DNA from: a virus | Strand: one strand, 5' to 3' | Virus genome (UHGV): UHGV-1820253 | DNA: 10,991 nucleotides | Shown: piece by piece, positions 1-10,991 of the stretch | How positions within the stretch are numbered: position 1 is the first letter of the stretch | Layout: every line of letters starts with the position of its first letter | Made by a program: the position numbers and the translations under genes | The notes under the pieces: model-generated | The model's database searches: none | What the model saw: the letters and a program-made list of their open reading frames with translations, nothing else | Told to the model about the DNA's origin: nothing

Positions 1-758
1 CAGTGGGTTACACCGCCAATTGGCTCATCGTCGTCGTACTCCAATGCGGCTATATAGAACCCGTCACGACGAGAATAAGAAATCCCGGACATTACAATGC
101 CATCCGAAACAACAATAATGTCACCCGTTTCTTTCGGCATTCGCTCACTACAGCTTATCCAACCATCCGGAGTCACCGGAAGCGAGAACGGCAGCACATC
201 TCTGTGAACAAGTTTTTGCTGTGACAGGTTATCCAGAACTTTCTGTACTGCTGCATCACCGAATACACCAAGCGCATCTGCCATAACTCCTACAACCTGA
301 TAAGCCTCAGCGCATACCGTGGATAAACCATCCGGAATTACCGGAGAGTTGCCGGGTTCTTTAATGTGCAAGCGAGGCTCACCATCTTTTGGTTCAGGCC
401 ACTGGCGCTCCATGTTGATCTTCAATTTATCTTCCATAGCAGCGGTAATTTCAGCATCGCTGATGCCAGCACGGCGCTGTGCATCCCACAACAGGAAATG
501 CATATCAGCCCACTCGCTGAGATCGTCTGGTTCGGCTGCGGCTTCCAGAGCCTCTTTTGAGAGGTGTTTCAGTGGACCAATGGGGCCAACGCAGCCAAAT
601 GTGGAGTCAGACCATTTGGCATGCTCGTGGCGAATCAGTTCGCGTTCCAGTGATGCCAGTGCAATTCGTGCCAGTTCCATTTGTTCGCCACGAGTAAGCC
701 CGTTTTCAAGCGGATTTTTAATGAACAATTCAATACGTTCTTTGGTTATAGTGGTCAT
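1..758 (-). CDS. Hypothetical prophage protein, 3' end beyond the window (at least 252 aa); ORF track missed it because no stop codon lies inside the window
   Basis: Manual reverse-strand translation from ATG at 758-756 gives an uninterrupted frame to position 3: MTTITKERIELFIKNPLENGLTRGEQMELARIALASLERE...WISCSERMPKETGDIIVVSDGIVMSGISYSRRDGFYIAALEYDDDEPIGGVTH. GAGGG RBS 7 nt upstream. The ATG overlaps the TGA of the upstream gene (ATGA). The plus-strand ORF 319..765 over the same DNA is Ser/Arg-rich, as expected for an antisense shadow. The C-terminal part recalls DUF551/Eaa-like prophage proteins, from memory only. Confidence 0.55.
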   Translation of the reverse strand, partial: MTTITKERIELFIKNPLENGLTRGEQMELARIALASLERELIRHEHAKWSDSTFGCVGPIGPLKHLSKEALEAAAEPDDLSEWADMHFLLWDAQRRAGISDAEITAAMEDKLKINMERQWPEPKDGEPRLHIKEPGNSPVIPDGLSTVCAEAYQVVGVMADALGVFGDAAVQKVLDNLSQQKLVHRDVLPFSLPVTPDGWISCSERMPKETGDIIVVSDGIVMSGISYSRRDGFYIAALEYDDDEPIGGVTH

Positions 759-964
759 TTGTTAACCCTCAAAACTTTATGCCCGGGCGCAAAAGCACGC
801 GTTTTGTCTTTGCTTATTCGCCAGCCATCCTTGCGCGCCTCTTTTGCACAGCCAGCCCATGACGTACCTATATACTCACCGAAGTCTGGCACTGGATATA
901 CACCTTCCGTGCACTGACGGCAGTCACAATAGAGATGGATGGTGTAACTTGCAGCGATAGCCAT
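755..964 (-). CDS. Small Cys-rich hypothetical protein (69 aa; CxC-x2-C motif, possible zinc binding)
   Basis: ATG at 964-962 preceded by AAGGAG with 6-nt spacer; the track's 93-aa version starts at a GTG with no RBS. Protein MAIAASYTIHLYCDCRQCTEGVYPVPDFGEY...; stop overlaps the start of the next gene. Confidence 0.5.
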   Translation of the reverse strand: MAIAASYTIHLYCDCRQCTEGVYPVPDFGEYIGTSWAGCAKEARKDGWRISKDKTRAFAPGHKVLRVNK

Positions 965-965
965 A

Positions 966-1154
966 TCACTCTCCTTTAGTACGCAAGTGGTTTTTCCAGC
1001 GGTTTTGCGCCGCGCTGGGCTTTTTGCAAAAACCACAATCCATCATCCCGTAATGTTTCATTAACCCCATCCGTCGGTTGCTGAGTCTCACCCACTGCCA
1101 GACGCCAGGAGCGTTTCTACGAACTAACAGAATCTTTGCTTTACGGTTTTTCAT
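966..1154 (-). CDS. Small basic hypothetical protein (62 aa)
   Basis: ATG at 1154-1152 with GGAGAG RBS about 7 nt upstream; overlaps the 3' end of the upstream gene by 14 nt. Protein MKNRKAKILLVRRNAPGVWQWVRLSNRRMGLMKHYGMMDCGFCKK.... The track's longer version overlaps the upstream gene extensively. Confidence 0.4.
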   Translation of the reverse strand: MKNRKAKILLVRRNAPGVWQWVRLSNRRMGLMKHYGMMDCGFCKKPSAAQNRWKNHLRTKGE

Positions 1155-1893
1155 CGTTTTGCTCTCCTGCGTCTCCTTTGATGCAAATGCCAGCGACGCA
1201 TGGCACATTAACTTCCACGATGCGCACAGTTGGTTTGTACATCTCAATCGCTGTCAGCCAGTCAGCGCCAGTCATGCGCTTTTCTGCATCGCCATTAGTC
1301 CACTTAACCGGTACACCAATAGCCTTCATCGCGATTTCTATTTCCCCGGCGATGGCGCTTTTTCCGCAACCAGTAAAACCAGAAACAACGACAAGAACTT
1401 CACCTTTGGCTGGTTTTATTTCCCGTGCTTCCAGTTCTGCAATGCGCTTCTCTGCGGCTTCCAGCTTCTCGCGCATATCGTCAACGTACTCGACCAGAGA
1501 ACCGCCAGCAGGAATTTCGCACTCCTCGACCAGTTGGAAGTAGATATCAGCTGCGGCCCGTGTGTTGCTATGCCTAGCGTCGCCCATCTCACCTTCACGA
1601 AGAGCATCGCGTTCGGCGGTAAGATTGGCTATTTTGCTGTCTTTGCCTTCCAGCTCAACACGCAGCTTCCCTACCGTTAGCGCAATATCCTCGTTCTCCT
1701 GATCGCGGCTTTTGATGTATTGCAGGTTTCTTTCCCGTTCATCCAACAATGCCAGCGCGATATCTGGCGAAAAGTGCTTCATAAAATCGTTAAGCGCATT
1801 AATTCGCTGATCGAAAGGCATTACAGGTGCTTCACCAGCAATTTTTGTTTTTTCAGCGATTTCACGAAGCTTTTGATAATCAATCTTGCTCAC
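1141..1893 (-). CDS. Coiled-coil-rich prophage protein with C-terminal Walker-A-like motif (GFTGCGKS); N-terminus recalls Ead/Ea22-like proteins
   Basis: The track start is a TTG with no RBS. A GTG at 1893-1891 follows an AGGAGG RBS by 6 nt and overlaps the TGA of the upstream gene (GTGA). Protein from GTG: MSKIDYQKLREIAEKTKIAGEAP...; heptad-like, charged central region; C-terminus VLVVVSGFTGCGKSAIAGEIEIAMKAIG fits GxxxxGK[ST]. Confidence 0.6.
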   Translation of the reverse strand: MSKIDYQKLREIAEKTKIAGEAPVMPFDQRINALNDFMKHFSPDIALALLDERERNLQYIKSRDQENEDIALTVGKLRVELEGKDSKIANLTAERDALREGEMGDARHSNTRAAADIYFQLVEECEIPAGGSLVEYVDDMREKLEAAEKRIAELEAREIKPAKGEVLVVVSGFTGCGKSAIAGEIEIAMKAIGVPVKWTNGDAEKRMTGADWLTAIEMYKPTVRIVEVNVPCVAGICIKGDAGEQNDEKP

Positions 1894-2372
1894 TGGTTGC
1901 CTCCTTTGCGAAGCTGCTCCGCACAATGCAGCAGGGCGTCCGTCGCTTCTTTCACCGTAACGATGTCGCCATCGTCCAGCCCGGCAACCGTCGCGTCCTT
2001 AACGAACACCGAGCAAAGGTCATTAAACGCCTGCGCACGTACTTCAGCCAGGAGAGCGTCGGTGACCGGAGTTTCAGGAATCCGTCTCCTCATCCGTTCT
2101 ATTGCATGATTGAACCCGAAATCTTCAGCGAGAGATACGTCATCCATATTGTCATTGTCATCTTCAATATCCCGTGATTCTGGAATTGCAGACTTTATTC
2201 CCGCATTCTCCGCTGCCAGCGCATTAGCACGCACCAATTGCACTTCCAGTTGCGTTGCCAAATCGCTGATCAGCTTTGCCACACTGCGCATATCAACGGC
2301 ACCACATTCAGCTTTCAGTTCCGAAGCCATCTCATGCCCGGCGGAAACTAACCCTTTGATATTACTTTCCAT
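1890..2372 (-). CDS. Hypothetical acidic protein (160 aa)
   Basis: ATG at 2372-2370 with GAGGG RBS 5 nt upstream; stop overlaps the GTG start of the downstream gene; acidic (DIEDDNDNMDD); no recognisable motif. Confidence 0.55.
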   Translation of the reverse strand: MESNIKGLVSAGHEMASELKAECGAVDMRSVAKLISDLATQLEVQLVRANALAAENAGIKSAIPESRDIEDDNDNMDDVSLAEDFGFNHAIERMRRRIPETPVTDALLAEVRAQAFNDLCSVFVKDATVAGLDDGDIVTVKEATDALLHCAEQLRKGGNQ

Positions 2373-2433
2373 CTTTACCCTCGCTTATCCACATAACTTA
2401 TTGATTACATTGATAACTAAAAAGATCGTCGAT

Positions 2434-2781
2434 TCAGAACTCTTCGATGTTCCAGCCTCCACCTGCTTTCTTTGGTTTAACCGTTACCCCGATGATTCGG
2501 AACGGATACTGATCTGCGGCTACTTTGGTTTTCACCCTGGCGTCGTCGGTCCAGAATCCCCCTTTCACTTCGTACAGTTCCATCTCTCCGGTGGCGAGCA
2601 TCACAGCGAAATCGGGCGTATAGAACGTGTTGTCAGCTAACCGCAGCTTAATACCCTCGAATCGATACCAGGCGATTTCCCCTGCACGTTTACGCTGCTC
2701 AAGGTGCTGGCAATACGCAGATTCTGTTTTGTTCATCTGGCCTGTTTTGAGTCGACCAAGAGCCTGTATCTGTTTTCTCAT
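2434..2781 (-). CDS. Phage protein of unknown function (115 aa), recalls the DUF1064 family (possible nuclease-like fold)
   Basis: ATG at 2781-2779 with AGGT RBS. Motif YCQHLEQRKRAGEIAWYRFEGIKLRL...YTPDFAV...ELYEVKGG matches my memory of DUF1064 phage proteins. An operator-like palindrome overlaps its RBS. Confidence 0.55.
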   Translation of the reverse strand: MRKQIQALGRLKTGQMNKTESAYCQHLEQRKRAGEIAWYRFEGIKLRLADNTFYTPDFAVMLATGEMELYEVKGGFWTDDARVKTKVAADQYPFRIIGVTVKPKKAGGGWNIEEF

Positions 2782-2783
2782 GA

Positions 2784-2868
2784 TTTACCTCTAAGGTAAT
2801 TAAAAACCACATAAGACACGAAATCAATAGATTTTAGAATATTTTATTACCCAACAGGTAATTATCAA
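2784..2868 (-). promoter_or_regulatory. Putative internal promoter with two operator palindromes upstream of the nin-position cluster
   Basis: Minus strand reads TTGATA (-35, plus coords 2863-2868), 16-nt spacer, TAAAAT (-10, 2841-2846). The spacer is the perfect palindrome ATTACCcaacaGGTAAT (2846-2862). A second site, TTTACCtctaaGGTAAT (2784-2800), overlaps the RBS of the 2434..2781 gene. Confidence 0.45.
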
Positions 2869-2898
2869 GACGTAAAAAAATGCGCTATCGCGCTGGTA

Positions 2899-3699
2899 TT
2901 ACTTGATAAATCCTGCCGCCTTTCCCCGCCTGTATTCCTCCATCAGCCACTGCGCCGGTGTTATTCCCCCAAGGGTGGCGGCGTTAGGCATGCACCCGAA
3001 ACTTCGCCCTGGTGGATGGTAAACGTCTCTCCCTGTGTCCGGAGGTGTACTCATGGGCTCTCGCTTTGCCTGTATGCTGATCACCGGATCGGGTATCTGC
3101 TGTCCGGAAGCTACCTTTTTCGCCCAATCATCGAGCAGCCTGCGCGCGTGTTTCTCAACCTCAATCTCGCTAAGCTGGCGCTGATACATTGCACGGCGGG
3201 TATCACATACGACCCAGTACATAACCGGATGTCGCCACGGGAATCTTTCGGGACCACCAGGATATAAACTTTTTTCCTTGCTGTACCGGTGAAACTCCGC
3301 CATCACATCGTCAATGGTGACGCCAAGAACCATCTTGCTGTCTTTACACCACTTGATGAATTGCCCTGGCGACGGCCAGAACGGAGACTCACTGGCGCGG
3401 GCGTGGCGCATACCAGCAGAAACCTGTTCACGGGTTCGGATCCCCCCTTCGGCAAACGCAGCAATCCACTGCTGTTTTGCAGCAACTTCCTGCTCTGGCG
3501 TCTTCAGGTTGGTTACCACTGCCGCCGGAAACAGTTGTTTCAGCTGTTTGAAAAGGGCATCAACAAGCCTCTCTGCTGACATGTTCACCACGTTGTCATT
3601 GTTGGTGTACTGATGCTCATAACCTGACATGCGAGAAAGGGCTTCTCCGTCACGGTTTTGTATCGCGGTAAAAACGTTGTTCACAAGAAATCCTCCCAT
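2899..3699 (-). CDS. Lambda P-like replication protein (DnaB helicase loader)
   Basis: Residues AAVVTNLKTPEQEVAAKQQWIAAFAEGGIRTREQVSAGMRHARASESPFWPSPGQFIKWCKD align closely with lambda P (…RQWVLAFRENGITTMEQVNAGMRVARRQNRPFLPSPGQFVAWCRE, recalled from memory). Sits directly downstream of the O-like gene. Start may be ATG 3699 or GTG 3684, the latter overlapping the O-like stop (GTGA). Confidence 0.85.
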   Translation of the reverse strand: MGGFLVNNVFTAIQNRDGEALSRMSGYEHQYTNNDNVVNMSAERLVDALFKQLKQLFPAAVVTNLKTPEQEVAAKQQWIAAFAEGGIRTREQVSAGMRHARASESPFWPSPGQFIKWCKDSKMVLGVTIDDVMAEFHRYSKEKSLYPGGPERFPWRHPVMYWVVCDTRRAMYQRQLSEIEVEKHARRLLDDWAKKVASGQQIPDPVISIQAKREPMSTPPDTGRDVYHPPGRSFGCMPNAATLGGITPAQWLMEEYRRGKAAGFIK

Positions 3700-4496
3700 G
3701 CTTCAGGGCTGTTCCAGTGCGGAACGTTGTTATCAGGTAATGTTGATTGCTTCTGTCTGCTAATCTGCAGCCGCCTTGCCAGCTTCTGCTCCCACTGTGC
3801 CTGATGGTATGCCTTACCCTCAGCCATCCAGTAAATTCTGAACTCTGCAAGTTCCTGTGCCGTTGGCAGACTGTCCAGGTAGATCCCCTGCAATGAGCTT
3901 TTCCGAAGAAAGTCATCTGATGGCTGCCATTGTTCATGCATGACAAATTTGCCTAATTGCCCTGGCCCACCAGGAGGAACAAAGTTATTCATCACGGCGT
4001 TGTTTGCGCCGGGGTCATGATGCACAGAATCCCCGTTTTTTGTCCTGCTCTCCCTCTCTTGGTTAAATGACTGGTTATATGACTGGTTCTGGATCCCGTT
4101 TTTGGGATCATTCAACATCCCGTTTTTGGGATCATTCAACATCCCGTTTTTGGGTATATTCCCGTTTTCGGTAACATTACCGTTTTCTGGTTCATTGCCC
4201 CCCTCTCGGTTGCCTTTAATGTTCCCGTTTTTGGTTATATTAAGAGAGAAAACCCGCACTCTTTTTGTCGCTCCCTTTCTCTCTCCGGTATCTGAAATAA
4301 GCCCCATTTTCATGAGCGATATAAGCCCGGCCTGCACGGTTTTTTTATTCAGGCAAGTGTCTTTAACGAGGCGTTCTATGCTGGGGTAGCAGAGGTTATA
4401 TTCATCGGCTCTGTCAGCCATCGAGAGCAGTATGAGCTTTAATGATGAGCTACCTGGATCTGTCTCCCAGGCCCAATCTGTTGCATGTCTGCTCAT
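3681..4496 (-). CDS. Replication initiator (lambda O analog): N-terminal winged-helix DNA-binding domain, Asn/Gly/Pro-rich linker encoded by iterons, C-terminal domain
   Basis: ATG at 4496-4494 with GGAG RBS 8 nt upstream; N-terminal HTH-like region (LKLILLSMADRADEYNLCYPSIERLVKDTCLNKKTVQAGLISLMKMGLI); central repeats NGNIKGNREGGNEPENGNVTENGNIPKNGMLNDPKNGMLNDPKNG coincide with DNA direct repeats; immediately upstream of the P-like gene. Confidence 0.8.
   Translation of the reverse strand: MSRHATDWAWETDPGSSSLKLILLSMADRADEYNLCYPSIERLVKDTCLNKKTVQAGLISLMKMGLISDTGERKGATKRVRVFSLNITKNGNIKGNREGGNEPENGNVTENGNIPKNGMLNDPKNGMLNDPKNGIQNQSYNQSFNQERESRTKNGDSVHHDPGANNAVMNNFVPPGGPGQLGKFVMHEQWQPSDDFLRKSSLQGIYLDSLPTAQELAEFRIYWMAEGKAYHQAQWEQKLARRLQISRQKQSTLPDNNVPHWNSPEAWEDFL
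4093..4241. repeat. Iteron array (putative phage replication origin) inside the O-like gene: six direct repeats of about 18-20 bp, core CCCGTTTTTGG..ATT
   Basis: Copies at 4093-4112 and 4117-4136 (identical, atcccgtttttgggatcatt), 4141-4160, 4159-4178, 4179-4196 and 4222-4241 (degenerate). Spacing of 24, 24, 18 and 19 bp. Lambda ori is likewise embedded in O. Confidence 0.7.
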
Positions 4497-4511
4497 GATT
4501 AATCTCCGCTA

Positions 4512-4712
4512 TCAGCTTGAATGTTGTGGGGAGGAATTAATCATGATCTGCTTAATCTCAGCCCTGATGCGACGGTTTGATTCCATGGTGCACTCAACAC
4601 AGTGTCCGTTGTAAACCCAACGTTCACTGTCATGTCCGTGCTTACATGGTTTTCCGGTGTAGTAGCGTTTAAGTCCGCGCTTTGCGGCATCAATACGTGT
4701 AATGATTTCCAT
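4512..4712 (-). CDS. Small Cys/His-rich protein in the cII position (66 aa from ATG 4712; possible zinc ribbon)
   Basis: The track ORF starts at a TTG (4775). In-frame ATGs lie at 4748 (no RBS) and 4712 (AGGG about 6 nt upstream). Protein MEIITRIDAAKRGLKRYYTGKPCKHGHDSERWVYNGHCVECTMESNRR.... Lies between the Cro-like and O-like genes. Start uncertain. Confidence 0.5.
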   Translation of the reverse strand: MEIITRIDAAKRGLKRYYTGKPCKHGHDSERWVYNGHCVECTMESNRRIRAEIKQIMINSSPQHSS

Positions 4713-4818
4713 GGTAAGCCCTGTTATTAGTATTGGGATTACGGTCATTTTGTGCTGACACAAAAAAAAGATCAACCAGATTTGGTTTTTTATTACCTTT
4801 GAGGTGCGAATAGATATG

Positions 4819-4840
4819 AAAAGACCGCCGGGTGGCGGTC
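4819..4840 (-). terminator. Candidate intrinsic terminator or attenuator between the Cro-like and cII-position genes
   Basis: On the minus strand a 7-bp GC-rich stem (4840-4834 paired with 4829-4823) is followed by TTTT (4822-4819). The U-tract is short, so termination is probably partial. Confidence 0.4.
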
Positions 4841-4862
4841 TACAGAGGGTTGTGGCTGGATA

Positions 4863-5093
4863 TCATGAGTAGAAGAAGTATGCCAGTTCTGCTTTTGAGC
4901 GCAGCCATTGTCTTGTTTTACAGGCTTTAAAAAGCCCATTCATCAATACTTTACCTGGCATTTTGCGCTTACCTGTTAAGTGAGTCTGGATATAGTGACT
5001 CGTCGTTCCGGCTTCCTGTGCGAAGGCTTCACGCTCATCCGGAGTAAGTGCAAGCCAGTGCTTTTTGAAATCGAAATGTCCGTTATCGCTCAT
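4863..5093 (-). CDS. Cro-like small HTH DNA-binding protein (76 aa)
   Basis: ATG at 5093-5091; divergent from the repressor candidate across an operator-bearing intergenic region; first gene of the minus-strand replication operon; HTH-like segment AFAQEAGTTSHYIQTHLTG. Family assignment is tentative. Confidence 0.6.
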   Translation of the reverse strand: MSDNGHFDFKKHWLALTPDEREAFAQEAGTTSHYIQTHLTGKRKMPGKVLMNGLFKACKTRQWLRSKAELAYFFYS

Positions 5094-5117
5094 AGCTATT
5101 GCCTGATATTTATTTCA

Positions 5118-5146
5118 GATAATAAATATTCACCCATAAGGTAACA
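5118..5146 (-). promoter_or_regulatory. Putative PR-like promoter for the Cro-like/replication operon
   Basis: Minus strand TTGTTA (-35, 5146-5141), 17 nt, TATTAT (-10, 5123-5118); an operator half-site pair sits in the spacer. Confidence 0.35.
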
Positions 5147-5193
5147 AAAATCAAGGATAGTTACCTATGGGGTGCATTTACCTGTTGGGTAAT
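5128..5193. promoter_or_regulatory. OR-like operator cluster: three 17-bp sites matching WTTACC-N5-GGTAAW
   Basis: TTCACCcataaGGTAAC (5128-5144), TTTACCtatggGGTGCA (5160-5176, degenerate right half), TTTACCtgttgGGTAAT (5177-5193). They lie between the divergent Cro-like and repressor genes. Confidence 0.5.
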
Positions 5194-5247
5194 ATTGCTT
5201 TAAATTGAATCATCTACTGATTCATATACGAGGCGATTTTCCAGAAA

Positions 5248-5832
5248 ATGAAAAGTATCCAGGACGTCCGCAGGCAAAATCTCAACGACTTGATCGACCG
5301 TGAATTCAATGGTGTTCAGACGCGGATGGCAGAAAAACTTGGAACTCAGGCAAATCTGGTAAACCGCTGGGCTCTTGGCAAGAAGGTTATCGGCGACCAG
5401 GTTGCGCGAAAAATTGAAGCTGCCGCCAATAAACCCCGTAACTGGCTTGATATCGATCGCTCGCTTTCTCAGGAAGGTTTTCAGCCTGTCGGCCCAAGCG
5501 ACATTGGTCAGCTGGCGGCTCACAACCTGGAACGCTGGATGAGCGAAAGCCGCGACCTTTCAACACAGGGAAAACTTCACCGCGCATCCGGCGTCGCCCA
5601 GGTGACAATCAGCCGCCTGTTAAACAATGAGGTCAGCGTTTCCATTTCCACCCTGGAGAATGTTGCATCCGCATTCGGGCGTCACGGCTATGAATTACTG
5701 ATTCACCCGCACGACCCTGCGACCATCAACTATGACCGCTCGCGCTACGCATTGTTACCCGAAACCGAGAAAGCAAAGATCGAAAGTTACATTGAATTTG
5801 TCATCAACCAGAACGAAAAAAACAAACAATAA
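5248..5832 (+). CDS. Tandem-HTH (two XRE-like domains) transcriptional regulator; candidate prophage repressor (CI analog)
   Basis: ATG 5248; two HTH-like segments (QTRMAEKLGTQANLVNRWALGKKV and LHRASGVAQVTISRLLNNEVSVSISTLENVASAF); flanked by operator clusters on both sides; followed by a strong intrinsic terminator; no GDSM-type S24 peptidase motif seen. Confidence 0.7.
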   Translation: MKSIQDVRRQNLNDLIDREFNGVQTRMAEKLGTQANLVNRWALGKKVIGDQVARKIEAAANKPRNWLDIDRSLSQEGFQPVGPSDIGQLAAHNLERWMSESRDLSTQGKLHRASGVAQVTISRLLNNEVSVSISTLENVASAFGRHGYELLIHPHDPATINYDRSRYALLPETEKAKIESYIEFVINQNEKNKQ

Positions 5833-5852
5833 AATCATATTTTTCAGTAAGT

Positions 5853-5876
5853 AAGCCGCCTTCTGGCGGCTTTTTT
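5853..5876 (+). terminator. Rho-independent terminator downstream of the repressor gene
   Basis: Stem aaGCCGCC (5853-5860) paired with GGCGGCtt (5865-5872), loop ttct, T6 run at 5871-5876, 21 nt after the TAA stop. Confidence 0.8.
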
Positions 5877-5888
5877 ATTGTCTACACA

Positions 5889-5967
5889 ATTACCTTAAGG
5901 GTAATTTTTTTAACTCATATCTATTGACACCAAACCAAATACGCATAATCATTACCTCAACGGTAAC
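5889..5967 (+). promoter_or_regulatory. OL/PL-like region: two operator palindromes flanking a promoter for the plus-strand recombination operon
   Basis: Perfect palindrome ATTACCttaagGGTAAT (5889-5905) and ATTACCtcaacGGTAAC (5951-5967). Perfect -35 hexamer TTGACA at 5924-5929. The nearest good -10 (CATAAT, 5944-5949) is only 14 nt away, so exact promoter elements are uncertain. Confidence 0.5.
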
Positions 5968-5985
5968 AGACCGAGGTAACAAGTT

Positions 5986-6138
5986 ATGCAGTGGAAAATC
6001 ATCAACGGTTGGTACTGCGTTACTGCATGCGGATTCATGAGCTGGAAGTTCCGCACCTTACAGGAAGGCATTAAGTGGGCTTTCGTCAGCAAAGAAGCTC
6101 GCGATGTGGCCAACGATAACGAGATATGGGAGGGCTGA
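5986..6138 (+). CDS. Small ORF (50 aa), first gene after the PL-like promoter
   Basis: ATG 5986 with GAGGT 9 nt upstream; MQWKIINGWYCVTACGFMSWKFRTLQEGIKWAFVSKEARDVANDNEIWEG; stop 2 nt before the next start. Below the ORF-track length cutoff. Confidence 0.35.
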   Translation: MQWKIINGWYCVTACGFMSWKFRTLQEGIKWAFVSKEARDVANDNEIWEG

Positions 6139-6140
6139 TA

Positions 6141-6440
6141 ATGAACGTTAATCAGCAGAAAAATCTTCAAAAAATCATGCTGGCATTCGACAAGGACTAC
6201 CGCCTGTCAGAACAGCTATATGACCGACAAGTCGAACTGATTGAGAGTATCCGGCTTCATCAACTGGCCTCAACTTTTGACGTTGTAACAGGCAAAGGCG
6301 TTCGTCAGGAAGTGCTGGAGGCCGCTAAAGACAGCCCTGAGTTCGAAGAACTAATGGATGCCTACCGGCGAGAGGCAATGGCAATTATCGCCCGCTGGGA
6401 TCTGGCGGATCAGCTTGATGGACAGAAGGACGCGGCATGA
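6141..6440 (+). CDS. Hypothetical protein (99 aa) translationally coupled to the exonuclease
   Basis: ATG 6141 with GGGAGGG 7 nt upstream (preferred over the track start at 6126); TGA overlaps the ATG of the exonuclease (ATGA at 6437-6440). Confidence 0.6.
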   Translation: MNVNQQKNLQKIMLAFDKDYRLSEQLYDRQVELIESIRLHQLASTFDVVTGKGVRQEVLEAAKDSPEFEELMDAYRREAMAIIARWDLADQLDGQKDAA

Positions 6441-7258
6441 AACCGGGAATTTATTTCGGCATCAGCAACGAAGACTACCACGCCGGTGACGGCGTGAGTA
6501 AGTCGCAACTTGACATGGTTGCCAAGAATCCGGCGCTTCTTAAATGGGTTCAGGCAGCACCAGAAGACGAAGAGAAAAAGTCTGCACTGGATATGGGAAC
6601 CGCATTGCACTGTCTGCTTCTGGAACCTGGAGAATTCGACAAACGCTTCATCGTTTCACCGAAATTCGATCGTCGGACAAAACAAGGTAAAGCTGACGAA
6701 GAAGCATTTCTTCGTGATGTGGCGGATATGGGTATTACGGTACTTGATGTCGAGCAGTGGCGAAAACTGGAGCTGATGCGTGATAGCACAATGGCTCACC
6801 CGGCTGCACGCTGGATGTTGGAAGCACCTGGTTACTGCGAAGCGTCAATGTACTGGAACGATGAAGAGACGGGTGAGTTGTGCCGAATTCGTCCAGACAA
6901 ATGGCTGAACGAGCACAACGTGATCGTCGACGTGAAAAAGGTTGCAGATATGGACCGTTTTGCACGCCACATCGAGGAATTCCGCTACCACGTGCAGGAC
7001 GCAATGTACCGCGAAGGCGCAATGAGGGTTACTGGTCAGCCGCATGGTTTTTTCTTTCTTGCCGTGAGCGAAAGCATTGATTGTGGTCGGTATCCGGTAC
7101 GCGTGTTCGAGCTGGATGCGCAGGATGTCGATGCCGGGCACGCTCTGTTCCGCCGGGATCTGAATACCTATCACGAATGCCGCATCAATGATGAATGGGG
7201 CGGTGTGGAAATCATTAAACGCCCTGAGTGGGCACGCAAACAGGATATGTACATATGA
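6437..7258 (+). CDS. PD-(D/E)xK family exonuclease (RecE C-terminal nuclease-like), partner of the annealase
   Basis: Motifs GISNEDYHAGDG, GTALHCLLLEP, IVDVKKV (D-x-K) and YHVQDAMY (QxxxY), as in the RecE/lambda Exo/RecB nuclease fold; ATGA overlaps with both neighbouring genes. Confidence 0.8.
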   Translation: MKPGIYFGISNEDYHAGDGVSKSQLDMVAKNPALLKWVQAAPEDEEKKSALDMGTALHCLLLEPGEFDKRFIVSPKFDRRTKQGKADEEAFLRDVADMGITVLDVEQWRKLELMRDSTMAHPAARWMLEAPGYCEASMYWNDEETGELCRIRPDKWLNEHNVIVDVKKVADMDRFARHIEEFRYHVQDAMYREGAMRVTGQPHGFFFLAVSESIDCGRYPVRVFELDAQDVDAGHALFRRDLNTYHECRINDEWGGVEIIKRPEWARKQDMYI

Positions 7259-8196
7259 GCAACGACATCGCAAACATCAACGCACCAGTAGACACAGCAA
7301 TCGCTGGAACTGCTGCAACTATTTTCAGCCCAGACGGCTTGAACCAACTGATGAAATTCGCCGAGGTAATGGCGCAAAGCCGCGTAACGGTACCGGCGCA
7401 CCTCGCCGGGAAACCAGCTGATTGCATGGCCGTGGCAATGCAGGCTGCGCAGTGGGGAATGAACCCGTTTGCCGTGGCTCAGAAAACCCATGTTGTGAAC
7501 GGCACGCTAGGTTATGAAGCCCAATTAGTAAACGCAGTTATCTCAACGATGTCGCCAACAAAAGATCGCATCAACTACGAGTGGTTCGGGCCGTGGGAAC
7601 GCGTGATCGGTAAGTTTGTTGAGAAAACATCCAAAAACGGCAATCCATATATTGCACCAGGCTGGACTCTAAAAGACGAAGAAGGCTGCGGTGTTCGCGT
7701 ATGGGCAACCATGAAGGGCGAGGATCAACCTCGAGTGCTTGAGTTAATGCTATCTCAAGCACAGGTAAGAAACTCCACACTTTGGGCCAGTGATCCGAAA
7801 CAACAACTCGCATACCTTGCGACAAAACGCTGGTCTCGCTTGCACTGTCCTGACGTAATCATGGGCGTCTACACACCAGACGAATTACAGGAAACGGCAC
7901 CGCGCGTTGAGCGAGACATTACTCCGCAAACGACCACTGCTGCGGGAATGAACAGTCTGATCAACGCTAAACAAGTGAAAAAGCCTGATGAGCAAACGCG
8001 TAAAGCGGATAGCCGTGATCCAGAAGAAATGCTGATGGCCTTTACCAGCGCAGCGATGAATTACAGCACTGTCTCCGAACTGGATAAAGCTTACAAATAC
8101 ATTGCACAAAAACTTTCAGATGATGACGAACTGCTGGCAAAAGCCACCGACGTTTACAGCGTTCGTCGGGAAGAATTAAACGAAACATCTATGTAA
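7255..8196 (+). CDS. RecT/Red-beta family single-strand annealing protein
   Basis: ATG 7255 overlaps the exonuclease TGA (ATGA); the track's 7228 start is a GTG inside the exonuclease gene. Similarity to RecT-family annealases recalled from memory, plus the classic exonuclease-annealase pairing. Confidence 0.8.
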   Translation: MSNDIANINAPVDTAIAGTAATIFSPDGLNQLMKFAEVMAQSRVTVPAHLAGKPADCMAVAMQAAQWGMNPFAVAQKTHVVNGTLGYEAQLVNAVISTMSPTKDRINYEWFGPWERVIGKFVEKTSKNGNPYIAPGWTLKDEEGCGVRVWATMKGEDQPRVLELMLSQAQVRNSTLWASDPKQQLAYLATKRWSRLHCPDVIMGVYTPDELQETAPRVERDITPQTTTAAGMNSLINAKQVKKPDEQTRKADSRDPEEMLMAFTSAAMNYSTVSELDKAYKYIAQKLSDDDELLAKATDVYSVRREELNETSM

Positions 8197-8245
8197 CCAC
8201 CACCGCGGCGCCACGCGCGCCGCACTGCAACCAAGAGAGGTATTT

Positions 8246-8494
8246 ATGAAAGGTGCATTAGGTAAGAAGGAACTCCTGGCGGTGGTGCCACTGTCATGGA
8301 GCACTATCGACCGCATGGAGCGCGCAGGGGAATTTCCTAAACGCTGGTATATCACTGACAAACGCTGCGCATGGAACCGTGATGAAGTTGAGCGTTGGCT
8401 TGATGAACGTCAGGCAGCAAGCCCGGCAGAGTTCCAGGGTAAAAAGCCTCCTGTTCAGCAACGTGTATATCGTCCTGTGAGCAACGCTGCATGA
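8246..8494 (+). CDS. Xis/AlpA-like small winged-helix DNA-binding protein (putative excisionase or regulator)
   Basis: ATG 8246 with GAGAGG RBS; LLAVVPLSWSTIDRMERAGEFPKRWYITDKRCAWNRDEVERWLDER resembles AlpA/TorI-type excisionases that accompany P4-family integrases. Confidence 0.6.
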   Translation: MKGALGKKELLAVVPLSWSTIDRMERAGEFPKRWYITDKRCAWNRDEVERWLDERQAASPAEFQGKKPPVQQRVYRPVSNAA

Positions 8495-8607
8495 GTGTGC
8501 TGCTAAGGCACTGGAGCAAATGGTCAGGATGGTACTTATTCCTGGCCTCTGTTTCAGCATGGCTTTATCTGCTGGCATTAATTTTCAGAGAGGGTTGGAT
8601 TAAGTGA
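8491..8607 (+). CDS. Candidate small hydrophobic peptide (38 aa, one predicted transmembrane helix)
   Basis: ATG 8491 overlaps the TGA of the Xis-like gene (ATGA); MSVLLRHWSKWSGWYLFLASVSAWLYLLALIFREGWIK. No RBS beyond the coupling; below the track cutoff. An alternative 27-aa ORF in another frame starts at 8520. Confidence 0.3.
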   Translation: MSVLLRHWSKWSGWYLFLASVSAWLYLLALIFREGWIK

Positions 8608-8903
8608 GAAAGTTAAGCCGACTTGAAAAATATCACATGAACAAGGTTTCAATGCGCAGTCCGTCAAAGATTGTCGCCGTTACTCCTGCGGCGATAGAGT
8701 TCGAAAAACGCGCAATTGAAAGAGAGAAAAAAGGACAGTTCCGCATTGCCGCTCACCTTTGGCTTAAGTGTATGGATGTTGCTTCTGGTGATGTTGAGCG
8801 TGCAAGGATCGCGGTTCGCAGGGACCAATGTATCACAAAAGGTAACGGCCTTCGCCGTGGCGACTATAGCGGCATAGGATGTTGCGGGGTGGTTTATGAC
8901 TAA
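8604..8903 (+). CDS. PerC-family-like putative transcriptional activator
   Basis: Motif EKKGQFRIAAHLWLKCMDV...ERARIAVRRDQC recalls PerC/Pch-like prophage regulators. Start uncertain: GTG 8604, ATG 8637 or ATG 8652. 3' end overlaps the methyltransferase start by 8 nt. Confidence 0.5.
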   Translation: MRKLSRLEKYHMNKVSMRSPSKIVAVTPAAIEFEKRAIEREKKGQFRIAAHLWLKCMDVASGDVERARIAVRRDQCITKGNGLRRGDYSGIGCCGVVYD

Positions 8904-9546
8904 GAAATACACGCTAATCTATGCAGATCCCCCCTGGGTATACCGGGACAAAGCCGCAGATGGTAATCGCGGTGCCGGTTTTAAATATCCGGTTATGAGT
9001 GTGCTGGATATCTGCCGCCTTCCTGTGTGGGATTTGGCCGATGAAAACTGTCTGTTGGCCATGTGGTGGGTGCCAACACAACCACTCGAAGCACTAAAAG
9101 TTGTTGAAGCCTGGGGATTCCGTCTGATGACCATGAAGGGTTTCACGTGGATAAAATGTGGTAGTCGACAACCAGATAAACTGGTTATGGGTATGGGACA
9201 CATGACTCGCGCCAATAGTGAAGATTGCCTGTTTGCGGTAAAGGGAAAATTACCTACGCGCATTAATGCAGGGATCGTTCAGTCATTTACCGCACCGCGG
9301 CTTGAGCATTCAAGAAAACCAGATGTCGTTCGTGAAAAACTTGTGCAATTGTTAGGCGATGTTTCTCGCATTGAACTGTTCGCCCGCCAGTCGTCTCATG
9401 GCTTCGATGTTTGGGGTAATCAGTGCGAAGACCAGGCAGTGCAACTACATCCTGGATACGCGTTGGATATTGGCGGATTAACAAATGCATTCAGCAATGC
9501 TCCGCTGTCACCAACAGACAACCAGGGGCGGGAGCGTGCAGCATGA
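8896..9546 (+). CDS. MT-A70 family DNA N6-adenine methyltransferase (orphan, no cognate endonuclease in window)
   Basis: N-terminal catalytic DPPW motif (LIYADPPWVY) and overall MT-A70-like layout; 216 aa. Confidence 0.85.
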   Translation: MTKKYTLIYADPPWVYRDKAADGNRGAGFKYPVMSVLDICRLPVWDLADENCLLAMWWVPTQPLEALKVVEAWGFRLMTMKGFTWIKCGSRQPDKLVMGMGHMTRANSEDCLFAVKGKLPTRINAGIVQSFTAPRLEHSRKPDVVREKLVQLLGDVSRIELFARQSSHGFDVWGNQCEDQAVQLHPGYALDIGGLTNAFSNAPLSPTDNQGRERAA

Positions 9547-9737
9547 ACAGGGCATCACCAGCAGATTTAAGGAAATGCCTTGAAACTGCAAACATGCTTG
9601 CACACAGCGGGATCAGGTTTGTTCCAGTTCCAGCTGTCACTGATGCTGAATTTGCAACACTGTCAGCAATATTCGCAGATAAAATTGAATCACTGGCAGC
9701 AGAAGCCGAGATGGAAGAAAATCAGCAGAATAATTAA
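9543..9737 (+). CDS. Small hypothetical protein (64 aa) coupled to the methyltransferase
   Basis: ATG 9543 overlaps the methyltransferase TGA (ATGA); MNRASPADLRKCLETANMLAHSGIRFVPVPAVTDAEFATLSAIFADKIESLAAEAEMEENQQNN. The track's longer 9423 version overlaps the methyltransferase gene. Confidence 0.5.
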   Translation: MNRASPADLRKCLETANMLAHSGIRFVPVPAVTDAEFATLSAIFADKIESLAAEAEMEENQQNN

Positions 9738-9740
9738 ACG

Positions 9741-10991
9741 TTATTCCCCCGCCATCCACTTCTCAAACTTCGACGGGGAGAACGGAATCAGATCCGTATG
9801 CTCCCCGTTAATCCAGGAATCAATCATATCGGCCCACTGCTGCAACATGTAGGCGCGCTGTCTGGCGTATTCCGCTTTGTTATATACGGCGCGCACACCT
9901 TTCTGCTCATGTGCCAGAGCCTTTTCAATCCAGTCTGAAGGATAACCAGCCTCATGCAACAACGTACTGGCTGTACGGCGCATATCGTGTACGGTGAAGC
10001 CCTGAATATGCTCACCATCTTCATTTATTATTTTCACCGTTCTGTCGATCAGAGAGTTCAGCGCGGCATTAGATAATGGCTTCCGGAAATTGTAACGACC
10101 AGGAACCAGATATTCACTTCCACCAGCGCACATCTGCAACCCAACCAATATATCCTGTGCCTGTTTAGGCAGGTAAATAACGTGCGCCCGGCTTCCCTTC
10201 ATGCGGTCTGAAGGAATTGTCCATGTCCATTTTTTAAAATCTATTTCATCCCACGTTGCATTGGTGAATTCGCCTTTACGAACCATAGTGATAAGCACCA
10301 GCTTTAAAGCCATTTTCATAGTGCCCATAGCACCAATGGCATCCAGCGTGCGGAAGAACAGGCCAATTTCTTCTGGTGTCAGTGTTCGCTCTCGTGGTTT
10401 AAATATGGCGATAGACGAAGGTTTAATGTCAGCCGCAGGATTAAACAAACCATGACCACGGTCATTGGCGTGACGGTATACGCTGCTGATGATCTCCCTG
10501 GCCTGTACTGCTGTTGCCCGACCACCTCGTTCGACAATCCGGTCACACAAATCACGAACCATCGATGTGGTAATTTCAGCCATCATTTTGTTGCCAAGAA
10601 CCGGAAGTATGTCACGGTCGATCACCGCCTGCTTCATTGCGCGGGTACTGTCAGCCAGGATGACGTGTTTCATATAACTGTCGGTATGTACCGCAAACGT
10701 CTCGGCACCACGAATCTTTTTGATACCGTCACGTTTAGCCGCAGCCGGTGACTGGCCTGCTTTAAGCAGCTTCTTTGCAGCAATCAGTTCTTCTCGCGCT
10801 TCTGCCAGGCTGATACCGTCACGCCCATACTGCCCGATTACCAGTGTTTCGCGGCGACCGTTGATACGGTAGTCATAGCGAAACGAGACCGTGCCTGACG
10901 TAAGCACAGCTACATACAGCCCGTCACGGTCGGAGACCTTGTACAGTTTGTCCTGCGGCTTGAGGTTTTTTAATTTTGTATCGGTAAGCAC
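9741..10991 (-). CDS. P4-family tyrosine integrase (N-terminal arm-binding domain plus catalytic domain); 5' end at or just beyond the window edge
   Basis: 416 aa; N-terminus LTDTKLKNLKPQDKLYKVSDRDGLYVAVLTSGTVSFRYDYR is typical of P4-type integrases; catalytic-region motifs HDMRRT and VRAVYNKAEY. The first codon at the edge is a GTG, so the true start is probably a few codons outside the window. Confidence 0.9.
   Translation of the reverse strand: MLTDTKLKNLKPQDKLYKVSDRDGLYVAVLTSGTVSFRYDYRINGRRETLVIGQYGRDGISLAEAREELIAAKKLLKAGQSPAAAKRDGIKKIRGAETFAVHTDSYMKHVILADSTRAMKQAVIDRDILPVLGNKMMAEITTSMVRDLCDRIVERGGRATAVQAREIISSVYRHANDRGHGLFNPAADIKPSSIAIFKPRERTLTPEEIGLFFRTLDAIGAMGTMKMALKLVLITMVRKGEFTNATWDEIDFKKWTWTIPSDRMKGSRAHVIYLPKQAQDILVGLQMCAGGSEYLVPGRYNFRKPLSNAALNSLIDRTVKIINEDGEHIQGFTVHDMRRTASTLLHEAGYPSDWIEKALAHEQKGVRAVYNKAEYARQRAYMLQQWADMIDSWINGEHTDLIPFSPSKFEKWMAGE

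Follow-up and report, generated by a model that had tools for sequence, protein, structure and literature searches.

Results

Gene organization of the locus

The window, that is, the whole stretch of 10,991 nucleotides of the virus genome UHGV-1820253 analysed here, carries on its minus strand a cluster of three genes at 1141-2781. These are gene 1 (2434..2781, 115 aa, DUF1064 family), gene 2 (1890..2372, 160 aa, acidic, Eae-like and related to Ead_Ea22) and gene 3 (1141..1893, 250 aa, Ead/Ea22 family). The sizes of the three genes and their tight packing with a GTGA overlap were as claimed in the preliminary description, and the cluster indeed occupies a hypervariable accessory slot, directly downstream of a gene resembling lambda P. 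That description had also regarded the cluster as a candidate for an undescribed module of unexplained function.

The transcription unit extends past the three genes, as the operon runs on beyond gene 3 through at least three further overlapping genes of the minus strand. The gene for a basic 62-aa protein (966..1154) is a member of the same transcription unit as genes 1 to 3; its first 14 nt lie within the end of gene 3, and it adjoins gene 3 in both genomic contexts in which gene 3 occurs (gene calls at 4740-4928). It is followed by a gene for a 69-aa Cys-rich protein (755..964, PHROG 926) and by a gene cut by the window edge (1..758), whose ATG overlaps the stop codon of the 69-aa gene (ATGA, 755-758) and whose product contains a DUF550 dATP/dGTP pyrophosphohydrolase domain and the start of DUF551 (Pfam PF04447, E 1e-41; PF04448, 1.8e-5). 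The terminator scan came up empty on the minus strand from 700 to 2434. A search of the whole window against Rfam at gathering thresholds gave no match, and no compositional island was seen in the base-composition profile. Two plus-strand open reading frames within the region (1078-1680 and 2110-2640) were taken as antisense shadows.

Comparison by blastn against fetched loci showed 98% identity between window positions 2200-5388 and phiV10, and positions 1-6372 were 100% identical to a metagenome contig in which the genes stand in the same order.

Promoter and operators

A putative intrinsic terminator follows the P-like gene (2874..2893, minus strand). It was read from the sequence as a GCGC-GATA-GCGC hairpin (2882-2893) followed by an A and a run of seven T residues (2874-2880), and was left uncalled by the automated scan because its stem has only four pairs; phiV10 carries an annotated putative rho-independent terminator at the equivalent spot. 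A sigma-70-type promoter, TTGATA-16 nt-TAAAAT (2841..2868, minus strand; 10 of 12 consensus matches), reads into gene 1. Since the number of matches in the promoter scan was no higher than chance, this call depends on the coincidence with an operator and on the preservation of the site in relatives.

The spacer between the -35 and -10 elements is filled by a palindrome, TTACCCAACAGGTAA (2847..2861), which is the exact reverse complement of an OR site at 5178-5192. A second palindrome, TTACCTCTAAGGTAA (2785..2799), lies 62 bp from the first and overlaps the Shine-Dalgarno sequence of gene 1. Six copies of the palindrome TTACC-N5-GGTAA were found in the window against 0.13 expected, and none of 200 shuffles reached six. 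The remaining four copies flank the repressor gene (5248-5832) in the PR-like and PL-like regions, and the PR-like promoter (5147..5119) shows the same operator-in-spacer geometry. The operator pair was kept with its 62-bp spacing in phiV10 and in every phiV10-like locus fetched, and was absent from the D6-like loci fetched. The earlier claim of an own, operator-bearing promoter is thus borne out.

Gene 1 encodes a DUF1064 protein with a predicted nuclease fold

Gene 1 starts with ATG, with a GAGG Shine-Dalgarno sequence 6 nt upstream. Its product scored above the Pfam gathering cutoff for DUF1064 (PF06356; 26.1 against 24.7 bits) and was assigned to PHROG 190 (E 3e-43). The signature E...(P)D...(D/E)xK is present as E20, P56-D57 and E71-V-K73, and the catalytic candidates E20, D57, E71 and K73 were the same in all 31 homologues compared (77-92% identity). 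The AF2 model (pLDDT 83.6) has an alpha-beta-beta-beta-alpha-beta core, composed of helices at residues 18-32 and 79-91 and strands at 36-40, 58-62, 67-73 and 95-101. Foldseek ranked the Holliday junction resolvase Hjc (2wj0) at the top (probability 0.99, TM 0.50), followed by AdnAB nuclease, DrdV, VRR-NUC and Cas4; the E-values were weak (0.03 at best), and the matches were almost all PD-(D/E)XK nucleases. Gene 1 shares with the archaeal Hjc resolvases the size (about 115-125 aa), the order of the core elements and the E...PD...ExK residues, whereas the sequence identity is only about 15% and the TM score about 0.5. A nuclease fold had been predicted earlier for DUF1064 (PMC1189080). By family, conserved residues and modelled fold, gene 1 encodes a small nuclease of the PD-(D/E)XK type that falls within DUF1064 and resembles Hjc resolvase in its fold.

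The literature searched contained no biochemical data on any DUF1064 protein. The gene 1 product would most likely be a structure-specific endonuclease or Holliday-junction resolvase acting on replication and recombination intermediates. It would thereby take the role that NinG/Rap or RusA have where other lambdoid phages carry their nin regions.

The position of the cluster relative to the replication genes resembles that of the lambda nin region, which lies between P and Q and includes NinB/Orf, NinG/Rap and others. Both regions hold variable, small, overlapping genes that look non-essential, among them one for a DNA-structure nuclease. In contrast, the cluster genes have no sequence relation to the nin genes, as none of the three proteins matched a nin family in Pfam or NCBIfam. 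A further difference is that a directly repressed promoter appears to be used here, while the nin genes are reached by antiterminated read-through from PR.

Gene 2 is a recombinant Eae-like gene

The gene 2 product is acidic (pI 4.49; 30 acidic and 16 basic residues). It belongs to PHROG 492 (8e-46), and its Pfam Ead_Ea22 match is borderline, scoring 27.3 bits where the cutoff is 27 and covering profile positions 83-133 only. No similarity to lambda Ea22 was detected by BLASTP, and the heptad scan flagged nothing in the protein. The exact sequence occurs in only four public contigs.

Alignment of the window by blastn with the fetched loci placed a recombination joint within the gene, at 2200..2222. 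To the left of this joint, window positions 736-2222 are 99.3-99.5% identical to D6-like phage-plasmids, and to its right lies the stretch that matches phiV10 at 98% (2200-5388). Segments of gene 2 are shared with variants of 153, 170, 182, 191 and 214 aa. From these alignments, gene 2 is a recombinant hybrid with its crossover inside the gene.

Because PHROG 250 covered residues 1-65 of gene 2 and then gene 3, we considered that the two might be one split ea22 gene. This was rejected, since all gene 2 variants end in their own conserved ...AEQLRKGGNQ*, which encodes the Shine-Dalgarno sequence of gene 3, and since the junction between genes 2 and 3 is preserved in two unrelated elements.

Gene 3 has an Ea22-family body

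The stop codon of gene 2 and the start codon of gene 3 overlap in GTGA (1890-1893), which suggests that gene 3 is translationally coupled to gene 2. The GTG start is preceded at 6 nt by AAGGAGG and is backed both by alignment (MSKIDYQKLRE against MSEINSQALRE at the N-terminus of lambda Ea22) and by gene calls of 250 aa in 24 public contigs.

Gene 3 was assigned to the Ead/Ea22 family by Pfam (PF13935; 63.9 bits against a gathering threshold of 27, residues 13-166, profile positions 1-139), by PHROG 250 (1e-64) and by RefSeq annotation as an ead/Ea22-like family protein. Profile searches assign all three genes to DUF1064 or Ead/Ea22, families that are named but not functionally well characterised. 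With these assignments, and with no co-occurrence of the three genes (see below), the idea of an undescribed module is largely refuted by the preliminary description's own criterion.

Residues 1-88 (1630..1893, minus strand) comprise a lambda-Ea22-like N-terminus and the first part of a predicted coiled coil, with 57% identity to residues 1-79 of lambda Ea22 (BLASTP, E 1e-23). A crude heptad scan flagged residues 27-49 and 131-160, and the coiled coil is also backed by homology to the coiled-coil region of lambda Ea22. What gene 3 has in common with the Ea22 proteins of lambda and Stx phages (V1-V3) is thus its N-terminal part as far as the beginning of the coiled coil. A similar sequence also marks the junction into the C-terminal domain (KRIAELEAREIKPAKGEVLVV in gene 3, KRIAKLESNEVREDGNQFLVV in lambda Ea22), and the mosaic design is alike, with a scaffold that stays constant while its mildly acidic C-terminal domain can be exchanged. 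The C-terminal domains of gene 3 and lambda Ea22 are, in contrast, unrelated. In a sequence search against PDB chains, none of the proteins of genes 1 to 3 gave a match below E 0.25. The C-terminal domain of gene 3 was absent from the Stx phages of the phage collection and hence is not among the four described Ea22 types.

Distribution of the three genes

The three genes do not travel together. If they formed a dedicated module, serving for instance superinfection exclusion, anti-defence or recombination, the tight packing, the GTGA overlap and the shared regulated promoter would be expected, and E. coli and Klebsiella prophages of the phiV10 type usually have a gene of the Ead_Ea22 family somewhere downstream of DUF1064. 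Among 5,426 complete E. coli genomes, however, not one had the trio, and no phage record had it either. Its parts differ in frequency among these genomes: 488 carry DUF1064, 27 carry gene 3 and none carries gene 2 as a whole gene, while pieces of gene 3 occurred in about a third. The exact gene 3 also occurs in an unrelated genomic context, that of D6-like phage-plasmids, which lack DUF1064 and have another Ead/Ea22 gene in front of it. Conversely, a Pseudomonas aeruginosa assembly has DUF1064 in a nin-like region adjoining YbcO without any Ea22 gene.

In the E. coli and Klebsiella relatives the DUF1064 gene directly follows P and the genes behind it vary; those that separate it from the Ea22-type gene differ in number and kind. 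The recombination joint within gene 2 and the continuation of the operon past the trio further argue against a unit of three, and neither PADLOC nor NCBIfam matched the three proteins or the two small ones encoded downstream. We therefore regard a dedicated three-gene module as very improbable; the three genes are not co-inherited as a unit.

In phiV10, p45-p48 (NC_007804) encode a DUF1064 protein, an eae-like protein, a hypothetical protein and an ead/Ea22-like protein. The backbone, the terminator, the arrangement of promoter and operators and the DUF1064 gene are alike, and p48 shares the C-terminal domain of gene 3 at 96% identity. Unlike the window, phiV10 has four genes rather than three. 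Its eae-like gene has only the first 55 or so and the last 10 or so residues in common with gene 2, and its Ea22 body differs from that of gene 3 apart from patches of 90-97% identity.

Gene 3 ends in a portable domain with a Walker A motif

Residues 164-231 of gene 3 (1201..1404, minus strand) form a portable domain of about 68 residues. It contains the Walker A motif GFTGCGKS (residues 172-179, with G172, K178 and S179; 1357-1380, minus strand), and K178 lies 72 residues from the C-terminus, confirming the distance of about 70 residues given earlier. Further conserved motifs are AGEIEI, W, EK, T..DW, E.YKP and I-V-E227-x-N. The domain was found in 436 protein clusters (50% identity) of proteobacterial phages, and in the 265 proteins for which its position was recorded it was mostly C-terminal, with N-terminal and internal copies also seen. 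A contig scan that required an exact peptide pattern, and so shows breadth rather than abundance, returned eight loci from Enterobacterales, Burkholderiales, Methyloversatilis and Methylobacterium.

Over 21 diverse copies of the domain, the G, G, G, K and S of the Walker A motif were invariant. The Glu of R-I-V-E227, which resembles the end of a Walker B strand by sequence only, was invariant too. G-x-x-G-x-G-K-S and this Glu were retained from enterobacterial prophages to jumbo phages of Burkholderia and Ralstonia at 31-36% identity.

A profile of the domain searched against the PDB matched P-loop proteins only, including the designed minimal proteins 6c2u and 9jix, at E values of 8e-4 or worse. 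The matches cover strand-loop-helix, and no similarity was detected beyond the first 40 residues. No Pfam family exists for the domain and all Pfam P-loop matches were below thresholds. In common with P-loop NTPases, among them 6c2u and 9jix, the domain has the strand-Walker A-helix order with a full GxxGxGK[ST] and then an hhhhE strand; unlike them, it has only about 68 residues and no predicted five-stranded sheet or three-layer alpha/beta P-loop fold. No arginine finger or sensor motif was evident. In the AF2 model a helix starts at K178, no strands are paired, and no PDB structure was matched, so the P-loop reading rests on sequence motifs. A normal P-loop NTPase would not fit into so small a domain, in agreement with the preliminary description.

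Two other assignments were rejected. A relationship to the first 65 or so residues of shikimate kinase (D-x-D / EKR-TGAD) was dropped, as the profile matches were to the P-loop only (E about 0.3), and BcepC6B gp37 is no fusion of the domain to a DUF550 pyrophosphohydrolase, as Pfam finds no DUF550 in it.

Discussion

We consider it probable, on the sequence evidence, that 1141-2781 is the promoter-proximal section of a larger early accessory operon of a phiV10/epsilon15-like (Uetakevirus-type) prophage and no self-contained three-gene system. As a mosaic accessory region the locus is ordinary, apart from one portable, uncharacterised domain, the C-terminus of gene 3. Genes 2 and 3 belong to the Ead/Ea22 accessory family, whose members are pieced together by recombination from interchangeable segments.

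The arrangement of sites suggests how this operon would be controlled. Transcription would start from its own sigma-70 promoter, just past the small terminator behind the replication gene P. The prophage repressor would silence this promoter through two copies of the 15-bp palindrome that also serves the PR-like and PL-like regions. The promoter spacer holds one of these copies, and the other lies some 40 bp downstream of the transcription start, which is expected near 2834. Upon induction or infection, the accessory genes would be expressed together, and the stop/start overlaps suggest translational coupling. This setting differs from that of lambda ea22, since genes 2 and 3 lie on the PR side after a P-like gene, behind an own operator-controlled promoter. 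Lambda ea22 belongs to the exo-xis region of the PL operon and does not follow P.

Gene 3 appears to join an N-terminus of the lambda Ea22 type and a coiled-coil scaffold to a different C-terminal payload. The Ea22 proteins of lambda and Stx phages are tetramers with dimeric C-terminal domains (PMC10834534), and a pro-lysogenic phenotype has been described for lambda and some Stx phages only (PMC7093339, PMC10834534). By analogy with these proteins, the scaffold would display the payload in multiple copies to some target of the host or the phage and thereby tune the lysis-lysogeny outcome. The transfer of a pro-lysogenic role from lambda is an extrapolation, as the gene position differs and so does the C-terminal domain, the presumed carrier of the activity.

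Two readings of the C-terminal domain have to be weighed, and we regard each as possible, though less likely than not. According to the first, the domain would be a true minimal P-loop unit, perhaps a hydrolysing one, in which oligomerisation on the coiled coil completes the sheet and the active site, so that the protein senses, sequesters or hydrolyses a nucleotide. This is consistent with the invariance of the Walker A motif and of the I-V-E Glu across distant phages, with the exclusive match of the profile to P-loop NTPases, with the preservation of the domain as a unit in so many clusters and with the tetrameric state of Ea22 with its dimeric C-terminal domains (PMC10834534). The small size with only three predicted strands, the restriction of the PDB matches to strand-loop-helix, the sub-threshold Pfam matches and the lack of an evident arginine finger or sensor motif speak against it.

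According to the second reading, which we hold to be equally tentative, the Walker-A-like motif would be structural and bind no ligand, and the domain would serve for dimerisation or partner binding like that of lambda Ea22. Those Ea22 C-terminal domains that are known form dimers, are mildly acidic and have no known enzymatic activity (PMC10834534); the domain of gene 3 is likewise mildly acidic (pI 5.05), and its predicted model is not P-loop-like. However, all glycines of the motif, its Lys and its Ser are strictly invariant across distant lineages, as would be expected of a functional phosphate-binding loop, and the sequence profile matched genuine P-loop proteins exclusively.

Speculatively, the domain, a conserved strand-P-loop-helix-strand-helix-strand unit of about 68 residues, would probably bind a phosphate-bearing ligand, either nucleotide or nucleic acid, and probably only as an oligomer. 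It is a rather unlikely but conceivable extension that the domain is a natural minimal P-loop that binds phosphate only in multiple copies on the Ea22 coiled coil, and that it acts as a phage sensor or sponge of a host nucleotide signal. If true, this would define a new domain family, a new way to build a P-loop site and the first identified ligand of the Ea22 family; to our knowledge, no ligand or partner of an Ea22 protein has been described. Screens of lambda Ea22 in which the baits were monomeric yielded no partner (PMC10834534).

The three-gene cluster as such is of little importance, and showing that its patchwork is typical avoids its over-interpretation as a module. The third repressor-controlled promoter bears on how phages of the epsilon15/phiV10 type switch accessory genes on, apparently without the antitermination logic of lambda. 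A 68-residue domain with a full Walker A motif also bears on the minimum size of a working P-loop unit. Ea22 proteins are widespread and influence the lysis-lysogeny outcome in lambda and in Shiga-toxin phages, and a C-terminal type with an invariant phosphate-binding loop offers, in K178, a mutable handle to find the ligand or partner of Ea22.

Gene organization and mosaicism

The features first described for the minus-strand cluster at 1141-2781, namely the gene sizes, the GTGA overlap, the acidic second protein and the position of the Walker-A-like motif, were all borne out. Gene 1 (2434-2781, 115 aa) starts with ATG, with GAGG located 6 nt upstream, and gene 2 (1890-2372, 160 aa; pI 4.49) encodes 30 acidic and 16 basic residues. 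The gene 2 stop is overlapped by the start of gene 3 (1141-1893, 250 aa) in GTGA at 1890-1893. The gene 3 GTG start, preceded by AAGGAGG, is backed by the alignment of MSKIDYQKLRE with the N-terminus of lambda Ea22 and by 250-aa gene calls in 24 public contigs. GFTGCGKS occupies gene 3 residues 172-179 (nt 1357-1380), and 72 residues separate K178 from the C-terminus. Three further genes with overlapping starts follow on the same strand: a 62-aa basic protein gene (966-1154), a 69-aa Cys-rich protein gene of PHROG 926 (755-964) and a gene (1-758) that joins a DUF550 dATP/dGTP pyrophosphohydrolase to DUF551 and leaves the window at its edge. A terminator scan detected no minus-strand terminator among these genes, and the predicted transcription unit extends past gene 3.

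The window belongs to a phiV10/epsilon15-like prophage, and ENA contig ERZ1310075 NODE_1834 matches positions 1-6372 with 100% identity. By ORF layout alone, the remainder resembles the left arm of a standard prophage, with plus-strand ORF calls for tandem 273-aa and 322-aa products (6437-8196) and a 216-aa product (8896-9546), and a minus-strand 416-aa ORF (9741-10991) that ends at the window edge and is a putative tyrosine integrase from ORF reading alone.

Window 736-2222 shows 99.3-99.5% identity to the D6-like phage-plasmids that carry gene 3, while 2200-5388 is 98% identical to phiV10; therefore, a crossover lies inside gene 2. The first ~55 residues of gene 2 are phiV10-type and the remainder is D6-type, and the 23-bp stretch at 2200-2222 is common to both types of sequence. 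This joint is sequence-level evidence that an integrating podovirus-type prophage has exchanged DNA with a P1-like phage-plasmid. By sequence, recombination joints lie within genes. All gene 2 variants share the end ...AEQLRKGGNQ*, which encodes the Shine-Dalgarno sequence and the overlapping start of the next gene.

The exact 250-aa gene 3 protein was found in two unrelated genomic settings, accompanied in both by the 62- and 69-aa genes. In phiV10-like prophages, P (the lambda-P-like replication gene) is followed by DUF1064, a variable gene of 153, 160 or 170 aa, and gene 3. In D6-like phage-plasmids, gene 3 lies behind a 214-aa Ead_Ea22 gene, and DUF1064 and P are not nearby. Klebsiella relatives carry DUF1064 directly after P, with later genes varying in number and kind and an Ead_Ea22-type gene at variable distance, and a Pseudomonas aeruginosa assembly has a nin-like region in which DUF1064 comes after a YbcO gene and Ea22 is absent. 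At 80% coverage, window 1000-2900 was found in no phage record and in none of 5,426 complete E. coli genomes; in those genomes, the whole DUF1064 gene was present in 488, gene 3 whole in 27 and in pieces in 1,891, and gene 2 whole in none and in pieces in 762. The preliminary description had proposed an undescribed three-gene module. This reading is not supported, since the trio is absent from the complete E. coli genomes, the crossover falls within one of its genes and the operon runs on. The combination is a one-off recombinant, and the region is an ordinary temperate-phage accessory slot. Each gene is assignable to a named, though poorly characterised, family.

Promoter and operators

The P-like gene stops at 2899-2901. 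Between it and gene 1, a short GC hairpin is followed by seven T residues (2874-2893), and phiV10 annotators placed a terminator at the equivalent spot. A minus-strand promoter, TTGATA-16 nt-TAAAAT (2868..2841), was obtained from a promoter scan that on its own performs at chance level. Its spacer is occupied by the operator palindrome TTACC-N5-GGTAA (2847-2861), and a second copy 62 bp downstream (2785-2799) covers the gene 1 ribosome-binding site. The window contains six such palindromes against 0.13 expected, and none of 200 shuffles reached that count. Two lie between the cro-like and repressor genes (5130-5144 and 5178-5192) in a PR/OR-like region with a minus-strand promoter (5147..5119), and two lie just past the repressor gene (5890-5904 and 5952-5966) in a PL/OL-like region with a plus-strand promoter (5924-5952), making three operator regions in total. 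A degenerate copy, TTACCTATGGGGTGC, lies at 5161-5175. Read in reverse complement, the operator at 2847-2861 matches the OR site at 5178-5192 exactly, and the operator-in-spacer geometry is common to the PR-like and gene 1 promoters. The pair upstream of DUF1064 keeps its 62-bp spacing in phiV10 and every fetched phiV10-like locus, and is missing from the fetched D6-like loci. The predicted sites and this conservation bear out the earlier suggestion that the cluster has its own operator-bearing promoter. We infer that it is a third promoter under direct immunity-repressor control.

The repressor (5248-5832, plus strand, 194 aa) has two helix-turn-helix regions per chain, YdaS-like at residues 21-61 and HTH_3 at residues 106-147. 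In principle, a single chain could recognise both halves of the 15-bp palindrome. An extra perfect operator-like palindrome occurs in phiV10-like prophages outside the window, at or just within the start of the terminase small-subunit gene (L003 75-89; L004 and L005 7059-7073; L009 7245-7259). The 8-bp stretches at 2862-2869 and 2902-2909 form a perfect inverted repeat (TTATCAAG / CTTGATAA) that encloses the P stop codon and the small terminator hairpin and overlaps the DUF1064 promoter at its -35 hexamer; in read-through RNA, the repeat might fold into an alternative structure.

Protein families

Gene 1 matched Pfam DUF1064 (26.1 bits; threshold 24.7), a family predicted to be a PD-(D/E)XK nuclease (PMC1189080), and PHROG 190 (3e-43), labeled Holliday junction resolvase. 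E20, P56-D57 and E71-x-K73 are invariant among 31 homologues, and the AF2 model (pLDDT 83.6) contains the alpha-beta-beta-beta-alpha-beta core. Foldseek matches were nearly all PD-(D/E)XK nucleases at E-values of only ~0.03, headed by the archaeal Hjc resolvase 2wj0 (probability 0.99, TM 0.50) and followed by the AdnAB nuclease domain, DrdV, VRR-NUC and Cas4. These sequence features identify the predicted product as an intact PD-(D/E)XK nuclease.

Gene 3 matched Pfam Ead_Ea22 (63.9 bits, residues 13-166), and its residues 1-88 share 57% identity with residues 1-79 of lambda Ea22 (E 1e-23). Gene 2 was borderline for the same family (27.3 bits versus 27), matched PHROGs without names strongly and, when compared with lambda Ea22 by BLASTP, showed no similarity; its relatives are called eae-like or hypothetical in RefSeq. 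PADLOC, NCBIfam and the nin families gave no match for any of the three. Ea22 is built from a short N-terminal segment followed by a coiled coil and a C-terminal domain that varies among four described types, lambda, V1, V2 (DUF551) and V3; it forms a tetramer with dimeric C-terminal domains and favours lysogeny in lambda and Stx phages (PMC10834534). The C-terminal domain of gene 3 differs from all four types. At the sequence level, gene 3 is an Ea22-type scaffold carrying a swapped C-terminal domain.

This ~68-aa mini-P-loop domain is not in Pfam or the searchable Ea22 literature, and a sequence search against PDB chains gave no match. It occurs in 29 phage-collection records, including D6, phiV10, phiv142-3 and Burkholderia and Ralstonia phages and none from Stx phages, and also in Methyloversatilis, Burkholderiales and Methylobacterium genomes; a full-library search gave 436 clusters at 50% identity. 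In the 265 proteins retrieved, the domain lay at the C-terminus of 249, at the N-terminus of 12 and internally in 4, and the joined partner segments contained no Pfam domains. It is N-terminal in the 199-aa Burkholderia phage protein BcepC6B gp37 (L015 2414-3013), adjoined by exonuclease, DUF2815 and methyltransferase genes, and mid-protein in 380-534-aa proteins of Ralstonia/Burkholderia jumbo phages (RSL2 ORF127, L016 1494-2636; FLC8, L017 769-2373). None of these three proteins has the Ea22 scaffold.

Even among copies sharing as little as 31-36% identity, the three glycines, lysine and serine of GxxGxGKS are invariant, as is the Glu ending the hydrophobic strand IVE. In the PDB, a domain profile matched P-loop NTPases alone (ABC proteins, UvrA, small kinases and the designed minimal P-loop proteins 6c2u and 9jix), with matches spanning the strand-loop-helix only and E-values of 8e-4 or worse. 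Because of these invariant residues and P-loop-only matches, we regard the predicted Walker-A motif as real and strongly constrained. However, the domain is too small for the P-loop NTPase class and, as modelled (AF2, pLDDT 76.7; three helices, no paired strands), too dissimilar. It is plausible that coiled-coil oligomerisation enables its fold.

Proposed working of the operon

By its sequence, the operon appears separately promoted and operator-flanked. In the lysogen, the repressor would hold it off. Upon induction, the gene 1 nuclease would process branched replication or recombination intermediates, a task performed by NinG/Rap or RusA in other phages. The Ea22-type proteins would oligomerise and display their C-terminal payloads to some target, and, by analogy with lambda Ea22, this display may modulate development. 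More speculatively, the gene 3 payload might bind a phosphate-bearing ligand. The portable mini-P-loop domain is the sole lead worth pursuing in this cluster.

Follow-up and report, generated by a model that had tools for sequence, protein, structure and literature searches.

In phage lambda, palindromic operators present in several copies at OR and OL overlap the early promoters and are bound by an oligomeric repressor capable of bridging, and the prophage cassette described here is alike in these respects. The lambda operators occur as three adjacent sites at two places only. N and Q antitermination serve the nin region and the late genes, neither of which is preceded by an operator. The inverted repeats of the phiC31 repressor and the CB sites of N15-type phages are further cases of palindromes repeated before early units or a replication gene, away from the immunity region, with proteins and sequences unrelated to the Rep system considered below. 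A likeness of another kind is offered by the stoperators of cluster A mycobacteriophages (L5, Bxb1 and TipsytheTRex), many repressor sites spread over the genome that silence the whole prophage; each such site is asymmetric, binds a repressor monomer and affects elongating polymerase in a single orientation (PMC9283540).

SPC32H Rep has three domains, for DNA binding (N-terminal), dimerization (middle) and tetramerization (C-terminal). The form that binds DNA is a tetramer in which the pairs of dimerization domains lie ~100 Å apart and face opposite directions, one palindrome is read by two subunits that come from different dimers, and the tetramer is taken apart by an antirepressor (PMC9638917; PMC9986798). 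The C-terminal tetramerization domain belongs to a type associated with DNA looping, and the contacts in the crystal point to octamers; according to the same source, the structural mechanism of Rep repression has not been extensively characterised (PMC9986798).

The window analysed here, the whole stretch of 10,991 nucleotides, is part of an E. coli prophage of the genus Uetakevirus (phiV10/epsilon15-like) with 95–99% identity to phiV10, TL-2011b, ZX5 and other Uetakevirus phages. Of 5426 complete E. coli genomes examined, 530 carry the prophage region; since this is about one in ten, the way in which it is silenced matters for the stability and induction of prophages in many isolates of clinical and animal origin. 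The early-right operon lies on the minus strand and the repressor gene on the plus strand, with genes and control sites arranged as follows.

5248-5832, plus strand: Rep, the prophage repressor, with two helix-turn-helix regions, the presumed operator binder by homology to SPC32H Rep.
5130-5144, 5161-5175 (weak) and 5178-5192, no strand: operators of the repressor/cro-like intergenic region, from the motif search.
5147-5119, minus strand: rightward promoter TTGTTA-17-TATTAT, from the promoter scan, lying among the repressor/cro operators.
4863-5093, minus strand: cro-like gene, with a terminator (4841-4822) directly after it.
4793-4807, no strand: weak operator-like site TTACCTTTGAGGTGC just past the cro terminator, with two mismatches.
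4774-4787: palindrome AACCA-N4-TGGTT adjoining the weak post-cro site.
Between the cro terminator and the DnaT/O-like gene, minus strand: small gene.
3681-4496, minus strand: DnaT/O-like gene.
2899-3699, minus strand: lambda-P-like replication gene, the last of the preceding unit (Pfam Phage_lambda_P, E = 1.5e-56).
2434-2781, minus strand: DUF1064 gene of the Holliday-junction-resolvase type, the first of the putatively controlled cluster (Pfam DUF1064, E = 1.2e-5).

The DUF1064 protein also matches PHROG 190, annotated 'Holliday junction resolvase' (E = 3e-43), and Ead/Ea22-type and other accessory genes follow beyond its gene. In a 99.8%-identical prophage, the cluster extends on the same strand as far as a small regulator gene (PHROG 536), beyond which lie the terminase genes. 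At the equivalent position of epsilon15, a RuvC-type resolvase takes the place of the DUF1064 gene. A search for known RNA families returned no match anywhere in the window.

The product of 5248-5832 is a full-length homologue of SPC32H Rep (PDB 5D50; E = 4e-42), with strong conservation of the N-terminal DNA-binding part, NLVNRW included, and is identical to the phiV10 and ZX5 repressors. Rep lacks a self-cleaving domain, unlike the lambda repressor, and its removal depends on an antirepressor (PMC9638917). Overexpression of the ZX5 repressor, the identical protein, reduced endolysin transcripts by 99.99% (PMC9782041), a result that fits genome-wide repression, albeit indirectly; the promoters given for ZX5 in that paper are predictions.

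The original prediction placed two further copies of the immunity-region palindrome between the P-like gene and the downstream cluster, at a distance of 2.3 kb, one filling the spacer of a minus-strand TTGATA-16-TAAAAT promoter and the other overlapping the ribosome-binding site of the 2434-2781 gene. This description was borne out on each point. Both copies match TTACC-N5-GGTAA exactly, the nearest repressor/cro operator lies ~2.27 kb from the pair, and the minus strand reads, in order, TTGATA (2868-2863), A, TTACCTGTTGGGTAA (2861-2847), TAAAAT (2846-2841), 41 nt, TTACCTTAGAGGTAA (2799-2785), ATC and the start codon ATG (2781-2779), with the GAGG Shine-Dalgarno sequence of the gene (2791-2788) inside the second copy. 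The elements of this intergenic region are listed in the direction of the early-right operon.

2874-2893, minus strand: small intrinsic terminator after the P gene, a GCGC-GATA-GCGC stem-loop (2893-2882) followed by seven T (2880-2874).
2862-2873, minus strand: hypervariable flank from the T-run to O-up, holding TTGATA (2868-2863), defined by diversity in 79 relatives.
2847-2861, no strand: upstream operator O-up, TTACC-TGTTG-GGTAA, an exact motif match.
2841-2846, minus strand: -10 hexamer TAAAAT of promoter candidate P1, expected start near 2834, from the promoter scan.
2822-2830, minus strand: conserved CTATTGATT, containing the -35 hexamer TTGATT (2827-2822) of promoter candidate P2.
2805-2815, minus strand: CTTATGTGGTT, a copy of a second regulatory motif, (CA)TATGTGGTT, from the motif search.
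2799-2804, minus strand: -10-like TTTAAT of P2, expected start near 2792, with its last T as the first base of O-down.
2785-2799, no strand: downstream operator O-down, TTACC-TTAGA-GGTAA, an exact motif match.

O-up has perfect 6-bp arms, ATTACC/GGTAAT (2846-2862), around a non-symmetric 5-nt centre, and it matches the operator at 5178-5192 over 17 identical nt. Six copies of TTACC-N5-GGTAA with at most one mismatch, beginning at 2785, 2847, 5130, 5178, 5890 and 5952, are present in the window, whereas 200 dinucleotide-preserving shuffles gave 0.13 on average and never more than 1; two weaker copies, each with two mismatches, begin at 5161 and 4793. Judged by their motif, O-up and O-down are operators of the same kind as the immunity-region sites. 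The features expected of Rep operators were found, namely the inverted repeat (A)TTACC-N5-GGTAA(T), a cognate Rep gene in the same element and orthologous sites across the genus. The lambda-type tripartite layout, three sites at 23-24 bp centre-to-centre flanking the repressor gene, is not present at this locus, which has two sites at 62 bp, 2.3 kb away. The weak post-cro site occupies an equivalent place in phiV10, BUCT554, SPN1S and Klebsiella BUCT711. A promoter at this operator (4793) was considered and rejected, as a -35-like TTCGCA was seen with no acceptable -10.

The complete genomes of epsilon15 and phiV10 contain 15 and 14 copies of the motif, respectively, compared with 1.2-1.4 in shuffled sequences. 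Most copies stand at the heads of transcription units (terminase, portal, tailspike and lysis), and others lie at int/attP, the left and right early promoters, the internal cassette and, in phiV10, the post-cro position. The operators of the late-gene regions are single, with no local partner. Several operators lie between divergent genes, where promoters must be present, which supports the reading that each operator marks a promoter. In contrast to lambda, the prophage operators are either paired at 62 bp or single, and stand before many transcription units. The RefSeq record of epsilon15 (NC_004775.2) marks the same 17-bp inverted repeat, ATTACC-N5-GGTAAT, as 'protein_bind: repressor' at the terminase, portal and tailspike regions and at the left operators, and also at 35906-35922, the homologue of window positions 2846-2862, between the last replication gene and the resolvase gene. 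The flanks of the epsilon15 site differ, with another replication initiator upstream and RuvC instead of DUF1064 downstream. The record annotates only the upstream site of the pair and no promoter, and the annotation is apparently computational; in the phiV10 and E. coli annotations there is no repressor-binding feature at the cassette, and the records examined carry no annotation of O-down, of the pairing or of the promoter register. The original prediction described the arrangement as not found in lambda, which is correct, yet within this phage genus it is the rule. Going by the sites across the genomes and their annotation in epsilon15, direct repression outside the immunity region is the norm in the genus and was noted before, the present cassette being orthologous to the annotated epsilon15 site.

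The intergenic region was next compared among related prophages, a check that the original prediction had proposed. The O-up/O-down pair precedes the homologous gene in phiV10, BUCT554, SPN1S, epsilon15 and BUCT711 at 62 bp start-to-start, the same spacing as in all of the close relatives. The cassette is held in common by phages of E. coli, Enterobacter, Salmonella and Klebsiella whose Rep proteins are 42-78% identical to that of the window (Enterobacter BUCT554, 75%; Salmonella SPN1S and epsilon15, 42%; Klebsiella BUCT711, 45%). A search for covariation between operator and repressor found no differing operator, with Rep homologues down to 42% identity (Salmonella, Klebsiella and Enterobacter) all keeping TTACC-N5-GGTAA.

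Among 79 close E. coli relatives, the 20 half-site positions show no variation (pi 0.000). Nucleotide diversity reaches 0.46 in the N5 of O-up, where 29 different pentamers occur, 0.24 in the N5 of O-down and a mean of 0.25 in the 11-nt flank from the T-run to O-up, compared with 0.058 in the 47 nt separating the operators and 0.04-0.06 for third codon positions in the genes on either side. Relative to synonymous sites, variability is roughly tenfold higher in the N5 spacer and the upstream flank. A scan of a wider collection, in which the pattern fixed the right half of O-up and the left half of O-down alone, returned at least 120 loci with 97 unique cassettes, metagenomic or from prophages, and the unspecified halves were intact in nearly all of them (TTACC in 97/97 and GGTAA in 96/97). 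On this pattern of diversity, the half-sites are evidently under very strong selection. Their conservation is evidence of protein binding, and does not settle what effect the binding has.

The same collection bears on the idea that the cassette is the relic of a module junction, a homology patch used in module recombination in which the palindromes have no regulatory role here. The gene upstream is one of four kinds of replication gene and the gene downstream one of two resolvase types (DUF1064 or RuvC); seven of the eight possible combinations exist, and the cassette, retained while the genes on either side are exchanged, lies exactly where these modules meet. Conservation for recombination homology would preserve the stretch throughout. 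What is seen is a complete lack of variation in the half-sites, with the N5 and flank as the most variable parts, which is the signature of a protein-binding site. We consider the relic very improbable.

The hypervariability beside the invariant half-sites is the one feature that current knowledge leaves unexplained. Concerted evolution of the leftward and internal cassettes was considered as a source of spacer diversity and set aside, as permutation tests were not significant. A hairpin formed by the variable flank with the operator centre was dismissed on inspection, since it fits few sequences (such as the window and L005) and not most.

The promoter candidates were compared by a simple log-odds score. 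P1, TTGATA-16-TAAAAT (2868-2841, minus strand), matches 10 of 12 consensus positions and is joint best in the scan of 2300-6300; promoter-like hits are as numerous in this region as expected by chance, so that the hexamers taken by themselves are no proof. P1 scores 10.4 in the window, compared with 9.9 for the leftward and 8.1 for the rightward early promoter. Its -35 is TTGATA in only 13 of the 79 relatives, where 15 different hexamers occupy the position (TCGATA, TCAATA, TCGACA, TGCATG and others), and TTGATA is absent from phiV10, BUCT554, SPN1S, epsilon15 and Klebsiella BUCT711. Its -10 is TAAAAT in 51 relatives and CAAAAT in 24. The P1 score accordingly ranges from -5.6 to 10.4 (median 4.0) among relatives with coding DNA ~96-99% identical.

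P2 has the opposite profile. Its -35, TTGATT, is kept in 78 of the 79 relatives and its TTGA in all genera, while TTTAAT is kept in 77 of the 79; in the Enterobacter, Salmonella and Klebsiella relatives, the -10 is TAAATT with an 18-nt spacer. P2 scores 5.6 in the E. coli lineage and 7.5-8.8 in BUCT554, SPN1S, epsilon15 and BUCT711, where it is top-scoring. Because its -10 in the E. coli lineage is without the highly conserved A at position 2 and its score is only 5.6, P2 may be weak or activator-dependent in that lineage. A start near 2792 would give a leader of only ~10 nt. A candidate on the plus strand, AAGACA-16-TAGAAT (2813-2840), was rejected because it is not conserved in BUCT554 or SPN1S. 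Each of the two minus-strand candidates is covered by an operator, so that repression by Rep would follow whichever of them is used.

The register of P2 is that of the leftward promoter of the same prophage.

5890-5966, plus strand: leftward promoter cassette, with an operator at 5890-5904, TTGACA at 5924-5929, AATCAT at 5947-5952 and a second operator at 5952-5966.

In both cassettes, a terminator and a variable flank precede the first operator, the -35 follows this operator after 19 nt, and a further 17 nt separate the -35 from a -10 whose last T is also the first base of the second operator; the operators are 62 bp apart start-to-start in both. In register, the two 47-nt stretches are identical at 22 of 47 positions (shuffle P = 0.009), among them a 9-nt run, ATCTATTGA, at the same offset. 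The leftward promoter has near-consensus hexamers, TTGACA and AATCAT, and a 26-nt leader. In the internal promoter the hexamers are TTGATT and TTTAAT, and the second operator extends over the ribosome-binding site as well, unlike its leftward counterpart.

These results bear on the claim that the downstream cluster is directly repressed in the lysogen and can be transcribed independently of the rightward promoter. Its first half is upheld by the identity of the operators, the selection on them and the leftward-like architecture; the promoter that had been named for it fares less well, given that TTGATA is restricted to a minority of relatives and P2 is the one conserved instead. Direct repression of the DUF1064 cluster appears well supported, and its independent transcription likely. 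A separately repressed unit is the best reading because of the half-site selection, the preceding terminator, the leftward-like architecture and the presence of the other copies at the heads of units. We therefore favour a model, to which we assign a probability of about 0.65, in which 2785-2893 is a self-contained control cassette, repressed by Rep, that heads a separate transcription unit running from the Holliday-junction-resolvase-type gene through the accessory genes to the small regulator gene immediately ahead of the terminase genes. That the cassette has promoter activity, and that Rep represses it, is what we infer from these comparisons.

The terminator after gene P leaves room for a different use of the same sites. 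The phiV10 annotation marks the element as a terminator, and its stem is kept while its loop varies in BUCT554, SPN1S, epsilon15 and Klebsiella BUCT711; it is nonetheless weak, with a 4-bp stem that falls under the 5-pair threshold of our scan and a fold of -8.4 kcal/mol (z = -1.86). Given this weakness, read-through is conceivable, and the cluster may be expressed largely in this way from the rightward promoter. If there were no functional promoter in the cassette, bound Rep could serve purely to stop polymerase that leaks from the rightward promoter, thereby silencing the nuclease and regulator genes. The position of the sites directly downstream of the terminator, in the path of read-through, would suit such a role, as would the poor -10 of P2 in E. 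coli and the lack of conservation of P1, and the mycobacteriophage stoperators are a precedent for a repressor that halts elongation at numerous sites (PMC9283540). A roadblock would have no need for the TTGATT/TTGAxx element followed at 17-18 nt by an A/T hexamer, which is kept in the leftward register across four host genera, and repression of the rightward promoter in the lysogen would leave little read-through to stop. Other operators lie in the divergent regions noted above, where promoters are obligatory. The prophage sites are symmetric, number ~14 per genome and lie at promoter-like intergenic regions, and so lack the features of the orientation-dependent stoperators. A role as roadblock only is improbable on this evidence.

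The geometry of the pair is informative with respect to how Rep would act. Since 62 bp corresponds to ~5.9 helical turns, both operators lie on the same face of the DNA, and a tetramer with two DNA-binding ends could then hold both sites at once. In the separately repressed unit that we favour, Rep would bind both palindromes in the lysogen, and the bridge would, on geometric grounds, loop out the 47 A/T-rich bp between the operators. Bound Rep would shut P2, with its -10 and start beneath O-down, and also the strain-specific P1, with its spacer filled by O-up, and it would additionally block read-through from the weak terminator. Once the antirepressor dismantled Rep, the unit would fire from its own promoter or promoters.

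The oligomeric nature of Rep also raises the possibility that the pair is mainly an anchor, a distant partner for Rep tetramers or octamers assembled at the immunity region 2.3 kb away, much as OL and OR partner each other, with local control secondary or absent. The 2.3-kb separation resembles the OL-OR distance in lambda, and the single operators of the late region have no local partner with which to form a bridge. Rep itself has a tetramerization domain of the looping-linked kind, and octamers are suggested by its crystal contacts (PMC9986798). Against a role of this kind, a self-sufficient, in-phase pair at exactly the leftward spacing favours local bridging, and the left and right operator sets, ~0.75 kb apart, are able to partner each other. 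Moreover, O-down lies precisely over the -10, the start and the ribosome-binding region in every relative, and a mere anchor needs none of these. We regard a primary function as an anchor as unlikely, and retain the reading in which Rep controls the unit locally.

Taken with the distribution of operators over the genome, this reading suggests that phages of the phiV10/epsilon15 type place the repressor before each transcription unit, rather than relying on the two repressed promoters and antitermination of lambda. One such unit would have a DNA-cutting resolvase first and a regulator beside the packaging genes last. The cassette is thus a compact candidate for a Rep-controlled promoter module, and the set of sites lends itself to the study of a tetrameric repressor on paired operators.

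The 47 nt between the operators also carry CTTATGTGGTT, a stretch that is nearly invariant in the 79 relatives. Copies of (CA)TATGTGGTT with at most one mismatch, counted in epsilon15, phiV10 and Klebsiella BUCT711, are found at the portal, tailspike and lysis control regions, in the post-cro region and in the cassette, with one more at phiV10 24288. The four copies at gene heads lie 31-43 nt past an operator. A joint reading of these observations would have one tetrameric repressor lock ~nine control regions by means of tetramer-bridged 62-bp pairs, with the uncontacted DNA (the 5-nt operator centres and the 11-nt flank, which doubles as a -35) diversifying rapidly and TATGTGGTT tying the cluster to the late promoters through some factor; as a whole this is a doubtful proposal that we put forward tentatively. 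If it were true, near-identical prophages would vary greatly in the promoter used for the resolvase-to-regulator cluster and in the tightness of its expression.

Two short stretches have a weak, partial likeness, noted by eye only, to sites of host proteins: CTATTGA/ATCAATAG to an IHF site and TGTGG to DnaA or CRP sites.

The internal cassette is a mosaic junction. This minus-strand control region (window 2785–2893; related loci L088–L207) is bordered upstream by four unrelated or distant replication genes (lambda-P-like, SPN1S-type initiator, epsilon15 gp42-type and Klebsiella type) and downstream by two resolvase types, DUF1064 and RuvC, and 7 of the 8 possible pairings of replication gene and resolvase around this one cassette are present.

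Sequence diversity within the cassette was analysed across 79 prophages with near-identical coding sequences. In the upstream operator, the central 5 nt (2852–2856) have a pi of 0.46 and the 11-nt flank ahead of this operator (2862–2872) a pi of 0.25, making the two segments ~10-fold more diverse than third codon positions (pi 0.04–0.06), while the operator half-sites lying between the variable centre and the flank are constant in all 79 prophages. The flank variants are transitions in combination. The spacers of the repressor/cro operators are free of such hypervariability. The same hypervariable pattern is seen in the flank and upstream operator centre of the leftward promoter (5880–5889 and 5895–5899), and a search for within-genome correlation between the variants of the internal and leftward cassettes found none. 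The hypervariability could reflect selection on operator affinity or on the strength of P1, the candidate promoter whose -35 element lies in the variable flank; it could also stem from short conversion tracts out of other operator copies, or from a mutational hotspot adjoining terminators.

A second conserved motif, (CA)TATGTGGTT, occurs in the internal cassette at window 2805–2815 on the minus strand. When one mismatch or fewer is allowed, its copies are nearly confined to control regions (portal, tailspike, lysis, post-cro and internal cassette), against a chance expectation of roughly 0.6 per genome, with one further copy at phiV10 24288.

Copies of the (CA)TATGTGGTT motif in related phage genomes
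epsilon15: 2988, 19940, 24751, 35953
phiV10: 3308, 20921, 24739, 35116
Locus L087: near 4272, 16965, 34570

At four gene-head regions in Salmonella, E. coli and Klebsiella phages, the motif lies 31–43 nt past a Rep operator. Three late-gene regions carry TGGTT followed, after 7 nt, by a -10-like hexamer, whereas in the internal cassette the motif adjoins TTTAAT and the downstream operator.

Directly downstream of the cro terminator (window 4774–4807) is a palindrome, AACCA-GATT-TGGTT, with a weak operator, TTACCTTTGAGGTGC, 5 nt beyond it. On the minus strand the two are preceded by CATATCTATTCGCA, which is similar to CATATCTATTGACA of the leftward promoter, and the palindrome/operator layout is kept in phiV10, BUCT554, SPN1S and Klebsiella BUCT711. 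No acceptable -10 element was found at this site. The post-cro segment may constitute a third control point ahead of the replication genes.

A Pfam search of the repressor (5248–5832) gave helix-turn-helix matches only, with no self-cleaving peptidase domain, and induction must therefore run via the antirepressor that has been described in SPC32H and ZX5, the gene for which lies outside the window.

In phiV10, two adjacent operator copies (positions 87 and 105, spanning 87–119) lie within the beginning of the small terminase gene as annotated (41–715). The homologous operator pair of epsilon15 is located upstream of the small terminase gene start (47), and the start codon assigned to the phiV10 gene is probably placed too far upstream.

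The DnaT/O-like gene contains three copies of a 24-nt tandem repeat, ATCCCGTTTTTGGGATCATTCAAC, at window 4093–4242, together with related repeats spaced 18–45 nt, an arrangement that looks like the origin iterons within the initiator gene of lambda.

Follow-up and report, generated by a model that had tools for sequence, protein, structure and literature searches.

An in-gene iteron array as the probable replication origin of phiV10-type temperate phages

Introduction

Where does replication begin in temperate phages of the phiV10 type? The question is raised by a set of direct repeats inside one open reading frame of a 10,991-nucleotide stretch of the virus genome UHGV-1820253 (hereafter the window). 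The window is a phiV10/phiv142-3-type Escherichia coli prophage, and at least 80% of it was found in 147 of 5,426 complete E. coli genomes, O157:H7 strains among these. Public annotations of the gene that holds the repeats read 'primosomal protein', 'DnaT-like ssDNA-binding domain-containing protein' or 'helix-turn-helix domain-containing protein', and the origin feature is absent from them. Our searches of the literature turned up no experiments on binding, footprinting or replication in this group of phages, and no prior description of iterons in the initiators of epsilon15, phiV10, DnaT-domain or HTH_36 phages. Judging from sequence comparison, we consider that the array is probably the replication origin of the phage, located within its own initiator gene.

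The initiator gene and its surroundings

The gene occupies positions 3681..4496 on the minus strand and encodes a replication initiator of 271 aa, composed of a winged-helix N-terminal domain, a disordered linker and a DnaT-like C-terminal domain. The protein is 100% identical to the phiv142-3 product annotated 'putative primosomal protein', belongs to PHROG 1032 'replication initiation protein' (E 1.4e-108), and matches the Pfam families HTH_36 at aa 18-67 (E 1.8e-10) and DnaT at aa 184-252 (E 1.1e-15). With an HTH_36 N-domain, a DnaT C-domain and an adjacent P-family gene, it is a phage initiator of the HTH_36/DnaT_C type.

The N-domain (codons 1-88; 4233..4496, minus strand) is presumed from structure prediction and from Foldseek and hhalign comparisons to be the iteron-binding module. 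Its AF2 model has a pLDDT of 94-98, with four helices and a beta-hairpin wing, and Foldseek matched it to winged-helix regulators and to DNA-bound entries of the staphylococcal RepA N-terminal domain; a sequence search of the PDB with the N-domain profile gave chance-level matches only. The linker (codons 89-180; 3957..4232, minus strand) is predicted to be disordered (pLDDT 45-51, no secondary structure). The C-domain (codons 181-255; 3732..3956, minus strand) is a DnaT-like, single-stranded DNA (ssDNA)-binding three-helix domain: its PDB sequence matches are 9zbt, 6aep, 4ou6 and 2ru8 (E 1e-19 to 1e-21), Foldseek aligned it with 4ou6/6aeq at TM 0.91-0.93 and about 50% identity, and its AF2 pLDDT is 92-97. 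The C-domain of DnaT itself forms filaments on ssDNA (PMC13377028).

Directly downstream lies a lambda-P-like helicase loader gene (2899..3699, minus strand; Pfam PF06992 Phage_lambda_P, E 1.5e-56; PHROG 109 'P-like helicase loader'). According to the window sequence and the phiV10 annotation, the loader gene begins before the initiator gene has ended, either with an ATG at 3697-3699 or with a GTG at 3682-3684 over the TGA stop. Upstream, a terminator-like hairpin (4822..4841, minus strand) stands in the gap between a cro-like gene and the replication genes, where it forms part of the context in which transcription enters the origin; the phiV10 record has a rho-independent terminator annotated at the equivalent place. 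The AT-rich intergenic segment at 4740-4800, between this hairpin and the next open reading frame, was considered as an alternative origin and rejected; it holds zero copies of the iteron core. Close to the locus, cumulative GC skew reaches a minimum, which was likewise rejected as evidence for an origin: transcription changes direction at the same place, and this makes the minimum uninformative.

Anatomy of the array

Six direct repeats start at 4093, 4117, 4141, 4159, 4177 and 4222, with spacings of 24, 24, 18, 18 and 45 bp. The original prediction had named six direct repeats of which the first two are identical 24-mers, and both the repeat search and Tandem Repeats Finder bear this out, the latter reporting 4093-4154 (period 24, 2.6 copies, 100% matches, score 124) and 4138-4187 (period 18). 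The predicted extent, 4093-4241, was right at its start and not at its end, since the array runs to about 4237-4245. The translated segment that had been quoted (...NITKNGNIKGNREGGNEPENGNVTENGNIPKNGMLNDPKNGMLNDPKNGIQ...) is exact, and the statement that the repeats encode a linker between the DNA-binding N-domain and the C-domain agrees with the Pfam and AF2 layout: the iterons are codons 86-135, between the confidently folded winged-helix and DnaT-type domains.

Since the open reading frame is on the minus strand, repeats written on the plus strand are reverse-complementary to what is translated. Read in the coding direction, each repeat forms a dyad, ATCCC-AAAAAC-GGGAT, with units E and F taking the form ATCCC-N6-GGGAT. 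All six are on the minus strand and are given here in the order of translation. Iteron A (4222..4237, TAACCAAAAACGGGAA) encodes I-T-K-N-G-N. Iteron B (4177..4192, AACCAGAAAACGGTAA) is degenerate in the window, where coding-strand position 4188 is A; 44 of 45 same-length alleles have C and thus read AACCCGAAAACGGTAA, so that the change is synonymous and core-breaking. Iterons C (4159..4174, TTACCGAAAACGGGAA) and D (4141..4156, TACCCAAAAACGGGAT) encode V-T-E-N-G-N and I-P-K-N-G-M, respectively. Iteron E (4117..4132, ATCCCAAAAACGGGAT) is a 5+5 dyad that encodes D-P-K-N-G-M, and iteron F (4093..4108, again ATCCCAAAAACGGGAT), the last before the 12-bp element described below, encodes D-P-K-N-G-I. 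Two consequences of placing the probable origin in coding DNA are visible at this locus: translation turns the iterons into the N-x-P-K-N-G repeats of the linker, and the length of the array shifts by whole codons only.

The repeats are far in excess of chance. Where 1.84 copies of the heptamer CCGTTTT would be expected, the window has 10, a count reached in 0 of 200 shuffles, and 7 of the 10 copies fall within 4033-4231, all on one strand; TCCCGTTTTTGG, allowing up to 2 mismatches, has 8 matches against 1.15 expected. In the 39.3-kb genome of a sister phage, CCRAAAACGG occurs 6 times against 0.11 expected, always in the initiator gene and on one strand. One further look-alike at 4031..4042 (minus strand; CAAAAAACGGGG, peptide T-K-N-G-D) has 2 mismatches to the core. 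We rejected it as a seventh iteron because it is unconserved in near-identical relatives, which have TKSGD, TKTGD, TKTRG or TKAGD at this place, with position 4036 triallelic; it is probably neither part of the array nor functional.

The 12-bp tandem element beside the iterons

Right after the last iteron, at 4060..4092 on the minus strand, there is a 12-bp tandem element that reads CCAG AACCAGTCATAT AACCAGTCATTT AACCA on the coding strand (Tandem Repeats Finder: period 12, 2.4 copies, 94% matches). In phiV10 it has three copies, and in the 39-kb sister genome an exact AACCAGTCAT occurs only at this element. Family-wide, the synonymous bases of the 12-mers are constrained, with CAG in 33/33, CGG in 26/26, TCA in 34/34 and CCA in 26/26 cases. 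The element belongs to the same feature as the iteron array, and is a candidate for the site of unwinding or loader entry. Averaged over the family, AT excess rises to a clear maximum of +0.21 some 40 nt downstream. In the window, the excess is only +0.09 to +0.14, and GC next to the iterons is about 0.40-0.43 (about 0.40 at 4060-4119); the AT-rich tract is thus weak.

This weak flanking tract is what one might expect if the repeats were true initiator sites with a chiefly regulatory task, such as titration or handcuffing, autoregulation or the exclusion of related phages, while opening and helicase loading took place elsewhere. Precedents are consistent with such a view: cloned lambda iterons inhibit rep-lambda phages in trans (PMC3349717), and in Stx phages some iterons are poorly bound yet needed (PMC7466680). 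We nevertheless regard it as unlikely. A search of the 39-kb sister genome for a second cluster of the iteron motif found none, the DNA-constrained 12-mers and the AT-rich peak follow the array directly across the family, and the layout is that of lambda, P22, HK97 and phi80, in which the array is the origin.

Constraint on DNA rather than on peptide

Membership of the array-carrying HTH_36 family was defined on the 120 aa that follow the N-domain, which had to hold the DNA core or at least 2 units of the form N-x-[PTSA]-x-x-G; the window has six. Among 125 full-length 50%-identity cluster representatives, 86 have at least 2 units and 99 at least 1, and such units occur in the linker at 2.40 per 100 aa versus 0.03 elsewhere. 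Comparison across about 80 distant relatives indicates that iteron conservation lies in the DNA, not in the peptide.

Synonymous sites were compared in 178 units, drawn from 68 genes with N-domains that share 40-87% identity with that of the window. At the third base of the first (P/T/S/A) codon, a synonymous position, 97% of units have C where the background is about 21%, and this holds for each residue: CCC 97% vs 21%, ACC 93% vs 27%, TCC 100% vs 12% and GCC 100% vs 20%. In the same units, K is always AAA and E is always GAA. When each gene contributes a single unit, C is found at this base in 66/68 genes vs 21.5% background (binomial p 1e-41). Synonymous-site counts of this kind are not fully independent, because the genes of a family are phylogenetically related.

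Reading frame separates the two levels further. The 10-nt motif was found in three frames, giving peptides of the types xPKNG (158 hits), PKTE/PKTG (21) and TQKRD/SQKRN (31), and more than one frame is used in 33 of 83 genes. Its density is 6.4/kb in the linker, compared with 0.05/kb in the rest of the gene and 0.07/kb per strand in the flanks, an enrichment of about 90-fold. The family consensus is T-N-CC-N6-GG-N-A, or in fuller form T-N-CC-RAAAAY-GG-N-A. The outer T is paired with the outer A in 102/174 units, and some units are perfect palindromes; such dyad symmetry is the expectation for a dimeric winged-helix binder. Covariation of motif positions 6 and 17, the inner dyad pair, was not evident, and only the outer T/A pair is coupled.

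A rival account of such repeats is that replication slippage made a low-complexity Asn/Gly/Pro-rich linker with no role in cis as DNA, the origin being elsewhere or undefined. The linker is indeed predicted to be disordered, and in-frame polymorphism is common in near relatives, in which the array holds 1 to 7 copies of the 24-bp unit; this drift in copy number is expected of slippage-prone repeats, whether functional or not. Within the near-identical E. coli clade, polymorphism in the iteron cores (2/50) is lower than in the spacers (13/103) and in the rest of the gene (62/663) as a trend only, which is not significant (p 0.15 and 0.30). Against a slippage-made linker stand the near-fixation of synonymous positions in distant relatives, the occurrence of one DNA motif in three frames that encode three unrelated peptides, and the dyad symmetry of the motif. 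Moreover, radical residue changes are tolerated where they improve the palindrome, for example N to I in Edwardsiella phage GF-2 (CCCAAAATTGGG) and the K-F and I-Y centres in AP22. We therefore consider this explanation very improbable.

Co-inheritance with the N-terminal domain

Which part of the protein does the array accompany? Sequence comparison points to the N-domain, not the C-domain. HTH_36 is present in 75 of 75 family members scanned, in hosts that range from Acinetobacter and Vibrio to enterobacteria and Desulfovibrio-type genomes, whereas the C-domains and the downstream helicase or loader genes vary (the gene after the initiator is P in 18/58, DnaB in 4/58 and IstB/DnaC-like in 2/58 relatives). 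Four initiators that have the same DnaT-like C-domain with other N-domains are devoid of the array. The centre sequences of the iterons differ among N-domain clades. A natural chimera makes the same point: in GF-2, this N-domain and its iterons are fused to a C-terminal half of the lambda-O kind, which shares 62% identity with lambda O aa 156-299 (E 2e-67), and P comes next.

That the motif acts through a host factor, another phage regulator or an mRNA-level signal instead of the initiator is hardly credible: the array does contain terminator-like hairpins followed by T-runs on the plus (antisense) strand, but these are weak, with 3 G-C pairs, and were judged to be by-products, because neighbouring dyads produce them automatically, while the HTH_36 N-domain is the sole constant partner of the motif among the features checked, C-domains and downstream genes vary, the window has no match to Rfam families, and DnaA boxes are not enriched (8 found vs 9.7 expected).

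Comparison with known origins

The original prediction had placed the repeats in a lambda-type, O-like gene. They do lie in the initiator gene; membership of the lambda O family by sequence is rejected, because BLASTP against lambda O gave nothing significant and there was no Pfam hit to PF04492 (Phage_rep_O) at E up to 1, whereas lambda O scored E 5.7e-36 in the same run. In place of PF04492, the protein has HTH_36, and its C-terminal half is DnaT-like rather than O-type. A remote link of the N-domains, at the level of profile-profile comparison only, is nonetheless suggested. When the N-domain profile (28 sequences) was compared by hhalign with an O-type profile of 4 sequences (lambda O, phi80 gp15, P22 gp18 and HK97 O), a probability of 84% (E 7.5e-6) was obtained over 46 columns covering the helix-turn-helix and wing; against single sequences it was only 6% and 17%. 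The profile alignment stops just short of the first iteron in both families.

The lambda origin consists of iterons and an AT-rich tract in the middle of gene O (PMC7466680, PMC3349717). The array here resembles it in being set within the initiator gene, with the DNA-binding N-domain on one side and the partner-binding C-domain on the other; the dyad iterons of both phages have an A-tract centre (ATCCCTCAAAACGAGGGA in lambda, ATCCCAAAAACGGGAT here) and the same polarity relative to the gene; and a P-type loader gene comes next, in an early rightward-type operon behind a cro-like gene. The differences are that the spacer between CCC and GGG is 9 nt in lambda (CCC-N9-GGG) and 6 nt here, that lambda has four iterons in mixed frames against six here (5-11 in relatives) in a single frame, that the C-domain is O-type in lambda and DnaT-like here, and that the AT-rich tract of lambda is weak here, its place being taken by the 12-bp tandem element.

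Closer in its iterons is the origin in gene 15 of phi80 (GenBank X13065), which shares the core CCRAAAACGG and its T...A flanks; phi80 has TTCCCGAAAACGGGAA four times at 21-bp spacing. There too the iterons lie just past the N-domain, and beyond them come AT-rich DNA and a loader gene (gene 14). The phi80 N-domain, in contrast, is lambda-O-type (34% identical to lambda O), as is the C-domain, and its iterons are in another frame (F-P-K-T-G). In P22 gene 18 and HK97 gene O, four dyad iterons (TTTACC-N5-GGTAAA and TTAGCC-N5-GGCTAA) stand immediately past the N-domain. Next to them is a short AT-rich repeat in tandem (ACAAAAGACAATAT twice), parallel to the iterons and then 12-mers seen here. These two origins differ in iteron sequence, in their lambda spacing pattern of 20, 24 and 23, and in having a DnaB-type helicase rather than P as the partner.

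RepA_N-type plasmid initiators, for example RepA of staphylococcal pSK41/pTZ2162, also have the origin inside the rep gene. Their winged-helix N-domain binds iterons that lie midway along the rep gene, as is proposed for the present case. The two groups are unrelated in sequence, and hosts and partner proteins are different; the Foldseek matches of our N-domain to the RepA N-terminal domain (4pql, 5kbj) are weak (E 0.06-0.09) and no better than those to generic MarR-type winged helices.

Bacteria have a counterpart as well, with an identical layout of two genes. DopC and DopE of Cellvibrionales and Oceanospirillales are an HTH_36 protein with a DnaT C-terminal motif, followed by a lambda-P family protein (PMC5509034), and according to Brezellec et al. 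2017 this pair derives from the O/P genes of a lambdoid phage (PMC5509034). No iteron-like repeats were found in dopC, from which those authors conclude that the origin role has been lost (PMC5509034). The window, by contrast, carries the phage-borne form with an intact iteron array.

Taken with the domains, the loader gene, the DNA-level constraint, the dyads, the co-inheritance and the GF-2 chimera, these likenesses support the lambda-type placing of an origin within the initiator gene that had been proposed, and the array is very probably an example of the known lambda/phi80 design and no new kind of element. The proposal that its iteron sequence is distinct holds with respect to lambda (CCC-N9-GGG) and fails with respect to phi80, which has the same 10-nt core. 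A distinct replication specificity, which had been read from the iteron sequence, does not follow: the core is common to phi80 and to many HTH_36-type initiator genes, and a private specificity is therefore not inferable from it alone.

Proposed mechanism

With the array taken as the origin, we infer the following course of initiation. Dimers of the winged-helix N-domain would bind the dyad iterons (ATCCC-AAAAAC-GGGAT here). Five or six iterons occupied side by side would produce a complex like the lambda 'O-some' on DNA that is intrinsically rich in A-tracts, and this nucleoprotein complex would destabilise the neighbouring DNA, namely the conserved tandem 12-mers and a stretch of modestly raised AT content at about 4040-4092. 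The DnaT-like C-domains, tethered by a flexible linker of about 90 aa, would be concentrated by the array, and could capture a single strand and/or dock the P-like loader, which would bring the host DnaB. Transcription of the early operon would pass through the site.

A wider and rather speculative reading, which we hold to be doubtful, is that the HTH_36-type initiators and those of the lambda O/phi80 gp15 type represent one ancient origin-recognition cassette, accompanied by a second cis element and by opening through a DnaT filament. Such a cassette, a winged helix with in-gene TCCC-A-tract-GGGA iterons, may have spread across Proteobacteria. Present in this branch and so far undescribed, the second cis element may be the two or three repeats of about 12 bp (GAAYCNNYCA) after the last iteron, in which synonymous bases are fully fixed. 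By analogy with DnaT in the preprimosome, the array may gather several DnaT-type C-domains, which would then assemble into a filament along the ssDNA of the 12-mers, and this filament would open the origin in a DnaA-like manner before P delivers DnaB.

Significance for phage biology

Placing the origin in the initiator gene would give phiV10/Uetakevirus-type prophages a defined replicon. It also provides a signature by which origins could be called automatically in many initiator genes of the HTH_36 type, namely N-x-P-K-N-G, TQKRD or VPKTE peptides together with a CC-N6-GG core; there are 547 cluster representatives that match the N-domain at E 1e-10 or better. The minimal replicon could serve in vectors, the array could help to predict replication incompatibility or exclusion between co-resident prophages, and the system offers a test bed for the role of a DnaT-type domain in initiation. 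The bacterial DopC/DopE pair would be tied to a phage ancestor that still has its iterons, and the locus would be a natural case of one DNA segment selected both as coding sequence and as a protein-binding array.

Anatomy of the array and its gene

Six direct copies of a repeat with the core TCCCGTTTTTGG lie on the plus strand at 4093-4245, starting at 4093, 4117, 4141, 4159, 4177 and 4222 (spacings of 24, 24, 18, 18 and 45 bp). The repeat search bore out the original prediction of six direct repeats, the first two being identical 24-mers, and the peptide segment quoted there is contained unchanged in the 271-aa translation of the ORF at 3681-4496. While the repeats and their location within this ORF stand, the strand (the ORF is on the minus strand), the end coordinate of 4241 and one degenerate copy had to be corrected. 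Against an expectation of 1.84, the window contains 10 copies of the heptamer CCGTTTT, a count reached in none of 200 shuffles, and seven of them fall within 4033-4231 on one strand. On the coding strand the best iteron units read ATCCC-AAAAAC-GGGAT, that is, a 5+5 dyad flanking an A-tract. Terminator-like hairpins followed by T-runs are also seen on the plus strand, antisense to the initiator gene (4103-4122, 4127-4146 and 4169-4182); built from the facing halves of neighbouring iterons, they are probably a by-product of adjacent dyads.

The encoded initiator matches Pfam HTH_36 at aa 18-67, the DnaT DNA-binding domain at aa 184-252 and PHROG 1032, "replication initiation protein" (E 1e-108). 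In an AlphaFold model computed from 68 family sequences, aa 1-88 form a confident winged helix (pLDDT 94-98) and aa 181-255 a confident three-helix C-domain (pLDDT 92-97), whereas aa 90-180 have no secondary structure (pLDDT 45-51). The N-domain is a structural match to winged-helix DNA binders, and the C-domain model superposes on crystal structures of the DnaT ssDNA-binding domain (4ou6 and 6aeq; TM 0.91-0.93, about 50% identity). The iterons span codons 86-135 and the 12-bp repeats that follow them codons 136-146, which places both in the flexible linker.

The next gene on the minus strand (2899-3699) encodes a helicase loader of the lambda P family (PF06992, E 1.5e-56). Whether this gene begins at ATG 3697-3699 or at GTG 3682-3684, the latter lying across the TGA stop, it overlaps the initiator gene's end, and the overlap at 3681-3699 suggests translational coupling of the two proteins. 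Downstream of the replication genes, two minus-strand ORFs leave a gap that contains a single perfect DnaA box, TTATCCACA, at 2385-2393 (plus strand). On the upstream side of the initiator gene are a small ORF, a strong terminator-like hairpin (4822-4841, minus strand; 8 pairs, 6 of them G-C), a cro-like gene with a promoter-like site upstream of it (5119-5147, minus strand), and a divergent repressor gene. Because the hairpin separates the cro-like gene from the replication genes, read-through or antitermination may be needed for initiator expression and for transcription across the predicted origin. The repressor-like protein (194 aa; 5248-5832, plus strand) seemingly has two helix-turn-helix regions, with a YdaS-like match at aa 21-61 and HTH_3 at aa 106-147, and its phiV10 homologue is annotated likewise.

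The window shares 97-99% identity with phages phiv142-3 and phiV10 (genus Uetakevirus), and at least 80% of it is found in 147 of 5,426 complete E. coli genomes. Public records of the initiator gene carry no origin annotation and name the product "primosomal protein", "DnaT-like ssDNA-binding domain-containing protein" or "helix-turn-helix domain-containing protein".

Comparison with established origins

In lambda, four iterons within O (ATCCCTCAAAACGAGGGA and variants) are followed by an AT-rich tract (lambda record; PMC3349717, PMC7466680). The window iterons follow the same TCCC / A-tract / GGGA scheme and are oriented the same way within the gene; they have 6 nt between CCC and GGG where lambda has 9 nt. 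P22 gene 18 and HK97 O each contain four dyad iterons of a sequence other than that of the window, followed by two AT-rich 14-mers. In phi80 gene 15 (X13065, 1067-1139 of the locus), four iterons, TTCCCGAAAACGGGAA, recur at 21-bp spacing with the same core as those of the window, CCRAAAACGG; unlike in the window, they are read in a different frame (F-P-K-T-G), and the phi80 N-domain is of the lambda O type (PF04492). Thus, the iteron sequence, predicted to be distinct, is so with respect to lambda but not to phi80, and since the core is common to the window and phi80, it is by itself uninformative on private specificity.

The N-domain of the window is not a member of PF04492, and BLASTP against lambda O returned nothing significant. 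However, a profile of 28 family N-domains aligns with a profile of the lambda O, phi80 gp15, P22 gp18 and HK97 O N-domains (84% probability, E 7.5e-6) across the helix-turn-helix and wing, stopping just short of the first iteron on both sides. A remote homology between the two types is plausible but unproven from these alignments. In bacteria, the DopC/DopE pair, the subject of the nearest published account, is described as descending from such phage genes, and iterons are reported to be absent there (PMC5509034).

Anatomy of the locus, DNA-level constraint, the array's link with the N-domain and the identity of the domains are shown, and they support lambda-type origin iterons that lie in the initiator gene and are translated as a linker, as originally predicted. 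The array is probably the initiator-binding site of the origin. That the initiator binds these sites mainly for regulation, with the origin elsewhere, is improbable, as there is no second motif cluster in the phiv142-3 genome and the layout fits known origins.

Conservation of DNA rather than peptide

A single sequence cannot separate selection on DNA from a slippage-prone, low-complexity linker, as both look alike. Three sets of relatives were therefore compared. The first comprises 80 near-identical loci taken from viral contigs; the second, 80 loci drawn from species-dereplicated genomes, whose N-domains share 40-87% identity with that of the window; and the third, four annotated phages (Edwardsiella GF-2, Vibrio H20, Acinetobacter AP22 and PPompW). 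Most relatives have N-x-[P/T/S/A]-x-x-G repeats directly after the N-domain, the strict pattern being present in 68 of 83 distinct genes. Regardless of the amino acid, 97% of 178 units from these 68 genes have C as the third base of the P/T/S/A codon. Compared with background, CCC accounts for 97% versus 21% of the respective codons, ACC for 93% versus 27%, TCC for 100% versus 12% and GCC for 100% versus 20%; Lys is always AAA, Glu always GAA, and Asn is AAC in 83% versus 47%. Counting one unit per gene, third-base C is found in 66 of 68 against a background of 21.5% (p 1e-41), with the proviso that the genes are related and the counts not fully independent. This caveat is softened by the expectation that, at 40-60% protein identity, synonymous sites without constraint would be randomised.

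A frame-blind search for the 10-nt core gave 210 matches in the linker zone, which encode 158 xPKNG-type, 21 PKTE/PKTG-type and 31 TQKRD/SQKRN-type peptides; the core is present in more than one reading frame in 33 of 83 genes. Its density per kb is 6.4 in the linker, 0.05 in the rest of the gene and 0.07 per strand in the 2.5-kb flanks. In the complete 39.3-kb genome of phiv142-3, CCRAAAACGG occurs six times (0.11 expected), always at this locus and on one strand. The consensus across relatives is T-N-CC-RAAAAY-GG-N-A, with the outer T and outer A paired in 102 of 174 units. Perfect palindromes exist (TCCCAACGTTGGGA, TACCAATATTGGTA), and radical amino-acid changes that improve the palindrome occur, as with N to I in GF-2, which yields CCCAAAATTGGG. 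In the sequences compared, synonymous sites, reading frame, linker-confined location and dyad symmetry show that the conserved object is the DNA; all four contradict a purely coding repeat, which is very unlikely. A different reader of the motif, such as a host factor or an RNA, has no support and is also very unlikely, given that the window has no Rfam match and no enrichment of DnaA boxes, and that the plus-strand hairpins are probably explained by adjacent dyads.

Among near-identical E. coli prophages the array varies by whole units, in frame, giving proteins of 263-311 aa: copies of the 24-bp unit (NDPKNGML) range from 1 to 7 and those of the 18-bp unit (NVxENG) from 1 to 4, and some alleles have duplications of larger blocks. 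In 45 alleles of the same length, variable sites number 2 of 50 in the 10-nt cores, 13 of 103 in the rest of the array and 62 of 663 in the rest of the gene, a trend toward lower polymorphism in the cores that is not significant. At 4188 the window has A where 44 of the 45 have C; this substitution (CCC to CCA, coding strand) is synonymous and disrupts the CC core of the iteron at 4177-4192. A look-alike at 4031-4042 was rejected, as it is not conserved among near-identical relatives.

Linkage to the N-domain and the GF-2 chimera

The N-domain family comprises 547 cluster representatives at E 1e-10 or better, and at least two strict repeat units are present in 86 of 125 full-length representatives. 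Among the features compared, the HTH_36 N-domain is the sole constant companion of the array (75 of 75 scanned members). The C-domains of family members are DnaT (8), Phg_2220_C (5), DnaA_N (2) or, in the rest, none recognised, and the downstream gene encodes P (18), a DnaB-type helicase (4), an IstB/DnaC-like protein (2) or others. Conversely, four initiators with a DnaT-like C-domain but unrelated N-domains (SPN1S, Tyrion, TL-2011b and Rac YdaU, the last with DUF1376) lack both the peptide repeats and the DNA core, with no obvious in-gene iteron array. The iteron centre follows the N-domain clade, being RAAAAC in that of the window and AACAGT, AACAAT or AATATT in Acinetobacter/Marinomonas, while CC...GG is fixed.

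Of the indirect evidence for equivalent function, the strongest comes from Edwardsiella phage GF-2, whose initiator (2501-3343 of its locus) is a natural chimera. Residues 1-136 are of the HTH_36 type of the window, with window-type CC-N6-GG iterons, whereas residues 137-280 (144 aa) share 62% identity with lambda O aa 156-299 (E 2e-67); the next gene is P. The junction lies just past the predicted origin. A window-type N-domain and its iterons thus take the place of the lambda ones before the same O-C/P machinery.

The 12-bp element and a possible route to opening

Directly after the last iteron in the gene direction, a 12-bp tandem repeat at 4060-4092 (minus strand) reads AACCAGTCATAT AACCAGTCATTT AACC on the coding strand. 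Across 60 family genes, G-x-Q/R-N-Q/L-S/P... comes after the last iteron, and the synonymous bases that encode it are fixed: CAG in 33 of 33, CGG in 26 of 26, TCA in 34 of 34 and CCA in 26 of 26, the last against an internal control of 97% CCC for Pro inside iterons. The underlying DNA consists of two or three roughly 12-bp repeats of the type GAAYCNNYCA, kept from Acinetobacter to Vibrio; copy number varies, phiV10 having one copy more than the window. In many genomes an A-rich run comes after the 12-mers, and the AT excess averaged over the family is highest, at +0.21, some 40 nt downstream. In the window the excess after the iterons is only +0.09 to +0.14 and GC is near 0.40, so that a lambda-like AT-rich tract next to the iterons is not evident there. 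The 12-mer element is a candidate unwinding or loader-entry element.

Dimers of the N-domain would sit on the five or six iterons, wrapping or bending the A-tract-rich DNA in the manner of lambda O, and the 12-mer zone beside the array would open. The DnaT-like C-domains, tethered by the linker and concentrated by the array, could then bind the exposed strand. In the preprimosome, DnaT C-domains assemble into filaments on ssDNA, and parallels with DnaA have been pointed out (PMC13377028). The C-domains, the open complex or both would bring in the P-like loader with host DnaB, while early-operon transcription would run across the site.

In short, the origin design is textbook, and its iteron core already occurs in phi80. 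Our literature search found no description of the origin of epsilon15/phiV10-type phages or of HTH_36/DnaT-type initiators. The more novel parts are the conserved 12-mer element and a possible opening step by a DnaT filament, put forward as a reading that is less likely than not.

Follow-up and report, generated by a model that had tools for sequence, protein, structure and literature searches.

The window analysed here, which is a stretch of 10,991 nucleotides from the virus genome UHGV-1820253, carries a repressor gene with a group of palindromic repeats on each side of it. In nucleotide comparison, the 1.8-kb stretch around the repeats showed 100% identity with 'Escherichia phage BP9' and about 98% with phiV10 and with many other E. 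coli Uetakevirus phages (epsilon15-like podoviruses). The gene content also matches the phiV10 early region. From its sequence we assign the window to the early region of a phiV10-like Uetakevirus prophage. The genes and signals concerned are:

2781, minus strand: ATG of the DUF1064 gene, in a DUF1064/Eae/Ead gene block downstream of the P-like gene
2899-3699, minus strand: P-like replication gene
3681-4496, minus strand: DnaT/HTH_36 initiator gene
4863-5093, minus strand: cro-like gene (76 aa) from the list of open reading frames, divergent from the repressor gene
5248-5832, plus strand: repressor gene (Rep, 194 aa, two HTH)
5853..5872, plus strand: intrinsic terminator of the repressor gene (8-bp stem with 6 G-C pairs, then a T-run), a terminator that is annotated in phiV10

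On the 3' side of the Rep terminator, two small ORFs (50 aa and 104 aa) are followed by RecE-like and RecT-like genes, and this recE/recT early operon is read in the same direction as the repressor gene. The integrase gene is at the right end of the window.

The window was searched with the pattern WTTACCNNNNNGGTAAW (WTTACC-N5-GGTAAW), allowing at most 2 mismatches, and 200 dinucleotide shuffles served as the control. Six matches were found versus 0.97 expected, and none of the 200 shuffles reached six. An earlier note on this DNA had described five such sites, in two clusters on either side of the repressor gene. Four of them (5129-5145, 5177-5193, 5889-5905 and 5951-5967) are among the six matches, while the fifth (5160-5176) is degenerate and the first cluster starts at 5129, one base later than claimed. 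All five are indeed intergenic, in the gaps on either side of ORF 5248-5832, and arms that are perfectly complementary are found at 5889-5905. The sites are not restricted to these two clusters, however. Two sites with a perfect core, 2784-2800 and 2846-2862, had been overlooked between the P-like gene and the DUF1064 gene, together with a degenerate site at 4792-4808, and still more are present across phiV10 and its relatives. The sites in the window, under the names used below, are:

2784-2800: promoter-proximal candidate operator of the post-replication promoter, ATTACCTTAGAGGTAAA in the minus-strand reading, 0 mismatches to the W-degenerate pattern, weight-matrix score 22.5
2846-2862: distal candidate operator of the post-replication promoter, perfect ATTACC/GGTAAT arms
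4792-4808: degenerate site, ATTACCTTTGAGGTGCG, one good half, weight-matrix score 12.1
5129-5145: OR site a, TTCACCCATAAGGTAAC, 2 mismatches
5160-5176: OR site b, GTTACCTATGGGGTGCA, good left half and poor right half, 4 mismatches to ATTACC-N5-GGTAAT
5177-5193: OR site c, TTTACCTGTTGGGTAAT, 0 mismatches, the strongest OR site
5889-5905: OL distal candidate operator, ATTACCTTAAGGGTAAT, 0 mismatches, both 6-nt arms perfectly complementary
5951-5967: OL proximal candidate operator, ATTACCTCAACGGTAAC, 1 mismatch

Two observations lead us to count OR site b as real though weak: its counterparts by synteny in epsilon15, SPC32H and the Klebsiella phage match the pattern in full, and its own left half-site does not vary in the alignment. 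Downstream of the cro-like gene, the site at 4792-4808 falls between that gene's terminator and the following gene. By synteny it has counterparts in phiV10 (score 15.0), Tyrion (14.8), SPC32H (13.2) and the Klebsiella phage. It is the weakest member of the motif, and its status as a candidate operator is uncertain.

Promoters were assigned from consensus and conservation, and their start sites are inferred rather than mapped. The three OR sites (5129-5193) are located between ORF 4863-5093 on the minus strand and ORF 5248-5832 on the plus strand. A candidate leftward promoter for the cro-like gene has its -35 hexamer, TTGATT, at 5154..5149 on the minus strand. This hexamer is invariant in the alignment of the OR region, and so is the stretch AAAAATCAA. 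OR site a fills the spacer and the -10 region of this candidate, and the alternative hexamer pair given by the promoter scan (5147..5119) likewise overlaps OR site a. OR sites b and c abut, 17 bp centre to centre. Site c covers the candidate -35 hexamer TTTACC (5177-5182) and the spacer of a candidate repressor-gene promoter, TTTACC-17-TTAAAT (5177-5205), whose -10 hexamer TTAAAT is at 5200-5205; both hexamers are conserved in the alignment. The position of sites b and c over this candidate promoter suggests negative autoregulation of Rep. With the strongest OR site placed there, either homeostatic autorepression or another promoter assignment is needed. The spacings of the OR sites (17 and 31 bp) are out of helical phase, which counts against the operator model.

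Two further candidate promoters are each accompanied by a pair of sites:

5924..5952, plus strand: PL-like early promoter, TTGACA (5924-5929), 17-nt spacer, AATCAT (5947-5952), 10/12 matches in the promoter scan
2799..2827, minus strand: sigma-70 promoter of the DUF1064/Eae/Ead block (post-replication promoter), -35 TTGATT (2827..2822), 17 nt, -10 TTTAAT (2804..2799)

The PL-like promoter precedes the 50-aa, 104-aa, recE and recT genes, and CTATTGAC is invariant in the alignment of the OL region. The distal site (5889-5905) ends 18 nt upstream of the PL -35 hexamer, and the proximal site (5951-5967) overlaps the last two bases of the -10 hexamer and covers the start-site region. The post-replication promoter follows the same template, namely distal site (2862..2846), 18 nt, -35, 17 nt, -10 and proximal site (2800..2784). 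Its proximal site also overlaps the last two -10 bases and, in addition, contains the Shine-Dalgarno sequence of the DUF1064 gene. The -35 context CTATTGA and the -10 hexamer are conserved in the alignment of relatives. At both promoters the paired sites are 62 bp apart, centre to centre, in every lineage examined, except for the Klebsiella OL with 63 bp. A spacing of 62 bp is about six helical turns and puts the paired sites on the same face of the helix. A second upstream promoter, TTGATA-16-TAAAAT (2868..2841), with the distal post-replication site in its spacer, was considered and rejected, since relatives do not keep its -35 hexamer.

The six strong sites of the window were used to build a weight matrix, and the complete phiV10 genome was scanned with it. 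Hits were obtained in the immunity region, close to the terminase gene and the left end, upstream of the head-module gene p06, to either side of the small gene p24 (beside the tail-fibre gene), and upstream of both the lysis cassette and the integrase gene. When the 10-base core was counted with at most 1 mismatch, phiV10 contained 14 matches versus 0.63 expected from a first-order Markov model, and intergenic DNA, which makes up 6.5% of the genome, held 12 of the 14 (binomial P = 4.5e-13). The remaining two 'coding' matches are located right where the annotated small-terminase gene begins, and the equivalent site in relatives is upstream of that gene. A genome-wide matrix scan for intergenic enrichment had been proposed as a check, and its outcome is in favour of the sites, with no comparable density of matches in coding regions.

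Equivalent sites with the motif are present, by synteny, in phiV10, Enterobacter phage Tyrion, epsilon15, SPC32H and Klebsiella phage BUCT711. The regions of phiV10 and its relatives that have the motif in front of them are those for post-replication, head, tail-fibre/ant, lysis, integrase and terminase genes. The RefSeq record of epsilon15 (NC_004775) has seven features named 'protein_bind: repressor, lysogeny', and all seven coincide with motif matches. Among the sites of the window, 2846-2862 is syntenic with the epsilon15 feature 35906-35922 ('protein_bind: repressor'), and 5889-5905 and 5951-5967 are syntenic with the 'repressor' features 32616-32632 and 32554-32570, respectively. The three OR sites, the pre-lysis site and the proximal post-replication site are without annotation in the epsilon15 record, and all of them match the motif. 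The phiV10 record has no operator annotated.

In alignments of three regulatory regions from five lineages, the TTACC/GGTAA half-sites stand out as invariant islands while the central 5 bp vary, and the half-sites of 2784-2800 and 2846-2862 are invariant in all five. The same pattern was observed at the population level among viral contigs that encode an identical Rep (at least 80, with 58-80 contigs per comparison). Polymorphism was found at 5 of 80 half-site positions, at 78 of 375 other intergenic positions, at 150 of 461 four-fold degenerate sites in neighbouring genes, and at 23 of 40 central spacer positions. The half-sites were less polymorphic than the other intergenic positions (P = 0.0013) and the four-fold degenerate sites (P = 1.7e-7). 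In contrast, the central spacers were more variable than the four-fold sites taken as the neutral proxy (P = 0.003). These results show that the half-sites are under strong constraint.

The scan of viral contigs for Rep returned 100%-identical repressors only. By tblastn against phage records, Rep lineages were found at 42-78% identity, and all of them have the same motif and the same recognition helix. Neither the motif nor the recognition helix varied among these relatives, which leaves no variation from which co-variation of repressor and operator could be read. The next relative, the cI of Pseudomonas PseuP_224, shares only the N-terminal domain with Rep, and from its length and C-terminal sequence it appears to be a classical CI-type repressor. 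No palindromes comparable to the window motif were seen at Pseudomonas PseuP_224.

Rep matches the SPC32H repressor over its full length (PDB 5D50_A, E = 4e-42, residues 1-190) and also the C-terminal construct of that protein (PDB 5D4Z, E = 4e-20). Its layout consists of an N-terminal HTH DNA-binding domain, a central HTH_3-like domain (Pfam HTH_3) and a C-terminal oligomerisation region, and its C-terminal half aligns with the oligomerisation domain of SPC32H Rep. The Pfam search gave HTH families only and no Peptidase_S24 in Rep. Compared with SPC32H Rep, the identity is about 42% for the whole protein and 52% for the DNA-binding domain. Across the five lineages this domain is 52-88% identical, and the recognition-helix motif NLVNRW is unchanged in all of them. 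The cro-like 76-aa protein matched PHROG 35 'transcriptional repressor' (E = 5.6e-13), with no match in Pfam, NCBIfam or PDB. phiV10, whose Rep is identical, encodes an 85-aa protein that is 88% identical to SPC32H Ant, at a locus outside the window, and a perfect LexA box, CTGTATAAATACACAG, is located 22 bp upstream of this gene.

The Rep/Ant switch of SPC32H was reportedly described by Kim and Ryu in 2013 and by Kim et al. in 2016, and the epsilon15 genome reportedly by Kropinski et al. in 2007. According to a secondary source, SPC32H Rep binds palindromic DNA as a tetramer in which the DNA-binding pairs come from different dimers, and this tetramer is dismantled by the tetrameric antirepressor Ant (PMC9638917). 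The C-terminal domain of SPC32H Rep is described, in another such source, as a tetramerisation fold of the DNA-looping type (PMC9986798). The repressor of phage vB_EcoP_ZX5 is 100% identical to Rep of the window. Its overexpression abolished free phage and lowered the transcripts for holin and endolysin by over 99.9% (PMC9782041), which is consistent with, without proving, an operator before the lysis genes.

We consider the ATTACC-N5-GGTAAT palindromes to be very probably the operators of the prophage repressor Rep (5248-5832), with a probability of about 85%. The earlier note had already proposed the two-HTH protein 5248-5832 as the protein that binds them, and this is the best explanation of the sites. 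That the motif is the same as the experimentally mapped SPC32H Rep operator is inferred from secondary citations and the epsilon15 record. In this model a pair of N-terminal HTH domains would recognise each palindrome, with one domain on each TTACC half-site, and the Rep homologues act as tetramers carrying two such pairs. The operators in the window would then act on four transcription units, which are the cro-like gene (5129-5145), rep itself (5160-5193), the recE/recT operon (5889-5905 and 5951-5967) and the post-replication block (2846-2862 and 2784-2800). At PL and at the post-replication promoter, one operator would lie on the -10 region and start site and the second 62 bp upstream. Because the paired operators are 62 bp apart on the same helix face, one Rep tetramer could grip both of them and enclose the -35 region. 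With the motif also standing before the head, ant/tail-fibre, lysis, integrase and terminase regions of phiV10 and its relatives, a single repressor would silence nearly every transcription unit directly, and induction would proceed through the small LexA-controlled antirepressor Ant and not through RecA-stimulated self-cleavage. A more far-reaching proposal combines a genome-wide regulon of one repressor with a fixed 62-bp clamp rule, by which one tetramer would hold the promoter in a very small loop, and with uncontacted central 5 bp that diversify, by selection or as a mutational hotspot, and tune the affinity of each site; we put it forward as tentative and rather doubtful.

Alternatively, the protein that mainly binds the palindromes might be the cro-like one (76 aa) or a different small phage regulator, or Rep and the cro-like protein might both use them. 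In lambda-type switches it is the rule that CI and Cro share operators. The three-site cluster separates the cro-like gene from rep, which is read in the other direction, and the cro-like protein has the PHROG annotation as a transcriptional repressor. It could bind the same sites. However, Rep keeps its recognition helix unchanged in every lineage with the unchanged motif, the sites are credited to the repressor in the epsilon15 record, and a Cro acting in the lytic cycle is not expected to need sites before head, lysis and integrase genes. This explanation is thus improbable as a whole, and exclusive binding by the cro-like protein in particular is unlikely because of the late-region sites and the epsilon15 annotation.

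Each site is also able to form a hairpin of 5-8 bp, and a T-run comes after 5889-5905, as would be seen if the repeats acted as RNA hairpins in processing, stability or weak termination and not as protein-binding DNA. The hairpins are weak (-3.5 to -6 kcal/mol), several sites are upstream of or across the inferred start sites, and Rfam has no family that matches the region. Moreover, at 13 or more sites per genome in five lineages, the half-sites are kept in sequence without compensatory changes, which makes a role as RNA very improbable. In favour of regarding the matches as a by-product of chance or composition, the intergenic DNA is rich in A+T (35-37% G+C near the site clusters). That idea is refuted by the excess over the shuffles (6 versus 0.97) and over the phiV10 Markov model (14 versus 0.63), by the synteny in five lineages and by the half-site constraint.

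With Rep as the favoured binding protein, the operator set is already known in kind, being annotated in epsilon15 and tied to the solved SPC32H repressor. The Rep homologue of the window combines an N-terminal HTH with a C-terminal dimer/tetramer domain, and TTACC/GGTAA sites are found at the positions of the epsilon15 repressor features. The window shares with SPC32H the homology over full-length Rep, the gene order (rep, divergent small gene, replication genes) and the syntenic motif. In the close relative phiV10 an Ant homologue and a LexA box are present. With epsilon15 the window shares the TTACC-N5-GGTAA half-sites, and the OL pair and the distal post-replication site are positional equivalents of annotated features. 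There are also differences. SPC32H and epsilon15 have three OL sites whereas two are found here, the overall identity to SPC32H Rep is low, and Ant is outside the window.

The likeness to lambda CI/Cro is one of topology. In both cases three 17-bp palindromes lie between divergent repressor and cro-like genes, the operators overlap promoters, and beyond the repressor gene a second cluster precedes the early recombination operon. The OR/OL arrangement claimed in the earlier note is correct in this respect, but it is not of the lambdoid CI type. The repressor here, the SPC32H Rep homologue, differs in fold and oligomerisation and has no S24 self-cleavage domain, two of the OR sites abut without a spacer, and the OL consists of two sites 62 bp apart that flank the promoter, whereas lambda OL has three adjacent sites. 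The sites are also not confined to the immunity region, as those at 2784-2862 and 4792-4808 and those in the late and integrase regions of phiV10 demonstrate. The operator sequence is presumably different from the operators of lambda, 434 and P22. The further claim that the operators define the immunity specificity of this phage is not supported. The same half-sites and the same NLVNRW helix are found in phages with overall Rep identities of only about 42-45%, and half-sites of a family that is shared across the genus cannot set the specificity of one phage. The operator spacers, for their part, vary even among phages with identical repressors.

P1 C1 and mycobacteriophage L5 gp71 (with its 'stoperators') are similar in that one repressor acts at a dozen or more scattered sites before many transcription units. 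From PMC1934351 and general background, the sites of these two repressors are asymmetric, and the L5 stoperators are often inside transcribed regions. In contrast, the sites here are symmetric and almost all intergenic, and the proteins are unrelated.

These data provide a concrete operator map for a very common type of E. coli prophage, the identical repressor being present in at least 80 viral contigs, in a group whose members include the O157-converting phiV10 as well as reporter and typing phages. The map also corrects a lambda-based reading in three ways: induction should depend on the LexA-controlled antirepressor, Rep probably silences late, lysis and integrase genes directly, and the genus-wide half-site sequence cannot alone explain immunity specificity. 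Neither a fixed 62-bp module nor hypervariability of the spacers was found described in the accessible literature, which did not include the primary SPC32H and epsilon15 papers. Two modest additions to the known system are the 62-bp promoter-clamp module common to two promoters and the hypervariable operator spacers. The conserved 62-bp pairs offer a simple, testable model for how the unusual 'trans' Rep tetramer may engage DNA.

The central 5 bp (spacers) of the 17-bp palindromic operators, the predicted binding sites of the repressor Rep, are strikingly variable. The spacers lie at the following positions of the window:

2790-2794, spacer in the pair downstream of the P-like replication gene (post-replication pair), proximal operator
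2852-2856, spacer in the same pair, distal operator
5135-5139, spacer in OR
5166-5170, spacer in OR
5895-5899, spacer in OL
5957-5961, spacer in OL

Among contigs with an identical repressor, 23/40 operator-spacer positions were polymorphic, a higher fraction than the 150/461 at four-fold degenerate sites (P=0.003) or the 78/375 at other intergenic positions. Over the initial 100 nt of OR, the polymorphisms of these contigs were all confined to operator spacers. Relaxed constraint, affinity tuning and a mutational hotspot are the candidate causes of this variability.

The arrangement around the paired operators follows one template, which is common to the two predicted promoter regions at 2784-2862 and 5889-5967. 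It runs from the distal operator through 18 nt, the -35, 17 nt and the -10 to the proximal operator; the -35 lies inside CTATTGA, and the -10 shares 2 nt with the proximal operator. In each pair the operator centres are 62 bp apart, a distance kept across five phage lineages.

Seven repressor-binding sites are annotated in the epsilon15 RefSeq record, which leaves out the three OR sites, the pre-lysis-gene site and, in the post-replication pair, the proximal operator. The core matches at these unannotated sites were all perfect or near-perfect:

33341-33402 (epsilon15), motif core matches
24704-24718 (epsilon15), motif core match
35969-35983 (epsilon15), motif core match

In Tyrion, the annotated ORF gp39 (34059-34271) is probably a spurious call, because it spans the OL operators and the PL-like promoter.

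Two recombination genes were found at 6437-8196:

6437-7258, RecE-like ORF
7228-8196, RecT-like ORF

They are separate, overlapping ORFs in the window, Tyrion and epsilon15, whereas the phiV10 GenBank record gives one fused 'recET' CDS.

An iteron-like array is located at 4093-4245, within the DnaT/HTH_36 replication-initiator gene. It contains six copies of a ATCCCGTTTTTGGGATCATTCAAC-like unit with spacing of 24 and 18 nt, and is probably the phage replication origin. Such a placement would resemble that in lambda O, where the origin lies inside the initiator gene.

Outside the window, in the phiV10 region 20543-20837, the small gene p24 is annotated as hypothetical. Its product shares 88% identity with the antirepressor Ant of Salmonella phage SPC32H, and a perfect LexA box was found upstream of the gene. 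The Bro-domain protein p23/ORF4, instead of p24, is assigned as the antirepressor in the ZX5 paper (PMC9782041), and likewise in the phiV10 record.

Follow-up and report, generated by a model that had tools for sequence, protein, structure and literature searches.

A probable Rep-type immunity repressor, with two helix-turn-helix segments and no self-cleavage domain, in the early region of a phiV10/epsilon15-like E. coli prophage

Our analysis indicates that the gene in the cI position of a 10,991-nucleotide stretch of viral DNA (UHGV-1820253; the window), which is the early region of a phiV10/epsilon15-like E. coli prophage (genus Uetakevirus), very probably encodes a Rep-type immunity repressor of the phiV10/epsilon15/SPC32H-like phages that is inactivated by a LexA-controlled antirepressor, Ant. 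The Rep system is already known for the Uetakevirus group, having been published in 2013 (Kim and Ryu, J Virol) and 2016 (Kim et al., PNAS), as described in papers that cite this work. The product of the gene analyzed here (rep) does not differ from that of a phiV10 gene already annotated, the function of which was tested in phage ZX5, and crystal structures as well as an established antirepressor mechanism exist for its family. The gene, its domains, and its candidate regulatory sites are listed in Table 1.

Results

Identity, map position, and distribution of rep

The rep product is 100% identical to phiV10 ORF40 (phiV10p40), whose GenBank record carries the note "two helix-turn-helix motifs," and it matches the transcriptional regulator family phrog_8 (E=4.5e-27). 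In a phmmer search against PDB sequences, residues 1-190 aligned with 5d50_A, which is labeled "Repressor" (E=4e-42), and a match was also obtained to the C-terminal fragment 5d4z_A (E=4e-20). By tblastn, the 5d50 repressor sequence is that of a Salmonella phage SPC32H gene with the annotation rep, and SPC32H Rep is 97% identical to the epsilon15 "repressor" (gene 38), the gene to which we take the clear-plaque mutants of epsilon15 to map. A BLASTP comparison of the rep product with SPC32H Rep gave 42% identity over the full length (E=2e-53), distributed as 53% in the N-terminal domain, 33% in the middle domain, and 46% in the tail.

A previous sequence-only reading of this DNA had proposed a repressor candidate in the cI position, and the gene arrangement bears this out: the open reading frame is present, it is divergent from a Cro-like gene, and replication genes lie on one side with recombination, AlpA, and integrase genes on the other. 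More specifically, reading along the + strand, lambda-P-like and DnaT-like replication genes (-) are followed by the Cro-like gene (-), rep (+), and then genes for a PD-(D/E)XK exonuclease, RecT, an AlpA-like protein, a PerC-like protein, and an MT-A70 protein (all +), with the integrase gene (-) at the end. The 2.1 kb around rep show 97-100% identity to phiV10, to the O157 typing phages 9 and 10, to vB_EcoP_ZX5, and to others, and this 2.1-kb region is present in prophages of 563 of the 5,426 complete E. coli genomes; rep itself was found in 537 of them. In E. coli AR_0086, rep is 100% identical and the prophage adjoins guaA.

Table 1. Positions of the repressor gene, its domains, and its candidate regulatory sites in the window
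Feature	Position	Strand	Evidence
rep, immunity repressor (probable), 194 aa	5248..5832 (ATG 5248, TAA 5830-5832)	+	ORF list of the window; identity to phiV10 ORF40; 5d50_A match; phrog_8
N-terminal HTH DNA-binding domain (predicted), residues 1-72	5248..5463	+	YdaS/Cro-like HTH 21-61; AF2 helices 24-31, 35-42
Second XRE/HTH_3-like five-helix domain, residues 84-155	5497..5712	+	HTH_3 106-147; AF2 helices 84-151; 5d4z match (Rep residues 92-198)
Short C-terminal segment, residues 156-194	5713..5829	+	AF2 helix 172-193; 46% identity to SPC32H CAD region
Intrinsic terminator after rep, 8-bp stem + T run	5853..5872	+	Consensus scan; annotated terminator in phiV10
Cro-like gene, 76 aa, divergent from rep	4863..5093	-	phrog_35 transcriptional repressor, E=5.6e-13
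Terminator-like hairpin directly 3' of the Cro-like gene	4841-4822	-	Consensus scan
Right operator cluster, three 17-bp palindromes between the Cro-like gene and rep	5129-5145, 5160-5176, 5177-5193	.	Pattern search, repeats
PR-like promoter TTGTTA-17-TATTAT towards the Cro-like gene	5119..5147	-	Consensus scan, pattern match only
Left operator pair, 62 bp start to start, downstream of rep	5889-5905, 5951-5967	.	Pattern search, repeats
PL-like promoter TTGACA-17-AATCAT, bracketed by the left operator pair	5924-5952	+	Consensus match only
Third operator pair, TTACCTCTAAGGTAA and TTACCCAACAGGTAA, perfect, 62 bp apart	2784-2800, 2846-2862	.	Pattern search
Promoter-like site TTGATA-16-TAAAAT, spacer filled by one operator of the third pair	2868-2841	-	Pattern match

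A consensus scan of positions 5160-5247 gave no promoter for rep on the + strand, and no Shine-Dalgarno sequence was seen at the usual distance from the rep ATG within 5200-5247, the nearest GAGG being ~17 nt away. The lambda cI transcript initiated at PRM is leaderless, and the rep maintenance transcript might be leaderless in the same way. In SPC32H, a TACAAT hexamer ends 5 nt before the rep ATG. No RNA family was found in the window at the Rfam gathering threshold. A 107-aa antisense open reading frame on the minus strand (5200-5523) was treated as spurious, since it falls wholly inside the conserved rep gene or antisense to it, and no record lists it.

Domain architecture and fold of the rep product

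The sequence-only reading had also described two XRE-type HTH segments, at about residues 25-50 and 110-145, and a domain search, together with a structural model, located both of them. Pfam HTH_3 matched residues 106-147 (E=1.2e-9; 38.5 bits versus a cut-off of 23, reported as two stretches), and a Cro/YdaS-like HTH was detected at residues 21-61 with a score under the Pfam gathering score (E=3e-4). The AlphaFold2 (AF2) model, built with 28 homologues in the alignment (mean pLDDT, 78), consists of helices throughout and falls into three parts, i.e., an N-terminal domain of four helices, in which residues 24-31 and 35-42 form the HTH, a five-helix XRE domain spanning residues 84-151 with HTH helices 107-114 and 118-125, and a short tail with a long helix at 172-193; residues 74-83 form a disordered linker between the two domains. 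The recognition helix of the N-terminal HTH reads ANLVNRWA, and its residues N36, R40, and W41 are invariant in the 28 homologues. In a Foldseek search of the model against the PDB, 5d50 and 5d4z were the only strong matches, and the remaining matches were generic XRE HTH proteins, such as SinR, DdrO, Stl, and P22 C2-NTD.

According to PMC9986798, SPC32H Rep comprises an N-terminal DNA-binding domain, a middle dimerization domain (MDD), and a C-terminal tetramerization domain (CAD) that also binds Ant. By analogy with this homologue, the second HTH of the rep product is best read as the MDD equivalent, with an HTH fold that would serve oligomerization rather than a second DNA-reading head, and residues 156-194 would be equivalent to the CAD, with predicted roles in tetramerization and Ant binding. 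Hence, of the proposal that the protein has "two HTH domains," the structural part holds for both segments, but in the solved homologue DNA binding belongs to the N-terminal HTH only. The tempting misreading of the second HTH-like domain as another DNA-binding head, instead of an oligomerization module, is thereby corrected.

No self-cleavage domain in the rep product

It had further been claimed that the C-terminus of this protein shows no S24 peptidase signature. In agreement with that claim, Peptidase_S24 and other peptidase families gave no match in the rep product at E<=10 (Pfam, NCBIfam), and no cryptic S24 domain came to light; the model contains helices only, and no LexA/UmuD-like fold occurs among its Foldseek PDB matches. 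Only ~40 residues follow the second HTH domain, which are too few for an S24 fold to fit the C-terminus. The rep product sequence is also devoid of AG and CG dipeptides, and hence of an Ala-Gly or Cys-Gly site for cleavage. The missing S24 match, the lack of these dipeptides, the all-helical model, and the absence of a LexA-like fold match argue against a LexA/lambda cI-type autocleaving repressor.

No COG2856/M78 metalloprotease gene lies beside rep, whose neighbors are the Cro-like gene and small genes assigned to phrog_898 and phrog_856, which argues against a repressor of the ImmR/ImmA or DdrO/IrrE type. Likewise, no ImmA/IrrE-type protease is annotated in the window, in phiV10, or in the AR_0086 prophage, where the only entry of this kind is a head-maturation protease/peptidase.

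Operators and promoter-like sites

Palindromes of 17 bp with the sequence ATTACC-N5-GGTAAT are found on both sides of rep, overlapping divergent promoter-like sites. In the window, we searched for the 17-bp palindrome (core TTACC-N5-GGTAA) with at most 2 mismatches and compared the counts with 200 shuffles. The window contains 10 such sites versus 3.06 expected, a number that none of the 200 shuffles reached. The motif is likewise enriched elsewhere, with 14 sites versus 0.65 expected in phiV10, 18 versus 0.52 expected in SPC32H, in which the motif also occurs in the rep-cro interval, and 15 versus 0.8 expected in a related whole-prophage locus (L002). The motif occurs at matching map positions in the window, SPC32H, and phiV10 despite the 42% identity of the Reps, and it fits the invariant N36, R40, and W41 and the predicted N-terminal DNA-binding domain.

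In the right cluster, the operator nearest the Cro-like gene overlaps the -35 hexamer and spacer of the PR-like promoter. The 62-bp spacing of the left pair is repeated in SPC32H (33604/33666) and phiV10 (31953/32015). The third pair sits downstream of the P-like replication gene, between it and a DUF1064-type gene (named from phiV10p45), and one of its operators fills the spacer of a promoter-like site, which suggests a third Rep-controlled early promoter. This pair is conserved in phiV10 (35070/35132) and SPC32H (35972/36034). The 62-bp operator pairs would suit one Rep tetramer bridging two operators.

A further operator-like site with 2 mismatches was observed at 4793-4807, past the terminator-like hairpin of the Cro-like gene and before the next early gene. 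Rep-type operators also extend beyond the immunity region: three related prophages (L001, L002, and L003) each contain at least 13 of them versus <1 expected, with conserved sites ahead of int and of the first head-region gene, at the beginning of the small terminase gene, and to either side of ant.

A probable LexA-controlled antirepressor in prophages with the same rep

The sequence-only reading suggested that induction may need an antirepressor or another signal, and it advised looking for an antirepressor gene elsewhere in the prophage. An ant gene is not in the window; outside it, relatives with an identical rep carry an Ant homologue behind a LexA box. More specifically, phiV10p24 (85 aa) matches 5d50_E, labeled "Anti-repressor protein" (E=4e-46), and the 85-aa Ant of relatives with identical rep is 89% identical to SPC32H Ant. 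The E. coli AR_0086 ant gene is divergent from the tail-fibre gene, as in SPC32H, and is preceded by a LexA box, TACTGTATAAATATACAGTT, the last base of which is 19 bp upstream of the start codon; this box deviates from the consensus at 1 position, and no better match occurs within 47 kb. Beyond the LexA box, in the upstream direction, there is a Rep operator, and SPC32H is arranged alike. Every relative examined that shares this rep carries ant (phiV10 and E. coli AR_0086). Across phage records, Rep was present in 36 and Ant in 35, and among the 5,426 complete E. coli genomes the ant region was found in 529, compared with the 537 that carry rep. By extension from these relatives, the prophage from which the window derives probably also carries ant.

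In L002, which has an identical rep, a second gene (35680-36336, minus strand) encodes a 218-aa Bro-N "phage antirepressor," the C-terminus of which (residues 137-210) shares 42% identity with the small Ant of the SPC32H type (E=6e-16). This Bro-N gene closely follows ant, is read from the same strand, and is separated from it by a Rep operator. The ZX5 "anti-repressor" that has been tested is a Bro-N-type protein and not the small SPC32H-type Ant (PMC9782041).

Discussion

Proposed mechanism of repression and induction

According to PMC9638917 and PMC6868357, SPC32H Rep is a tetramer on DNA, each pair of DNA-binding domains being drawn from separate dimers; Ant, itself a tetramer, engages two dimers of Rep and thereby breaks the Rep tetramer. 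For Salmonella prophages of the SPC32H kind, PMC7380047, citing Kim and Ryu 2013, gives the order of events as SOS response, LexA cleavage, and Ant synthesis, with no repressor cleavage. For ZX5, it is reported that the repressor ORF21 shares its sequence with phiV10 ORF40 and that its overexpression eliminated free phage and lowered the transcripts for endolysin by 99.99% and those for holin by 99.97% (PMC9782041).

Extending the SPC32H scheme to the window, we propose that the N-terminal domains of Rep would read the operator half-sites, that the middle HTH-like domain would form dimers, and that the C-terminal domain would join two dimers into a DNA-binding tetramer, which could bridge operator pairs 62 bp apart. 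Upon DNA damage, LexA cleavage would de-repress the 85-aa ant, expected ~27 kb from rep beside the tail-fibre gene and outside the window, and tetrameric Ant would bind Rep and split the tetramer into dimers, leading to reversible release from DNA. Induction would then proceed without RecA-stimulated self-cleavage of Rep. That the phiV10-type Rep would tetramerize, bind Ant, and resist RecA-stimulated cleavage is an extrapolation from the biochemically studied SPC32H Rep, to which it is only 42% identical (33% in the middle domain). The expectation that induction is unlikely to occur by RecA-stimulated autocleavage and may involve an antirepressor is therefore supported, both by the homology to SPC32H Rep (E=4e-42) and by the LexA-boxed Ant in relatives. 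Induction should still be RecA-dependent, indirectly, because LexA must be cleaved; therefore, a comparison of recA+ and recA- backgrounds, as had been proposed, would not distinguish the antirepressor route from autocleavage.

Alternative readings

It is conceivable that both HTH domains bind DNA, giving two reading heads per monomer and composite or bipartite sites. The match of the second domain to HTH_3 exceeds the Pfam gathering score, and its putative recognition helix contains Q118 and R123, which do not vary among the 28 phiV10-type homologues. Nonetheless, the equivalent domain of SPC32H Rep is the dimerization domain, with DNA binding assigned to the N-terminal domain (PMC9986798); moreover, the operators consist of plain two-fold palindromes whose half-sites are identical, a second motif was not observed, Q118 is replaced by Pro in SPC32H Rep while the operators are unchanged, and conservation among the folded parts is lowest in the middle domain (33% identity to SPC32H Rep). 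Taken together, these observations make two reading heads improbable, and we favor the oligomerization role of the second domain.

Inactivation of Rep by proteolysis, either through cryptic self-cleavage or through a partner metalloprotease of the ImmA/IrrE type (COG2856), as for ImmR and DdrO, would have precedent, given that these XRE-type repressors are cleaved by partner proteases and that DdrO is among the weak fold matches of the model. We regard it as very improbable in view of the lack of any S24 or other peptidase signal in the rep product, of any metalloprotease annotated in the window, and of any ImmA/IrrE-type enzyme in prophages with the same rep, where a dedicated LexA-controlled Ant is found instead. 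Equally little weight can be given to the idea that the rep product is a HigA/VapI-like antitoxin or accessory regulator and that immunity is supplied by another gene. The record of phage BP9 labels the gene "plasmid maintenance system antidote protein VapI," and there are weak, sub-threshold NCBIfam matches to HigA, HipB, and RstR, but the HigA match reaches 18.7 bits versus a cut-off of 47.7 and no toxin open reading frame adjoins rep. The gene lies between divergent operator-bearing promoter-like sites, opposite the Cro-like gene, its homologue goes by the name rep in SPC32H and "repressor" in epsilon15, and lytic genes are shut off upon overexpression of the identical ZX5 protein (PMC9782041), all of which argues for the immunity repressor.

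Comparison with known systems

The closest counterparts are SPC32H Rep (PDB 5D4Z and, crystallized together with Ant, 5D50) and the epsilon15 repressor, which share with the rep product full-length homology, the three-part architecture, the map position, the operator motif, and the 62-bp operator pairs; the operator spacers are A/T-rich in those phages, whereas they are of mixed sequence here. In SPC32H, ant is syntenic with that of the relatives of the window, beside the tail-fibre/tailspike gene and with a LexA box and Rep operator upstream; no Bro-N protein with an Ant-like C-terminus is annotated in SPC32H, in contrast to the E. coli prophage, which has one. Compared with phiV10 ORF40 and ZX5 ORF21, there is no difference at the protein level, although the flanking accessory genes of the window are mosaic relative to phiV10 and ZX5. 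With lambda cI, P22 C2, and LexA-type repressors, the system has in common the lambdoid-style immunity position, an N-terminal XRE-type HTH, several palindromic operators at divergent promoters, and SOS-linked induction; unlike them, the rep product is without an S24 domain, an Ala-Gly site, and a Ser-Lys dyad, and the SOS signal would be relayed by LexA-controlled Ant rather than by repressor self-cleavage. The Gifsy prophages and coliphage 186 (Tum) are alike in logic, in that LexA represses an antirepressor that binds a non-cleavable repressor (PMC7380047), and their resemblance to the rep system is one of mechanism only.

Implications

These findings are of use for annotation, as RefSeq calls rep only "helix-turn-helix domain-containing protein" or "helix-turn-helix transcriptional regulator" and calls the small ant "hypothetical protein," which affects 537 of the 5,426 complete E. 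coli genomes (~10%). On a more speculative note, which we consider unlikely, the data can be read as a network that combines cross-immunity and cross-induction across host genera, a second route through another Ant-domain protein, and a Rep/Ant feedback loop. With respect to its parts, phiV10-type E. coli phages and epsilon15/SPC32H-type Salmonella phages could be cross-immune and cross-inducible, because Reps that are 42% identical share half-sites and 62-bp pairs and the Ants are 89% identical. The Bro-N/Ant fusion of the E. coli members might provide an additional, possibly SOS-independent induction route, and the Rep operators flanking ant would create a Rep/Ant feedback loop.

Two further observations concern the window outside the immunity region. 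Positions 1-2400, which hold accessory genes of an ead/Ea22-like, nin-type region, are mosaic, and the full 10,991-base window is matched by none of the complete E. coli genomes, the best coverage being 84-87%. The genes for the PD-(D/E)XK exonuclease (6437-7258) and RecT (7228-8196) are separate and overlapping in the window, whereas phiV10 annotates a single RecE-RecT "fusion." The sole indel over 1,761 aligned bases is located at window position 7237, where phiV10 has AAAA versus AAA here, and the phiV10 fusion may reflect either a homopolymer sequencing error or a real frameshift.
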